DNA from: an uncultured bacterium
Lineage (GTDB): Bacteria; Fidelibacterota; Marinisomatia; Marinisomatales; UBA1611
Assembly (NCBI GenBank): GCA_965660855.1
Contig: CBFIBM010000001.1
Location: 320,001 to 384,000 of the forward strand
Direction: 5' to 3'
Length of the DNA stretch: 64,000 bases
This document shows positions 1-64,000 of this stretch, piece after piece. A program made the translations under genes and the position numbers. The notes under the pieces were generated by a model, which saw only the letters and a list, made by a program, of their open reading frames with translations, was not told the origin of the DNA and did not search any database. Within the stretch, counting starts at the first letter, position 1. Each line of letters starts with the position of its first letter.

Positions 1-1012
1 ACATGTTTTAGAAAGATCTGATACAAGCTCTTATTACTATAAATATAATTATGACCAGAATGCAAATGATGTAACTTTTCTTTCTTCTGAAATTATTGAT
101 AGCTTGATATTTCCAGTCGTAAAAAATAAATTGTATCAACATCTTCCAAAATCTACTTGGGATACATTTTCTAAAAGGGTTTTTGGTAATTCATACACTT
201 TTAGTATTGATGTCACACAATCTGGAATACAAATCGATAACTTCAGTGAACCATTAACAAAATGGAGTGAGTATAATTTTATTTCATTATCTGGAATTGA
301 TATTGATTTAGATTCTAGGCTTGATATAATCGCTCTTGATGAAAATGGTTTTTTATATGTTTTTAATAATAACTTAATATTATTGTCAGGGTTTCCAACC
401 TTAGAAAAATTTCTTCCCCCTATTTTAGCAGGTGATATTATTGATGATGATTATATAGAAATCGTTGGGAAATCTCAAGATTCATCATCCATTATGATCC
501 TAGATAATAAAGGAAATCAGCTTTATAATATTTCAAGTAGAAAAGAAGATCCATTGGTTTGCCTTGCTACTGTAAACGGTCATAAGTCTGTTGTTTCAAA
601 ATCTGTGGTATATAATTTTGATTTAGATAATGATTTTAACACTGAAAATTCATGGAGTTTTGAGCATGGAACTCAAGGTAATAGTAGACATGTAAACTTA
701 TCGCCGCTTGATTCAAGTTTTTCCTCGCAAGAAGTTTTAATTCGATCTTATATATATCCAAACCCTATTAGAGAAAATTTAGGTACATTACGCTTAGAAA
801 CATATAATGCTCAATCTATTGAAATTAAGATTTATGATTTACTAGGGATTCAAATAAATAAATTTGAGAAAAACTTAGTTGATTGTTGTTCTCAAATTAA
901 TGAGTGGATTTGGGATACCTCTTTATATGAGCCTGGGGTATATTTTGCACATGTTTCCGTAGTTGGGGAAAATGTTGAAAAAAATAAAATCATTAAAATT
1001 GCTATTTTATAA
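1..1012 (+). CDS. 3' part of a large secreted protein with FG-GAP-like repeats and a C-terminal T9SS-type-A/FlgD-Ig-like sorting domain (5' end outside window)
   Basis: Frame is open from position 2; DIDLDSRLDII and GDIIDDDYIEIV repeats; C-terminal YIYPNPIR...IYDLLG...WD...PGVYF. Confidence 0.7.
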   Translation, partial: HVLERSDTSSYYYKYNYDQNANDVTFLSSEIIDSLIFPVVKNKLYQHLPKSTWDTFSKRVFGNSYTFSIDVTQSGIQIDNFSEPLTKWSEYNFISLSGIDIDLDSRLDIIALDENGFLYVFNNNLILLSGFPTLEKFLPPILAGDIIDDDYIEIVGKSQDSSSIMILDNKGNQLYNISSRKEDPLVCLATVNGHKSVVSKSVVYNFDLDNDFNTENSWSFEHGTQGNSRHVNLSPLDSSFSSQEVLIRSYIYPNPIRENLGTLRLETYNAQSIEIKIYDLLGIQINKFEKNLVDCCSQINEWIWDTSLYEPGVYFAHVSVVGENVEKNKIIKIAIL

Positions 1013-3987
1013 TGGGAAAAATAATATTTTTTTTCTTATTCAATTTTATATTTATTTTTTCAAATGTTGAATATAATCATCCAGAGCTAAACTGGCATTC
1101 ATTTGAAACAGAACATTTTAAAATACATTTTCATGATGAAACTGAAAATACCGCAAGAGAGGCTGCAACTGTTGCAGAGGTAATCTATCCTAAAATAACG
1201 GAATTCTATAATTTTCATCCAAAAGAAAAAACCCATTTAATTCTTATTGATCCAGATGATTACTCAAATGGGGCTGCTTACTATTACGATAACAAAATGC
1301 TGATTTGGGCTTCACCATTAGATTTTGAATTAAGAGGAAGTCACCGCTGGCTTCAAAATGTAATTACACATGAATTTGCTCATATCGTTTCACTGCAAAA
1401 AGCAATGAAGGCTGGGATGTCAATACCAGGTGCATATTTACAGTTCATGAATTATGAAAACGAGAAAAGGCCGGATGTTTTGTATGGATATCCGAATGCT
1501 ATGATAAGCTATCCAATACCTGGCACGGTCGTTCCTCCATGGTTAGCCGAGGGTATTGCTCAATATATGTATGATTCTGCAGATTGGGATAATTGGGATA
1601 GTCACAGGGATATGATTTTAAGGGAGAGAGCTATAAACGGTAATATGTTATCCTTTACAGAAATGAACACATTTGGAAAGAAAGGTATTGGTAATGAATC
1701 GACATATAATGCGGGTTTTGCTCTTTCTACATACATAGCTAATGAATTTGGATCTGATAAAATAATGGAAATAATGGATGAACTTTCAAATCCACTTCAA
1801 TTCTCAATCAATAAAACTTTAGAAAAAGTTCTTAATATTAAAGGTGAAGATTTATTTATTGATTTTCAAAGGTCTATAGAAACAAAATATAATAGATTAG
1901 TTGAGCCAATCATTTTATTCAATGTAAAGGGAAGAGTATTAAATGATATAGGTACAACAAATATATACCCTAAATGGAACCCAAAAAAAAATATGTATTC
2001 TTATTTAAGTAATAAAAATAATGATTTTTTTGGTCAAACAGATTTATTTGTTTACGATTTTGATAATAAAAAAGAAATAAAAATCAAAAGTAATGTTCAT
2101 TCGGCCACAACCTGGAATAGTAATGGAGAGATTCTTTATTTTTCAAAAAAATCCAAGTATCCCAATAAATTTGGATCTAGGTATTATGATATATATTCTT
2201 ATGATTTAAACACCGAGCAAGAAAATCGATTAACAATAGACAAAAGAGCCTTTAGTCCAGTTTTCATAGAAAAAGATAGTTCGATAGCCTTTTTGTCTAC
2301 TTATGATGGAGGTCAAGACCTATATATTCTAGATTTAAAATCTATGACAGATAAAAAAATTACAGATTTTAAAGATAGGCCAATGATTAGTTATCTAGCT
2401 TACAATAAAACTAATAATTCTTTGTTCTTTGATATAACAACACATCACTTTAGAGATATTTATCAATACGACCTAAATAAAAAAGAACTTATCAAAGCCT
2501 TTGAAGATAGTTTTTATGATGAACGTAACTACTCATCGGATTTTTCAGGAAATGAAGTCTTTGCAAAAGATCAGAGTGGTATATATAATCTATTTTATAG
2601 AGAAAATGGTTCTGAAAATGGTGAGTATATTACTAATGTGACTGGTGGTGCATTTATGCCGGATATTTCGAATGATGGAAAAATTTTATTTTCTTTGTAT
2701 GAAGATGGTAAATATAAAATTTCTTTATTAGAAAATATTTCAAAAATTGATGAAAAAAATGTTGGTTATGGCAAGGAATATTTTCTAAATAATTCAAATT
2801 TTAGTGGACCAATCACACAACTAGACACTACAAAATCAAGTCCTTACAAAGATCAATTCCCCAATATGTTCCTCATGCCTAAAATAATGGGAGATTATGG
2901 CACTATAAAACCAGGCTTTTATTTTTACTCTACAGAAATAATTAATAGGCTATCCCTCTTTGGTGGAGCATCAATAAATCAATTAAAAGATGTAGATTTA
3001 TTTTTTATTTTTGATTTTAAACGTTTGTATCCAACTATATTTTTTGAAACATATTTTTTAACTAGGCATACAACAGATAATACAAAGTATAAAAATATCT
3101 ATGATGTTCAGGATGATATAAAATTTAGATTGGTTCAATTTAGGCCTGGCTTGAGGATACCAGTTTATGGGACTTTAATAGAGCTTTCTACTACTCTGCA
3201 ATGGTACAGAGCATTTATACAAGAGGAAGTCCGTACTAACGAATATGGAATTATACAAGCTGGGGCTGCATATGATTATTTTAAAGGAAATTCCTACAAT
3301 TTAAATTGGAGTTTAAACGCAGTTAAAAACACATTAAATAAAACAATCCAACCGACTAATGGATTTTCTTTTCAAGTAATGGCTGATTATGAAAATAATA
3401 AATTTATTGAAGGTCTAAAATTTTCTGATTCAGGAACACTTACTGAAGAATTTGAAGATAATGATCTTGTAAGATTACAATTTTATGGTAGCTATCATCA
3501 TAGATTACCATTTATAGAAAAAGGGTCTATATCTTTAAAAACCAACCTTGGATATATTACAAATAAAAATATTGATTCATTTTTCCATTTTTATTTGGGA
3601 GGTTTACCAGGATTGAAAGGGTACACCTTCTATAGCATCAAAGGTGTTCAGTCAGCTATGATTGATGCAACTTTTCGTTTCCCATTATTTCTTGAAAAGC
3701 ATTATAAGTTTAATTGGCTTATTTTTCAAAATAGTGTAATTGGATTAAATTTCCAAGCTGGAGATGCATGGGGAGAGAAGATAGACAGTATAACACAAAA
3801 CTTTAGTTTGAAAAAATCAATTGGATTGCAGTGGAGAATAAATGGTTTCTCTTTTTATAATTATCCAACAGCAATTGAGTTTGAATATCACCAACCACTT
3901 GATAAATTTAATGATAAAATTAATGGAGAATCAATATCGTATGGAGAAAATGGACGTGCTTATTTTAAAATATTGTTTGATTTTTAG
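1012..3987 (+). CDS. Outer-membrane protein: zinc peptidase (MA-like) domain + TolB/PD40 beta-propeller + Omp85-like barrel
   Basis: Signal peptide; THEFAH and PPWLAEGIA gluzincin motifs; propeller repeats (PKWNP, SPVF, PDISNDG); FYLGGLPGLKGY and terminal Phe. Confidence 0.65.
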   Translation: MGKIIFFFLFNFIFIFSNVEYNHPELNWHSFETEHFKIHFHDETENTAREAATVAEVIYPKITEFYNFHPKEKTHLILIDPDDYSNGAAYYYDNKMLIWASPLDFELRGSHRWLQNVITHEFAHIVSLQKAMKAGMSIPGAYLQFMNYENEKRPDVLYGYPNAMISYPIPGTVVPPWLAEGIAQYMYDSADWDNWDSHRDMILRERAINGNMLSFTEMNTFGKKGIGNESTYNAGFALSTYIANEFGSDKIMEIMDELSNPLQFSINKTLEKVLNIKGEDLFIDFQRSIETKYNRLVEPIILFNVKGRVLNDIGTTNIYPKWNPKKNMYSYLSNKNNDFFGQTDLFVYDFDNKKEIKIKSNVHSATTWNSNGEILYFSKKSKYPNKFGSRYYDIYSYDLNTEQENRLTIDKRAFSPVFIEKDSSIAFLSTYDGGQDLYILDLKSMTDKKITDFKDRPMISYLAYNKTNNSLFFDITTHHFRDIYQYDLNKKELIKAFEDSFYDERNYSSDFSGNEVFAKDQSGIYNLFYRENGSENGEYITNVTGGAFMPDISNDGKILFSLYEDGKYKISLLENISKIDEKNVGYGKEYFLNNSNFSGPITQLDTTKSSPYKDQFPNMFLMPKIMGDYGTIKPGFYFYSTEIINRLSLFGGASINQLKDVDLFFIFDFKRLYPTIFFETYFLTRHTTDNTKYKNIYDVQDDIKFRLVQFRPGLRIPVYGTLIELSTTLQWYRAFIQEEVRTNEYGIIQAGAAYDYFKGNSYNLNWSLNAVKNTLNKTIQPTNGFSFQVMADYENNKFIEGLKFSDSGTLTEEFEDNDLVRLQFYGSYHHRLPFIEKGSISLKTNLGYITNKNIDSFFHFYLGGLPGLKGYTFYSIKGVQSAMIDATFRFPLFLEKHYKFNWLIFQNSVIGLNFQAGDAWGEKIDSITQNFSLKKSIGLQWRINGFSFYNYPTAIEFEYHQPLDKFNDKINGESISYGENGRAYFKILFDF

Positions 3988-4876
3988 CTCTATTTTATCT
4001 CTTGGGTTTTCACAAGATAATAAAAATACTAGTAACGCAAGTGACCAAGATTCTGCATCAGTTGTTTTATTAGATAAGGGTAATACTATTTATCCAGGTA
4101 AGCCATTGGTAATGTCTCTGATTTTACCTGGTGCTGGTCAATTTTATAATAAATCACCGTTATGGAAAACCGCCTCTTTTGTATGTGTCGAATTAGCAAC
4201 CATTTTTGCTTGGAGTCATTTCAATTCAGAAGCAGAGAAATATAGACAAAAATATCAATCTTTCGCAGATGAACATTGGTCTTTACAAAATTGGGCAACA
4301 AACCATACAAATTTTCCAAGTGAAATGTTTGATGGGCGTTCATGGTCGACATTCTCTGCATTAACAAAATTATCTGGTACTCATGATTTAAATTTGGTTA
4401 TTTCTGGACAATTATCTGAAGAATTAGGTTTAACTAGAGTCTCCTCAGACAGTCTGGATTCTAACCCTGCATGGGCTTTCTCTGATGATGTAGTTGTTGT
4501 GAAAGATCGTCACTTTTATGAAAATATTGGCAAGTATGATCAATTTTTAGGAGGTTGGGATGATGCTTCAAGTGATTGGTACTGGGAGGAAAAGGATGTA
4601 GGCGATAGCCTTGAAATAATAATAAAGACACCAAAAAAACAAAAATATATAGATGAACGGTTTAAGTCTAATCAAATGCTTACTCGTGTTAAATATAGTA
4701 TTACGGCATTGATGTTTAATCATGTTGTCAGTGGAGTAGAATCAGTGTTTTCCACATTAAATAAATCGAAAAGAGTAAAAGAAAAAGTATCCTCAAATGA
4801 CTATTATCTCAATTTAACTTATAATCCATTGAACAGTTCCGGAGTCGGAGGAGTGAATTTTGTTTTACAATTTTAA
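3950..4876 (+). CDS. Exported/membrane protein with DUF5683-like motif (start uncertain, 3941 or 3950)
   Basis: Signal-like stretch after MDV; motif SLILPGAGQFYN. Confidence 0.5.
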   Translation: MDVLILKYCLIFSSILSLGFSQDNKNTSNASDQDSASVVLLDKGNTIYPGKPLVMSLILPGAGQFYNKSPLWKTASFVCVELATIFAWSHFNSEAEKYRQKYQSFADEHWSLQNWATNHTNFPSEMFDGRSWSTFSALTKLSGTHDLNLVISGQLSEELGLTRVSSDSLDSNPAWAFSDDVVVVKDRHFYENIGKYDQFLGGWDDASSDWYWEEKDVGDSLEIIIKTPKKQKYIDERFKSNQMLTRVKYSITALMFNHVVSGVESVFSTLNKSKRVKEKVSSNDYYLNLTYNPLNSSGVGGVNFVLQF

Positions 4877-5636
4877 TTTAAAGAATGTTTTATTTAAGAC
4901 CTTTATAATATTCTATTTTTCATGTGCTGGATCAAAGCCTGATACAGAAATAACACTTCAAGATAAATTTGATTCAGGGATGAAGCACTTTGAAAATGAA
5001 AAATATTTGAATGCGCAAATTGATTTTAAAAGTATAGTAATTAGAGGTTCAGGTACGGATCTTGGTGATGATGCTCAATACTTTTTGGCTGAATCTTACT
5101 ACCACAATAAAGAATATTTACTTGCGATTTCTGAATATGAGAAACTTACCAGAAGAATGGGGTTTAGTCCTTTTGTTGAAGATGCAAGATTTAAAATTTG
5201 TGAAGCATATAAAATTGAATCTCCCAAATATTACCACGATCAAGAGTACAGTGAGAAATCACTTCAACGGTATCAAGAATTCTTGAATGACTTTCCAAAT
5301 TCAAAGTATATTGATGAAGTTCTTTTTTCAATCGAGTCCTTAAGAGAAAAGTTAGGTAAAAAAGTATATGAATCTGGTATCCTTTATATGAAAATGGATG
5401 AATATGAATCAGCTGAGATGTCATTTCAAAGGACAATAGACTTATATTATGATACTGAGATATTTAATAAGGCTATTCAAGGAAAAATATTGGCACTAGC
5501 AAAAAATGGTGAATTAGATAATGCAAAAAGTATCCTTTTAGAAAATATAAAAGGATTAAAGGAAGAAGGCTTATATATTAAAACGAAAGCAGATATTGAA
5601 AAAATACAAAGAAAATTGACAAAGAGTCTAAAATGA
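4860..5636 (+). CDS. bamD: Outer membrane protein assembly factor BamD (TPR lipoprotein)
   Basis: Lipobox FSC; AQYFLAESYY TPR; DQEYSEKSLQRYQEFLNDFPNSKY. Confidence 0.8.
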   Translation: MFYNFNLKNVLFKTFIIFYFSCAGSKPDTEITLQDKFDSGMKHFENEKYLNAQIDFKSIVIRGSGTDLGDDAQYFLAESYYHNKEYLLAISEYEKLTRRMGFSPFVEDARFKICEAYKIESPKYYHDQEYSEKSLQRYQEFLNDFPNSKYIDEVLFSIESLREKLGKKVYESGILYMKMDEYESAEMSFQRTIDLYYDTEIFNKAIQGKILALAKNGELDNAKSILLENIKGLKEEGLYIKTKADIEKIQRKLTKSLK

Positions 5637-6211
5637 AGATTTGTTTATTTGGAGGTACATTTGACCCTCCACATATTGGACATCTGTTGATTGCTCAAAC
5701 AATCTGCGAAGCAGAATCTTTTGATAAGATATTATTTATTCCTGTAAATATTCCTCCCCATAAAAGTGTGAATACTTCTCTTGAGGATAGATTGAATATG
5801 TTGAATATAGCAGTTAAGGATAATCCTAATTTTGAAATATCAGATATAGAAATAAGAAGAGGAGGTGTTAGTTATACAATTGACACGATAAGAAAGATCA
5901 AAGAAGTTTATAATATTAAATCAAATAAACTTTCATACCTTATCGGAAGTGATAGTTTACTCAACTTCCATAATTGGAAAGACCCAGAAAAAATCTTAAA
6001 TGAATGTCAAATAATTGTTGCAATACGACCCGGGTTTAGACCTAGTGATATTCCCGCTTGGATTTTACATAAAATTCAATTTGCTAATATACCAAGATTT
6101 GAAATTTCCTCTACTAATATCAGAACACGGTGGGTAGAAAATAAAACAATTAGATATATGGTGACTCTACCTGTATGGGAATATATAAATGAGAACCAAA
6201 TATATATTTAA
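5633..6211 (+). CDS. nadD: Nicotinate-nucleotide adenylyltransferase
   Basis: FGGTFDPPHIGH, SYTIDT, IGSD, ISSTNIR. Confidence 0.95.
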   Translation: MKICLFGGTFDPPHIGHLLIAQTICEAESFDKILFIPVNIPPHKSVNTSLEDRLNMLNIAVKDNPNFEISDIEIRRGGVSYTIDTIRKIKEVYNIKSNKLSYLIGSDSLLNFHNWKDPEKILNECQIIVAIRPGFRPSDIPAWILHKIQFANIPRFEISSTNIRTRWVENKTIRYMVTLPVWEYINENQIYI

Positions 6212-7155
6212 GCTGCAAAGTCAAAATACCATCTAATTAAATTTATAGTTACTAATATAGTTCCTTCTAGTCTACTAATTCTCCAATTTGTTCTAATCAT
6301 TAGAAGGGTTAACCCCACCATCAACACCAAAAGAAAAACACTGTTAAAAATATCAGATGAAATCATTGTTGGGTTTAAAATACCTGCTAGTCCTAAAACT
6401 CCAAGTAGGTTGAATAAGTCACTACCTATTAAATTACCAATTGCTATACCATGACGGCCTTTCAAGGCTGCGGACACTGATGTCGCAAATTCAGGAGCTG
6501 AAGTACCAGCTGCTACTATAGTAACTGCTATAACCCAATCGGAGACACCCATGGCATGAGCAATGTTTGATGCATGTTTTACCATTAAGTGACCACCATA
6601 AACAATCATTACTAATCCTACGAAAAAATAAATATATGATTTAAAATCTGCTTTACTTGGGTTAACCTCTTCAGGTGGATCTTTTTTAATAAATAAAAAT
6701 CCAACATAACCAATAAGGAGACTGAATAAAAGAATACCTTCTATTCTTGTGTATTGATCATCTGTTGTCCATCCATTAAATCCAAAAAATAAAAAGAAAA
6801 TTAAAGCAGTTGATATTAATAAGAAAAATCCATCCCTATTAAAAAGTTTAGATGAGGTTGCAATTGGCCTTATCATTGCAGTCCCACCAAGGATGAAACC
6901 CAGATTAAATATATTAGAACCAATAACATTGCCAATAGATATGTCTGTTTGACCAGTTACAGCAGCACTAATAGTTACTGCAAATTCAGGAGCCGATGTA
7001 CCAAATGCTACAACTGTTAGTCCAACTACCAAGTCAGAAATCTTTAAACTATGTGCAATTTCAGCAGCAGAATCAACAAGCCAGTCCGCCCCTTTCCAGA
7101 GCATTATAATTGAAATTACTACTAAAATTCCATCTATTATTATGTTTGTGTCCAT
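6208..7155 (-). CDS. Calcium/sodium antiporter (YrbG/CaCA family)
   Basis: Two alpha repeats GTSAPE with GSNIFN / GSDLFN; about 10 TM helices. Confidence 0.9.
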   Translation of the reverse strand: MDTNIIIDGILVVISIIMLWKGADWLVDSAAEIAHSLKISDLVVGLTVVAFGTSAPEFAVTISAAVTGQTDISIGNVIGSNIFNLGFILGGTAMIRPIATSSKLFNRDGFFLLISTALIFFLFFGFNGWTTDDQYTRIEGILLFSLLIGYVGFLFIKKDPPEEVNPSKADFKSYIYFFVGLVMIVYGGHLMVKHASNIAHAMGVSDWVIAVTIVAAGTSAPEFATSVSAALKGRHGIAIGNLIGSDLFNLLGVLGLAGILNPTMISSDIFNSVFLLVLMVGLTLLMIRTNWRISRLEGTILVTINLIRWYFDFAA

Positions 7156-7312
7156 TTTATTCTACTTCATTAAATTAATTGGAATTAAAATACATTGAAA
7201 TTTTATAAATATTAACAATGAATATTACAATTTATGATTTAATTTGGGACTAATATAATCTTAACATTTATACAAAAATTAGTATTTAAACTATCTTGGA
7301 AAACACTATTTA

Positions 7313-7966
7313 ATGATTGAGTTTCAAAACGTATCTTACTCACATGAAAAGGGATATGGAGTAAGTAATTTGAATATGAATGTTCCTGATGGAGAATTTG
7401 CATTTTTGATCGGACCCACTGGAAGTGGGAAAACAACTCTGATGAGGCTGGTCTATTTTGACTTACTCCCTGATACAGGAATTGTTCGAGTAAATAGTTT
7501 TTTATCTAATAAAATAAAAAAACATCATATACCAAATGCGAGAAAATCTATTGGGATGGTTTTTCAGGATTATAAATTGTTAACCGATAGAACTCTATTC
7601 GAGAATATATCACTGCCTCTTCATGTTTTAGGGTTTAATAATAAAGAAATTAAAAATCGTGTTGACGAAGCTTTAGATCTAGTTGGCTTAACAGGGAAGG
7701 AAGACCATTCTTCTTTTGAATTATCTGGAGGTGAACAACAAAGAGCCTGCCTTGCAAGAGCAATAATTAAAGAACCAGATGTTATTTTAGCTGATGAACC
7801 AACGGGGAATTTAGATCCCGTAGCATCATTTGAATTGGTAAGACTATTAGAAACTATCAATGAAACTGGAACAACAATTTTGATGGCCTCTCATAATTAC
7901 AATCTCATAAAAGGGCGAGGTAGACCCATATATGAGCTTAAAGATGGTAACCTGAGGGTAAGGTAA
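7313..7966 (+). CDS. ftsE: Cell division ATP-binding protein FtsE
   Basis: GPTGSGKTT, IGMVFQDYKLL, LSGGEQQR, LADEPTGNLDP; followed by ftsX. Confidence 0.9.
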   Translation: MIEFQNVSYSHEKGYGVSNLNMNVPDGEFAFLIGPTGSGKTTLMRLVYFDLLPDTGIVRVNSFLSNKIKKHHIPNARKSIGMVFQDYKLLTDRTLFENISLPLHVLGFNNKEIKNRVDEALDLVGLTGKEDHSSFELSGGEQQRACLARAIIKEPDVILADEPTGNLDPVASFELVRLLETINETGTTILMASHNYNLIKGRGRPIYELKDGNLRVR

Positions 7967-7968
7967 TA

Positions 7969-8841
7969 ATGAATAAGCTTGTTTACCTATTATTTGAAGG
8001 TTTTAAAAATATTATGCGACATAAAATGACTGCTTTTACTGCAGTTTTATCCCTTTTAATCTCTTTATATATTGTAGGTCTACTATCTATTGGTGAGAGC
8101 AATACATATAAAATATTACAATATCTTAGATCAAAATATAAAATTGAAGTCTTTTTTAATCAATCAGTTGGAAATGAAGAGGCAATTGGTTTAATACATA
8201 AAATAAAAAAAATCAAGGGTGTTAGAAATGCAACCATTATAGAAAAAGAGGATGCCGTTCGAATTTTCAATGATCAATTTGGTGAAAATATAATTGATAT
8301 ATTAGGATATAACCCATTACCAGTAAGCGCAGTTATTAATTTAGATAGAAATAAAAAAGAATTAATCAGAGTCGAACCTATTATAAAGTCCATAAAAGAA
8401 CTTGGTCAAGTTGAAGAAGTTAAATACCAAGGGAATCTAATAAATAAAATAGAACAAAATTTTAAAAAAGTAACGGATAGAATACCAATTATTACATTCT
8501 TAATCACAACGATCGCGCTTCTAATAATATACAACACAATTAAATTGTCTATTTATTCTCGAAAGGATTCTATCTATACCTTACAATTAATTGGTGCAAG
8601 TAGGCTATTTGTTAAATCTCCATTTATAATAGAAGGTATTTGCCTTGGATTAATTTCTGTTTTTTTGGTCATTCCATTTTTAGTTTTAACTGTTGAAGCC
8701 TTGAATTATTTTATATCAAATTTTACATCATTGAATTTAAAATTAATTTTTGATTTACTAACCTTCCTTAAGCTTGCAGCTTTGATCATTTTTATAACAT
8801 TCATTGGTAGCTACAGGGCAGCATCTAGTTTCTTGAAGTAA
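7969..8841 (+). CDS. ftsX: Cell division permease FtsX
   Basis: 4-TM topology, NPLP, NTIKLSIYSR, LIGAS..FVKSPFIIEG. Confidence 0.9.
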   Translation: MNKLVYLLFEGFKNIMRHKMTAFTAVLSLLISLYIVGLLSIGESNTYKILQYLRSKYKIEVFFNQSVGNEEAIGLIHKIKKIKGVRNATIIEKEDAVRIFNDQFGENIIDILGYNPLPVSAVINLDRNKKELIRVEPIIKSIKELGQVEEVKYQGNLINKIEQNFKKVTDRIPIITFLITTIALLIIYNTIKLSIYSRKDSIYTLQLIGASRLFVKSPFIIEGICLGLISVFLVIPFLVLTVEALNYFISNFTSLNLKLIFDLLTFLKLAALIIFITFIGSYRAASSFLK

Positions 8842-8926
8842 TTGCTTTCAATTATTGTTCATTATGGTAAAAAAATAATAAATTTATTTTCTGTATTTAA
8901 CAGTAAAATAAAATTTTGAGGTAATA

Positions 8927-9445
8927 GTGGCAAAAACTACAAAAAAAGAAACGAAAAAAGAGAAAAAAACAGCAACAGTAAAACCTAAGAAAAAAGAAAC
9001 AAAATTAGATATTCTCAACAAAGAGTTCCTTGAACTTCAAGACAAACATGTTAGGTTAAAAGCTGAGTTTGATAATTTTAGAAGAAGAAAATCGGAAGAG
9101 TTCTCAAAACTATTACAGTATGATGGAGAGGATGTCATTAAGGGATTCTTACCAATAATTGATGATTTAAAAAGAATGATTGCATCGGAGGAAGAGGCAT
9201 CCATAGATACTATGAAAGATGGTATTCAAATGGTCGATTCAAAAATTAGTAAATTTTTTGAGAAATTAAATATAGAACCATTTGCTGAAAAAGGAGATAT
9301 GATGGATGCTGATATGCATGATGCAATGTTAACCAAAAAAGAAGAAAGCATGGAAGATAATTCAATCTTAGAAGTATTTGAAAGTGGTTATACTTATCGA
9401 GAAAAGGTTATTCGTCATGCAAAGGTTATAGTGAACAAAAAGTGA
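8927..9445 (+). CDS. grpE: Nucleotide exchange factor GrpE
   Basis: [18 protein letters not shown]...[13 protein letters not shown] start after GAGG. Confidence 0.95.
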
Positions 9446-10539
9446 GAGATCTTTATGAAGTGATTGGGGTTCCGAAAGATGCTAGTAATGATCAAATAAA
9501 AAAATCATATCGTAAACTAGCTTTGAAATATCATCCAGATAAGAATCCTGATAATCCTGAGGCTGAAAAAAAATTTAAGGAAGCTGCAGAAGCGTACGCT
9601 GTTTTAAGTGATCAACAAAAACGGTCAAGATATGATCAATTTGGCCATGCAGGCGTTGGCATGGGAGATAATGCTGGTCATGGTGGCTTTAGAGGTGGTG
9701 GTGTTCATATGAGCATGGATGATATATTCTCTCAGTTTGGTGATATTTTTGGAGGAGGTGGAAGCCCTTTTGATAGTATTTTTGGAGGCGGAAATTCACG
9801 AAGAAGAAGCAAAGGAAATGATGTTCGAATAAAATTAAAATTACCGTATGAAGAAATTCTAAAAGGTGTTGAGAAAAAAATAAAGATTAAAAGAATAGTT
9901 GTAGCTCCTGGAGCTGAATTTAAAACTTGTCCAACCTGTCAAGGTCAAGGGCAAGTCACTACTGTACAGAATACCATTCTTGGTCAGATGAGATCAGCTT
10001 CTGTATGCCCTCATTGCGAAGGTGCGGGTAAAAGAATAGGTAATCGCCCACCGGGATCAGGGCCTGATGGAATGGTTAGAAAAGAGGAAACAATCAAGAT
10101 AAAAGTTCCTGCAGGTGTTGAAGAAGGGAACTATATGACTGTAAATGGGCAGGGAAATGAGGATATAAATGGTAATCCTGGTGATTTAATTGTTGTTTTT
10201 GCTGAAAGTAGTCATGACTACTTTGTAAGAGATGGTGAAAATGTTATCCTTGAATTAAATATTTCATATCCTACTGCTGTACTGGGTGGTAAAATAGAAA
10301 TACCAGTAATAGGTGGTAAAGCTGGTCTTAAAATACCTTCTGGTATACAGTCAGGCCAAGTTCTTAGAATGAAAGGTAAGGGATTTCCACGTCTAAGAGG
10401 AAGATCAAACGGAGACCAATTGGTAAAAATACAGATAAATACCCCTAAAAATATTTCAAGAGGTGTTAAGAAGATTATTGAAAACTTAGGAAAAGAAATT
10501 GAAGATATAAAAAATCCATTTACTAAAATTGAATTATAA
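9442..10539 (+). CDS. dnaJ: Chaperone DnaJ (only two CxxCxGxG repeats)
   Basis: J-domain HPD, G/F region, CPTCQGQG and CPHCEGAG, C-terminal domains. Confidence 0.95.
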
Positions 10540-10659
10540 TAATAAAAATATTATAGCTGTTTTAATTTTATTAAAATCCATTATAATAATGTTTATTGTT
10601 AAATTAAATAATGATAAAAATATATCTAAGATAAAGAAAATAGAATATTTGGGAAAACT

Positions 10660-11403
10660 ATGCTGACAAAACAAAATAAAACTGATTTATTGGAGATAGC
10701 TATCATTTTTGCAATGTTTTTTCTAATAGTAGTGATTTATGTTCCAGTTGCTATTTGGGAAAAAGAAGAGTTCTTTGAAAAAGAAAGCAGATATAGAATG
10801 CAAAATGTCTATGATGTTGAAACATTCTATTCACAATTAACTGGAGAATATAATCCCAATTATTTAGAGGCACTTTCCGTAGTGAATGCGGCCCGAGATT
10901 CTACAGTTGCTGACTCCTTATTCTTTGGTGAACAAAGAATCGTATTATTTGGAAAAGAATTTTCAGTTGATATTAACGAATCGTTTACTTTTGAATATGA
11001 TACAACCTTCGGTATTAAAAGTTTTAGAAAAGATACTATAAATGATACTACCCTGCAAATTGCTGTTTTTTCTAAAGATTTAGGTCGTAACGACACAAGT
11101 TTTATCAGAAAAAGAGATTTAAATCTTTATAATCAAAATGAAGATTTTATAGGTGTTGTAAATGAAGAACCCTTAAAACGCGTTGAGGCAATTGAATATT
11201 ACAAGACCAATATTCCAGACTCCACAACTTTTTATTGTCCTCTTTCAAATGAACCTTATGATTTAGAAATAAATAGCGATGGAACTCAATTATCAGTATC
11301 TAGTCCTATAGATGATCCTATAACAGAATCCAGGTATTTGATTTTTGCATTTAGAGCTGGTAGCCATGGTGTGATTCAAGGTGGAAGACGAAGTTGGGAT
11401 TAA
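10660..11403 (+). CDS. Hypothetical single-TM protein with pilin-like N-terminus
   Basis: TDLLEIAIIFAMFFLIVVIYVP hydrophobic helix followed by an amphipathic helix; CPLSNEPY. Confidence 0.5.
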   Translation: MLTKQNKTDLLEIAIIFAMFFLIVVIYVPVAIWEKEEFFEKESRYRMQNVYDVETFYSQLTGEYNPNYLEALSVVNAARDSTVADSLFFGEQRIVLFGKEFSVDINESFTFEYDTTFGIKSFRKDTINDTTLQIAVFSKDLGRNDTSFIRKRDLNLYNQNEDFIGVVNEEPLKRVEAIEYYKTNIPDSTTFYCPLSNEPYDLEINSDGTQLSVSSPIDDPITESRYLIFAFRAGSHGVIQGGRRSWD

Positions 11404-11418
11404 ATTAATATACCTATT

Positions 11419-13167
11419 ATGATTGGCATCGTCATATCAGATTCCTTCTTGCTCACTGGAAAGTGGGAAGAAAGTGATGTCGGGTGGACGCTTAATGCCA
11501 TTGAGAAAATAGATTTTACCGAATCTATATTTCCTATTCTCTTCAATGAAAACGAGCTCAACTCAATTCTTGCTTCAGCACTAAGAAAAGCAAAAGAAAT
11601 TCATTCATTTGATGCTGTTGATGTCCTAGTTGGTCTTCCAGACTTATTTGTTGAACATTCAGTTGTAGAGAAAGATCAAGATTTATCCAAAGGAGATTAT
11701 CTAGATTATTTTCAATGGTTAGAGAAACAAAAAGGAAGACCTTCAAATCAAGAAGTTTATACTTACGGCCAAATTTATTACCCCGCTGAAAGTAATATTC
11801 ATATTTGCACTGTACCCAAATCATTGGTAAGAACTTTAAAGTTGTCCATTACAGAAATGGGAGGGTATACAAAGTGGATGGGGCCAGTAAGTACGCTTTA
11901 TTTAGATGGATCAAGTATATCTGAAGCTGCATTAATTCATAGAAGTGGAAGCAAGTATTCTTTTATGAAAGTTCAAAATAACAGATTTGATATGGGAGTT
12001 GTAACCTTTTCAGGTGGAATAGCGCGAGTGGCCTCTACTACAGATTCAAGCGAGGATGTTACACTTGCGGCTTTGGGCTTAGAGAAGTCTGACCTAGATG
12101 ATATACCCGTGTTTTGTCCACAAAAATTAGGTAGGCAAGCAACAAGTGCATGGGAATTTTCGGATTTTCGGCCAAGTATACCATTTGAAAATGTTAATTT
12201 AGCTGTTCCTATTAATCCAAAAATTCCTCGATATGAAGCTAATATTTTATCACAGTTAATTACCTCAAATTGTATTGGTTTTTCAATGAATTTTTTTGAG
12301 GAGCCAGGAATTACAGAATTCTTTTTTACTCAAGTAATTCCAACCTCTATAAATCAAGAAGAGGCTACTGATAAAACTGTAAATCCAATCGAAGATTTAG
12401 ATAGCGCTGATAGTGAATCAGATGATGAAGAAATTTCAAATGTTCAAAATTCCCAATCGATTACAAATTTTTCTCTGGTAGTTTTTCTTATTGTTTTACT
12501 TTTTATTGCTTTCAACTATATGAAGCTTCAAGATCAGATAAATAATTCATTTTTTGGAATTAAAGATACATTTAAGATTGAACGGTCAGGTTTTGATTCA
12601 TCTGCAGTTTCAAAGGGAAAAATAGAGTCAGCAAATACAGATTTATTGAGGAATTCAAAAGCGATCTCTTCATCAATATTAAGTTTATTAACTGAAACAG
12701 ATTTAAATCGTTATAATGCATTAACAATAACAAAATCATTTTTAAGTCTTGAATATTTAAGCGGATCTAACCCAAACATAGAGAACATACTAGGAATAGA
12801 TCCTACATCTTTTTCTGTTGAGGCTACCGGTAAAGATAGCACTGTTTTTTTGTGGTATTATAGTTTTGAACTACCCATTCCAGATAACGACATAATTCCT
12901 GGTAAAATTAATAAAATAGATTTAATGGAGCAGCTAGATACCACTCTTACTGATTATTCTTTAAAATATTTTGAACAAGTATTTACAAAAAACCAAATTT
13001 ATGGTCCGCTTTTGATTTGGGTTAGAGGGAAAGCTGATATTCTCCAAGCAAGCGCTATCTTTTCTAATGTTGATAATGATATCCTATTAAGAAAATTTGT
13101 TTTATTTAATAAATCAGATAAACCAAATCCAAGAGCAGGTTTTTACGTATCAATCCTTGAAGATTAA
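11419..13167 (+). CDS. Hypothetical bitopic membrane protein, possibly PilM-like N-terminal domain
   Basis: Long ORF, cytoplasmic N-domain, acidic linker, one TM (FSLVVFLIVLLFIAFNY), C-terminal periplasmic part. Confidence 0.5.
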   Translation: MIGIVISDSFLLTGKWEESDVGWTLNAIEKIDFTESIFPILFNENELNSILASALRKAKEIHSFDAVDVLVGLPDLFVEHSVVEKDQDLSKGDYLDYFQWLEKQKGRPSNQEVYTYGQIYYPAESNIHICTVPKSLVRTLKLSITEMGGYTKWMGPVSTLYLDGSSISEAALIHRSGSKYSFMKVQNNRFDMGVVTFSGGIARVASTTDSSEDVTLAALGLEKSDLDDIPVFCPQKLGRQATSAWEFSDFRPSIPFENVNLAVPINPKIPRYEANILSQLITSNCIGFSMNFFEEPGITEFFFTQVIPTSINQEEATDKTVNPIEDLDSADSESDDEEISNVQNSQSITNFSLVVFLIVLLFIAFNYMKLQDQINNSFFGIKDTFKIERSGFDSSAVSKGKIESANTDLLRNSKAISSSILSLLTETDLNRYNALTITKSFLSLEYLSGSNPNIENILGIDPTSFSVEATGKDSTVFLWYYSFELPIPDNDIIPGKINKIDLMEQLDTTLTDYSLKYFEQVFTKNQIYGPLLIWVRGKADILQASAIFSNVDNDILLRKFVLFNKSDKPNPRAGFYVSILED

Positions 13168-13680
13168 ATGAAAATAATCAGTGGAAAGTTTGGTAGCCGA
13201 AAAATTATTACAAGTAAAAAACTTTTATATAGACCAACTAAATCCAGAGTCAGGAAAAGTTTATTTGATACCTTGAATCCATATAATTATGAAAATGTCT
13301 TAGACTTATTTGCAGGTTCTGGGATTTTAGGTTTTGAAGCTGCTAGTAGAGGAGGTAGCGATATTACTTTTGTAGAAAATGATTATAAAATTATGGAGAA
13401 AATAAAGAAAAATGCCTTATTACTAGAGGGTCCTAGCTATAATTTTATTGTTGATAATGTATTTTCTTTTATACAATATACAAAAAATAGATTTGATCTC
13501 ATTTTTGCAGATCCACCTTATGAAAAATATGATTTATCTTTGTTAATAAAACAAATTCCAACTTTATTAAATACCAACGGGAAATTTATTTTAGAGTGTA
13601 CGAAAAATCAAAATCTATTAGATGGTGTAAAATATGTTGATTATGGCACGTCTAGGATCTTTATTTGGGAAAATTCATGA
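13168..13680 (+). CDS. rsmD: 16S rRNA m2G966 methyltransferase
   Basis: MKIISG, RPT..RVR.SLF, LDLFAGSG, FADPPY; adjacent to coaD. Confidence 0.9.
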   Translation: MKIISGKFGSRKIITSKKLLYRPTKSRVRKSLFDTLNPYNYENVLDLFAGSGILGFEAASRGGSDITFVENDYKIMEKIKKNALLLEGPSYNFIVDNVFSFIQYTKNRFDLIFADPPYEKYDLSLLIKQIPTLLNTNGKFILECTKNQNLLDGVKYVDYGTSRIFIWENS

Positions 13681-14156
13681 AAAAAATTATTTATCCTGGA
13701 ACATTTGATCCAATACACAATGGACATTTAGATATTGCAAAAAGAGCCTCTAATTTATTTGATGAAGTTGAATTTGTTCTAGCCATAAATGGGCAAAAAC
13801 AACCTCTATTTTCTATTGAAGAAAGATTGAAAATGATACGAGATTCAGTGAATGATATTAATAATATTAAAGTTAGTTTTTTTGAAGGTTTAGTTGTTGA
13901 TCACGCAAAAGCGGTAAAAGCAAATTCAATTATTCGAGGAATGAGACATGTAAGTGATTTTGAATATGAATTTCAAATGGCTATGATGAATTTTCATTTA
14001 GATCCAAAAATAACCTCATTATTCATGATGCCAGATGAAAAGTATATTCATTTAAATTCCACATTAATTAAGGATGTTGTTAAAAATGGAGGAGATGTTT
14101 CTAAATTTGTACCAAAATCTGTTTATAATGAATTATTATCTAAATATTCTGACTAA
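13677..14156 (+). CDS. coaD: Phosphopantetheine adenylyltransferase
   Basis: IYPGTFDPIHNGH, IRGMR..SDFEYE; ATG overlaps rsmD stop (ATGA). Confidence 0.95.
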   Translation: MKKIIYPGTFDPIHNGHLDIAKRASNLFDEVEFVLAINGQKQPLFSIEERLKMIRDSVNDINNIKVSFFEGLVVDHAKAVKANSIIRGMRHVSDFEYEFQMAMMNFHLDPKITSLFMMPDEKYIHLNSTLIKDVVKNGGDVSKFVPKSVYNELLSKYSD

Positions 14157-14200
14157 ATCTTTTTAATTTAAAATACTCAAAGAAACAAAAATTTTATTTA

Positions 14201-14494
14201 ATGCCAACCTACGATTATTTATGTAATACTTGCGGAGAAAAGTTTGAGCATTTTCAATCAATGTCAAGCCCTGCTCTTAAACAGCGTCCTGAATGTGAAA
14301 AGGATGACTGTAATGTAAAGCGTATTGTTAGCGGGGGCACCGGATTAATTTTTAAAGGGTCTGGATTTTATTTAACAGATTATGGAAAACCAAAATCTGA
14401 AAAATCACGAGACGAAAAAACTAATAAAAGTACTAAAAAAGAAAAAAAGAAAAAAAATATTTCAAAAAATAAAACAAGGAAAACCAGTAAATGA
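14201..14494 (+). CDS. FmdB-family zinc-ribbon protein
   Basis: [12 protein letters not shown]...[11 protein letters not shown], Lys-rich tail. Confidence 0.85.
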
Positions 14495-15714
14495 GCTCAT
14501 CTAAATCTATATCCATGGAAAATGGAAAATTAATTGTTCCAGATAATCCAGTTATTCCATTTATTGAAGGAGATGGGATTGGTCCTGATATTTGGAGAGC
14601 CTCTGTTAAAGTTTTCGATGCAGCAGTTAATAAAGCTTTTCACGGAGATAAAAATATAGAATGGTTAGAGGTCCTTGCAGGTGAGAAAGCATTTGAAGCT
14701 ACAGGTGAGTGGTTACCTCAAGATACATTAGATACAATTACAAAGTATAGTGTCGCAATAAAAGGCCCTCTGACAACCCCAGTTGGAGGAGGTATTCGGT
14801 CTTTAAATGTTGCTTTGAGGCAGAAATTGGACTTATATGCCTGTGTACGTCCAGTAAGATGGTTTAACGGTGTTCCATCACCAGTGAAAGAACCAAACTT
14901 AGTTGATATGGTTATATTCCGAGAAAACACTGAGGATATATATGCTGGAATTGAATGGATGCATGGTAGTGAAGGCTTGGAAAAAGTGAAATCATTTTTA
15001 ATGAATGATATGGGTGTTACAAATATTAGATTTCCAGATACTGTAAGTTTAGGTGTAAAACCTGTATCTAAAGAAGGTACGGAAAGAATTGTTAAAGCAG
15101 CAATTGAAGACGCCCTAAAACATAATCGTAAATCAGTCACCCTAGTACACAAAGGGAACATTATGAAATATACTGAAGGTGGATTTCGAGATTGGGGATA
15201 CCAATTAGTAAAAAATGAATACTCTTCTGAAGATCTTGACGGTGGGCCGTGGCAAACTATACGTAGGAACGGTAAAGAGTTAATTGTAAAAGATGTGATC
15301 GCAGATGCATTTTTACAGCAAATTTTACTAAGGCCAAGTGAATATGATGTTATTGCCACATTAAATTTAAATGGAGATTATATCTCAGATGCTCTCGCAG
15401 CTATTGTCGGAGGTATAGGCATTGCTCCAGGTGCTAACATTAATTATGTTAGTGGTCATGCTATTTTTGAAGCAACTCATGGAACAGCTCCAAAATATGC
15501 TGGAAAGGATCAAGTCAACCCAAGCTCAGTCATCCTTTCAGGCGTTATGATGTTAGAGTACCTAGGGTGGCAAGATGCTGCTGATTTAATTGTTAAAGGG
15601 ATTGAAGGTGCAATTTCAAATAAACGGGTAACTTACGATTTTCATAGGCTAATGGAAGGTGCAACAAAGTTAAAATGTTCTGAGTTTGGAGATGAAATCA
15701 TATCAAATATGTAA
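14491..15714 (+). CDS. icd: NADP-dependent isocitrate dehydrogenase
   Basis: [50 protein letters not shown]. Confidence 0.97.
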
Positions 15715-15772
15715 TTTCTATCAATACTTATTTAATCTAATGCAATTTATTAATTGACCACTGCTAAGTGTA

Positions 15773-16738
15773 ATGTTTATTGATTTTACAGAGGTTGATT
15801 TGTTCGCTGGTAGCGGTGGAAAAGGTGCTGTCAGCTTTAGGAGAGAAAAGTTCATACCACTAGGTGGTCCAGATGGTGGTGATGGCGGTCGAGGCGGGCA
15901 TATAATATTTAAAGCAGACTCCAATCTAAGAACTTTACAAGATGTAAGATATAATAGAAAATATCGTGCTGAAAATGGATTTGGTGGTGGTAGTTCAAGA
16001 AAAACTGGTAGAAGTGGGAAAGATAAAATTATAAAAGTTCCAGTTGGAACTATAATAAAGAGAAAAACATCTCAAGAAATAATTGGTGATTTAACTTCAG
16101 ATACTGATACTGTTATTGCCTGTAGTGGTGGCCGTGGGGGTAAAGGGAACATACGTTTTAAATCATCAACAAACAGGGCACCTAGAAAATCTCAACCAGG
16201 TGAGCAAGGTGAACATGGTTGTTTTGAAATTGAATTGAAGATTTTAGCAGATGTCGGATTAGTTGGTATGCCTAACGCTGGAAAATCAACATTACTTTCT
16301 CATATTTCTGCAGCGAAACCAAAGATTGCTGACTATCCTTTTACAACGTTAGAGCCCAATCTTGGCATTGTTAAGTATGGAGAATACAAATCTTTTGTTA
16401 TGGCTGATATACCAGGTCTTATTGAAGGAGCAAGTAAAGGTAGAGGTCTTGGACATAAATTTTTAAAACATGTTGAGAGGAATAAAGTTTTATTATACTT
16501 GATAGAAACTATCGACCCGCATCCATTTAAAACATTCAAAATGCTTGAAAAGGAGGTTCTTGATTTTAATCCTGATTTAATAGCAAAACCTGTAGTGATA
16601 TGTAGAACAAAATCAGATATTAATTTTGATTTATCCGAAGAATGGAGGGAGTTTAACCAGAATGTTAATATAATATCATCAGTTTCAGGAGATGGCCTTA
16701 ATAAACTGATTGATATTTTAAGTGGGTTAATTAGTTAA
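15773..16738 (+). CDS. obgE: GTPase Obg
   Basis: Gly-rich Obg fold GGPDGGDGGRGG, GMPNAGKS, YPFTT, DIPG. Confidence 0.97.
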   Translation: MFIDFTEVDLFAGSGGKGAVSFRREKFIPLGGPDGGDGGRGGHIIFKADSNLRTLQDVRYNRKYRAENGFGGGSSRKTGRSGKDKIIKVPVGTIIKRKTSQEIIGDLTSDTDTVIACSGGRGGKGNIRFKSSTNRAPRKSQPGEQGEHGCFEIELKILADVGLVGMPNAGKSTLLSHISAAKPKIADYPFTTLEPNLGIVKYGEYKSFVMADIPGLIEGASKGRGLGHKFLKHVERNKVLLYLIETIDPHPFKTFKMLEKEVLDFNPDLIAKPVVICRTKSDINFDLSEEWREFNQNVNIISSVSGDGLNKLIDILSGLIS

Positions 16739-16788
16739 AATACTCATTTTTAGATCTGATTATAATTATTAATTTTAGTGTGATTTTT

Positions 16789-16875
16789 GGAGAGGTGGCC
16801 GAGTGGCTGAAGGCGCTTCCCTGCTAAGGAAGTAACATCGTAAGGTGTTCGTGGGTTCGAATCCCACCCTCTCCG
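16789..16875 (+). tRNA. tRNA-Ser(GCT), CCA not encoded
   Basis: GGAGAGG/CCTCTCC acceptor stem, anticodon arm CTTCC-CTGCTAA-GGAAG, long variable arm, GGTTCGAATCC T-arm. Confidence 0.97.
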
Positions 16876-16894
16876 CAGTAACTCTGTCGATAAT

Positions 16895-16916
16895 AAAGTC
16901 CCTTGCAAGGACTTTT
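16895..16916 (+). terminator. Probable intrinsic terminator after tRNA-Ser
   Basis: AAAGTCC-N7-GGACTTTT inverted repeat ending in a T run. Confidence 0.6.
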
Positions 16917-17128
16917 AACACCAGCGGGAATGATATTTAACCAAAGAAAAACCTATTTTTCGAATTTCTCATAAATATCAATTTGTATTTAGATTTTTTT
17001 ATTAAGTTAAAATTAAGATTTTTAGTATAAAAACTACCATTGACCTAGAAGCAATTATTGGATTTTTTTTAGCTAATTGTTATCATAATTTTGAAATCAT
17101 ATAAACTCATAACTAGTATATAAAATAA

Positions 17129-19411
17129 ATGTCTTCAGAGGAAAGAAAGTTAGCTGCAATTGTTTTCACTGATATTTGTGATTTTACAAAATTAATGTCA
17201 ACTGATGAGAATAAGGCCATGGCTCTCTTAGAGCAACAGAGAGCTCTACTTAAGCCAATAATAAATAATTTTAATGGTGAATGGTTGAAAGAGATTGGAG
17301 ATGGTATTTTAATGTCATTTCCAAGTGCAGTGAATGCAGTAACATGTTCCCTAGAAATTCAGAGAATATTGGCTCATAATCAAGACCTTACAATACGGAT
17401 TGGAATTCACATAGGTGATGTTATTAAAAAAGATGGGGATGTCTTTGGTGATGGAGTAAATATAGCCTCAAGGTTAGAGCCCTTAGCTGAGCCTGGAGGT
17501 ATATGTGTTTCTGAGCGTGTTCATGAAGATATTAAGAATAAACCAGACATTAGTACGGCTTTTCAAGAAGAACAGCTTTTAAAAGGTATTGATAAGCCTA
17601 TAAAAGTGTATTCTATTTTTACTAAAATGGGTTCTTTAGATAATTTGCAGAATCAAAAAGATCCGGTCCAGATTAATAAAAAGAGTAAACCTTTAATTTT
17701 TATCTCATTATCAGTGATTTTAGTCATTTTTATATCAATATTTATTATAAAATCTAAAGAAAATGTAGTTGGAGAAGATGCTAGAAAATCTTTGGCGGTA
17801 TTACCTTTTGATAATATGAGTGAAGATAATAAATCAGAATACTTTAGTGATGGTATTACAGAAGATATTATCACTTATTTATCGAAAATAGAGGGCTTAA
17901 AAGTGATCTCCCGTACTTCAATTATGCAGTATAAAGATTCAAAAAAGAATATTAAAGATATTGCAAATGAACTTGGGGTAAATAATATCCTAGAAGGAAG
18001 TGTTCGAAAAGTAAATAATCGAGTTCGTATAACTGGTCAATTAATTGACGCTAAAACCGATGAGCATCTTTGGGCAGAAATATATGATCGTGAACTTGAT
18101 GATATATTCTCTGTTCAAACAGAAGTTGCAAAAAGTATAGCATCAGCGTTAAAAACCGAAATGACTGATGATGATATTGAGAGATTAAGTAAAGTTGTTA
18201 CTAATAATACAGACGCATATGAACTATTATTGAAAATAAAAAATACTAATTATTTAGTCCGTCAAGAATGCTTAAAAAGAGAGGAGGTACTAAAAAAAGT
18301 TGTCGAATTGGATCCAGAATCTTCTTATGCATATGCTAGATTAGGAGGCATTCATTCGTGGATATATTTTTTCGGAATGGATAGAACAAAAAAAAGGCTA
18401 GAAATGGCTAAGGAGGCGTTAGATAAAGCATTAGAAATAGATCCACTATCATCTACAGCTCATCTCGAGATGGGATTTTATCACTACGCCGGATTTTTGG
18501 ATTTTGAAAAAGGGTTAAAAGAGTATAAAATAGCTGATCGACTGTCTCCAAACGACTCAGAGATAAAATGGAGAATTGCTCTCATATTAAGAAGACAAGG
18601 TAAATTTGAAGAGTCATTTGATCTAATGAAAAAGTGTTTTGATCTTGATCCTAAGAATGCACTCATACCTGATCAAATGGTATTAATGACATCCTATTTA
18701 GGTTTGAGTAACCTATTTGATCGATACTTTAAAATTGCAAGCGATCTCGGAATGAATGTTACCACCGGACTCATGTATAAGGTTACAGAAAAATTTGGAA
18801 GAGATGGTGACTTGAATGAGTACAAAACAATTATAGAGGAAGCCAGTAAAGTAGATCATGACACTTGGTTTCATAGCTTTATAGCAGAATATTATAGAAT
18901 TAATAAAAATTATGAACTCGCATTCAAACATATTGATAGAATCCGTGATCAAGATCAGAATTCTCAAACAAGTTATACACCGAAAGATTATTTAAGGGCG
19001 ATAATTTACCTTGAGATGGGTGAGAAAGAAAAAGCTATGGAACTTTTCACTATTGCTTTAAATGATATTGAAGAAAAATTAAAAAGTGAGAAAGATGATC
19101 CACGGTTTTTAGCATTTAAAGGAAAAGTCTTAGCTTATCTTGGAAAAGAAAAGGAAGCTATAGAATTTGGAAATAAAGCCACAAATATTGTTTCAGTTGA
19201 AAATGATAAATTACAAGGTGGCGATTATAATTATAACCTTGCAAAAATTTACTCAGTGACCGGTAATTATGAATTAGCAGTCAATGAGTTAGAAAAGATT
19301 TATAATGCTCAACCAAAAGCAGCATTTTTAGGATTGTTATTATATGATTATGAATTATCTTATATTCAACAATATGAAGGTTTTCGTAATTTAGTTAATA
19401 AATATAAATAA
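17129..19411 (+). CDS. Class III adenylate/guanylate cyclase + TM + TolB-N-like domain + TPR repeats
   Basis: FTDICDFT, KEIGDG, RIGIHIG, DVFGDGVNIASRLE; SLAVLPFDNMS..YFSDGITEDII; TPRs. Confidence 0.9.
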   Translation: MSSEERKLAAIVFTDICDFTKLMSTDENKAMALLEQQRALLKPIINNFNGEWLKEIGDGILMSFPSAVNAVTCSLEIQRILAHNQDLTIRIGIHIGDVIKKDGDVFGDGVNIASRLEPLAEPGGICVSERVHEDIKNKPDISTAFQEEQLLKGIDKPIKVYSIFTKMGSLDNLQNQKDPVQINKKSKPLIFISLSVILVIFISIFIIKSKENVVGEDARKSLAVLPFDNMSEDNKSEYFSDGITEDIITYLSKIEGLKVISRTSIMQYKDSKKNIKDIANELGVNNILEGSVRKVNNRVRITGQLIDAKTDEHLWAEIYDRELDDIFSVQTEVAKSIASALKTEMTDDDIERLSKVVTNNTDAYELLLKIKNTNYLVRQECLKREEVLKKVVELDPESSYAYARLGGIHSWIYFFGMDRTKKRLEMAKEALDKALEIDPLSSTAHLEMGFYHYAGFLDFEKGLKEYKIADRLSPNDSEIKWRIALILRRQGKFEESFDLMKKCFDLDPKNALIPDQMVLMTSYLGLSNLFDRYFKIASDLGMNVTTGLMYKVTEKFGRDGDLNEYKTIIEEASKVDHDTWFHSFIAEYYRINKNYELAFKHIDRIRDQDQNSQTSYTPKDYLRAIIYLEMGEKEKAMELFTIALNDIEEKLKSEKDDPRFLAFKGKVLAYLGKEKEAIEFGNKATNIVSVENDKLQGGDYNYNLAKIYSVTGNYELAVNELEKIYNAQPKAAFLGLLLYDYELSYIQQYEGFRNLVNKYK

Positions 19412-19550
19412 AATAAATATTAGGTTTAAATTTCGCTATTTGAGTTAATTACAGTATTATTTTCCATAATAGTAAGTCAGGTATTTTCTCATTTGTATAG
19501 TACTATTTCTGAAATAATTAAAGTTTATGATTGTGCTCACAATTTCCTAT

Positions 19551-20843
19551 TCAGATAGAATATACCTTTGTCTTTTTATCTCTTCCTTTTAAAGCAATTT
19601 CACCTTGAGATGATGCAATTGAATAGAGATCTTTTGTTAATGCAGTATATATTTCTTGACTAAAAGCTATATCCGTATTGAACTCTTTGTTCGCCTGCTC
19701 TAATCTAGCTGCAACATTCACAACGTCACCTATAGCAGAATATTGTAACATTCTTTCACTTCCAATATTTCCAGATATGATACTACCAGTGTGAATTCCA
19801 GTTCTTGCTGTTATTTTTTTAATACCATGATTGGACCAATAACGTGATAGTTCAGATTCTTCCCATTTTTCGTTTAGGATTTCTAATTGTTCACGCATTT
19901 TAATAGCGCATTTAACAGCTTGATTTTCATGGTTTTCAAGTTCTTCAGGAGCACCAAAAACAACCATCATGCAATCACCTATATAGTTAAGGATATGTCC
20001 ACCATGTTTATCGATAATATCATGCATTGCAGTAAAATATTCATTTAAAAACTCCACAGCAACTTTGGGTGACATGTGTTCAATTATTGTTGAGTAAGAT
20101 GATATATCTGTAAAAGATAAGGTAACCCATTTATTTTCACCAGATAGAGCTCCCTCATCAGAAAGCATTTTATCAGATAATACATCACCAAAATAGCGTT
20201 TTAAGGTTTTTTGCATTAAGTTTTTTGTTTGATCAATCGAAACGGTTTTTGCAAAGTTTAATCGATTATTGTGTTCATTATTATACCTGTTCCAAATTAT
20301 AAGAATTATCGGTACTGGAATTGTAAAGACAATTATATCCGTGGAAATTCCATTAAAGTTCATGGCAGGCAGTAATGTTGCTAGTAAAAAGATTAAAAGA
20401 GATATTGTTGTAACTAAATTAAATGGAAACATAATACCGATAAACATGAATATTGCAGGTATGGATGCTAGAAAATTAATCGCATCTATCTCTGGTGCAT
20501 TTTCAATAGCTATGACCTGAAGTACCTGGTATGTATGAACTAATACTACCATGACAGCAATAAATAATCCATGTCTTTTTGCTTTGAATGATTCTGGAAA
20601 AATAAAAAAGGAGAGAGTCATTCCAATTAAGATGGGAAAACCAATCAAAATAGGTCTAAAGCCACCAAGTCTTTGATAGGCAGTGAAAGTATCAAAAACT
20701 AGAATTAAAGAAATAAAAATAATCGCAAAATTCAATATCTTTTTTAGTTTGATCCACTGAGATTCCATAAACTGATCTTCCATTACAGGATTTTCGAACT
20801 TACATGTGTATCTGTCTATTCTAGAAAAATTATTTTCATTCAT
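19551..20843 (-). CDS. Multi-TM class III nucleotide cyclase
   Basis: About 6 TM helices, then FTDISSYS, YIGDCMM, GIHTG, AIGDVVNVAARLE, LKGR. Confidence 0.9.
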   Translation of the reverse strand: MNENNFSRIDRYTCKFENPVMEDQFMESQWIKLKKILNFAIIFISLILVFDTFTAYQRLGGFRPILIGFPILIGMTLSFFIFPESFKAKRHGLFIAVMVVLVHTYQVLQVIAIENAPEIDAINFLASIPAIFMFIGIMFPFNLVTTISLLIFLLATLLPAMNFNGISTDIIVFTIPVPIILIIWNRYNNEHNNRLNFAKTVSIDQTKNLMQKTLKRYFGDVLSDKMLSDEGALSGENKWVTLSFTDISSYSTIIEHMSPKVAVEFLNEYFTAMHDIIDKHGGHILNYIGDCMMVVFGAPEELENHENQAVKCAIKMREQLEILNEKWEESELSRYWSNHGIKKITARTGIHTGSIISGNIGSERMLQYSAIGDVVNVAARLEQANKEFNTDIAFSQEIYTALTKDLYSIASSQGEIALKGRDKKTKVYSI

Positions 20844-20908
20844 ATTTTATGTTTCCAATGTATAGTTTAACAAAATTTTCACAAAAAAAATTAGAAAAAT
20901 GGAATTGT

Positions 20909-21283
20909 TTACGATTTTTGATTTGGATTGGAAACACTCATTTCAATCAATTCCTCAATATCTACATAATCTAGGGCTTTTTCATGAGTTGCTTCAAGGT
21001 CAACCTGGGGTGCAAATCCAGCTAAGTAGGCCTCTTTCCAACGCAGTGCGCAAATACACCACCTATTCCCCTTTTTGAGTCCTGGGAAGTTATATAGTTC
21101 ATTAGGAGTGGATAGGTCATTTCCCCTTGATTTTGAAAATTTCAGGAATTCATTTGTCATAACTGATGCGACAACATGTCTTCCTTGATCTTGATTATTT
21201 GTTCTACAAAATCCATCTCTGAAAAAACCAGTTAACGGTTTTTTTGAGCATAATTTTAAATCTGTGCCTAATACATTTTTCAT
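20909..21283 (-). CDS. DUF2237 family protein
   Basis: NVLG..L..CS..PLTGFFRDGFC, RWCICALRW..A. Confidence 0.9.
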   Translation of the reverse strand: MKNVLGTDLKLCSKKPLTGFFRDGFCRTNNQDQGRHVVASVMTNEFLKFSKSRGNDLSTPNELYNFPGLKKGNRWCICALRWKEAYLAGFAPQVDLEATHEKALDYVDIEELIEMSVSNPNQKS

Positions 21284-21458
21284 ATGATAAGTTACAAATA
21301 AACTAGTAAACTATATTACTAGGGAAAATAAAAAAATAATAGTACCTAAATATAGCAGTTTAAGAATTTAACTTTAGATATATAAAAAAATAAAAATTGC
21401 ATTAAAGATGATTTTTTTATTATTATTATTTATGTTAACAATGGAAGGTTCCAATTGA

Positions 21459-22130
21459 ATGGATGTTTTTGAGTTTATCAAAGAAAAAAGAACAGAGGTA
21501 AAAGAAAATACGGAGCAGTATAGAGCTATCTTGGAACCGAAGCTTAGATTATTATCAAAGCAGATTAATTCAAAAATAATTAATAACTTAAATAATCCAT
21601 GGATATCTAACTTAATCCCATTTGACAGTTCTTCATTATTTAGTAAAAAATATAAAATTGATAATGAAAAGATTAAAAATGCCTATCATAAAATCAATGA
21701 AAGAATAGGGGAAGAAATTTTTATTGGAGATTGGGAGCTAATAGATCAAAATCGAATAAATACTTTTGCAGAAGTAACAGGGGATAAACAATGGATCCAT
21801 ATTAATACTGAAAAAGCAAAAAAAGAATCGCCATTTAAATCTACCATCGCACATGGTTTTCTAACTTTATCCATGATACCAAGGTTGACCGAAAGTCTCC
21901 AACAAAAAAAACTATATTCTAATTCAAAATTGATTGTGAATTATGGTTTAAACCAAGTACGATTTCCATACCCTGTAAGATCTAATTCTAAAATTAGAGG
22001 TAGAGTAAAATTAATCAGTGCAATACCTTTGAAAAAGAGTATTGAAGTTGTGAATGAAATTAGTATCGAAATGGAAGGAAAAAAGCGTTTTGGATGTGTT
22101 GCTGAAACAGTACTAAGGTTATACTATTAA
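21459..22130 (+). CDS. MaoC-family (hotdog) dehydratase with N-terminal extension
   Basis: FAEVTGDKQWIH, TIAHGFLTLS, NYGLNQVRF. Confidence 0.9.
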   Translation: MDVFEFIKEKRTEVKENTEQYRAILEPKLRLLSKQINSKIINNLNNPWISNLIPFDSSSLFSKKYKIDNEKIKNAYHKINERIGEEIFIGDWELIDQNRINTFAEVTGDKQWIHINTEKAKKESPFKSTIAHGFLTLSMIPRLTESLQQKKLYSNSKLIVNYGLNQVRFPYPVRSNSKIRGRVKLISAIPLKKSIEVVNEISIEMEGKKRFGCVAETVLRLYY

Positions 22131-22162
22131 ATGATTCTTATAAAAGCAAAGGAAGCGATACA

Positions 22163-22807
22163 ATGATTATAAAATATATTATTTCAGTTTTAGTTTTTTC
22201 CCTTTTCTCTTGCGAGAAAAAACAAGAAGCAAAAAGTACCAGTAATTCTATCAAAATAGAATCACTGCAGGTTGGAAACTATTCTTTAGATAAATTAAAA
22301 TCTAAATTATCGTGGGTAGGTCGAGAGATTACCACTAAAACACACACGGGAACCATTGATATTAAAAGTGGAAATATAATGGTGGAGGATAATGGTAATA
22401 TTTCAGGGGAAGTTTTACTCGAAATGAATACAATTATAGTCACTGATTTAGAGGGAAGGAGCAAAGAGTATCTTGAAGGACACCTTAAAAGTGAGGATTT
22501 TTTTAGTGTTGTAGATCATCCTGAAGCAAAATTAACATTTAGAAATAATTCAGATATATTAAGTAATAAAATTACATTTGATGGAGAATTAACTATCAAA
22601 TCGATATCAGAAAAAGTTGAATTTGAAGTCTATTTATCACAAGGGTCGCCGAATATTCATGCTGATGCAAGTTTAACATTTGATAGAACAAAATTTAATG
22701 TTAAATACAGGTCTGGACTATTTTTTGATGATTTGGGTGATAAATTAATTTTGGATGATATCGATGTTAAATTGAATATTATTGCTGATATTCTTGCTGA
22801 AAAATGA
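22163..22807 (+). CDS. YceI-family lipoprotein
   Basis: Lipobox LFSC; SKLSWVG, LEGHLKSEDFF, GELTIK, FDRTKF. Confidence 0.9.
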   Translation: MIIKYIISVLVFSLFSCEKKQEAKSTSNSIKIESLQVGNYSLDKLKSKLSWVGREITTKTHTGTIDIKSGNIMVEDNGNISGEVLLEMNTIIVTDLEGRSKEYLEGHLKSEDFFSVVDHPEAKLTFRNNSDILSNKITFDGELTIKSISEKVEFEVYLSQGSPNIHADASLTFDRTKFNVKYRSGLFFDDLGDKLILDDIDVKLNIIADILAEK

Positions 22808-22816
22808 TTTAATCTC

Positions 22817-22924
22817 TTAAGTCTTTTCTAGATTTTTTGATCCCCAGTCACCTAATTTATTAAAAACTGGAAGTAGTGTTTTACCTTTACTGGTTAGAGA
22901 GTACTCAACTCTTGGTGGAATTTC
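22817..22924 (-). pseudogene. 3' remnant of an HxlR-family winged-helix regulator
   Basis: Minus strand reads [35 protein letters not shown]; in-frame TAA immediately upstream, no start codon or HTH. Confidence 0.85.
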
Positions 22925-22926
22925 TT

Positions 22927-23338
22927 AGTAAAAATGGAATAATCAATGGAAATATTATCTTAGATATTAAAGTCAATTGACGTTAAGGATTTAGGAGGAC
23001 AGTGGAAAGAAAAACTAAATGGTCATTTGAAAAGTCAAGATTTTTTTGATATTGTCAATTATCCAACATCAAATCTAAAATTTAATGGTAACATAAATAA
23101 TAAGATAAATGAACAATATCTATTTAATGGGGACCTTACAATTAAGGGTATCACTCATCCAATTTCATTTGCTTCAAAAATTAACAATAAAAATGAAATG
23201 CTGATTGTAGATGCAAAACTTACGTTTGATAGGTCTTAGTATGATGTCAGATTTGGCTCTGGAAAATTTTTTGAAAACCTTGGTGATAAATTAATTTTCG
23301 ATGAAATAGAGGTGGATGTAATTCTTATTACAAATTAA
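22927..23338 (+). pseudogene. Truncated, frameshifted YceI paralog
   Basis: SKNGIINGNIILDI / frameshift near 22968 / KSIDVKDLGGQWKEKLNGHLKSQDFF...FDRS*(TAG 23237)YDVRFGSGKFFENLGDKLIFDEI; 5' third missing. Confidence 0.85.
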
Positions 23339-23422
23339 ATATCATGTATTATTGATACTATTATTCATTTACTTTAAATAGTGGATTTATATTTTTGTAA
23401 TAGTCTAATATATCGATAGGCT

Positions 23423-24562
23423 ATGAAGTATATATTAAAAAGAAGAGAAATAATTAAGATAATAATCGGGGGATTAATATCTATCTTCAGTTCTCTCTTT
23501 GGATTGAATAAGTTTCATAAAAAAAAGGTTACAAGCGTTTCCATGAATAATATTAAAAGAATAACTAATTTGCCTGAAAACGGACCATGGCCAACATTGG
23601 ATCCTTTTTTATTTTGTGTTCATCATAATGATGAATATCCACTCGCAACTAAAAATTATTTTCCTAAATCAAGTTTAAGTGGAAGAAATATTGGAAATGA
23701 TTTTTCTAATAAAGATGGGTGGAACATGTATCATGGTGAGACTATTCCAGGTTTTCCAAAACATCCTCATAGAGGCTTTGAAACATTAACGGTAGTAGAA
23801 AAAGGATTTATTGATCATTCAGACTCTTTAGGGGCTACTGCAAGATATGGTAATGGAGATTCCCAATGGTTAACTGCCGGTAATGGAATTAACCACTCAG
23901 AAATGTTTCCACTATTCAATCAAGATAAGATTAATAAGCTAGATTTTTTTCAAATTTGGATTAACCTTCCAGCCAAAAATAAATTTGTAAGTCCAAAATT
24001 TTTAATGTTCTGGAAAGATCAGATTCCTAAAGTGAAATTAAAAGATAAAAATGGTGTAGTGTCTACGATGGAAATAATCTCTGGAGATTTTAATAAGATT
24101 AAGGCTCCAGTTGCACCACCAAATTCCTGGGCAAGTAATCCTCTGAATCATGTTGCTGTTTGGGTATTACATTTAAAAAGTAAAGGAATTGTTAAAATAC
24201 CCAAGGCTGCTACAGACATCAATAGATGTCTTTATTTAAACAAGGATACCAAAATTAATTTAAATAATAATCCAATAAAAGCTCATACTATGATCGAATT
24301 ACATTCTGACAAAAGCATTTCTTTGGAAAATAAAGGATCTGATACTAAAATATTAATCCTTCAAGGAAAGCCCATTAATGAGCCAGTTGCAAAATATGGA
24401 CCTTTTGTGATGAATACAAGATCAGAAATAGAACAAGCATTTCATGATTATAATTCAACTGGATTTGGTGGATGGAAATGGGAAAAACCTGACCCCATAC
24501 ATGGAAGTTTCAATGGGAAATTTGCGAAGTATCCAAATGGAGATTTCGACAAGCCATCGTAG
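23423..24562 (+). CDS. Pirin-family protein, possible Tat-like N-terminus
   Basis: DPFLFCVHH, GFPKHPHRGFET, GINHSE, QIWINLP, EPVAKYGPFVMN. Confidence 0.9.
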   Translation: MKYILKRREIIKIIIGGLISIFSSLFGLNKFHKKKVTSVSMNNIKRITNLPENGPWPTLDPFLFCVHHNDEYPLATKNYFPKSSLSGRNIGNDFSNKDGWNMYHGETIPGFPKHPHRGFETLTVVEKGFIDHSDSLGATARYGNGDSQWLTAGNGINHSEMFPLFNQDKINKLDFFQIWINLPAKNKFVSPKFLMFWKDQIPKVKLKDKNGVVSTMEIISGDFNKIKAPVAPPNSWASNPLNHVAVWVLHLKSKGIVKIPKAATDINRCLYLNKDTKINLNNNPIKAHTMIELHSDKSISLENKGSDTKILILQGKPINEPVAKYGPFVMNTRSEIEQAFHDYNSTGFGGWKWEKPDPIHGSFNGKFAKYPNGDFDKPS

Positions 24563-24610
24563 GCAATTAATAGATGGTAAAATTTTAAAATAAAATAAAA
24601 GGAAAATTAA

Positions 24611-25003
24611 ATGAAAAAAACATTTAACGATATGGTTGAAGAATCAAGAGATAATCTAGATATTATTGATTCTCACACACTTAATTCTTTGATAGAGAAA
24701 AAAGAAGATATGGTGATAATTGATGTAAATGATAAAGAGGATGTCGAGCAAAGGGGAATGGTAGATGGAGCAATAAATGTTTCACTAGGAACACTCTATT
24801 ACAAGGCTGATGATAAAGTTCCTGAAGATTTTAAAGACAACCGTATTCAAGATAGAAATAAAAAAGTAGTGGTTACATGTGGGCTGGGTATGTGCGCAGC
24901 AATTGGTGGGAAAGTTTTAAAGGATATGGGCTTTAAAGATGTTGTTCTTTTAGATGGCGGTGTGACAAAATGGAAAGAAGACGGCTATGAATTAAAAAAG
25001 TAA
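24611..25003 (+). CDS. Rhodanese-like domain protein
   Basis: VIIDV, GAINV, active-site loop CGLGMCA, LDGGVTKWK. Confidence 0.85.
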   Translation: MKKTFNDMVEESRDNLDIIDSHTLNSLIEKKEDMVIIDVNDKEDVEQRGMVDGAINVSLGTLYYKADDKVPEDFKDNRIQDRNKKVVVTCGLGMCAAIGGKVLKDMGFKDVVLLDGGVTKWKEDGYELKK

Positions 25004-25008
25004 TTTAA

Positions 25009-25048
25009 GTTGTTGGGTGCTTGGATATTTTTTTCAAGCATCCATAAC
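25009..25048. terminator. Hairpin between convergent genes (probable terminator)
   Basis: TGGGTGCTTGGA pairs with TTCAAGCATCCA (two G-U pairs on + strand). Confidence 0.55.
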
Positions 25049-25049
25049 T

Positions 25050-26738
25050 CTACTTCATTAAAATAATCTTTTTAGTATCGCTAAATGAACCCGCATCAAA
25101 TAATATGAAATAAACTCCACTGGAATGATTACTTGCGTCCCATTTTTGCAGGTATTTCCCTTCGTTAAATTTTATATTATTTATTATCTGAAATATTTCG
25201 TTTCCCTTTATATCAAATATTTTAAGACTTACCATTTCTTGTTTGTGTAATTGAAATGGTATGTTCACCACTGGATTAAAAGGATTTGGGTAAGATATAT
25301 TTAATGAGTGCTGTTTTGGATAAATCGATGAATTATCATTGTTTAATGTGAACTCAAAGTTAAAGGGTTCTCCTAAATCATGACTCAAGGTAGATCCAAA
25401 ATAACCGGAAACCTCTAATTCTGAAATATTAATAATTTCAAATTCAGAGGTTAAATTGTCATCAGAGTATGTTAATTGAGTTAAAAGTCCCTCACCTGGT
25501 GGTATTGGATTTCCAAAGTATTGTGAAAGTCCAACAACTAATCCAGCATCATTTGTGGAAATAGTCCAACTTTCTTCTTCGGCTCTTCCACCAGATCCAC
25601 TAAGGATGGGAATTGATGAGAGCGTGTTTTCTTCATCTGTTAAAAAAGAAATTTTAAATTGAAATCCATATATTGGTTCATAATTCATTAAGTATATATC
25701 TATTGTTTTATTCATGGTGTTTTGTGCAATAATCTGGAATGAAGCATCTGCATTAGAAATCATTTCGTCACTGTAAACTATCAACTGTGATTCAATAAAA
25801 TAGAATGGTTCAGTATGACCGTTATAATTATAATTACATTCCGCACAGGTTACACCATCAATACACGCTGGATTATTAGGCGAACATGCGTTAAAATAAT
25901 CTTGAAGTACGTAATCTAGTTTAATATTTGATCCAGCATTTATGTAATCGAGAAGATTAAAATCTTGAGGAGTTACTTTATCACCCGGACAGAAACCAGC
26001 TCTATCATAAATCCAAGTACCATTTTGGGGAGAGCAGTTATTACTTTCACAATCAGACCTCCATATGTTATGAATAAAAGTAGGTTCATCATTTATATTT
26101 ATATCATGTATTTTGTAGGAAAACTCTGCTGCATTATCTGTGTTCCCCTGTCCATGACCTGTTGTAATCATCCTTAAATTACTCGCTAAAGCATTTGAAG
26201 GTATATATCCATTGTAAGAAGGTATATCAATAGGGTTTGTATTATCCCCATATACTAAATTGGAGTAATTCCATACTTTTCTAATTGAAGTATAAGCGTA
26301 ATCAGGATTACCAACAATAAAATCAAAAGAAATTGAAACAAGCCAACCAGGGTCTACCCATGTATCAATGTATGATCTTAAAATTACATCTCCTATTAAA
26401 AAAGATCTATAATCGGATACGTTTAGTGACCATCCACATTCAACACCATATGGAGTCACATATCTACCAATTTCAAACCAATCATCACGATTATTAACAG
26501 AGATTTGAGCTTTTCTATCCCAAGGATCACAGCCACCATTTGGACATTCAAGATTAATATTCATAATGATTTCTGAAAAATGTGTGGTATGATTTGGAAA
26601 TGATATTGTATCAGTAAAAACCCTATTATTTCCAGAGTTTCCAAAAAAGTGATGCACTCTATCCAGAGCAACAATGGTTGTGTCTCCTTTGAGGTTTAAA
26701 AATTGAAATAGGAATATTATGAGAATATATTTTTTCAT
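25050..26738 (-). CDS. Secreted peptide-N-glycosidase F-like protein + cohesin-like domain + C-terminal sorting domain
   Basis: CDPWDR, FEIGRYVTPYG, TGHG, AEF, PQNGTWIYDRAGFCPG; IDIYLMN..PIYGFQFKI; YPNPFNP CTD. Confidence 0.75.
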   Translation of the reverse strand: MKKYILIIFLFQFLNLKGDTTIVALDRVHHFFGNSGNNRVFTDTISFPNHTTHFSEIIMNINLECPNGGCDPWDRKAQISVNNRDDWFEIGRYVTPYGVECGWSLNVSDYRSFLIGDVILRSYIDTWVDPGWLVSISFDFIVGNPDYAYTSIRKVWNYSNLVYGDNTNPIDIPSYNGYIPSNALASNLRMITTGHGQGNTDNAAEFSYKIHDININDEPTFIHNIWRSDCESNNCSPQNGTWIYDRAGFCPGDKVTPQDFNLLDYINAGSNIKLDYVLQDYFNACSPNNPACIDGVTCAECNYNYNGHTEPFYFIESQLIVYSDEMISNADASFQIIAQNTMNKTIDIYLMNYEPIYGFQFKISFLTDEENTLSSIPILSGSGGRAEEESWTISTNDAGLVVGLSQYFGNPIPPGEGLLTQLTYSDDNLTSEFEIINISELEVSGYFGSTLSHDLGEPFNFEFTLNNDNSSIYPKQHSLNISYPNPFNPVVNIPFQLHKQEMVSLKIFDIKGNEIFQIINNIKFNEGKYLQKWDASNHSSGVYFILFDAGSFSDTKKIILMK

Positions 26739-28165
26739 TTCAGAAATAAAATTTTATTAGTAAGGATATTTTCTCCATCTGACAATCGGATAATATATGT
26801 TCCAGAGCTAACATTCATTGGCTTCCATGAATAATTGTAAGAGCCTGATTTTAAATGTTCATCAATTAACACATGAGTTAGCTGTCCATTAATATTATAA
26901 ATATGAGCTTTTATATTTTTATCTGATTTTAAGCTAAAAGATATGTTGCAAATTGGGTTAAATGGATTTGGTCCAGATTTCAATTTATATAGATTTGGAG
27001 AAAGAATTTGTTTAGCTTTTACTAAGTTTTTACCCCACCCTCCTAAAGATATTTGCTTAATTTCATTCTTTAGTGGCATTTTCAGATTAAAGCTAGATGG
27101 TAAAGAAGATCCATCCAAAGAAAAACCTATAATCTTTTTCCCTTTTTGGGTCCAGCTCCAATTAGAGGGTAATCCATCATAGGAAATTAAACTTTCATTT
27201 AATAATTGTATTTCAAAACCTAAAATTTCACCATTCGATTCCAAATGAATGTTGTTATTTTGTTTAAAAAATTCAGCTTCTGTCAAAATGGTTCTATTCG
27301 TTATATTTATTTCTAAAACTAATTGAATTATTGTAATAACATCAATTATATCAATTGACCCATCTTGATTGATATCGGATGCATAAACTTGTAATGGCGA
27401 TCCAACTTCATATCCTAACATTATAGATACTAGCATAACAGCATCATAGATATTTATTGATTCATCAAAGTTTATATCACCTAAGATACCAGATAAAGAA
27501 TGTCCATCAACCCAACTTGGTGAACCGCGTAATAAACCATAATGACTATTGTTAGAATGATCAAAGAGTGTATCACCAGTTCCTTCATCGAAAGTATAAT
27601 ATGCAACTAAACCCTCTTCATTTCCTGTAAGACTTTGATCTATGAATTGATTAATCTCCTCTGAAGTTCTTGATATATTCCATAATCGTACTTCATCTAT
27701 TCGTCCGCTAAAAAATCGGCTACTATAATCTGAACCAATTCTAAGAGGATTATTATTTGATGTAACATTTAGGGATGTTCCTGAGAGGTTATATTCTGAA
27801 CCATTTATATATAATTTTCGAGTATTTTGATTTTTTACTGCCGCAATATGGTACCATTGGTTTGCATTAAGAATACCAGTATTTGTAGTTGCCTCATCAA
27901 AACTTAAGCCTGTATATGGTGCTTGGTCTGTAAGCCTTAATAAATAACCATTTGCTGCGCTAGATTGATATTTTGATACAATTCCACTCAGCCATGAAAA
28001 TTCTTCCGGAAATATCCATGCTTCAATTGTGTAATTTGAAGTAAGATCTAATTGATTATGATCTGATATTAAGACGTAATCATTTATTCCATCAAAATCT
28101 AACGATTTATCTTGGCACAATAATAGATTGTAAAGAAATAAGCTAAGAGAAATATAACATTTCAT
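26735..28165 (-). CDS. Secreted LamG/ConA-like + dockerin type I + C-terminal sorting domain protein
   Basis: SLDFDGINDYV, TIEAWI, WYHIAAV, GRIDEVRLWN; GDINFDESINIYD / SDINQDGSIDIID; PNPFNP. Confidence 0.8.
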   Translation of the reverse strand: MKCYISLSLFLYNLLLCQDKSLDFDGINDYVLISDHNQLDLTSNYTIEAWIFPEEFSWLSGIVSKYQSSAANGYLLRLTDQAPYTGLSFDEATTNTGILNANQWYHIAAVKNQNTRKLYINGSEYNLSGTSLNVTSNNNPLRIGSDYSSRFFSGRIDEVRLWNISRTSEEINQFIDQSLTGNEEGLVAYYTFDEGTGDTLFDHSNNSHYGLLRGSPSWVDGHSLSGILGDINFDESINIYDAVMLVSIMLGYEVGSPLQVYASDINQDGSIDIIDVITIIQLVLEINITNRTILTEAEFFKQNNNIHLESNGEILGFEIQLLNESLISYDGLPSNWSWTQKGKKIIGFSLDGSSLPSSFNLKMPLKNEIKQISLGGWGKNLVKAKQILSPNLYKLKSGPNPFNPICNISFSLKSDKNIKAHIYNINGQLTHVLIDEHLKSGSYNYSWKPMNVSSGTYIIRLSDGENILTNKILFLK

Positions 28166-28284
28166 GCGTTTTAAAATAAATTTGTTATAATAAATGTTGT
28201 CTGAATATATCTATTTTAATTATCGGAATGAATTTTATTTTGTATTTGATTATTAGTAACCTTTCAATATAAGATTTAATACCG

Positions 28285-28509
28285 ATGGACTTTGTAATAT
28301 TAATTTTATCTATACTTTGCACTATTTTTTATGTGGTGATAATGCCTTTTGCTCTAAAAAATAAAAATATTAAAGTTCATGATAACCAGTTTCAAGATTT
28401 TGTTAACAACGATTCAGGCTATGCTTGGTCTATTTCATCAAATAGAAAAAAACAGTATTACCATAGTTTAAATAAACGCTTAAAAATAAATGCAAAACAA
28501 AGAATGTAA
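28285..28509 (+). CDS. Small hypothetical membrane protein
   Basis: N-terminal hydrophobic helix; fills the gap in an operon-like arrangement. Confidence 0.5.
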   Translation: MDFVILILSILCTIFYVVIMPFALKNKNIKVHDNQFQDFVNNDSGYAWSISSNRKKQYYHSLNKRLKINAKQRM

Positions 28510-28536
28510 GTAGGTATTCATATCTAAACTAATTCT

Positions 28537-29160
28537 ATGCCTAATTTTGACTCCTTTGATAATCTTAGTAAGAATGGGGTTCTTAATTTTAAAGAACTTC
28601 ATTTAGAATATATTCCGAACTTTTTAACGCCTAAAAGTAGTAACACCCTACATAAAATATTTAGAAACTCTATTAAATGGAAAAATGATAATTTTAAAAT
28701 AATGGGTAAAAATTATAAGGTGAGTAGAAAAGTAGCACTTTATGGTGATAAAAATATTTTTTATAAATATTCTGGGTCTAAAAAAGTAGCAATTCCATGG
28801 ACTGAAAACCTTATAATTCTGAAAAATAAAATTGAAAAAATATCTAAAACAAATTATAATTCAGTATTATTAAATGAATATGATGATGGGGAAGTATATA
28901 TGGGTTGGCATAGTGATAATGAAAGAGAGCTGGGTATTAATCCTACGATAGCATCTGTGAGTTTGGGTTCATCAAGAGATTTTTTATTCAAGCATAAATT
29001 TGATAAAGCCTTAAAAAAAGTAAAGATTAATCTATCAAATGGATCTTTATTAATAATGAAGGGGCAAACACAGCATTTGTGGAACCATTGTCTTCCGAAA
29101 AGGCGCTTGGTTCATGAGGGAAGGATTAATCTGACCTTTAGAAATATTATCAATTCATAG
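28537..29160 (+). CDS. AlkB-family 2OG-Fe(II) dioxygenase (ALKBH2/3-like)
   Basis: NSVLLN.Y, MGWHSDNE, IASVSLG, GSLLIM, HCLPK, RINLTFR. Confidence 0.9.
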   Translation: MPNFDSFDNLSKNGVLNFKELHLEYIPNFLTPKSSNTLHKIFRNSIKWKNDNFKIMGKNYKVSRKVALYGDKNIFYKYSGSKKVAIPWTENLIILKNKIEKISKTNYNSVLLNEYDDGEVYMGWHSDNERELGINPTIASVSLGSSRDFLFKHKFDKALKKVKINLSNGSLLIMKGQTQHLWNHCLPKRRLVHEGRINLTFRNIINS

Positions 29161-29240
29161 AACTGATATCGTCCATAAAATTATTGTTTTTAATAGAATT
29201 AGAAATTACTTTTTTATAAAATATGATGTTAATTTAAATT

Positions 29241-30221
29241 ATGAAAATAACAATACTGATTATATCCTTGGTTTTTTCCCTATTAAACGGACAATTACTT
29301 GAAGACCTCGATGATTTTAAAAAACTAAAAAGAAATTTCATTTTAGAACCGTCATTCATTGAAAAAACTGATGGTTTATGGTATAATGGGATAGAAGATG
29401 AGTTATTTACTGGTAGGGTAATAGTTTATTCAAAGTCAAATCCTGAAGGGATAAAGTTAGCTGAATGTACCATAGTAAATGGTATCAAAAGTGGGTTCTT
29501 AATACAATATTACAATAAAAAACATATGGTTCCTGGAATTAAAGGACTATACGTGAATGGAAAAAAAGAGGGTGTGTGGACGTGGACTTTTCCTGATTAC
29601 AGTAAATATCTTAACGCATGGAGGGATGCAGAATCGCAGATTATAACTAGTATTGAATTCCGTGATGATAAAAGACACGGTTATATAACGATTGATCGAG
29701 CTACCATTGAAGAAAAAGGAGTTATTGAAAAATACTCCTTTTTGAGAAATGATATTTTATTGAGGGGTCAATACACTGATAGTAATAAGTCAGGAACTTG
29801 GTTATTCAACGAATACGAATTAAGTGATTTTGATGAGATGTCAGAGCCCTATGATATCGATATGGATCCGTTTTATTGGTCAAAAAAAGAGGTCTACGAT
29901 AAAACAGGTAACCTAGCGTATAATGAATGCCGTGAGCCTTGGGATAGAGAAATTGAATGTAAACCGACTAGCTATAAATATTTTAACCCGAAAATATTTA
30001 TTTATAACGATCAGAAGATATTAGCTGATAAATTAAAAACCAACAGTAGTAATATTACCTACATCCCTGATGATAATGGGTTCCAAGTTAAAGTGAATTT
30101 AAAAGATTTTAAGAACCATATCATGAAGCATCATCCAAACGGTACGAGTGTTCACAAGCAAAAGGGCTCTTCTTTTACGATTGATGATAGTTTTAGAAAA
30201 ATGCTAGGAAACTTAAGATAA
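29241..30221 (+). CDS. Secreted protein with MORN-variant-like repeats
   Basis: Signal peptide; FTGRV, NGIKSG, NGKKEGVW repeats. Confidence 0.6.
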   Translation: MKITILIISLVFSLLNGQLLEDLDDFKKLKRNFILEPSFIEKTDGLWYNGIEDELFTGRVIVYSKSNPEGIKLAECTIVNGIKSGFLIQYYNKKHMVPGIKGLYVNGKKEGVWTWTFPDYSKYLNAWRDAESQIITSIEFRDDKRHGYITIDRATIEEKGVIEKYSFLRNDILLRGQYTDSNKSGTWLFNEYELSDFDEMSEPYDIDMDPFYWSKKEVYDKTGNLAYNECREPWDREIECKPTSYKYFNPKIFIYNDQKILADKLKTNSSNITYIPDDNGFQVKVNLKDFKNHIMKHHPNGTSVHKQKGSSFTIDDSFRKMLGNLR

Positions 30222-30267
30222 TGGAGATTTTTTCTTTAAAGTATTTATCCTTTACGGTTCTAGATCA

Positions 30268-30741
30268 TTGAAAAGAATTAATGAATGGTTAGTCGCTTAT
30301 GGCGAAAGTCATAAAAATCCTTTAAATAAGAAAATTCATTGGATTTGCGTTCCAGCAATAATGTTTAGTGTTGTTGGGCTACTTTTTTCAATTCCTCATG
30401 ATAGTTTTCCTTATATTTATGGTATTATTCAGATTAATTGGGGTTTCATCGTAATAGGATTGGTTATAACATATTATATAAGATTATCAGTTTCTATGGG
30501 TATTGGAATGTTTTTAATTAGTATTTTTTTGATTTTGGGGAATCTCGCTATAAAATTATATCTAACATTTGAATTATGGAAAGTTTCTACTGTAATATTT
30601 ATCTTTGCTTGGGTAGGTCAATTTGTTGGCCACAAAATCGAGGGGAAGAAACCCTCTTTTTTCCAAGATATTCAATTCTTACTTATTGGCCCTGCTTGGC
30701 TTTTATCTTTTATTTTTAAAAGATATGGTATAAAGATCTAG
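30268..30741 (+). CDS. Mpo1/DUF962-family membrane protein
   Basis: YGESHKNPLNKKIHWICVP, WVGQFVGHKIEGKKPSF. Confidence 0.9.
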   Translation: MKRINEWLVAYGESHKNPLNKKIHWICVPAIMFSVVGLLFSIPHDSFPYIYGIIQINWGFIVIGLVITYYIRLSVSMGIGMFLISIFLILGNLAIKLYLTFELWKVSTVIFIFAWVGQFVGHKIEGKKPSFFQDIQFLLIGPAWLLSFIFKRYGIKI

Positions 30742-30758
30742 TAATGAGTGCTTTCTAA

Positions 30759-31403
30759 TTGTATTGCTTTATTATTCTATCATTTTTGATAAGTGGGCTT
30801 AATGGTGCAATAAAACTTGATAAAATCCTCCTATTCAACTCAAATACTTACTATGGTACATTTATAAAATCTACAAATGAAAAAGTATTTTTTAAAATAT
30901 CTGGAAATACTGAAGCAGATTCAGTTGATATCGTAAATATCCAGTTATTACAACTTTCTAGTGGAAACAAAATCATAGATAACGGAGTTATTGTTGGAAA
31001 AGTAAAAGTAGAAGATCTAGCCATAAGAAATGTAAGACAGGAACTTGAAGGTTCGTTCAAATGGAAAGCAATTGGAGTAGCAAGCGTTCCTATTAGTTTA
31101 TTATCTGGGTCCTTATTTTGGAATTTGAGTAAACGATTTAGTTCTTCGAATAATGGTATACCCCCAGCGTTATTGTTTGGGTTTTCTTCGGTTTTTAGTT
31201 TTCAATTTACTCTTGCAAATATTAACATTTTAGTGAAAGGGTTACCAAAAGATATTGATTTTAATGCAAAAGAATTATATGAAAATGTTTATGCTAAAGA
31301 ATTAAAAAAACAAAGAAGAATTCTTCTTTCAAGAGGAATTCTTATTGGTACATTAGGAACAGGAATGTTTGCTTATCTATCTAAAAATGTAAAAGTGAAT
31401 TAA
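30759..31403 (+). CDS. Hypothetical membrane protein
   Basis: Signal-like N-terminus and Gly-rich hydrophobic segments. Confidence 0.5.
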   Translation: MYCFIILSFLISGLNGAIKLDKILLFNSNTYYGTFIKSTNEKVFFKISGNTEADSVDIVNIQLLQLSSGNKIIDNGVIVGKVKVEDLAIRNVRQELEGSFKWKAIGVASVPISLLSGSLFWNLSKRFSSSNNGIPPALLFGFSSVFSFQFTLANINILVKGLPKDIDFNAKELYENVYAKELKKQRRILLSRGILIGTLGTGMFAYLSKNVKVN

Positions 31404-31432
31404 ATTTTTTGAATCAATAGAGGCTTACTAAA

Positions 31433-32284
31433 ATGAAGAAAGAACTTAAATTCTTAAAACTTACATTACTAATTGCTTTAATATCATTCAGTTGTGAAGA
31501 TACAGAAATAAATAGAAATTTTAGTTCAGTTCCAACTGTTTTTACAAAAAAAGTTCTATTAGAAGAATTTACAGGTTCATGGTGTGGATACTGTCCAGAT
31601 GGAGCAGAAAGACTGGAAGAGTTAGTCAATGATTATGATGTAGTCGGTGTTGCCATTCATTCTCAGGATGCTATGGAAATACAACATGGAGTATATCTTG
31701 AAGAAGTTTATCCAATGTCTGGTTACCCTGGTGGTATGGTTGATAGAATTTCTTATGAAGGGTATGTGGGGCATAATAGAGGATGGTGGTCATGGCTTGC
31801 TGATCAGCAATTACAAAAAAGTGCAGTTTGTGGTCTGGCTATAAATTCTCAAGTTAGCGGTGATAAAGCAAATATTGAGGTTAGGTATGCCTTTAATACT
31901 GAAGTTATATTAGAAAATCATAAATTAAATGTTTACCTAGTGGAGGATAATGTTCAAGGAGAAGGATATGGTTTCGATCAACGAAATTATTATAATTCCG
32001 ATACTTCAAGTACTTTCTTTAATCAGGGCGACCCTATCATAGGGTATCTACATAATAATACACTAAGAAATGCTATCTATCCAAATTCACTTGGGGAATC
32101 ATTGTTTGAAGAAAGTTTAACCAATATGGCTTTTGCAAGTTTTTTTCAAATAGATATATCAAATTATAATAAAAAAAACTTGAAAGTTGTTGCTTTCATT
32201 ACAAAGGTTGGAGAAAGCGTACTTGATCATGAAGTTCTTAACGTTCAAAAATGCGATGTTGATGGATTTCAGGACTGGGACTAA
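31433..32284 (+). CDS. Omp28-related lipoprotein with thioredoxin-like CxxC
   Basis: Lipobox FSC; KVLLEEFTGSWCGYCPDG, AIH, GYPGGMVDR, YLVED, HNNTLR. Confidence 0.8.
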   Translation: MKKELKFLKLTLLIALISFSCEDTEINRNFSSVPTVFTKKVLLEEFTGSWCGYCPDGAERLEELVNDYDVVGVAIHSQDAMEIQHGVYLEEVYPMSGYPGGMVDRISYEGYVGHNRGWWSWLADQQLQKSAVCGLAINSQVSGDKANIEVRYAFNTEVILENHKLNVYLVEDNVQGEGYGFDQRNYYNSDTSSTFFNQGDPIIGYLHNNTLRNAIYPNSLGESLFEESLTNMAFASFFQIDISNYNKKNLKVVAFITKVGESVLDHEVLNVQKCDVDGFQDWD

Positions 32285-32293
32285 TAGTTAGAA

Positions 32294-32533
32294 ATGGATT
32301 TTATATCAGTAGAAACGTTGGGCTGGCTTGCATTTTTTTTTCTACTAATAGGTTATTATCTAAACTCACAGATTGATAAAAATTGTTTCTATTATTGGGC
32401 TTTAGGGAACATATTGTATGCAATATATGGTTTCTCTGTTAACGCTGTGCCTATAATTGCTACAAGTATTTTAATCTTAGGTATGAATATTTATGGTTAC
32501 ATCAATTGGGATAAAATAAAAAAAATATCATAA
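32294..32533 (+). CDS. Small 3-TM membrane protein
   Basis: LGW..., W..GN, NIYGY..W pattern. Confidence 0.55.
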   Translation: MDFISVETLGWLAFFFLLIGYYLNSQIDKNCFYYWALGNILYAIYGFSVNAVPIIATSILILGMNIYGYINWDKIKKIS

Positions 32534-32537
32534 TATC

Positions 32538-33236
32538 ATGAAAAATAAAAACATAATCATCACAGGCGGTAATAAAGGGATTGGCTTTGGTCTCGTAAAA
32601 AAACTATCTGAAAAACATAATATTATATTTACAGTTCGATCCAAGAAAAAGGGAGAAAAAACGTTAAATTCTTTGATAAATGTCCATAGTATACCAAAGT
32701 ATGTTATAATGGATGTCACATCCTCATCCTCTGTGAATAGAGGATTTGAATTAATTAATGAATCTATGGGATCTATTGATATCCTTATAAACAATGCTGG
32801 GATTTTAATCCCTGGCTTAAAGTCTAATATACCTGCTATTGATACAAATGAAGACGATATCTTAAAAACATTCAATACAAACACAATGGGAGTATTGCGA
32901 GTTACAAAATCCGCAGTTCCATTGATGAAAAAAGAATCTATGGTACTTAATATTTCAAGTGGTATGGGACAGTTAGAAGATATGGGAACTGGTTCTGCTG
33001 CTTATCGATTATCGAAAACAGCCTTAAATGCTCTTACTGTGATATTAGCATCTGAACTGAAAGCTAAAAGTATATACGTGAATGCTATTTGCCCCGGTTG
33101 GGTTCAAACTGATATGGGCGGAGAAAACGCAGAATTAACTGTGGATGAATCTGTAAGTAAAATTATTAAATTTATTTATTCTGATTCAATCCCTAATGGT
33201 AAGTTTCTCAGAAATGGTAAAATACTACCATGGTAA
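32538..33236 (+). CDS. SDR-family (carbonyl reductase-like) oxidoreductase
   Basis: TGGNKGIG, NNAG, YRLSK, CPGWVQTDMGG. Confidence 0.92.
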   Translation: MKNKNIIITGGNKGIGFGLVKKLSEKHNIIFTVRSKKKGEKTLNSLINVHSIPKYVIMDVTSSSSVNRGFELINESMGSIDILINNAGILIPGLKSNIPAIDTNEDDILKTFNTNTMGVLRVTKSAVPLMKKESMVLNISSGMGQLEDMGTGSAAYRLSKTALNALTVILASELKAKSIYVNAICPGWVQTDMGGENAELTVDESVSKIIKFIYSDSIPNGKFLRNGKILPW

Positions 33237-33415
33237 TGAATATTTTATATTTTTAGATTATTTCTTATTTTTTCTTAAAAATTAAGTCTTTTAATGTTTT
33301 TTTAATTAATTAACACCGTATAAGTTATTTTTCATTAGATTATATTATTAATTTTTATTGATAAAAATGTAATTTGTCAAATTTATTTTTCTAATTTTAA
33401 ATTAAGAGGTTAATC

Positions 33416-35569
33416 ATGTTTAATTTAATTAAACTATTTATTGTACTGTTTTCCCTAAATCTTTTCGCAAATACTCTGAATGTTTCAGTGAATGGTAACA
33501 ATGAAACTGGTGATGGTTCATTCGATAATCCATACGCTACAATTCAAAAAGGAGTAGATGAAGCCAGTCCAAATGACACAGTTTATGTATTTGACGGAAT
33601 ATATGATGGAGGAATTATCATCAATGATAAACCACTGACCTTGCTTGGGCAATCCAGAGAAGAAACAAAGATTAATATTATTAGAAGTACCCCCCAAATT
33701 TCTATTATAGATGTTCAAGATGACATGGTTAAAATTGCTAATTTTAGGATTAAAAGAGGTAGTTCAGATCGTGGGGGTGGCATCTATTCAAAAAATTCAA
33801 AGGTAATGATCAGTAACAGTGATTTTTCACATAACATTTCTAGTTCAAATGGTGGGGCAATATATGCTGATCGATCAGAAATTGAAATTGATAACTCTTT
33901 ATTTTTTCTAAATTCATCAGACTCTCTTGGTGGCTCAATATATGCTCACAAAACAAAATTAGTTCTTCATGACCTAGAATTACGAAATAACAGTGCAGTG
34001 GCAGGTGGTGCTATTGGTTTAGATACTCTATCTCATTGTTTAGTAAATAATTCTGAAATCTTTAATAATGGCGCGAATGTAGGTGGTGGAATTGCCGTTT
34101 TTGATGGTGGTAAGCTTAGTATTCTAAATTCAGATATTTATGGTAATAATGCAAATGCCGTGGGAGGTGTAATTCCACAACACTCTGATCCAGATAATTT
34201 TCCATTGTATGGGGGTGGTGGCGGTTTATATCAACAGTTCTCTGATAGTTTAATTATTAAAAATTCTAACTTTGATAATAATACGGCACCCACTGGGATA
34301 GGTGGTGGCCTTGCTATCTATTATAGTAAGGATATTGAATTAGAAAACGTAAATATTAATGGCAATGAATCAGGCGGAGCTGGAGGTGGTATTTGTTTTT
34401 TACGTTCAGATTATATTAATTACAATGGTGGTGTAATTAGAGATAATAGATCAAATTCTAACAGTGGTGGAGGTATCCATTTAGGAACCGAATCTTTTGA
34501 TGCTTCAATTATAGTTAATGCTACATTTAGTAGATTAGATTTTATTAATAATTATGCACAGGTTGGAGGTGGTGGTCTAATGTTATGGTCAGCCCGAGTG
34601 AATGTCTACAACTCAACATTCTCTCAAAATGAAGCAAATGATAATGATGGAACCTCTAGTTGGAGCGGTGGTGGTTTATCATCTCACTCCGTAGCTGAGC
34701 CAAATATAATAAATTCTATATTTTATAATAATTATCCCAACTCATTACATCATCCATCTACAACTTCAAACATGAGCGTAAAGTATTCTCTTCTTGAAGA
34801 GTTTCATAGCGGAGTAGAAAATCTTATTGAGATTGATCCTCTATTCAAAGATCCCGAAGGTGGCGATTTTACTCTGCAACCAAATAGCCCATGTATTGAT
34901 GCTGGGATGTCTGATTTTGATTATGATGGTATTGATGAAATCAATGATTATTTAGGTTCAGCTCCGGATATGGGTTCTACCGAATTTATGCTCGATCCCC
35001 CATTGGGTTTTAACGGATTTATATTAGATTCATCTGTAGTTCTAACTTGGTTACATATTACAGATCCAGGTTTTCAATACTATAAAATTGAACAATCGAA
35101 TGACTCTTTATTTAATGACGAAGTATTAGAGTTATATATCACTGAGAATACACATACCACTGAAAACCTTAATTTTGATTCAACGTATTTTTTCAGAGTT
35201 TCTGCATTTGTTGGATACTGGACAGATTATTCTCCAGTATTAGCTTTTACTCTTGAAACTTTAGAATTGGAAAAGAACATGTTACATGCTCAGGAATTTA
35301 ATGTAAGTCAAAACTTCCCAAATCCATTCAATCCAATTACTTCGATTCAATATACCATACCAGTAAATGGATTTGTAGATATCATTATTTACGATATGAA
35401 AGGTAGAGTGGTAAAAAACTTAAAGAGTGATTATGAAGTTGCAGGAACCAAATCTATTCGGTGGAATGCAACAGATAACTTCGGTTCGTCTGTTCCTACT
35501 GGAATGTACATTTATAGTGTCAAAGCTGGACCATTTCTGAAAAATACAAAAATGATTTTACTGAAGTAA
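33416..35569 (+). CDS. Secreted right-handed beta-helix (DUF1565/PMP-like GGAI repeats) + FN3 + C-terminal sorting domain
   Basis: GDGSFDNPYATIQKG, repeated GGAIY/GGGL, DPLF..DFTLQPNSPCIDAG, YFFRVSA, QNFPNPFNP. Confidence 0.8.
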   Translation: MFNLIKLFIVLFSLNLFANTLNVSVNGNNETGDGSFDNPYATIQKGVDEASPNDTVYVFDGIYDGGIIINDKPLTLLGQSREETKINIIRSTPQISIIDVQDDMVKIANFRIKRGSSDRGGGIYSKNSKVMISNSDFSHNISSSNGGAIYADRSEIEIDNSLFFLNSSDSLGGSIYAHKTKLVLHDLELRNNSAVAGGAIGLDTLSHCLVNNSEIFNNGANVGGGIAVFDGGKLSILNSDIYGNNANAVGGVIPQHSDPDNFPLYGGGGGLYQQFSDSLIIKNSNFDNNTAPTGIGGGLAIYYSKDIELENVNINGNESGGAGGGICFLRSDYINYNGGVIRDNRSNSNSGGGIHLGTESFDASIIVNATFSRLDFINNYAQVGGGGLMLWSARVNVYNSTFSQNEANDNDGTSSWSGGGLSSHSVAEPNIINSIFYNNYPNSLHHPSTTSNMSVKYSLLEEFHSGVENLIEIDPLFKDPEGGDFTLQPNSPCIDAGMSDFDYDGIDEINDYLGSAPDMGSTEFMLDPPLGFNGFILDSSVVLTWLHITDPGFQYYKIEQSNDSLFNDEVLELYITENTHTTENLNFDSTYFFRVSAFVGYWTDYSPVLAFTLETLELEKNMLHAQEFNVSQNFPNPFNPITSIQYTIPVNGFVDIIIYDMKGRVVKNLKSDYEVAGTKSIRWNATDNFGSSVPTGMYIYSVKAGPFLKNTKMILLK

Positions 35570-35628
35570 TCATTTGAACTTTTGAGATTAAAAGCAATAA
35601 AATTTGTATGTTAATGTTTAGACATTCT

Positions 35629-36828
35629 ATGAAGATACTATACAAAATTCCTTATCTTGCATTTTTAATAAGTTTGTTGCAATCTCAGGATGATTATAGT
35701 TTGGAGGATATTAATACAAACTCAACATCTTACGGAGACTCCATTGGAATTTCTTATTTTGAAAATAATGTAGTTATCCACTATTTTGGTCATTTTTATT
35801 GAGGGACTTGCACTGCCAGGTTTGGACAGTTAAATAGTCTATACGATGATTTTAAGTCTCAAGGTTTGAACATAGAATTAGTTGGAATTGGTAAAGATAG
35901 TCATCTTAGTAGTTTAAATAACTGGATAAGCGGAAACTCTGCACCTATTGTTGCAGATGAGAGCCCATTCAATGTTTGGAATAATTGGAACGCAGGACAA
36001 AGAGAAATGTTTATTACGGACTTAAGCGGTAATATTGTTTTTCAAGAAAATATAACAAGTGGTATTCCGGATACTCTTGAAGGATTTTTGTTAGATTTAT
36101 TATCATATAATAGTCCAAGCCTTTGTGAGTTAGGTGATGTGTATGTTTCAGAAGCTCATAACTCTGGAGACCCTGAAGATTATATTGAAATCTATAACTC
36201 AACTAATGAGGATTGTTCTCTTGAAGGATTTCAACTGGATGATTCAAGTTTATTAGATGATTTTACATTTGGAGAAGTTATTCTTTCTGCAGGTGGATAC
36301 TGGGTTGGATACGAAGATGACGATGATAGTTTTAGTTCGGGATTAAGTTCAGACGGTGATTCAGTTGTCTTTGCTGACCCTTCTGGTAATTATATAGTGA
36401 ATATCTTAGGACCATCAGAAGAATTCGAAGGGACTTCTTTGACTCACAATTTTTCATCTGATGGAGAGGCTTGTTATTCATTACCATCTCCGGGGTTGGA
36501 TAATGAAGAGTGTATTGTTTTAAAAGTAGATAATAATAGCCATTTAATTAGCACCTTTACATTATTTAATAATTACCCTAATCCATTTAATCCTAAGACT
36601 ACATTTCAATTTAGTTTGGAATATAAAAATTATATAAACATTAATATTATTAACCTTAAAGGCCATGAGGTAAAAAAAATATTAAGTAAAAAAATGGAAC
36701 CTGGTATATATTCCATTACATGGAATGCAACAGATAATAACAATGTCATAGTCCCTTCTGGAGTTTATTTTTATAAAGTTCAATCAGGAGCCTTCCATAA
36801 AACAAAAAAAATGATATTAATAAAATAG
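35629..36828 (+). CDS. Predicted selenoprotein: signal peptide + AhpC/TSA-like redoxin (UxxC) + lamin-tail domain + C-terminal sorting domain; TGA 35800-35802 read as Sec
   Basis: ORFs 35608..35802 and 35866..36828 share a frame with no other stop between them; reads VIHYFGHFY-TGA-GTCTARFGQLNSLYDDFKSQGLNIELVGIG; LTD DYIEIYN..SLEGFQLDD; NNYPNPFNP. Start could alternatively be 35608. Confidence 0.8.
35804..35840 (+). promoter_or_regulatory. Putative bacterial SECIS element
   Basis: Lower stem GACT/AGTC; upper stem ACTG-CCA / TGG-(A)-CAGT; apical loop GGTT starting 17 nt after the UGA. Confidence 0.65.
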
Positions 36829-36842
36829 CATAAAGGTTTTAC

Positions 36843-37115
36843 ATGAATAAATTATACATGCAGACGATTTTAATTCTAATATTTATGACATTTTCTTTAT
36901 CATGCGGCTCTCTTAATAAAGCTCATGGTGAATTGCATTACAACAATAACATATCAAAAGGTCAAGAACTCATTGATTTAAAAAAAGCTTTGGATGAAGG
37001 TGCTATTTCTAAAGATGAATTCGAATTAATGAAGGAAAAAGTGATAGATAATGAATACACAAAAGAAATTATTGATACTTCGAAGAATGGTATAAAAACT
37101 AAAATAGTTATTTAG
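36843..37115 (+). CDS. Small SHOCT-domain lipoprotein
   Basis: Lipobox LSC; ELIDLKKALDEGAISKDEFELMKEKVI. Confidence 0.75.
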   Translation: MNKLYMQTILILIFMTFSLSCGSLNKAHGELHYNNNISKGQELIDLKKALDEGAISKDEFELMKEKVIDNEYTKEIIDTSKNGIKTKIVI

Positions 37116-37121
37116 GTAAAT

Positions 37122-37907
37122 ATGATATCGATTAGATGTATCCTAATCTTAGTTATTTTTACAAAACTTCTATTCTCATCAAAAATTATTTATCAAGATT
37201 GTAATGAACCATTAGAGCCTCCTTACCATGGAACTATTTTTTTAGATCCAAATATCATCACAAAATTTGACAAGTCCTCTTTCGAGAAGATTGAGTATGT
37301 GGGTAAAGAAGAAAGAGTTATGTTTGATCGGAGATACGATGATTGGATAACCGTAGTACCCTTCATTTTTATAGCATCTTTTTCTGATAATTTAATTATT
37401 GAAGTCCAAGTTAATCCAGAATTTATTACAGTTAAAGATGCGAAAAATATAGCTTCAAAATATTGTATGCCTGTAGGACAACTACCAACTTCTTTAAGGT
37501 TGGAAGTTAAAACCATGTGGATACATCGAGGAATGAAGGCGTTTGGTGGTGGAAATCAAAATATTTTGATACATACAGATTGGTCTGAAATGCATTATGA
37601 AGATCAAGGAATTCTTGAGGAAACTCTTTTTCATGAAGCGACACATACTTCATTAGACGGCCTTTTTTCAGAGGATGAAAATTGGATCAATGCCCAAGAA
37701 AAAGATTGTAACTTTATTTCAACCTATGCTTTAGAAAATCCTGAAAGAGAGGATATTGCGGAAAGCTTTTTACCATTTTTTGTAATAAAATTCTTCCCAA
37801 ATCGTATACCAGCCTCCATGAACAAAACAATCCTTGAAACTATACCAGCAAGAATAAAATATTTTGATGATAAAGTTTTAGATTATTTTCCGTTAATAAT
37901 TGAATGA
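37122..37907 (+). CDS. Secreted putative zinc metallopeptidase-like protein
   Basis: Signal peptide; HEATH; ISTYA...REDIAESF. Confidence 0.6.
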   Translation: MISIRCILILVIFTKLLFSSKIIYQDCNEPLEPPYHGTIFLDPNIITKFDKSSFEKIEYVGKEERVMFDRRYDDWITVVPFIFIASFSDNLIIEVQVNPEFITVKDAKNIASKYCMPVGQLPTSLRLEVKTMWIHRGMKAFGGGNQNILIHTDWSEMHYEDQGILEETLFHEATHTSLDGLFSEDENWINAQEKDCNFISTYALENPEREDIAESFLPFFVIKFFPNRIPASMNKTILETIPARIKYFDDKVLDYFPLIIE

Positions 37908-38644
37908 AATTTCATCTATTTCTATTTTTAAACCTTATTTCAATACATAATTCTCATGCTATTAATGTTCATGTTTATGATAAAGAATCACAAAAACCTA
38001 TAGAGAGTGTAAACATATTTTCTGATCATAAAGGAGTTACAACAAATTTCAATGGTTTTTGTAACTTGGGAATTTTTAATGATGATGAAATAATAAATTT
38101 TTCATCAATCGGTTATAAACTTTTAAAAATTAAAAAGATAAATGTTTATGAAAATATTTATCTGGAAAGAGAAAATCTTTTATTGGATATGGTTCATGTG
38201 GTATCATTAAGTAAAGATGAAAAAAGAAAATATAATAGACTTGAATCAGATCTTAGAATTGTTCTCCCATATGCAAAAATGACTGCTAAACTAATAAAAG
38301 AGTATGAACCTGACCTTCTTAAGATAAATGAATATGTTTTTTATAAAAAATATTTTGGAAAAAAAAAGATTTTTAAAGCAATTGAGGATGATCTAATTAA
38401 AACTTATGGAAATAAGATTCGTAAATTAAAAAGAAGACAAGGGAGGCTATTAATCAAATTGATAGATAGAGAAACTAATAAAACATCTTTCACAATCATT
38501 AAAGAATTTAGAAATATTTTAACAGCAAGTTTTTGGCAATTAACAGCTAAAATTTTTGGACATAATTTAAAATCTTCTTATGATCCCAAAATTGGAAATA
38601 ACATTTATATTGAATACCTTATAAATAAGATAGAAAAAAGTTGA
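37904..38644 (+). CDS. DUF4294-family protein with N-terminal carboxypeptidase-regulatory-like domain
   Basis: GVTTNFNG, FSSIGYK; QGRLLIKLIDRET, FWQLTAKIFG.NLKS.YD. Confidence 0.75.
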   Translation: MKFHLFLFLNLISIHNSHAINVHVYDKESQKPIESVNIFSDHKGVTTNFNGFCNLGIFNDDEIINFSSIGYKLLKIKKINVYENIYLERENLLLDMVHVVSLSKDEKRKYNRLESDLRIVLPYAKMTAKLIKEYEPDLLKINEYVFYKKYFGKKKIFKAIEDDLIKTYGNKIRKLKRRQGRLLIKLIDRETNKTSFTIIKEFRNILTASFWQLTAKIFGHNLKSSYDPKIGNNIYIEYLINKIEKS

Positions 38645-39213
38645 AATTATTAATTTCATTTAAAATATTATTATTTAGTTATGCTTTTCTCTCAACCACC
38701 ATAAATGGAGAAAAAAATAATATACTTATTTACGATTTTCAAACTTCTAAACCTTCCAGGGATTGGTATATAGTCAATGATAATGTAATGGGAGGATATT
38801 CTAAAGGTTCTGTTTTAAAAAATAAAGATGGTAACGGAATTTTTACTGGAAAAATATCTCTTTACAATAATGGAGGTTTTAGTTCTGTAAGGTATAATTT
38901 TGAAAAAATAGAAGTTTCTTCACTTGATACTTTAATTTTTCATGTAAATGGAGATAATAATTATTATCAAATTCGAACCAAACATTCTTTTTATGATAGA
39001 CATGTATATACTAAAAAAACATTTATAAAAAAAGGATGGCATTTTGTAAAAGTTCCTTTAAATGAGATGAATGCTTCTTTTAGAGGTAGAAGGTTACGAA
39101 TGAATAATTTTGATAAATCTCAAATTATAGAAATAGGAATTTTATTTGGAAATAAAGTCCAAGAGAGTTTTAATTTAGAAATTGAATTTATTCGTCTAGG
39201 TAAATATAAATGA
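38641..39213 (+). CDS. CIA30-family protein
   Basis: WYIVNDNVMGGYS, NNGGFSSVR, FRGR. Confidence 0.88.
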   Translation: MKLLISFKILLFSYAFLSTTINGEKNNILIYDFQTSKPSRDWYIVNDNVMGGYSKGSVLKNKDGNGIFTGKISLYNNGGFSSVRYNFEKIEVSSLDTLIFHVNGDNNYYQIRTKHSFYDRHVYTKKTFIKKGWHFVKVPLNEMNASFRGRRLRMNNFDKSQIIEIGILFGNKVQESFNLEIEFIRLGKYK

Positions 39214-39357
39214 AGTTAAAATATGTTATTTGATTCCTTGAAAATATTTCTTAAGTGTATTGATTGAGTAGTAATGGAGTAGATAAACTATTTGAACTTT
39301 TGTTAAATTCAATGTAAGATTATCTATCTTATTAAAATTTTAGAAAAAAGGGTATAA

Positions 39358-40314
39358 ATGAAAGTTAAAATATCATTTTTAATAATTGTTTTTTTTGCAC
39401 TTAATTGTGCTGGTGATAAAACAAATAAAAAAGAAAGTGAAACTATAAATCAATTAAAAAATGATGAATCTCAAAAGGTGAAAGATGAAAAAAATGCTGC
39501 GCAACTAAAAGCTGAAAAAGATGCCGAAGCTAAAAAAATAGCGAAGCTAAAGGCTAAAAAAGAAGCGGATGCCAAAAAAAGTGCAGAGCGTAAAGTTAAA
39601 AAATTAGCTGAAGAAAAAAGACTTAGAGAATTAAAAGCTAAGAAAGATGCTGAAGCTAAAAAGTTAGCTGATTTAAAAGCCAAAGAAAAAGCAGAGGCTC
39701 AAAGGCTAGCTATTGAACAGTTAGCTAAAGAAGAAGCCAAACGTTTAGCAGAGAAAGAAGCCTTAAAAATTGCAGAACAATTATTAAAAGAAGCTGAAGC
39801 CAAAAAGCTTGCAGAGAGAGATCTTTCCAAACAGGTTGGTGAAATAAATTCTCAAGGTGAAAGAGATGGTAGTTGGGTTTTTTATAATAAAGAAGGTAAA
39901 AAAGAAAAAGAAATTAAATATGATAATGGGCAGGACACCCTATGGGTCTATTTTAATGATAAAGGACTAAAAGAACGTGAGGGGAAAAAAGTAGATGGAA
40001 AGGAAGAAGGAAGTTGGACTTTCTACAATGAAAAAGGGATAAAAGAAAGAGTCTCTGAACATAAATCAGGGAAAGAAGATGGTATTTATTCTTTGTGGCA
40101 TGAAAATGGTCAAAAGAAAGAAGAAGGACCATATAAAGGTGAGACAAGAATTGGTGAGTGGACTTGGTGGTATGAAAATGGAACTAAATGGCAAGAAGGA
40201 AGTTATCTTAATGGTCAAAGAAATGGTACTTGGAAAACTTGGAAAAGAAATGGAAAGCGGTGGAAGGATGAAACATTTGATAATGGTGAATTTGTCAGTC
40301 GAAAAAAATATTAA
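39358..40314 (+). CDS. Lipoprotein with Lys/Ala/Glu coiled repeats and MORN-variant (YwqK-like) repeats
   Basis: Lipobox LNC; LKAKKDAEAKK repeats; W(Y/H)ENG..K.EG.Y repeats. Confidence 0.75.
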   Translation: MKVKISFLIIVFFALNCAGDKTNKKESETINQLKNDESQKVKDEKNAAQLKAEKDAEAKKIAKLKAKKEADAKKSAERKVKKLAEEKRLRELKAKKDAEAKKLADLKAKEKAEAQRLAIEQLAKEEAKRLAEKEALKIAEQLLKEAEAKKLAERDLSKQVGEINSQGERDGSWVFYNKEGKKEKEIKYDNGQDTLWVYFNDKGLKEREGKKVDGKEEGSWTFYNEKGIKERVSEHKSGKEDGIYSLWHENGQKKEEGPYKGETRIGEWTWWYENGTKWQEGSYLNGQRNGTWKTWKRNGKRWKDETFDNGEFVSRKKY

Positions 40315-40362
40315 TAAAACCTATTAAAATAATTTTCTTATCTAAGTTTGGTAAATTAGAGA

Positions 40363-40839
40363 ATGGATACGTTTAGCCATGCCTTGTGGGGGAAAGGCTT
40401 ATTTGGATATCGTGGTTATGGAAAATCTGCCATATTTTTTGGTGCAATGCCAGACCTATCTTCATTTGGCTTATTATTTATTGTAAACTTGATCACGAGA
40501 AGTAACCAAGAATTTGGACCTCCTAAAATAAAAGATATCCCTGATTGGGTTTTTTTAAATTATGATGTAACACATAGTTTTGTTATTGCATTTGGGTGTT
40601 TGTTTTTTACTTATTTTATTAATAAAAGTTTTGCTTTTGCCATGTTAGCATGGCCGTTTCACATTTTATTAGACTTCCCATTTCATTCTAAAGCATATTT
40701 TCCAACAAAATTATTTTACCCTTTAACCAGTTTTTCTTTTGATGGCATTCCTTGGTCAAATCCAGAGGTGTGGTTCCCTAATATATCAGGGATAATAATT
40801 TTATTTATTTACAGATATAAATCAAACATTAGTGAATAA
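40363..40839 (+). CDS. Membrane-bound metal-dependent hydrolase-like protein (YdjM-like)
   Basis: MDTFSHALWG, MPDL, THS, HILLD. Confidence 0.65.
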   Translation: MDTFSHALWGKGLFGYRGYGKSAIFFGAMPDLSSFGLLFIVNLITRSNQEFGPPKIKDIPDWVFLNYDVTHSFVIAFGCLFFTYFINKSFAFAMLAWPFHILLDFPFHSKAYFPTKLFYPLTSFSFDGIPWSNPEVWFPNISGIIILFIYRYKSNISE

Positions 40840-40942
40840 TAATTCTTAAAAAATAAAACTTTATTAAAGTAACTTAAGTGAGGAATAATTAACATAATCT
40901 ATCAGACATACTATGCGTTCACTTAATTAGGAAAAATAGCCT

Positions 40943-41647
40943 TTGAACAATCTGAAAAACGATAATATTTATTTAAATAAAAAGGAACATATATACACGT
41001 TAAGATCAAATCCTTCTATTCAATTTACTAGTGTTACAACTTTTGTTGATAAATTTTTTGAAAAATTTGACTCAAAAAAAATTGCTAAAAAACTAGTTGA
41101 AACACACCCTAAATATTCAAACTTAACAATCGAAGAATTAATTAAAGAATGGAAAGATGCTGCTGACCATGGAACTTTTGTTCATGAGGAAATTGAAAGT
41201 TGGATCAATGATGAGAAAATTCCTTCAGAAAATAAATCGAAATATGGAATTAGGTGGCTGCATCAATATAAGAAAAAATCTAATTTGGAGATATTTCCTG
41301 AGATCATTATATATAGCGAGGAACTTAAAATTTCTGGCACAGTAGATATACTTGCCTTAAATAAATATTCAGGTAAATATGATATTATTGATTGGAAAAC
41401 ATCAAAAAAGATAAACAAGAGGTCATTCAATCGTAAAATGGGTATAAAAGCGTCTACTTATAATATTATGGATTGTAATTTTAGTCATTATTCTCTTCAA
41501 TTATCGATGTACAGGTATTTACTTGAGAGATATTATGGCTTGGAAGTTGATAATCAATATATTGTACAATTAAAAGAAGACTCTGCTATTCCATTTTCCA
41601 CGCCTTATATGAAAGAAGATATTATACGGATGCTTGGTGATAACTAA
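40943..41647 (+). CDS. PD-(D/E)XK nuclease (RecB/Cas4-like family)
   Basis: SVTT, GTFVHEEIE, E...SGTVD, IIDWKTS, YSLQLSMY. Confidence 0.8.
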   Translation: MNNLKNDNIYLNKKEHIYTLRSNPSIQFTSVTTFVDKFFEKFDSKKIAKKLVETHPKYSNLTIEELIKEWKDAADHGTFVHEEIESWINDEKIPSENKSKYGIRWLHQYKKKSNLEIFPEIIIYSEELKISGTVDILALNKYSGKYDIIDWKTSKKINKRSFNRKMGIKASTYNIMDCNFSHYSLQLSMYRYLLERYYGLEVDNQYIVQLKEDSAIPFSTPYMKEDIIRMLGDN

Positions 41648-42508
41648 ATGTCCTACATTAAAAAAATTAAAAAAGAAAATAATAACATTATACTTTACAA
41701 GTGCCCAGAGCCTGTTGCTGAACTATTAATACCATCAGGAGAAACTCTTCTCTTAGCTTTTTTAGACGTAGAAACAACTGGACTTAATTACCAAGTTGAT
41801 GAGATAATTGAGCTGGCTGTAAAAGTAATATCAATTGAAAAAAATACTGGTAGTATAATTAATATAGTAAACTCATATGAGTCATTTAATGAATCTATTA
41901 AGCCGATTGATGAGAAAATTACAAAAATAACAGGTATTAATAAAAAAATGGTTCAAGGGAAAGAAATAGATTGGAATAATGTTGAAGAAATTCTTAAAGA
42001 TGTTGATGTTATAATTTCTCATAATGCTTCATTTGATAAACCTTTTATTGATTCAAACTTAGAGTTATCAAAAAATAAATTATGGGCTTGTTCTATGAAA
42101 GATATTGATTGGATGGAGAAAGGGTTTGTTAGTTCCAAACAAGAAATGCTATGTCTATGGCATGGATTTTACTTCGATGCACATCGCGCGATGAATGATG
42201 TAGATGCTTTAATCCATCTTATAACACATCCGTTTTACGAAAATAATAAACCTATTATCGAATTATATAATAATTCAAAAATTGTACAGTATAATGTATG
42301 GGTTACTAATTTCCCATATAATGCTGAGAAAAAAGATAAAATTAAATCCAATGGCTATTTCTGGAATAATGAAAAAAAACTATGGTTCAAGAGAGTGTCT
42401 AAAGAAGAATTGGAAAAAGAAAAGCAATATCTAATAAAAATTATTTATTTTGACACTTTTGATGGATTTATTGAAGCAATAGACCCAAAAGATAAATATA
42501 AATCTTAA
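41648..42508 (+). CDS. DEDDh 3'-5' exonuclease (DnaQ-like)
   Basis: LDVETTG, SHNASFD, HRAMNDVDA. Confidence 0.88.
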   Translation: MSYIKKIKKENNNIILYKCPEPVAELLIPSGETLLLAFLDVETTGLNYQVDEIIELAVKVISIEKNTGSIINIVNSYESFNESIKPIDEKITKITGINKKMVQGKEIDWNNVEEILKDVDVIISHNASFDKPFIDSNLELSKNKLWACSMKDIDWMEKGFVSSKQEMLCLWHGFYFDAHRAMNDVDALIHLITHPFYENNKPIIELYNNSKIVQYNVWVTNFPYNAEKKDKIKSNGYFWNNEKKLWFKRVSKEELEKEKQYLIKIIYFDTFDGFIEAIDPKDKYKS

Positions 42509-42541
42509 AATTTTTTACAACATAGTACCCGAAAAGAGAGT

Positions 42542-43087
42542 ATGTATTTTATGAAATTCATTAAGCTTCCATGTATTGTTCTAGTTTCAAGCCTGTTAAT
42601 TTTTTCTCAATCTAGTTTAGAAAGACAACTGAAAGAATTAGATGAATTAAGGGCAAAGCTTGATGGGTTAAAATCAATAGAAACTAAAGAAAATAATAAT
42701 GGTATGAGTGAAATTGATATTTGGTCATTCATAAAATCTTCATGGGAGAGTCAGCTTAAAGGTGAAGATTGGGTTTCAAAATTTTGCTCAGATGAGGTTT
42801 CTTATTGGAATTCTGAACTACCGATACCATATGATATTGAATCGTTAGCTAGAATTTCATCTTATAAAAAAAATAATACAAAAATGCTTTTTTACGATAT
42901 AAATGAAATTAAAATATTAGTGAAATCAAAGCTAGCATTAGTGTTCTATTATTACAATTCTGAAATTTTAGATGCGAGTGGCAGAATTATCAAGAACCAA
43001 GGGAAAATATCCGATGTAGTAATATTAGAAAATAATCTCTTGAAAATTATATCAAGAATAGAAAATCCGCTTAAGGTTATTGAATAA
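42542..43087 (+). CDS. Secreted protein with NTF2/SnoaL-like (DUF4440-like) domain
   Basis: Signal, short coiled coil, ALVFYYY...GKISDV strand pattern. Confidence 0.5.
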   Translation: MYFMKFIKLPCIVLVSSLLIFSQSSLERQLKELDELRAKLDGLKSIETKENNNGMSEIDIWSFIKSSWESQLKGEDWVSKFCSDEVSYWNSELPIPYDIESLARISSYKKNNTKMLFYDINEIKILVKSKLALVFYYYNSEILDASGRIIKNQGKISDVVILENNLLKIISRIENPLKVIE

Positions 43088-43090
43088 ATA

Positions 43091-43600
43091 GTGCACTTTG
43101 TTTTTAAATATATTTTTTTTATTTCTTTTGTAATTTTTTTTTCATGTAATAGTGATTTGAAAGATAATGCAGGTCTTTTGAAGAGCAACCCAACTGGGTT
43201 TTATGGCGAAAGTTATAAGCCTGATGTTAATTATGATATTTCATCTCTACTAAATGACTCAGATGATTTAATAGGTGAAATTGTTGAGGTTCAAGGCAGG
43301 GTGACTGAAGTCTGTCCATTAAGAGGTTGTTGGGTGAAAATTTCCGATATTTCTAAAAAAGAAACAATTAGAGTAAAAGTTGACGATGGTGAAATTATTT
43401 TTCCTCTTTCAGCGCTTGATAGAATAATTAATGTCAAGGGAATTTTTAAAAAAATTTTATTTACTGAAGAGCAAGCAATTAATTGGAAGGTTCATCTCGC
43501 CGAGGAAAAGGGAATACCTATAAAGCCTGAAATGGTAATAATAAATGAAGAAGATTTATTTGAATTTAGGATTGACTGTTCTTCAGCTCAAATTTTCTAA
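43091..43600 (+). CDS. DUF4920-family lipoprotein
   Basis: Lipobox FSC; GRVTEVCPLRGCW, VKVDDGEIIFP, HLAEE. Confidence 0.75.
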   Translation: MHFVFKYIFFISFVIFFSCNSDLKDNAGLLKSNPTGFYGESYKPDVNYDISSLLNDSDDLIGEIVEVQGRVTEVCPLRGCWVKISDISKKETIRVKVDDGEIIFPLSALDRIINVKGIFKKILFTEEQAINWKVHLAEEKGIPIKPEMVIINEEDLFEFRIDCSSAQIF

Positions 43601-43608
43601 TAATTAAA

Positions 43609-44007
43609 TTGATTAAAAGTCATATGATTGGTGTAGTAGGCGGAATAATTAAGAAAGATCAAAAAGTTTTGATATGTAGAAGAAACCTAAATCAACCAAT
43701 GCCCGGATATTGGGAGTTTCCTGGTGGAAAAATTGAATTTGGAGAAACTGAGAAAGAATGTCTTAGAAGGGAATTAAAAGAAGAATTAGATATTAACTCA
43801 AAAGTCGGTACTTTAATTAGCAATTATAAATATAATTATTCTGAAAAATCTTTTAATTTATTTTTTTATAATATTTCTAGTTACAAAGGAAAAATTAAAA
43901 ATAGAGTTCACGATAAAATAATTTGGGAAAAAATAGAAAATTTTAAAAAGTATAAATTTCTTCCTGGTGATGTACCTTTAATAAATGAATTTCTAAAGCT
44001 AAAATAA
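43609..44007 (+). CDS. MutT/NudG-like NUDIX hydrolase
   Basis: WEFPGGKIEFGETEKECLRRELKEEL. Confidence 0.9.
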   Translation: MIKSHMIGVVGGIIKKDQKVLICRRNLNQPMPGYWEFPGGKIEFGETEKECLRRELKEELDINSKVGTLISNYKYNYSEKSFNLFFYNISSYKGKIKNRVHDKIIWEKIENFKKYKFLPGDVPLINEFLKLK

Positions 44008-44013
44008 TTAACA

Positions 44014-45072
44014 ATGGAGAAATACAGGAAAATAATTCATGTAGATATGGATGCTTTTTATGCTTCAGTTGAAGTATTAGATAATCCTGAATTAATTGGA
44101 AAGGCTGTAGTTGTTGGCAGTGATAGTAATAGAGGAGTTATTGCAGCTGCATCTTATGAAGCTCGCAAATATGGTATTCGATCAGCTATGGCATCAGTAA
44201 CAGCTAAAAAAAAATGTAAAAGTTTAATTTTTATAAAACCAAGAATGAATCGGTATCGTGAAGTTTCAAAGCAAATTAAAAATATTTTTTTTGAATATAC
44301 AAATTTAGTAGAACCTTTATCTTTGGATGAAGCTTATTTAGATGTCAGTAATCATAAGATACTGGCAAGTGATATAGCATTTTTAATAAGAAAAAAGATT
44401 TTTAAAAATATAGGAATTACAGCCTCGGCAGGGATATCAATCAATAAATTTGTTGCTAAGATGGCTACAAACTGCAATAAACCGAATGGTCAAAAAACAA
44501 TACATCCTCTGAAAGTAAATACTTTTATAGACAGCCTACCGATAGATAAATTCTTTGGTATTGGCAAAGTTACTGCAAAAAAAATGAGAAATTTTAATAT
44601 TCATACTGGATCAGATCTACGAAAATTAGACTTACCTTTTTTAATTAAAAATTTTGGTAAATCAGGTAAGAAATATTTTGATGTAATTAGAAATAATAGT
44701 ATCAGCCCAGTGAATCCAAATCGCATAAGAAAATCTATTGGAGTAGAACACACTTTTAAACAAGATCTTGTATCAGTTGACTCCATGAAAGTAGAGCTTC
44801 AAAAATTATGTGAAGAATTAGAAGGAAGAATGAAGAAAAAGAAAAAAAAAGGAAGAACCATTACATTGAAACTCAAGTATAGTGACTTTACTCAATTAAC
44901 CAGAAGCCATACAAAAAATGAATATATAAAAAACCAATCTGAAATTATTAAAATCTGCAAACAGTTTTTATATGAGCTCGACCTCAGTAAACCAGTTAGA
45001 TTATTAGGGGTATCTCTTTCAAAATTAAATTTACATAATAATTATACAAATCAAATAAACCTTAATTTTTAA
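44014..45072 (+). CDS. dinB: DNA polymerase IV
   Basis: IIHVDMDAFYASVE, SYEARKYGIRSAM, SLDEAYLD, KPNGQ, VRLLGV. Confidence 0.95.
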   Translation: MEKYRKIIHVDMDAFYASVEVLDNPELIGKAVVVGSDSNRGVIAAASYEARKYGIRSAMASVTAKKKCKSLIFIKPRMNRYREVSKQIKNIFFEYTNLVEPLSLDEAYLDVSNHKILASDIAFLIRKKIFKNIGITASAGISINKFVAKMATNCNKPNGQKTIHPLKVNTFIDSLPIDKFFGIGKVTAKKMRNFNIHTGSDLRKLDLPFLIKNFGKSGKKYFDVIRNNSISPVNPNRIRKSIGVEHTFKQDLVSVDSMKVELQKLCEELEGRMKKKKKKGRTITLKLKYSDFTQLTRSHTKNEYIKNQSEIIKICKQFLYELDLSKPVRLLGVSLSKLNLHNNYTNQINLNF

Positions 45073-45078
45073 CATTTA

Positions 45079-45654
45079 ATGGAAAAAAAATATAATTTTC
45101 AAAAAATAAATATTGATAAAATAGGAAATTTTTATTTAAGATATAGTAAAAAGATAAAACGAATTAAAATATCAATTAATCTGATCGGTGATCTTTTGGT
45201 TGTGGTTCCAAATCATAATACTTATGAAGATGCAATTAGATTTATAAACTCGAATATTAAATGGATAACAAAAAATAAAAATAAAACTTTTAGTAAAAAG
45301 ATAAATATCATTAGTTTCAATTTTAATAAGGATTCATTGGCTGATTTTAAACTAAAAATAAAATTAAAAGTGGACCAAATTTGCGTGAAATATAATTTTA
45401 AGTATAATAAAATCTATTTTAAAAATATGATTTCTAGATGGGGAAGTTGCAGTAGCAAAAATAATATTTCTTTTAATACTTTGATGTATCACTTAAAAGA
45501 GGATCTTCAAGATTATATCATTAAACATGAATTGTTACATACAAAAATTAAAAATCATAGCAATAAATATTGGAACGAGCTTGAAAAGATTTGTGAGGAC
45601 TCTAGATATAAAAATGCGATTATTAAAAGATCGTATTTCATAAAACATTATTAA
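45079..45654 (+). CDS. YgjP/DUF45-family metal-dependent hydrolase
   Basis: SRWGSCSS, DYIIKHELLH, NHS..YW. Confidence 0.85.
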   Translation: MEKKYNFQKINIDKIGNFYLRYSKKIKRIKISINLIGDLLVVVPNHNTYEDAIRFINSNIKWITKNKNKTFSKKINIISFNFNKDSLADFKLKIKLKVDQICVKYNFKYNKIYFKNMISRWGSCSSKNNISFNTLMYHLKEDLQDYIIKHELLHTKIKNHSNKYWNELEKICEDSRYKNAIIKRSYFIKHY

Positions 45655-45669
45655 CTTAAAATTTTCCTT

Positions 45670-45774
45670 GTGGATTATGATAAAAATGAATTAAAGAAAA
45701 GGTTGCCATTAAATATTATCGCAATTATTCTATCTGCATTATTAATTTATCTTTTCTTTTTATTAATCAAATAA
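45670..45774 (+). CDS. Possible 34-aa single-TM peptide
   Basis: GTG...TAA reading MDYDKNELKKRLPLNIIAIILSALLIYLFFLLIK; no clear RBS. Confidence 0.3.
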   Translation: MDYDKNELKKRLPLNIIAIILSALLIYLFFLLIK

Positions 45775-45847
45775 TATAATTTATTGATGTCTTTATGATT
45801 ATAAAATATCAATTCAAATTTTAGTACATAGATGGCAATTATTTAAA

Positions 45848-46579
45848 ATGATTGATGCTCAGTTTTTTTTTATAACTATTTTATTGATTCTTTTTGTAGC
45901 TGGAACTTTTCACTTTAAGACACCAAAAGCTTCAATTCCATTATTTATTATATACATATATTTTGTATTTTTTTCAGATACAACTAATTATGCAGATGAA
46001 ATAATATTAACTGACAAGTCAGTTAATATTGAAAATAAACCTTATTCCTCAGATATAGATAGTAAGTCCAATGATATAATAATTAAGCCGGTAAAACCAA
46101 CGTTTGAACCTAAACCCCTAACATTTGATTTAGATAGAAAAAAACTTAGAAATGATAAAAAACAGGAAGAAGAATTAATAAATCCTAAACTGGAAAATAA
46201 AAAAAATATTGTTGAAGAAAAAACGACCTTTCCTTCAAGTTCTGAACTTGTTTTAAAAGATATTATGATTTGTAAAAATATTGAACAAAGAACACCAGTT
46301 GGTGCTGATATCATTTTTACTAACAATGTTGATTCGCTTTATTGCTTTTCTAGAATTAAAAACCCTGGTGAAAAAAAAGAGATTAAGCATGCCTGGTATT
46401 ATGAAAATAGATTAATGACTCAGGTAAGGTACAATATAAAAAAATCCAATACATATCGTTCTTGGACAAAAAAAACTATTCTTCCTTCACAAATAGGTAA
46501 TTGGCGTGTGGACATACATGATAATTATGGTACAATAATTGGAAGTAAAAAATTTAAAATTGTTGAAGTTGAAAATTAG
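45848..46579 (+). CDS. DUF2914-domain membrane protein
   Basis: C-terminal ICKNIEQRTPVG, LYCFS, HAWY, YRSWTKK, GNWRVD. Confidence 0.8.
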   Translation: MIDAQFFFITILLILFVAGTFHFKTPKASIPLFIIYIYFVFFSDTTNYADEIILTDKSVNIENKPYSSDIDSKSNDIIIKPVKPTFEPKPLTFDLDRKKLRNDKKQEEELINPKLENKKNIVEEKTTFPSSSELVLKDIMICKNIEQRTPVGADIIFTNNVDSLYCFSRIKNPGEKKEIKHAWYYENRLMTQVRYNIKKSNTYRSWTKKTILPSQIGNWRVDIHDNYGTIIGSKKFKIVEVEN

Positions 46580-47504
46580 TTATTTTTACATAATCTTAAT
46601 ATTTACTTTTCTTTCTCATTCTTGTCAGCCAATAGAAAAAGAAAAATCAATTGAAATGAATTGGACATCATTTGATTTAGATATGCCAAAAGGTATCCAA
46701 ATACTTCAAGGAGTTAATAAAGAAATCCCTCTTAAGGCTTGGGTTGCTATAGTTGATTTAAGTAATGAAAAAATTACAGCTAAAATTTTATCATCTTTCG
46801 ATAAAGATAGAATGGAAACACCAAGTCAATTTATGCTAAATACTAATGCTCTTATAGTAATGAATGGAGGGTATTTTATTTCAAATAAAATACCAGCAAG
46901 CCATGTGGGTCTTTTAAAAACTGATGGAATTCTAAGGGAGCCTGCAAGTCCTTCACTGTTAAAAGATAACCTTAGGTATTTTATATCAAGGGGTGCATTC
47001 GGTTTAAGTAGAGATGGCTTCCCAGATATAGCCTGGGCAACAACTAAAATGGACTCAATATTCCAATTAGTAAAGCCCATTAATAATCGTCCTGGATTTG
47101 CAGCACATCCTATTCCAAAAGATGAGAAAATTCATTGGAATGTTTACGGAGCAATACATGCTGGGCCAGTTTTAATGTCGAATGGAGAGATAAATATAAC
47201 CCTTGAAGAAGAAGTTTTTTTTAATACCCCTATAGCAGGTGTACACCCTCGTTCTGCAATTGGATATACAAAAAAGAATGAATTAATAATGATGGTCGTC
47301 GATGGAAGACAGCCTGAAAGTAGAGGTGTATATTTAGAAGAATTAGCAATTATGCTTAAGTCGTTTAATTGTCATGAGGCTTTAAATTTAGATGGAGGTG
47401 GCTCAAGCGCTATTGTTGCAGATACTAGATTATTAAATAGACCTTCTGGTCTAACTTCTCAAAGAGAGGTTATGTCTGCAATAGGAATTTACTATAATAA
47501 ATAA
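46539..47504 (+). CDS. Phosphodiester glycosidase (NAGPA/DUF2233) family lipoprotein
   Basis: NGGYF, AGPVL, HPRSAIG, VVDGRQ, ALNLDGGGSS. Confidence 0.88.
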   Translation: MEVKNLKLLKLKISYFYIILIFTFLSHSCQPIEKEKSIEMNWTSFDLDMPKGIQILQGVNKEIPLKAWVAIVDLSNEKITAKILSSFDKDRMETPSQFMLNTNALIVMNGGYFISNKIPASHVGLLKTDGILREPASPSLLKDNLRYFISRGAFGLSRDGFPDIAWATTKMDSIFQLVKPINNRPGFAAHPIPKDEKIHWNVYGAIHAGPVLMSNGEINITLEEEVFFNTPIAGVHPRSAIGYTKKNELIMMVVDGRQPESRGVYLEELAIMLKSFNCHEALNLDGGGSSAIVADTRLLNRPSGLTSQREVMSAIGIYYNK

Positions 47505-47505
47505 A

Positions 47506-48120
47506 ATGAATTTACTGAGAGAAGTATATGATTGGATTTTGACCTGGGCTGATAAACCTTCTGGGGGTAAAATTTTAGGAATGATTTCTGCTGCTGAAGC
47601 TTCTTTTTTCCCCATACCTCCTGATATTCTTTTGATACCTCTAGCTTTAGGAAATAGGAAGAAAGCTCTAATGTATGCAGCTATCTGCAGTGTTTCATCT
47701 GTGATTGGTGCTATTGTTGGATATTCTATAGGTAAATGGCTTTGGTATTCTCAGCCAAATGTTTTTTCTGATTTTGCAGAATTTTTTTTCCTTCATATTC
47801 CGGGTTTTTCTCATGATTCATTTGAAAAAATAAAAGTACTTTATGAAAAATATAACTTCTTAATTATATTTACTGCAGGCTTTACTCCTATACCGTTTAA
47901 ACTTTTTACAGTAAGCGCAGGAGCTTTTAATATCAATTTATTTTTATTTTTTCTAGCTTCAACTGTTAGTAGAGGTGCAAGATTTTTTATCATTGCTTTT
48001 CTAATAAAATATTTTGGAGAACCAGTTAAATTATTAATAGATAAGTATTTTAATATTTTAGCTATTTTATTTACACTATTTTTAATATTTGGATTTGTAT
48101 TATTAAAATATATTTTGTGA
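47506..48120 (+). CDS. YqaA/DedA-family membrane protein
   Basis: EASFFPIPPD, GFTPIPFKLFT, SRGARFF. Confidence 0.9.
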   Translation: MNLLREVYDWILTWADKPSGGKILGMISAAEASFFPIPPDILLIPLALGNRKKALMYAAICSVSSVIGAIVGYSIGKWLWYSQPNVFSDFAEFFFLHIPGFSHDSFEKIKVLYEKYNFLIIFTAGFTPIPFKLFTVSAGAFNINLFLFFLASTVSRGARFFIIAFLIKYFGEPVKLLIDKYFNILAILFTLFLIFGFVLLKYIL

Positions 48121-48169
48121 TTACATAAGACTTATTGATTTTCATAAAATCAACTTTTATATTATAGAT

Positions 48170-48721
48170 ATGTATAAAGAAGATCATAGTCACTCAGAAG
48201 AAGATAGTCGGTGGTATAAGGAGATCGAATCTAGGGAAATAGATTCCGATCTTATGAGGGCAGTTAGTATTAATGATCCAATCTCTAAAATTGGCCTTAT
48301 TGAACCTCCTATTGTTGAAGTTGGTACCAGTCTAAAAAATGCACTAAACCTTCTCCAAAAAGAACAAAAAAACTGTCTTTTAATCTTAGAAAATGATTCA
48401 TTAGTTGGTATTCTCACAGAACGGGATATATTATTAAAGGTTACAGGTAAAGGTTATGACTTTGGTTTAGTTACAGTTGATGAGTTCATGACAGCTAATC
48501 CCGAATACCTTAACCCTGAAGATCCACTTGCATATGCACTTAATAAAATGCACGTTGGTGGTTTTAGGCATGTTCCAATTTTAAATGCCTCACGTAAGCC
48601 AATTGGACTCATAAGCATAAACAATATTATTTCAACCATTGCAGATTATTTTAGTCGTGAAATCATAAATCTTCCTCCACTAAATAGAATAGTAGACTCC
48701 AAAATGAGAGAGGGTGGATAA
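48170..48721 (+). CDS. CBS-pair protein
   Basis: LVGILTERD, FMTANP, GFRHVPI. Confidence 0.88.
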   Translation: MYKEDHSHSEEDSRWYKEIESREIDSDLMRAVSINDPISKIGLIEPPIVEVGTSLKNALNLLQKEQKNCLLILENDSLVGILTERDILLKVTGKGYDFGLVTVDEFMTANPEYLNPEDPLAYALNKMHVGGFRHVPILNASRKPIGLISINNIISTIADYFSREIINLPPLNRIVDSKMREGG

Positions 48722-49472
48722 ATATTTAACTTTTTACCAAATTTTTAATAGAAAAAGAAATATTTCAAAATCTTTTTTACTCTTATTATCAATTCTATTA
48801 AGCCAAGATTTCAGGGATCCTCAATTCAATATTAATTTTGATAATTACATTGATGTTCTAGATGAAAACCTATCAGCTTCTTTCTTTGGCGAAATATCGA
48901 GTAACCAAATAGATGATTTAAATATAAATTGCATAGTAAACTTCAATAATCTTCCACAAGATTGGGTCTTTGCTACTTGCATAAATACTAATTGCTATAG
49001 CTCAAATATTGACACAATAGTTTTTCCTTTAAGCTCTAATCTACCATCTAATATAAGAATTGATGTAGCAGCTACCACTTTAGATATAGGTAACATTGAG
49101 CTCGAATTTTTCGATGAAAATAGCCCTACAGAAAAACTATACTCTTCTTTAACAATTTCAAATTATTTATCAGAAATAAATACTGATTTTAGATTTAAAA
49201 ATTTTCACTTAATTGCTTACCCTAATCCTTTTAATAGTAATTTAAATATAAAAATTGCTAGCAAAATTTCAGAATTTGTCTCAATTAGTATTTTTAATGT
49301 AAAAGGTGAATCAGTTAAGGTCTTTGATGATTTTCAAGTCTACTCCGGAGAAACTATTTTAAAGTGGTCTGGTATTAATAGTTATGGAAATGAAATTCAA
49401 TCAGGAATTTATTTCATCCTTATTAAGGGTAATTTTTTTAAGGATTATATTGAAGTACTTTATATAAAATAA
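48714..49472 (+). CDS. Secreted Ig-like protein with C-terminal sorting domain
   Basis: LPQDW...C...CY; AYPNPFN, IFNVKG, W.G...G....SGIYF. Confidence 0.7.
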   Translation: MDKYLTFYQIFNRKRNISKSFLLLLSILLSQDFRDPQFNINFDNYIDVLDENLSASFFGEISSNQIDDLNINCIVNFNNLPQDWVFATCINTNCYSSNIDTIVFPLSSNLPSNIRIDVAATTLDIGNIELEFFDENSPTEKLYSSLTISNYLSEINTDFRFKNFHLIAYPNPFNSNLNIKIASKISEFVSISIFNVKGESVKVFDDFQVYSGETILKWSGINSYGNEIQSGIYFILIKGNFFKDYIEVLYIK

Positions 49473-49498
49473 ATATTATAATTTTTTATGGAGGTTAT

Positions 49499-50854
49499 AT
49501 GCTCATAGTAAGAATAATCATTTTTTATATATTATTTTTTAATCTAATTATTTCTAAGACATTAAATGATAAATATACAGATATTTCTCTTCAAATTATT
49601 TCACAAGCATTAACGGATAGTACAGCATATCATAGGCTTGCTCATATGTGCGACAAATTTGGACCACGTTTGAGTGGAAGCTCTAACCTTGAAAATTCAA
49701 TTAATTGGATTTTAAAAGAAATGAAGAATGATGGTTTGGATAATGTAAAAGGCGAAAGAGTACGGGTACCAGTTTGGAAAAGAGGGGATGAATATATTAG
49801 GTTATTGAAACCACATATAAGAGAATTAAACATGCTAGGACTAGGTGGTAGCGTTCCTACTCCTAAGGGTGGTATAGTTGCTGACCTTATTGTAGTTGAA
49901 AATTTTGATGAGTTGAAAGAAAAAAAAGATAAGGTCAAAGGGAAAATTGTTCTATACAATTGCTCTTTTACAAATTATGGTGAAACGGTAGCATATAGAT
50001 ATTTTGGAGCTATTGAGGCTGCTAAATATGGAGCAGTTGCTAGTTTAGTAAGATCAATAGGACCTTGGTCAATGGATACACCGCATACGGGATTAATGGG
50101 ATATGATAACAATATAAAAAAAATACCACATGCTGCTATAACGATGGAGGATGCGATGAGTTTCAGTCGGCTTTATAAAAGTGGAGAAAAGATCACATTA
50201 AAAATTAAAATGGATGCTAAAACGGGTGGAGATGGTTGGTCTAGGAATGTAATTTCTGAAATAAGAGGATCAAAATACCCAGATGAAATTATTGTAATTG
50301 GTGGTCATATTGATTCATGGGATGTTGGACAGGGAGCTCATGATGATGGAGGCGCTTGCATTGCTTCTTGGGAGGTTTTAAGAATTATTAAATTATTAGG
50401 TTTAAAGCCTAAGAGAACTATAAGGTGCGTATTATGGACAAATGAAGAAAATGGTTTGATGGGCGCACAGGCGTATAGGGACATGCATCTTGATGAAATG
50501 AAAAAACACATAGTTGCAATAGAATCTGATGGAGGTGTATTTGCCCCTGAAGGTTTTGGGTTTACTGGAAATGAAAAAGATTTTGAATTGATAAAAGATA
50601 TACATGAACTCTTAAAACCTTTAAAAGCAAATAATGCAACAAAAGGTGGTTTAGCTGCAGATATCGGTCCTTTACATGATGAGGGTGTTCCTGTGATGTC
50701 CTTGAAGGTGAATTCTTCAAAGTATTTTTGGTACCATCATTCACCAGCAGATACGTTTGATAAGGTTGATTTTATTGAATTTAATAGCTGCGTGGCTTCA
50801 ATGGCTATAATGGCATTTACCTTAGCAGATCTTGAAGAGACATTATCACGATAA
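49499..50854 (+). CDS. M28 peptidase (carboxypeptidase Q-like)
   Basis: GPRLSGS, PA domain, GGHIDSWDVGQGAHDDG, NEENG, ESD, HHSPADT. Confidence 0.9.
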   Translation: MLIVRIIIFYILFFNLIISKTLNDKYTDISLQIISQALTDSTAYHRLAHMCDKFGPRLSGSSNLENSINWILKEMKNDGLDNVKGERVRVPVWKRGDEYIRLLKPHIRELNMLGLGGSVPTPKGGIVADLIVVENFDELKEKKDKVKGKIVLYNCSFTNYGETVAYRYFGAIEAAKYGAVASLVRSIGPWSMDTPHTGLMGYDNNIKKIPHAAITMEDAMSFSRLYKSGEKITLKIKMDAKTGGDGWSRNVISEIRGSKYPDEIIVIGGHIDSWDVGQGAHDDGGACIASWEVLRIIKLLGLKPKRTIRCVLWTNEENGLMGAQAYRDMHLDEMKKHIVAIESDGGVFAPEGFGFTGNEKDFELIKDIHELLKPLKANNATKGGLAADIGPLHDEGVPVMSLKVNSSKYFWYHHSPADTFDKVDFIEFNSCVASMAIMAFTLADLEETLSR

Positions 50855-50934
50855 TTTCTTATTAAAGATGGAGATTTTATTATTTAAAAAACCTTATATT
50901 TTCACCTATTTTTAATAACATATGGTGTTTTTTT

Positions 50935-52266
50935 ATGTCTAAAGTTGAAATAACAGGTTATGGTGATGATTTAACTGTAAATGGAATAAGAATTGGAGAT
51001 CTTACTCCTTCTCAGCATGAAAAAATAGAAATGGATAAAGGTGGACAAAATTATTCACCATTAGAGGATGTTGTTGTCTCTAAAGTAAAAGATTCTTCAA
51101 CATTAATAGCAAGAAAACCTGATCCAAGTGATATAAGTAAATACATTGAATCTGATCTCTTAGATGGGCTTTGTTGTTACTCAGCTGTTAATCAAGGGCA
51201 ACTTAATCAAACTATAGTGGATTCTGTCATCCATCATTTAAAGAATGAAAAGCTACCTACAGTTCCCAGGTCCATAAGACATAAATATATGAGTGCATTT
51301 TTATTAGCAGCAACTGGAATTTCTGATATGGACAAAGTAGTACCTAAAGTTGCTGGTGTGGAATCTTGGGAGCTTACATTTAAAATTTGCAGGCGATGGG
51401 GTTATATGGTTAAAGGAATCCCTAAAGATCAAGGTATTATGGTTGGAGCTACAGGAAACTTTCATGGAAGATCACTTGCGGCTGTTTCTATGTCTGATGA
51501 TCCGGATTCTAGAAAAGGGTTTGGTCCATTTGTTCCTGGAATTGAACTAGTAAAATTTAATGATATAGATTCCCTAAAATCTTTATTTGAAGAAAAAGGT
51601 GATAGAATCGCAGCTTTTATGGTTGAACCTATTCAAGGAGAGGCAGGAGTTATCGTTCCAGATGATAAATATCTGCCTCGAGTTTCCGAATTATGTAAAA
51701 AATATAACATATTACTAGCCGTAGATGAGGTTCAAACTGGATTTGGAAGAACTGGTGCACATTTTGCACATCAATTATATAATATCAAACCTGACATTAT
51801 GGGATGTGGTAAAGCTGCCGGTGGAGGAATTTTACCAGTATCCTTTGTTGCAGGTAGAAAAGAGGTTATAGATGTGTTAACCCCTGGAAGCGAAGGATCT
51901 ACTTTCGGTGGATATCCACTAGCATCAGTTGTTGGTACTTACGCTATTAAAGTTTTGATTGATGAGGGTTTAGCGCAAAATGCCAAGGAAAAAGGTCAAA
52001 GGTTATTGCAAAATTTAGAAGAAATTAAATTAAATTATCCAGATAAAATTATGGAAGTAAGGGGTAAAGGTTTATTAACGGCATTTGAGATGCATAATGA
52101 AAAACATTTAGATGGACATGCAATATCTGTTGGTCTGTTGGAAAAAGGTGTATATGCTAAAGAGACACATCATACTACTGTAAGAATTGCACCAGCTTTA
52201 ACAATTTCTAATGAACAAATTGATATCTTATCAGAAACTATAAATGCAGTTATAAAAGGATTATAA
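50935..52266 (+). CDS. Class III aminotransferase, ornithine aminotransferase-like
   Basis: [45 protein letters not shown]. Confidence 0.85.
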
Positions 52267-52270
52267 CAAA

Positions 52271-53788
52271 ATGAGTATATTAGAAACTTTAGGGATTAAA
52301 GAACTTAATTATGGGGCTTGTTTCGGTCCAGATGGATGGATAAATACTAAAAATAATGGAAATATTATTTCTACAAACCCAACAAATAATCAGGAAATTG
52401 CATCTGTAAATAACTGTAGTATAGAAGATTATAAACTAGTAGTTAATAAATCACTTGAAGCACAAAAAGAGTGGTCTAAAGTTCCTGCGCCTGAAAGAGG
52501 ACAATTGGTCAGAAGAATGGGAAATGCTCTTCGAGATTACAAGGATCCATTAGGTAGTTTAGTCTCCCTAGAAATGGGGAAAATTAAACAAGAGGGAGAT
52601 GGCGAGGTTCAAGAGATGATCGATATAGCTGACTTCGCTGTAGGTCAATCCAGGATGCTGTACGGAAAAACCATGCATTCTGAAAGAGTTGAGCATAGAA
52701 TGTATGAGCAATGGCATCCAGTTGGAATTGTTGGTGTTATAAGCGCATTTAATTTTCCAGTTGCTGTATGGAGTTGGAATGCTTTTATTGCTGCTATCTG
52801 TGGTAATTCAACAATCTGGAAACCTTCTCCATCTACGCCACTATGCGCTATAGCAGTGCAGAATATATGTAATGAAGTTTTATCTGCGAGTAATATGCCT
52901 AGCATTTTTAGTACTGTGATAGGCCCTGGATCAGTTATAGGGGAAGAAATGATTAATGATAAAAACATATCATTAGTCTCTTTTACGGGATCAACAAAAG
53001 TTGGAAGGCATGTAAATGAAATGGTTTCTAAAAGGTTTGGAAAAGTAATTTTAGAGTTAGGAGGAAATAACTGTATAATTGTAGATGAAAGTGCAGATAT
53101 GAATTTAGTAATTCCTGCTATAGTTTTTGGTGCTGTCGGAACTGCTGGGCAAAGATGTACAAGTACAAGACGTGTTTTAGTGCATCATAGCAAATATAAT
53201 GAATTAAAAACGAAGTTAATTTCTGCCTACAAACAGGTGAATATTGGAGATCCACTTGATCCAGACACACTTATGGGACCGTTAGTAGATGCAGCTGCTA
53301 TTGATAATTTCGAAAAAGCTATAACAAGAGCTAAAAAATTAGGTGGAGATGTTATCTATGGAGGTGATAAACTCAATCTTGGGGGTAATTTTATTAATCC
53401 GACTATCATAAAAGCTGAAAACGATTGGAAAGTTGTCCAAGAAGAAACGTTCGCCTCAATTTTATATTTGATGACATTTGAAAAATTAAAAGACGCTATT
53501 TTTTTACAAAATGATGTTCCTCAAGGCTTATCTTCTTCTATTTTTACTTTAAATATCAGAAGTGCCGAATTATTTTTATCTTCCCAAGGTTCAGATTGTG
53601 GAATTGCTAATGTTAATATAGGCACATCTGGGGCAGAAATTGGTGGAGCTTTTGGAGGTGAAAAAGAAACTGGTGGTGGAAGAGAATCTGGATCGGATAG
53701 CTGGAAACAATACATGCGTAGACAAACAAATACAATTAATTGGAGCAAAAAACTCCCTTTAGCTCAAGGTATTAAGTTTGATATTTAA
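52271..53788 (+). CDS. pcd: Piperideine-6-carboxylate / alpha-aminoadipic semialdehyde dehydrogenase (ALDH7 family)
   Basis: [61 protein letters not shown]. Confidence 0.88.
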
Positions 53789-53806
53789 TTCAACTATAGG
53801 ATATAA

Positions 53807-55159
53807 ATGCAGGTAAATTTTAAAAATACAAGAGAAATCATCTCTAAACATATGCTTGCGGACGGAATGTCTCCTGTAATAGACCTTGAAAAAAGCCATG
53901 GATCGTGGCTTGTTGATGGTAAAAGTGGAAGAAAGTATTTAGATCTATTTTCTATGTTTGCATCTATGTCCATTGGTTACAATCATCCATATGTATTATC
54001 TCAGAAAGAAAGATTAGCCAATGCTGCAATTAATAAGCCAACAAATTCAGATATATATTCACCTGAGATGGCAAAATTTGTTAATACATTTTCAAGAATA
54101 GCACAACCAGATTACTTACCATATTCGTTTTTTATTGAAGGTGGTGCATTAGCGGTTGAAAATGCTTTAAAAGCAGCTTTTGATTGGAAGGTTAGACTTA
54201 ACCTGTCTAAAGGAAAAAGAGAGCAAGGGAATAAAATTATTCATTTTAAAGATTGTTTTCATGGGCGGTCCGGGTATACTATGTCTCTTACTGACTCCCC
54301 AGATCCCAGAAAAGTTCAGTATTTTCCAAAATTTGATTGGCCCAGGGTAAGTAATCCAGCTATGGTTTTTCCTCTAAATGATAGGAATCTTGACCTCGTT
54401 CGTGAAAATGAGAAAATTTCTATCGATGAAATAAAAAATATAATACATAATTCTGCAGATGATATAGCAGGTTTAATTATTGAACCAATTCAAGGCGAAG
54501 GCGGTGATAATCACTTTCGAAAAGAGTTTTTGATGAAACTTAAGGAATTATCGCTAGAAAATGACTTCCTTTTAATTTTTGATGAAGTTCAAACTGGGAT
54601 TGGTATTACAGGAAAAATGTGGGCTCATCAGAGGTTTGTTGATAATAATTGTTCAATTGGATGTAAAAGCTTTTGTAAAAAAGTCATTCCAGATCTAATG
54701 AGTTTTGGAAAAAAGACTCAAGTGTGTGGAATATTAGGTGGAGAAAGATTAGATGCTATAGAAAATAATGTTTTTAAAGAATCAAGTCGTATAAATTCTA
54801 CTTTTGGTGGCAACCTGGTCGATATGGTTCGTTTTACAATTTATTTGGAAGTAATTGAAAATGAAAACCTTCTTCAAAATGCCTATGAAAACGGAAAATA
54901 TTTATTAAAATCAATTGAAACTCTTGAAAATAAATTTTCAGGTCTTGTTTCAAATTCAAGAGGGAAGGGTTTATGGTGTGCTTATGATCTCCCAGATCCT
55001 AATACACGAGATCGTCTTATTGAACTCATCCATGAAGAGGGAGCTATTATACTTGGTTCTGGGCACCGATCAATTCGATTTAGACCACATCTAAATATTA
55101 CAAAAGAAGAGATAGATATAGCAGGAGATATGATGAAATCTGCTCTATTAAAACTTTAA
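53807..55159 (+). CDS. lat: L-lysine 6-aminotransferase
   Basis: HMLADG, KPTNSDIY, FFIEGGALAVENALKAAFDWK, EPIQGEGGDNHF, FGKKTQVCG, SRINSTFGGN. Confidence 0.92.
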   Translation: MQVNFKNTREIISKHMLADGMSPVIDLEKSHGSWLVDGKSGRKYLDLFSMFASMSIGYNHPYVLSQKERLANAAINKPTNSDIYSPEMAKFVNTFSRIAQPDYLPYSFFIEGGALAVENALKAAFDWKVRLNLSKGKREQGNKIIHFKDCFHGRSGYTMSLTDSPDPRKVQYFPKFDWPRVSNPAMVFPLNDRNLDLVRENEKISIDEIKNIIHNSADDIAGLIIEPIQGEGGDNHFRKEFLMKLKELSLENDFLLIFDEVQTGIGITGKMWAHQRFVDNNCSIGCKSFCKKVIPDLMSFGKKTQVCGILGGERLDAIENNVFKESSRINSTFGGNLVDMVRFTIYLEVIENENLLQNAYENGKYLLKSIETLENKFSGLVSNSRGKGLWCAYDLPDPNTRDRLIELIHEEGAIILGSGHRSIRFRPHLNITKEEIDIAGDMMKSALLKL

Positions 55160-55161
55160 TT

Positions 55162-55860
55162 TTGGATTCTCAATCGGGTATATTATACTTAGTTTCTACT
55201 CCAATAGGAAACCTTGGTGATATTACATTTAGAGCCATTGAAACGTTGAAGAAAGTTAATGTTATTGCTGCAGAGGACACTAGGCATTCAAGACGTTTAT
55301 TAAATCACTATGGAATAAAAACACCTTTGCTATCATATTATGAGCATAATAGAGATATGAGAATTCCTAAGATAATTGAAACCATAAAGTCTGGTGATAG
55401 TGTTTCATTAATAACGGATGCTGGAACACCTGCAATCTCCGATCCCGCTTATAAATTAGTAAGATTTGCTATTGAGAATAAGATTAAAGTAGAGTCAATA
55501 CCAGGTGCATCAGCCGTCTTAGCTTCATTAGTTCCGTCCGGTTTGCCTACGGATAGATTTATCTTTGAAGGATTTCTTCCTCTTAAAAAGGGTAGGATAA
55601 AAAGAATCAAATCTATGCAGGATGAGATCGCTACAATTATTCTTTATGAATCACCAAAAAGATTAACACGGACTTTAAGACAACTTACAGAAATATTAGG
55701 GGATAGACCGGCAGTGGTTGCGAGGGAATTAACTAAAATTCACGAAGAATATGTTAGAGGAACCTTAAAAGATTTGTATGCTCATTTTATTGAAAAATCT
55801 CCAAAAGGAGAATGCGTAATTTTAATTGGAAAAAAGGATGAGAATGTCCACTTCAATTAA
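55162..55860 (+). CDS. rsmI: 16S rRNA C1402 2'-O-methyltransferase
   Basis: LYLVSTPIGNLGDIT, AEDTR, DAGTPAISDP, YESPKR, RELTKIHEE. Confidence 0.95.
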   Translation: MDSQSGILYLVSTPIGNLGDITFRAIETLKKVNVIAAEDTRHSRRLLNHYGIKTPLLSYYEHNRDMRIPKIIETIKSGDSVSLITDAGTPAISDPAYKLVRFAIENKIKVESIPGASAVLASLVPSGLPTDRFIFEGFLPLKKGRIKRIKSMQDEIATIILYESPKRLTRTLRQLTEILGDRPAVVARELTKIHEEYVRGTLKDLYAHFIEKSPKGECVILIGKKDENVHFN

Positions 55861-56464
55861 GTCAGTTTTTATATCTTTTGAAGGGATTGATGGTTGTGGA
55901 AAATCAACCCAGGTAAAATTACTCATGAAAAAACTTTATGATCAAAAAATCAAAGCTATTTTAGTAAGGGAACCAGGAAGTTCTAAAATTGCTGAAGATA
56001 TAAGATCAATTTTATTAGATAATAAAAATAGTGATATGTCAAGTCAAACAGAAGCACTCCTAATGACTGCATCGAGAGCACAACTTACTAGAGAAGTAAT
56101 TATTCCAAAATTAGAGGATGGCTATGTTATAGTTGCCGATCGATTTCAAGATTCCACTATTGCTTATCAAGGTGGAGGAAGAGGTTTGGATGTATCTTTT
56201 CTTAGAAATTTAAATTTATTTGCAACTGAAAAACTAGTTCCTGATTTGACATTTTATTTGGATGTTACAGTAGAGGAAGGCTATAGAAGAGTAAATAAAA
56301 AAATATTTGATCGTATTGAAAATGCTGGAAAACATTTTCAATCTAGAGTGAGAACAGAATACTTAAAGTTAGTAGAAAAAGAACCTAATAGAGTTATTTT
56401 AGTAGATGGTAATGATTCTGTAGAAAAAATACATTCTATTATTTGGAATAAAATATCAAATTAA
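55844..56464 (+). CDS. tmk: Thymidylate kinase
   Basis: FISFEGIDGCGKSTQ, REPG, ADRF.DSTIAYQG, PDLT; ATG 55844 follows AAGGA. Confidence 0.95.
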   Translation: MSTSIKSVFISFEGIDGCGKSTQVKLLMKKLYDQKIKAILVREPGSSKIAEDIRSILLDNKNSDMSSQTEALLMTASRAQLTREVIIPKLEDGYVIVADRFQDSTIAYQGGGRGLDVSFLRNLNLFATEKLVPDLTFYLDVTVEEGYRRVNKKIFDRIENAGKHFQSRVRTEYLKLVEKEPNRVILVDGNDSVEKIHSIIWNKISN

Positions 56465-56479
56465 AGAGTTAACAATTAA

Positions 56480-58105
56480 ATGCTAAATATTTACAAAATT
56501 TCTATAATTATAATAATCAATTTAAATTTTATTTATCCAAGTAAAAATGTCTACAAACAGGTTAGAAAAAATCAATCTTTAATTAATGACGTCTATCGAC
56601 ATTTAGTTACTAATTATGTTGATGATATTGATTTAGACACGTTTACAAAATTAAGTATAAATAATATGCTTCTTGAATTAGACCCCTACACAGTCTACAT
56701 GGAAGATGAAGAAAAAAGTGGCATAGAAATGTTAACTAAAGGAAAATACGGAGGTGTAGGAATTCAAATTGGTAAAAGAGAAAAGGTATTAACTGTAATC
56801 TCCCCAATGGAGGATTCACCAGCAAAAAAAGCTGGAATCATGAGTGGAGATAAAATTATAAAAATAGATCAACAAGATACTGAAAATTTATCAATGGATG
56901 ATGCTGCTAAATTAATTCGAGGACAAAAAGGTACAAACATTACATTAAGTATAAAAAGATACGGTGAAAATGAACTAATTGACTTTGATTTAAAAAGAGA
57001 AAATATTAAAGTGAAAGATGTCTCATTTTCTGGTAAATTAGATGAATCAACCGGTTACATTCGACTAACAAGGTTTTCAAGAAATTCAGATAATGAGTTA
57101 AAAATATCTATCGAAAAACTTTTAGAAGACAAAATAGATGGTTTGATAATAGATTTGAGAGATAACCCAGGCGGGCTATTAAATGCTGCTGTGAATATAC
57201 TAGATTTATTTACTCCAGAAAATCAGTTATTAGTTTGGACTGAGGGGAAAACACAAAAGTCTCAAAAAAAATATTTAAGTAAGAATCCAGCATTAGTACC
57301 TGAAGATTTAAAAGTTACTGTTTTAGTTAATCAGGGTAGTGCATCAGCTAGTGAAATTGTTGCGGGCGTTCTACAAGACCTTGATAGAGCAGTTGTTATT
57401 GGTAGGTCAACATTTGGAAAAGGTTTGGTTCAAACTGTTTATAATATCGATAGAGATAGATCTCTGAAAATAACCACAGCAAAATATTATATTCCGAGCG
57501 GACGTTTAATTCAAAAACCGGGATATCTACCAGATGAAATATTAGCGGATACTTCAAAACAAGATACTCTTTTTTACACTAAAAGTGGTAGGAAAGTTTC
57601 GGGTGCAGGTGGAATAGTTCCAGATTATGAAATTGAATTAGATAAGATAAGTCCAATATTATCTGCATCATGGAGGCAAGGTCTCTTTTTTAATTTTGTC
57701 CAGAAAAATAAGATGAACTATGAACAATTTTCAGATGTATTAAAAGATAATGACCTAATGAATAAATTTGAAGAGTATATTTACTCAAATGACCTAGATA
57801 TTTATATGAAAGGAGAGTATAAGTATTTAGAAATGAAAGAACTAATGTTAGAATTAGATTCAACTAGTGTTCAGATACAAGGTGGTTTAGATATTTTGGA
57901 TTCTTATTTTGAAGAAATGGCATTAACTCAATTTGAGAAGGAAAAAGATAAACTTAGCCATCATCTAGTAGTTGAATTCGCAGATCATTTTAACGGTACA
58001 AAAGCAAAAACAAAATTAATGGCTGAAAAAGACAAAGATATAATTAAAGCTTTAGAAATTATGGAAGATCAAATGTCCTATAAAAATGTATTTATTCCTC
58101 AATAA
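56480..58105 (+). CDS. S41 carboxy-terminal processing protease
   Basis: LDPYT, GVGI PDZ, DLRDNPGG, SASASEI, TFGKGLVQ, AKYYIPSGR. Confidence 0.93.
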   Translation: MLNIYKISIIIIINLNFIYPSKNVYKQVRKNQSLINDVYRHLVTNYVDDIDLDTFTKLSINNMLLELDPYTVYMEDEEKSGIEMLTKGKYGGVGIQIGKREKVLTVISPMEDSPAKKAGIMSGDKIIKIDQQDTENLSMDDAAKLIRGQKGTNITLSIKRYGENELIDFDLKRENIKVKDVSFSGKLDESTGYIRLTRFSRNSDNELKISIEKLLEDKIDGLIIDLRDNPGGLLNAAVNILDLFTPENQLLVWTEGKTQKSQKKYLSKNPALVPEDLKVTVLVNQGSASASEIVAGVLQDLDRAVVIGRSTFGKGLVQTVYNIDRDRSLKITTAKYYIPSGRLIQKPGYLPDEILADTSKQDTLFYTKSGRKVSGAGGIVPDYEIELDKISPILSASWRQGLFFNFVQKNKMNYEQFSDVLKDNDLMNKFEEYIYSNDLDIYMKGEYKYLEMKELMLELDSTSVQIQGGLDILDSYFEEMALTQFEKEKDKLSHHLVVEFADHFNGTKAKTKLMAEKDKDIIKALEIMEDQMSYKNVFIPQ

Positions 58106-58152
58106 TATATATTATTTAATAAAAAACTTATATTAATTTCTGTTTAAATATA

Positions 58153-58226
58153 GGGCGATTAGCTCAGTTGGTTAGAGCGCTACGTTGACATCGTAGAGGT
58201 CGGCGGTTCGACTCCGTCATCGCCCA
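58153..58226 (+). tRNA. tRNA-Val(GAC), CCA not encoded
   Basis: GGGCGAT/ATCGCCC acceptor stem, anticodon arm CTACG-TTGACAT-CGTAG, GGTTCGACTCC T-arm. Confidence 0.97.
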
Positions 58227-58233
58227 CTACATA

Positions 58234-60180
58234 ATGAAAAAAATAAAAATAACATTACCAGATAATTCAATAAAAGAAGTAGATCATGGATCCACTCCAT
58301 CTGATGTAGCTCTTCAGATTGGTCCTGGGTTAGCACGATCTGTTGTTGTTGCAAAAGCTAATAATGTTTTGGTAGATCTTAATATACCTTTGACCGAAGA
58401 TTGTAATCTTCAATTATTTAATGGTGAAACAGAAGAAGGACATGATACCTTATTACATTCTACAGCGCATTTAATGGCACAAGCAGTTAAAGAAATATAT
58501 CCAAATGCAAAAGTAACTATTGGGCCAACTATTCAAAACGGATTTTATTATGATTTCGATGTAGACACTCCATTCACTGAAAAAAATCTTGAAGAAATTG
58601 AATTGAAAATGAAAGAGCTTGCAAAATCATCTCAAGAAATTATTCGCGATGAAATATCTGTTGATGAGGCAATAGAGAAATTTGAAGAAATGGGAGAGTC
58701 ATATAAAGTTGATATTGTTAAGAACATAGATAAAAGTGAAATTCTCTCTACATATACTCAAACTAATTTCATGGACCTTTGTAGAGGTCCACATGTATCA
58801 AATACATCGAAGATCAAATATTTTAAGCTCACTTCAACCTCTGGCGCATATTGGCGTGGAGATGAAAAGAATAAGATGCTACAGAGAATTTATGGTACAG
58901 TTTTTTCAAATAAAGATCTTTTGAAAAAGCATCTTCAAAACCTGGAAGAAGCAAAAAAAAGAGATCACAGAAAACTAGGTAAGGAGCTAAGTATTTATTT
59001 ATTTGATGATGAAATTGGTTCTGGCCTACCTTTGTGGTTGCCAAATGGTACGATTATTATTGAAGAATTAGAAAAGTTAGCTAAAGAAACAGAGCAGAAA
59101 GCAAGTTATCAACGCGTTCGTACTCCTCATCTTACAAAAGGATCTCTTTATGATAAATCAGGTCATTTAGAACATTATAAAGACTCAATGTATCCAGCTA
59201 TGGATATTGATGGAACTGAATATTATATCAAACCTATGAATTGCCCTCATCATCATAAAATTTATTCATCTTCCCCAAAAAGCTACAGAGATCTACCTGT
59301 AAGGCTAGCTGAATATGGAACATGCTATAGATATGAAAAGTCAGGGCAATTATTTGGATTAATGAGAGTTAGAAGTTTACAAATGAATGATGCTCATATC
59401 TATTGTACAAAAGATCAATTTAAAGATGAATTTTTAGCTGTATGTAATATGTACCTTGAATATTTTAAAATATTTGATATTCAAAAATATTCAATGAGAC
59501 TCAGTTTGCATAGTAACGAGGGTCTAGGTGAAAAATATGTAAATAATCCTGAACTTTGGGAGAAGACAGAATCTTGGGTTAGGGAAGTTCTGGTTGATGG
59601 TGGCTTTGATTTTGTTGAATCGAAGGGTGAAGCTGCTTTTTACGGACCCAAAATTGATGTTCAAGTATGGAGCGCAGTTGGAAAAGAATTTACTTTAGCA
59701 ACTAATCAGGTAGATTTTGCTGTTCCGGAAAAATTCAACTTAACCTACAAAGATGAAAAAGGTCTAGAAAAAACCCCTCTATGTATTCATAGGGCTCCAC
59801 TTGGCACCCATGAAAGGTTTATTGGATTTCTTATTGAACATTTTGGAGGTAATTTCCCACTCTGGTTAGCACCAATACAAGTTGCTGTTCTTCCAGTATC
59901 TGATAAAGTGTTAGATTATGCAAATATCATAGTAGAAGAATTAAAATCCATAAATATAAGGGTTGATTTAAATAGTAAGTCTGAAAAAATAGGTTCAAAA
60001 ATAAGACAAGCTGAATTAAATAAAATAAATATAATGCTTATTTTGGGTGAAAAAGAAAAAAATGAAAAAACTGTATCTTTAAGGAGACGTTTTGATGGAG
60101 ATATGGGTAAATTACACTTAAATGAATTAAAAGAAATATTATTAACTGAAATAAAAAACAGGAGGCTTACTCATAGCTAA
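58234..60180 (+). CDS. thrS: Threonine--tRNA ligase
   Basis: TGS domain, HSTAHLMA, DLCRGPH, RDHRKLG, KPMNCP, FYGPKID, HRA. Confidence 0.98.
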   Translation: MKKIKITLPDNSIKEVDHGSTPSDVALQIGPGLARSVVVAKANNVLVDLNIPLTEDCNLQLFNGETEEGHDTLLHSTAHLMAQAVKEIYPNAKVTIGPTIQNGFYYDFDVDTPFTEKNLEEIELKMKELAKSSQEIIRDEISVDEAIEKFEEMGESYKVDIVKNIDKSEILSTYTQTNFMDLCRGPHVSNTSKIKYFKLTSTSGAYWRGDEKNKMLQRIYGTVFSNKDLLKKHLQNLEEAKKRDHRKLGKELSIYLFDDEIGSGLPLWLPNGTIIIEELEKLAKETEQKASYQRVRTPHLTKGSLYDKSGHLEHYKDSMYPAMDIDGTEYYIKPMNCPHHHKIYSSSPKSYRDLPVRLAEYGTCYRYEKSGQLFGLMRVRSLQMNDAHIYCTKDQFKDEFLAVCNMYLEYFKIFDIQKYSMRLSLHSNEGLGEKYVNNPELWEKTESWVREVLVDGGFDFVESKGEAAFYGPKIDVQVWSAVGKEFTLATNQVDFAVPEKFNLTYKDEKGLEKTPLCIHRAPLGTHERFIGFLIEHFGGNFPLWLAPIQVAVLPVSDKVLDYANIIVEELKSINIRVDLNSKSEKIGSKIRQAELNKINIMLILGEKEKNEKTVSLRRRFDGDMGKLHLNELKEILLTEIKNRRLTHS

Positions 60181-60685
60181 AAAGCAAAAGCAACGTATAA
60201 ATAATGATATTACTTCCATTGAAGTAAGGTTAATTGGACAAGATGGTGAACAGTTCGGTGTTGTTCCTATTGAAGTTGCACTAAATAAAGCCCAAGATTT
60301 TGGTCTAGATCTTATGGAAGTTTCGCCTAATGCAAAACCTCCAGTTTGTAAAATTGTAGATCATGGAAAACTAAAATACGAAGAGAAAAAGAAACAGCAA
60401 ATTAATAAAAAAAAGCAACACGTTGTTAAATTAAAAGAGATTAGACTCAGGCCAAGAATTGAAGAACATGATCTTATGACTAAATTAAATCATGGCAGAA
60501 AATTTCTTTCCGAAGGAGCTAAACTTAAAGTAACTTTGATGTTTCGTGGGCGTGAGTTAGCACGAATTGACTTAGGAAAAATTGTAATGAATAGAGTTTT
60601 AGAAGAATTGGCAGATGTGGCTGAGGTTGAAAAGGATATTCCCCTTGAAGGCCGACGCATGTCAATGATCCTTAATGCTAAATAG
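60173..60685 (+). CDS. infC: Translation initiation factor IF-3 with ATA start
   Basis: AGGAGG 60160-60165, ATA 60173 in frame: AKKQKQRINNDITSIEVRLIGQDGEQFGVV...DLMEVSPNAKPPVCK. Confidence 0.92.
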   Translation: MAKKQKQRINNDITSIEVRLIGQDGEQFGVVPIEVALNKAQDFGLDLMEVSPNAKPPVCKIVDHGKLKYEEKKKQQINKKKQHVVKLKEIRLRPRIEEHDLMTKLNHGRKFLSEGAKLKVTLMFRGRELARIDLGKIVMNRVLEELADVAEVEKDIPLEGRRMSMILNAK

Positions 60686-60694
60686 GAGTACTGG

Positions 60695-60889
60695 ATGCCT
60701 AAAATGAAAACAAGGCGCGGAGCCGCGAAGCGGTTTAAAATCTCAGGTTCCGGCAGGATTAAACGAAACAAAGCAAACCATAGACATATGCTAGTTCGCA
60801 GATCAAACAAGGTAAAGAGAAAAATGAGGCAGACAGGTGTTCTAGCACCAGGTGACCTTAAACTTGTTAAAGCGATGCTAGGCGTCTAA
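60695..60889 (+). CDS. rpmI: 50S ribosomal protein L35
   Basis: MPKMKTRRGAAKRFK; operon position. Confidence 0.97.
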   Translation: MPKMKTRRGAAKRFKISGSGRIKRNKANHRHMLVRRSNKVKRKMRQTGVLAPGDLKLVKAMLGV

Positions 60890-60908
60890 AAACTGGAGAC
60901 GATAAAAT

Positions 60909-61253
60909 ATGCCAAGAGCAAATAGTTCCGTTCCACGACATCGTCGTCATCGGAAAATCGTCAAGCAGGCCAAAGGCTACTATGGTGCCCGGAGCCGCAC
61001 ATTTAAATCTGCAAAAGATGCAGTGGTTAAAGCAGGTCTCTATGCATATAGAGATAGGCGTCAGAGGAAGCGGATGTTCCGCAGACTCTGGATCACAAGA
61101 ATCAATGCAGCGTGCCGGCTTAATGGTACTACGTATTCAATATTTATAAATGGTCTGAAGACAAAAGGTATTGACTTGGATCGGAAAATTCTAGCTGACA
61201 TGGCCGTGAATGATCCGCAAGCCTTTACCGCATTGACAGTATCAGTTAAGTAG
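60909..61253 (+). CDS. rplT: 50S ribosomal protein L20
   Basis: [32 protein letters not shown]. Confidence 0.98.
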
Positions 61254-61258
61254 CTGGT

Positions 61259-62251
61259 ATGTCAATTCAGGAACAACTCGATTCGGTCAGGAATGATTTT
61301 CTGACCGATATCGAATCCTTTTCCAAAAACCCCAAGGAAGTTAGTGAACTTAAATTTAAATACTTAGGCCGCAAAGGAAAGGTAGCTTCTTTATTCTCCC
61401 TGATAGGTAAGGCTAGTCACATTGAGAGACCATTGCTTGGACAAAAATTAAATGCACTTAAGAAAGAATTATCTAGTGTAATCGAAGAAAAAGAACTGTC
61501 TTTTGCGAATAGCAATAACTCTGTAAATGTATCAAAAAGAGATTTTACTCTACCTGGTCGTATACAACCTAGTGGTTCTCTACATATACTTGAACAAACT
61601 TTATCCGAAATAAAAGAGATCTTTAAAAGTATAGGATTTCATATTGCATATGGTCAAGAAGTAGACGATGAGTACCATAATTTTACAGCCTTAAATGTTC
61701 CTGAACATCATCCATCAAGAGATATGCAAGATACGTTTTTTATTAACCCTGAGATTGTTTTAAGGTCTCATACTTCAAATGTCCAAATACACTTAATGGA
61801 ATCATTGGATCCTCCAATTAAATTTATTGTACCGGGACGTGTATATCGAAATGAATCAATAAGTTATAAAAGCTATTGTCTATTTCATCAAGTAGAAGGT
61901 ATTTATATTAATAATAAAGTCTCATTTTCAGAATTAAAAGGATGTTTGGAATATTTTATAAAACAAATGTTTGGTTCAAATAAAAAAATGCGATTCAGAC
62001 CATCTTTTTTCCCTTTTACTGAGCCTAGTGGGGAGGTTGATATATGGGATGATGAAAGAAAACAATGGATGGAGATACTTGGTTGTGGAATGGTTGATCC
62101 TAATGTACTTGAAAATGTTGGATATGATTCTAAGAAATGGAAAGGTTATGCATTTGGTATGGGAGTTGAGAGAATTGCAATGCTAAAATATAAAATTGAT
62201 GACATTAGGTTATTTTATAATGGTGACATAAGATTTTTGGAACAATTTTGA
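61259..62251 (+). CDS. pheS: Phenylalanine--tRNA ligase alpha subunit
   Basis: HPSRDMQDTF, FHQVEG, FRPSFFPFTEPS, AFGMGVERIAM. Confidence 0.97.
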   Translation: MSIQEQLDSVRNDFLTDIESFSKNPKEVSELKFKYLGRKGKVASLFSLIGKASHIERPLLGQKLNALKKELSSVIEEKELSFANSNNSVNVSKRDFTLPGRIQPSGSLHILEQTLSEIKEIFKSIGFHIAYGQEVDDEYHNFTALNVPEHHPSRDMQDTFFINPEIVLRSHTSNVQIHLMESLDPPIKFIVPGRVYRNESISYKSYCLFHQVEGIYINNKVSFSELKGCLEYFIKQMFGSNKKMRFRPSFFPFTEPSGEVDIWDDERKQWMEILGCGMVDPNVLENVGYDSKKWKGYAFGMGVERIAMLKYKIDDIRLFYNGDIRFLEQF

Positions 62252-64000
62252 TGATTGTATCCATAGATTGGTTAAAAGAATTTGTTAATGTAGATGATAA
62301 TGTAGAAGATATCTCTGAAGTATTATCAAATCTAGGACTTGAAGCAGAAATTTCTTCGGTTCCACTAAATTATCCTGGTGTAAAAGTTGGTTATGTAGAG
62401 AAAACTGTGAAGCATCCTAATGCTGATAAACTACAAGTTTGTGATATTAATGATGGAAATTCAATTAATAAAGTTATTTGTGGTGCACCTAATGTTAAAG
62501 CTGGACAAAATATCGCTTTTGCAACTGTAGGTACTACTTTGCCTGGGAATTTTAAAATTAAAAAAGCTAATATTAGAGGAATAAATTCATATGGCATGAT
62601 TTGCTCTGAGAGGGAATTAAATCTTTCAGATGAACATGAGGGCATAATGATATTGCCCGAAAATTTAACTGTAGGGGATGATTTTAGTTCTGCATATGGT
62701 TATAAATTTATTTCTGTTGCAATTGATATTACTCCTAATAGGTCAGATGCATTTTCTTATCTAGGTGTAGCCAGAGATATTGCTACTTATAAAAATAAAC
62801 CACTAAAGAAAATAAAAGTCAATAAAAGAAAACCCTATTCCAATAGAAGTGTGCAAATATCTATTGAAGATTTAACTGATTGCCCTAGATACATAGCTGG
62901 AGTTATTAATAACATAAAAGTTAAAAGTAGCCCCGAATGGATTATTGAAAGATTAAAAGCCTCAGGTTTAAGAAGTATAAATAATATTGTTGATATTTCA
63001 AATCTGGTAATGTTGGAGATGGGACATCCCTCCCATATATTTGATTATGAATCATTACATACTAATAAAATCCATATTAGAAGGTCTAAAAATGGAGAAA
63101 CTTTTAAAACTTTAGATGATAAAATACATAATTTAAAAAAAGAAAATTTATTAATTACTGATGGTGAAAAACCTATTGCTCTAGCCGGGTTAATGGGTGG
63201 TGCGAATTCATCAATTAGTTCCAAAACTAAATCTGTATTAGTTGAATGTGCATATTTTAACCCGATTACGATTAGGAAGAGTTCAAAAGTTTTAGGATTA
63301 TCCACAGATGCATCAAAAAGGTTTGAGCGGGGAGCAGATCCAAATAGTTGCGAATATGCATTTTGGAGGATTGTAAATCTTATTGAAATTTACGCGAGTG
63401 GTACTTTAGAATCAGAAATGATTGATAACTACCCTGAAATTATTGAGAAAAAAATTATTAATTTAGATGTTGAAGAGATTGAAAATGTTTTAGGAGTTAA
63501 AATTCCTATTTCCAAAATAGAAAGTATTTTAATTGGACTAGAAATTGAACTTAAAAAGAATAAGGGTGGGTATATTTGTACTGTACCTACTTTTAGGCCT
63601 GATTTGACTCGACAAATTGATATTATTGAGGAAGTAGCGAGGGTTTATGGTTATGATTCCATACCGATAAAAAATTCAATAAACGGGAATTTCAGATTTT
63701 CAAATCCTGATCCTGAAAAAAATTATGACCTTTTACGAACTTATTGCTCTGGATTGGGCTTTAATCAGATATATTCAAACTCACTTCAAAATAAAACTGA
63801 ATCCAGCAGATCTGGAATTAACCCAGTAAAAATGATGAATCCACTAAATAAAGAAATGGGCTATTTAAGGACTGAATTAATTACAGGTTTAATAAAGGCT
63901 TCAACTTTTAATATAAATCATGGTGCTTCAAATTTTAAATTATTTGAATTGTCAAATGTTCATGAACAGAAAGGAGAAAAATTAAATGCTATTATTGAAT
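62251..64000 (+). CDS. pheT: Phenylalanine--tRNA ligase beta subunit (3' end outside window)
   Basis: ATG overlapping pheS stop; MIVSIDWLKEF, HPNADKLQVC, ICGAPNV, ITPNRSD, STDASKRFERG, PTFRPDL. Confidence 0.95.
   Translation, partial: MIVSIDWLKEFVNVDDNVEDISEVLSNLGLEAEISSVPLNYPGVKVGYVEKTVKHPNADKLQVCDINDGNSINKVICGAPNVKAGQNIAFATVGTTLPGNFKIKKANIRGINSYGMICSERELNLSDEHEGIMILPENLTVGDDFSSAYGYKFISVAIDITPNRSDAFSYLGVARDIATYKNKPLKKIKVNKRKPYSNRSVQISIEDLTDCPRYIAGVINNIKVKSSPEWIIERLKASGLRSINNIVDISNLVMLEMGHPSHIFDYESLHTNKIHIRRSKNGETFKTLDDKIHNLKKENLLITDGEKPIALAGLMGGANSSISSKTKSVLVECAYFNPITIRKSSKVLGLSTDASKRFERGADPNSCEYAFWRIVNLIEIYASGTLESEMIDNYPEIIEKKIINLDVEEIENVLGVKIPISKIESILIGLEIELKKNKGGYICTVPTFRPDLTRQIDIIEEVARVYGYDSIPIKNSINGNFRFSNPDPEKNYDLLRTYCSGLGFNQIYSNSLQNKTESSRSGINPVKMMNPLNKEMGYLRTELITGLIKASTFNINHGASNFKLFELSNVHEQKGEKLNAIIE

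Follow-up and report, generated by a model that had tools for sequence, protein, structure and literature searches.

Does the TGA that interrupts an otherwise continuous reading frame in this stretch of DNA (64,000 nucleotides, hereafter the window) terminate a gene, or does it specify selenocysteine (Sec) within one longer protein? Under translation table 11 the locus is split into a 64-aa ORF (35608-35802) and a 320-aa ORF with a TTG start (35866-36828), which share a single frame and have the TGA as the sole stop between them. The initial annotation proposed that the two are parts of one gene, and translation of the window agrees: the TGA is the only internal stop of one frame of 399 codons (Table 1), and the DNA around it gives the peptide ...HYFGHFY-U-GTCTARFGQLN..., exactly as first printed. 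Full-length orthologues at 49-62% identity are found in eight related genomes, with one TGA in each. As developed below, the 64-aa and 320-aa ORFs very probably constitute one 399-residue selenoprotein gene of the Prx-like 2/redoxin_TUGYCR family, carried by a Neomarinimicrobiota (SAR406-type) genome. An earlier guess that the DNA comes from Marinimicrobia fits, the orthologues lying in 'Candidatus Neomarinimicrobiota' genomes.

Table 1. Features of the selenoprotein locus (coordinates of the window).
Feature	Coordinates	Strand	Basis or remark
Whole gene, very probably encoding a selenoprotein	35629..36828	+	399 codons + TAG stop
Alternative ATG of the gene	35608	+	start-codon candidate
Probable Sec-pathway signal peptide, residues 1-19 MKILYKIPYLAFLISLLQS	35629..35685	+	inspection
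Thioredoxin-fold redoxin, residues 21-160, Prx-like 2/TUGYCR type	35689..36108	+	profiles, structure model
UGA, predicted Sec58, opening the U-G-T-C redox motif	35800..35802	+	homologue column, ResA alignment, independent contigs
Cys61, putative resolving residue of UxxC	35809..35811	+	invariant in 51/51 aligned domains
Candidate SECIS hairpin	35812..35830	+	paired strands 35812-35818 and 35823-35830, with an A bulge
Apical loop GGUU	35819-35822	+	20-23 nt from the U of UGA
Arg125, at the thioredoxin-fold cis-Pro position	36001..36003	+	invariant in 51/51 domains
Lamin-tail domain, residues 169-256	36133..36396	+	PF00932, 46.8 bits (cut-off 34.3)
T9SS type A C-terminal sorting domain, residues 316-396	36574..36816	+	TIGR04183, PF18962

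To other genes of the window TGA is an ordinary stop, as had been claimed. It ends 8 of the 40 ORFs that reach 200 aa (TAA ends 26 and TAG 6), one of these ends forming an ATGA overlap at 37904-37907, and the next stop beyond it lies within 0-17 codons in all eight. At the locus studied here, the initial annotation looked to homologues for Cys or a conserved TGA at the same column, and this is what they carry. Comparison of 58 homologous loci, equivalent to 54 distinct places, gave TGA in 53 of the 54 distinct genes and Cys in the remaining one (L079, with the motif HCGTC). In every one of 23 homologues from related genomes (23/23) the alignment continues through the TGA, with the protein sequence conserved on both flanks. 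Among 41 related genomes, exactly one TGA is present in 29 of the 30 listed matches that cover the redoxin part. The family occurs in 118 of the 401 genomes sampled from the phylum; among the 150 matches listed from these 401, 148 contain one TGA, one contains a TGA and a TAG, and one contains no TGA. World-wide, the column is occupied by Cys in 69 of the best 150 cluster representatives. Such a pairing of Sec with Cys at one column is, judged by sequence comparison, the classic signature of a true selenoprotein.

The genome has the means to decode a Sec codon. The presence of selA, selB, selC and selD had been left as a point to check, and selA (494 bits), the adjoining selB (303 bits), selD (389 bits, with a TGA of its own and hence Sec-containing) and a tRNA-SeC(tca), i.e. 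tRNA-Sec(UCA) (63 bits), were all found, every score being above the curated cut-off. An error of assembly had also been envisaged, and the TGA proved to be retained in contigs from independent studies: it is unchanged in contigs from two independent DNA runs, of two other studies, and in contigs from two RNA-library runs. The RNA-library contigs, which derive from a strain about 98% identical, cover 35400-36283 and 35432-36298 with TGA and hairpin unchanged; they leave 36318-36533 uncovered and, as contigs, cannot show transcription, strand or level.

Bacterial SECIS elements are described as stem-loops just 3' of the UGA whose small apical loop includes a G (PMC1088965), and the hairpin that follows the TGA fits this description in both its position and its small G-containing loop. 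In an alignment of 23 genes (A1), the GGTT loop is invariant (23/23), the helix is paired at 80.4% as opposed to 29-55% for slid controls, and five of the six stem pairs display double, compensatory changes. The covariation score of the helix is 0.535, against 0.10-0.18 when slid, with the limits that part of this covariation overlaps conserved codons (R-F-G) and that relatedness among the sequences inflates shuffle tests. The same helix is recovered by RNAalifold. Folded alone, the hairpin of the window is no better than shuffles (z-score -0.47), and a loose rule calling for a GGTT hairpin after a TGA yields 19 chance matches, at 18 of the 2685 TGA trinucleotides of the window; it is therefore the covariation that carries the case for a SECIS element. 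An Rfam scan of 35600-36000 returned no SECIS family, just five chance-level matches (E 0.9-5.9).

Two other meanings of the TGA have to be weighed against these data. Were it a true stop, the locus would contain a broken gene, two genes or an assembly error. Public gene calls do split the gene, the 320-aa downstream piece being recorded in protein sets as an unnamed ORF in its own right, and the match of one relative (G016:C101) has several stops when extended past the domain. A stop is nevertheless exceedingly improbable, given a TGA that is present in 53 of 54 distinct genes from several families of the phylum, with both flanks conserved, and that persists in contigs of independent studies; moreover, the second ORF alone would have no signal peptide and would be deprived of half of the fold. 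The probability that the lineage reads TGA as Trp or as another standard residue is practically negligible. W does stand at the column in 27 of the best 150 representatives, but 26 of these 27 W residues align to TGA in the DNA, and the 90%-identity clusters of W forms include members of 56-58 residues that end just before the column, so that the W forms amount to TGA translated under a Trp table. Two of the W-at-TGA cases, P0028 and P0014, are 98% identical to L080 and 81% identical to L030, respectively. That TGA ends 8 of the 40 long ORFs, and that SelA, SelB and a dedicated tRNA-Sec are present, also speaks against Trp. The W-bearing homologues, considered as a refutation of Sec, were hence rejected as gene-calling artefacts. 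The hidden selenoprotein put forward in the initial annotation is thus upheld by the TGA shared by all but one of the distinct genes, by the covarying hairpin and by the Sec machinery of the genome; this comparative evidence makes UGA58 a conserved Sec codon within a thioredoxin-fold redoxin of the UxxC type.

The protein consists, in order, of a signal-like N-terminus, the redoxin with its U58-G-T-C61 motif, a lamin-tail domain and a T9SS type A sorting domain. This is the architecture first proposed, and it holds up in that PF00932 and TIGR04183 score above their cut-offs and the N-terminus is signal-like: Lys occupies position 2, a 15-residue hydrophobic stretch is present, a helix is predicted over residues 2-17, and the N-termini of the orthologues are all similarly hydrophobic and end in G/A/S-Q. 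The best NCBIfam match of the redoxin is NF053656 (96.4 bits, E 1.4e-27, residues 21-144), while Pfam AhpC-TSA (PF00578) gives 26.0 bits for a gathering score of 26, and 20-25 bits with the orthologues. In the AlphaFold model the redoxin has a pLDDT of about 90 and U58 lies between a strand (48-55) and a helix (59-77), at the start of helix 1; Foldseek matches this domain to ResA (1su9_B) with a TM score of 0.80. R64, three residues past C61, is invariant in the 51 aligned domains. The lamin-tail domain, which is also found in orthologues, is surrounded by four conserved Cys (C166, C196, C283 and C296) and is poorly modelled (pLDDT 41-63). The sorting domain (TIGR04183, 36.8 bits versus 23; PF18962, 29.1 versus 27) is modelled as a beta-sandwich with a pLDDT of about 90.

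This layout suggests that the selenoprotein is probably exported and sorted to the surface. The genome contains SprA, split between contigs C56 and C60, two PorU genes (596 and 559 bits), some 46 additional matches to that end of the PorU model which covers the sorting domain, and a DsbD transmembrane domain (DsbD_TM). In the pathway that I envisage, SelB and Sec-tRNA would read UGA58 with the aid of the hairpin, and the precursor would cross the inner membrane via the Sec pathway and fold in the periplasm. The C-terminal domain would then direct passage through the T9SS, after which PorU would cleave it off, and the protein would either stay anchored to the cell surface or be released.

The initial annotation knew of no described selenoprotein combining a redoxin, a lamin-tail domain and a C-terminal sorting domain, a statement that does not survive comparison with the GOS selenoproteome of Zhang and Gladyshev (2008). 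In Dataset S1 of that work (PMC2398784), the reads labelled '#Prx-like 2' form a selenoprotein family and have the same ...HYFGHF[TY]-U-GTC-T-x-RFGQLN... core; some run into the lamin-tail part (...PCELG..VSEAHTSGDPEDYIE..CSLEGFQLDD...) and others into an NYPNPFNP sorting domain, the match to these sequences being judged by eye against homologue sequences. The paper presents Prx-like 2 as a UxxC protein that is very distantly homologous to Prx, resembles pfam04592 to a low degree, is enriched in marine samples and occurs in fusions. By sequence likeness, then, the window protein is a member of a marine selenoprotein family printed in 2008, and the family is not new. It is also curated, as NCBIfam model NF053656 (redoxin_TUGYCR, 'TUGYCR motif thioredoxin fold (seleno)protein', redoxin domain). 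The window protein falls below the NF053656 cut-off of 100 (96.4 bits with C for U, 91 in six-frame translation), and its motif Y-U-G-T-C-T keeps the U, G and C of T-U-G-Y-C-R but not the T, Y and R; paralogues of about 510 aa in sister genomes and Cys forms reach 120-200 bits with the same model. In the tree the window protein falls in a separate, well-supported clade that takes in 14 of the 51 rows (support 100/99; stem length 1.27).

What may be unpublished is the reading as a surface cargo of the T9SS, the assignment to Neomarinimicrobiota and the invariant Arg in place of the cis-Pro. The name 'TUGYCR' had no match in the literature search. Titles and the openings of abstracts contained no relevant paper linking a selenoprotein to the T9SS, and the search listings nothing relevant on selenoproteins of Marinimicrobia. 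The terms 'signal peptide', 'secreted' and 'periplasm' do not occur in the text of a 2026 review (PMC13188914), and no description of a surface-sorted bacterial selenoprotein was found in the literature searched.

What reaction could such a protein catalyse? In the HMMER alignment, U58 and C61 fall on the two Cys residues of WCEPC, the active site of Bacillus subtilis ResA, U58 facing Cys74 of the ResA CxxC. This alignment places the TGA at the first, nucleophilic position of CxxC, as the initial annotation had it. The selenolate of U58 would attack an oxidized substrate, and C61 would resolve the adduct, giving an intramolecular selenenylsulfide. Reopening of the latter could be ensured by a DsbD-type pathway before secretion or by ambient thiols outside; redoxins outside the cell have no known reductant. 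The second peculiarity of the site is Arg125, which aligns with the Pro of the ResA 'LPTTF' segment. According to PMC2757866, the cis-Pro of disulfide oxidoreductases is better conserved than CxxC itself and forms part of the polypeptide-binding site, and peroxiredoxins have Arg at this position. A CxxC-type site in which an invariant Arg replaces the cis-Pro, as in peroxiredoxins, leads me to favour a small oxidant such as peroxide as the substrate, with slightly less than even confidence, over a protein disulfide, which I regard as possible but doubtful. The replacement by His55 of the peroxiredoxin Thr at -3 counts against the peroxide reading.

Three functional proposals can be set against this background. 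The protein may be a ResA/TlpA/DsbE-like oxidoreductase that reduces, isomerizes or forms disulfides in exported or T9SS proteins, possibly in its own passengers, a suggestion that I can only make tentatively. Its best PDB matches are indeed ResA and proteins of the DsbE/CcmG/TlpA type (TM 0.75-0.81, profile E 3.6e-5), its UxxC resembles their CxxC, the extracytoplasmic location is common to both, its own lamin-tail part has four conserved Cys, and a DsbD_TM is encoded in the genome. Against it stand the Arg substituted for the cis-Pro in 51/51 domains and a neighbourhood that is not conserved past the genus. The initial annotation suggested that the protein services the disulfides of nearby Cys-rich secreted proteins; this found no backing, as the upstream neighbour (717 aa) has three Cys and adjoins the orthologue solely within the genus, in two genomes (L020, 75%; L026, 70%). 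At the other orthologues examined, neighbour matches were confined to sorting domains, and Pfam found no redox partner among 18 neighbouring ORFs. The beta-helix paralogue of about 510 aa known from sister genomes did not turn up in the genome that carries the window (84% complete).

It is unlikely, though worth stating, that the UxxC and the Arg replacing the cis-Pro form a hybrid active site in a surface selenoenzyme, a peroxide scavenger or thiol oxidase carried on interchangeable passengers. The passengers would be lamin-tail, beta-helix, DUF285-repeat and dockerin domains, and in Neomarinimicrobiota the T9SS would deliver the module to the cell surface. The use of Sec in such an enzyme would be explained by a resistance to irreversible over-oxidation that Cys does not have, and by its recycling through ambient thiols or O2; recycling would need no cellular reductase, which would make the surface enzyme self-sufficient. 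Quite improbable, finally, is a role of U58 and C61 as a metal or metalloid site, for instance one that captures or detoxifies Cu, Hg, Cd or As at the surface. Selenolate is a soft ligand, which in terms of general chemistry suits this role, as do the extracellular location and the fusion to binding-type domains. In addition, the cis-Pro that is missing from the redoxin is reported (PMC2757866) to block metal binding by CxxC. On the other side, the locus has no adjacent metal-handling genes, and an Arg in the cis-Pro place is what peroxiredoxins use and no known feature of metal sites.

Whatever the substrate, reading UGA58 as Sec changes how these genes are annotated. In public annotation the gene is either split into its 64-aa and 320-aa ORFs or given a Trp at the TGA, an error that recurs across the family (118 of 401 genomes of the phylum); read correctly, dozens of surface proteins in each lineage regain a signal peptide and half of a catalytic domain. 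It implies that abundant ocean bacteria spend selenium on exported and probably surface-displayed proteins, which bears on marine selenium demand and on the handling of oxidants and thiols outside the cytoplasm. The association of UxxC with an Arg in the cis-Pro place is also a natural intermediate of two well-studied types of active site.

The closest relatives of the window protein are the Prx-like 2 proteins themselves, although the available part of PMC2398784 names neither the lamin-tail nor the T9SS domain, gives no host organism and does not discuss export, 'signal peptide' being absent from its main text. NF053656 has Sec or Cys at the very column of U58. The closest solved structures are those of ResA, TlpA and CcmG (DsbE), with TM scores of 0.75-0.81: they are likewise extracytoplasmic, have their redox pair at the start of helix 1 and have in common with the window redoxin an N-terminal 'F-x-L-x-D...G' lead-in strand. 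The sequence similarity to them is marginal (E about 1e-3 to 4e-5), and the window protein differs in having Sec for the first Cys, Arg for the cis-Pro, and passenger and sorting domains in place of a membrane anchor. Peroxiredoxins (AhpC/TSA) have the nucleophile at the same structural position as U58 and also have Arg at the cis-Pro position (PMC2757866), but their structural similarity to the redoxin is lower (TM 0.60-0.67). The Sec peroxiredoxin motif is PxxxTxxU (quoted in PMC13188914), and the peroxiredoxin signature P-x-x-x-T/S-x-x-C(U) is absent from the window redoxin, which reads F53-G-H-F-Y-U58, with no Pro at -7 and no Thr or Ser at -3; its resolving Cys is at +3, as in CxxC and unlike peroxiredoxins. 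The N-terminal domain of Selenoprotein P (PF04592) belongs to a secreted eukaryotic selenoprotein and is likewise a UxxC thioredoxin-fold redoxin. It matches a Cys-form member of the family, P0006, weakly (26.8 bits) and the window protein not at all at E<=1, and Selenoprotein P differs in its SECIS type, its kingdom and its Sec-rich tail, which the window protein does not have. With T9SS type A cargo of Bacteroidota and related phyla, lastly, the window protein has in common a signal-like N-terminus and a C-terminal TIGR04183/PF18962 domain, in a genome that also contains SprA, PorU and dozens of other ORFs with sorting domains.

Translation of window positions 35629–36828 (+) gives 399 residues with a single internal stop, the TGA at 35800–35802. 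Under genetic code table 11 the gene is split into two ORFs, 35608–35802 and 35866–36828, which share a frame with no further stop between them. The initial annotation had read them as parted by this TGA only, and the translation bears this out, including the flanking peptide that it gave. HMMER aligns the ...HYFGHFY-U-GTC... segment with ...NFWGTW-C-EPC... of Bacillus subtilis ResA, which places the TGA, as had also been proposed, at the first of the two Cys in a CxxC-type site. TGA is indeed a normal stop in this DNA: it terminates 8 of the 40 window ORFs of at least 200 aa, the next stop following 0–17 codons on in each. An assembly error at the TGA was ruled out by contigs from independent runs, all of which keep the codon. 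DNA-run contigs of two other studies cover 35400–35904 with 0 differences and 35400–36843 with 1, at 35991, while contigs from two RNA libraries of a ~98%-identical strain (35400–36283 and 35432–36298), which are no proof of transcription, show no difference in 35680–35836. The selenoprotein gene is real and well supported, and standard annotation cuts it in two.

The genome (84% complete, 81 contigs) was searched for the selenocysteine (Sec) machinery suggested as a check in the initial annotation, and selA (494 bits), the adjoining selB (303 bits), selD (389 bits) and a tRNA-SeC with anticodon TCA (63 bits against an Rfam cut-off of 47; ARAGORN agrees) were found. The selD gene has one in-frame TGA of its own (locus L008, G000:C19:7427–8353), so this enzyme, the selenophosphate synthetase, is a selenoprotein as well.

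Conservation of the TGA column was assessed at the DNA level. Among the 30 redoxin-part matches listed when 41 related genomes were searched in six frames, 29 contain a single TGA as their sole stop; the match on contig C101 of genome G016 has one TGA inside the domain, and its extra stops appear only on extension past it. By tblastn, the stop falls at one common column in 23 of 23 loci, and the proteins remain similar on either side of it. Across the phylum the family occurs in 118 of the 401 genomes sampled, and among the 150 matches listed there, 148 have one TGA, one has a TGA and a TAG, and one has none. When 58 loci were reduced to 54 distinct places, the column proved to be TGA in 53 and Cys in one (L079, H-C-G-T-C). 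When 1.84 billion cluster representatives were searched with a profile, 1698 matched at E<=1e-3; in the best 150 of these the column holds Cys in 69, Trp in 27 and another residue in 7, and it is absent from the other 47, whose called proteins begin downstream of it.

Trp at the Sec column is an artefact, since 26 of the 27 Trp forms align their Trp to a TGA in homologous DNA; the gene calls evidently applied a code in which TGA means Trp. One such form, P0028, is 98% identical to locus L080, another, P0014, 81% identical to L030, and the 90% clusters of Trp forms include members of 56–58 residues that stop just short of the column. These read-through versions (P0003–P0028 and others) come mostly from ENA-derived metagenome sets, and are a trap when Sec is tested by searching for Trp homologues.

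In every homologue a hairpin is possible directly 3' of the TGA, around an invariant GGUU 20–23 nt from the U of UGA. In an alignment of 23 homologous genes, 80.4% of cells pair in the helix formed by columns 20–25 and 31–36, against 29–55% when the partner is slid by 1–3 columns, and the covariation score is 0.535 against 0.10–0.18 in the slid controls. Five of the six helix pairs have changed on both sides (one occurs as C-G, G-C and A-U), and RNAalifold returned the same helix independently. A small G-containing apical loop just downstream of UGA is described as the hallmark of the bacterial SECIS, the Sec-directing hairpin, in PMC1088965. The window's own hairpin folds no better than shuffles (z -0.47), a loosely set hairpin rule is satisfied 19 times, at 18 of the 2685 TGA trinucleotides in the window, and the loop overlaps conserved R-F-G codons. 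It is on the compensatory changes that the case for this predicted SECIS is built.

Features of the gene and its product, and architectures found in the family
Feature	Position	Strand	Length	Score or remark
NF053656 redoxin_TUGYCR, "TUGYCR motif thioredoxin fold (seleno)protein" (NCBIfam)	residues 21–144			96.4 bits; cut-off 100
AhpC-TSA (Pfam)	residues 34–137			26.0 bits, exactly at cut-off
Lamin-tail domain, LTD (Pfam)	residues 169–256			46.8 bits
Por_Secre_tail (Pfam)	residues 316–396			29.1 bits
T9SS type A sorting domain TIGR04183 (NCBIfam)				36.8 bits; cut-off 23
Hairpin	35812–35830	+		register slightly shifted, A bulged
Redoxin + lamin-tail domain + sorting domain			394–408 aa	window's type
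Redoxin + sorting domain alone			256–272 aa	
Redoxin + eight DUF285 repeats + sorting domain			1188 aa	
Redoxin + beta-helix + sorting domain			about 510 aa and 898 aa	
Redoxin + dockerin			362 aa	one example, L082
N-terminal domain of no known type, redoxin C-terminal			about 400 aa	
Stand-alone redoxin, lipoprotein-like N-terminus			about 190 aa	

The AlphaFold2 model (34-row alignment) has a pLDDT of ~90 for the redoxin and ~90 for the sorting domain, and a poor 41–63 for the lamin-tail part; U58 lies between strand 48–55 and helix 59–77. Among solved structures, Foldseek ranks highest ResA (1su9_B, TM 0.80), 4nmu, which is a thiol-disulfide oxidoreductase from Bacillus, and proteins of the DsbE/CcmG/TlpA type; peroxiredoxins (Prx) come after them at TM 0.60–0.67.

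Orthologues sit in 'Candidatus Neomarinimicrobiota' genomes, and across the family the redoxin is joined to a variety of extracytoplasmic modules. In a tree of 51 domains the window protein belongs to a 14-row clade (support 100/99, stem 1.27) that mixes lamin-tail, sorting-only, DUF285 and dockerin forms, which implies that passengers were exchanged within the clade. The lamin-tail part (36121–36522, residues 165–298) matches segments from MAGs of marine Flavobacteriales, another phylum (L091–L098), at 47–74% identity, and is closer to these than to some same-family orthologues; this hints that the passenger may be a module exchanged between marine lineages. Cys forms from elsewhere (C-x-Y-C, 120–200 bits on NF053656) have Big_9, cadherin-like, SdrD_B, dockerin or cyclophilin domains as fusion partners; any name that they bear is just 'hypothetical protein', given in MAGs of Verrucomicrobiota and Phycisphaeraceae. 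The 612-aa representative P0002 has five tandem redoxin_TUGYCR domains (517.6 bits over 5 stretches); the copy placed on the family profile reads D-P-A-C at the Sec/Cys column, and hence lacks the nucleophile.

The suggestion that the protein services nearby Cys-rich proteins was not borne out: the upstream 717-aa T9SS-type protein has 3 Cys and is a neighbour only in two same-genus genomes, and no redox partner was found among the ORFs beside the gene. In the ~510-aa TUGYCR-type paralogues of sister genomes (L031–L039, L065–L078), the beta-helix passenger contains a Cys-rich segment (...GSCGG.GGG...GDCDC.CYFGGG...) that is conserved across genera; the window's own genome, 84% complete, yielded no such paralogue.

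The N-terminus (MK, 15 hydrophobic residues, ...LLQSQ), similar in orthologues, looks like a Sec-pathway signal peptide. For type IX secretion (T9SS), the genome holds SprA, fragmented over two contigs, two PorU genes that pass the cut-off and ~46 further places that match the PorU model at its sorting-domain end; a DsbD transmembrane domain is also present. Within 10 kb there are three genes for T9SS-type cargo, at 26735–28165 (-), 33416–35569 (+) and 35629–36828 (+), one of them encoding Laminin_G_3, dockerin and sorting domains. In the stand-alone forms (L049–L055, L058, L072) the lipoprotein-signal-like N-termini end in ...[LF]-x-A-C-[SP]K; some family members are thus probably lipid-anchored and not T9SS-sorted.

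The selenoprotein itself is already known. Under '#Prx-like 2', GOS Dataset S1 (PMC2398784) includes reads with the core ...HYFGHFT-U-GTCTARFGQLN... continuing into a lamin-tail part, and others continuing into a NYPNPFNP sorting domain; some are UxxU, with Sec in the resolving position too, and one carries two adjacent Prx-like 2 genes. No UxxU form occurs among the 54 genes examined here. For Prx-like 2 the GOS text describes a UxxC protein of low similarity to pfam04592, a very distant Prx homologue, marine-enriched, taking part in fusions and having no strong homologues in sequenced genomes (PMC2398784). A UxxC 'Prx-like protein' is counted as a selenoprotein family already known in the 2005 Sargasso Sea paper (PMC1088965), 'Prx-like thiol:disulfide oxidoreductase' stands among the high-confidence families in a 2026 review (PMC13188914), and the redoxin domain is curated in NCBIfam as NF053656. 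The initial annotation was right on what the gene is, but the protein is not of a new kind. Within the literature searched, a scope that leaves out GOS Figure S1 and two papers by NCBI curators, no account was found that reads the C-terminus as a T9SS sorting domain, names the lamin-tail domain or the host phylum, or notes the Arg that replaces cis-Pro. Surface sorting is possibly undescribed, and the interest of the gene lies in this aspect and in its hybrid active site.

Starting from the elements established here (the Sec codon, the SECIS and genes that serve it, the order of the domains, their fold and the T9SS genes), Sec58 would be inserted in a SelB-dependent manner, and the protein exported by the Sec pathway and folded in the periplasm. 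It would then pass through the T9SS, PorU cutting off the C-terminal domain, to be anchored at the surface or released. The U58 selenolate would attack an oxidised substrate, C61 would resolve the intermediate into a selenenylsulfide, and some donor would re-reduce it. No extracellular reductant is known, and it is here above all that any catalytic model is weak.

In the family profile an invariant Arg (R125 here) aligns with the Pro of ResA 'LPTTF', the conserved cis-Pro, which, according to PMC2757866, serves disulfide oxidoreductases in polypeptide binding. Protein disulfides are a conceivable substrate, held with some doubt, against which stands this replacement. The Arg favours instead a peroxide or another small oxidant, by analogy and as a tentative first choice. 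Metal binding is a minor and improbable rival. With ResA-type disulfide oxidoreductases the window protein shares the CxxC-like pair and differs in having Arg in place of cis-Pro. With peroxiredoxins, where Arg at this position activates the peroxidatic Cys according to the same paper, PMC2757866, it shares the Arg but lacks the Prx Thr at -3. A CxxC-like pair combined with a Prx-like Arg, without the Thr, makes this a hybrid active site.
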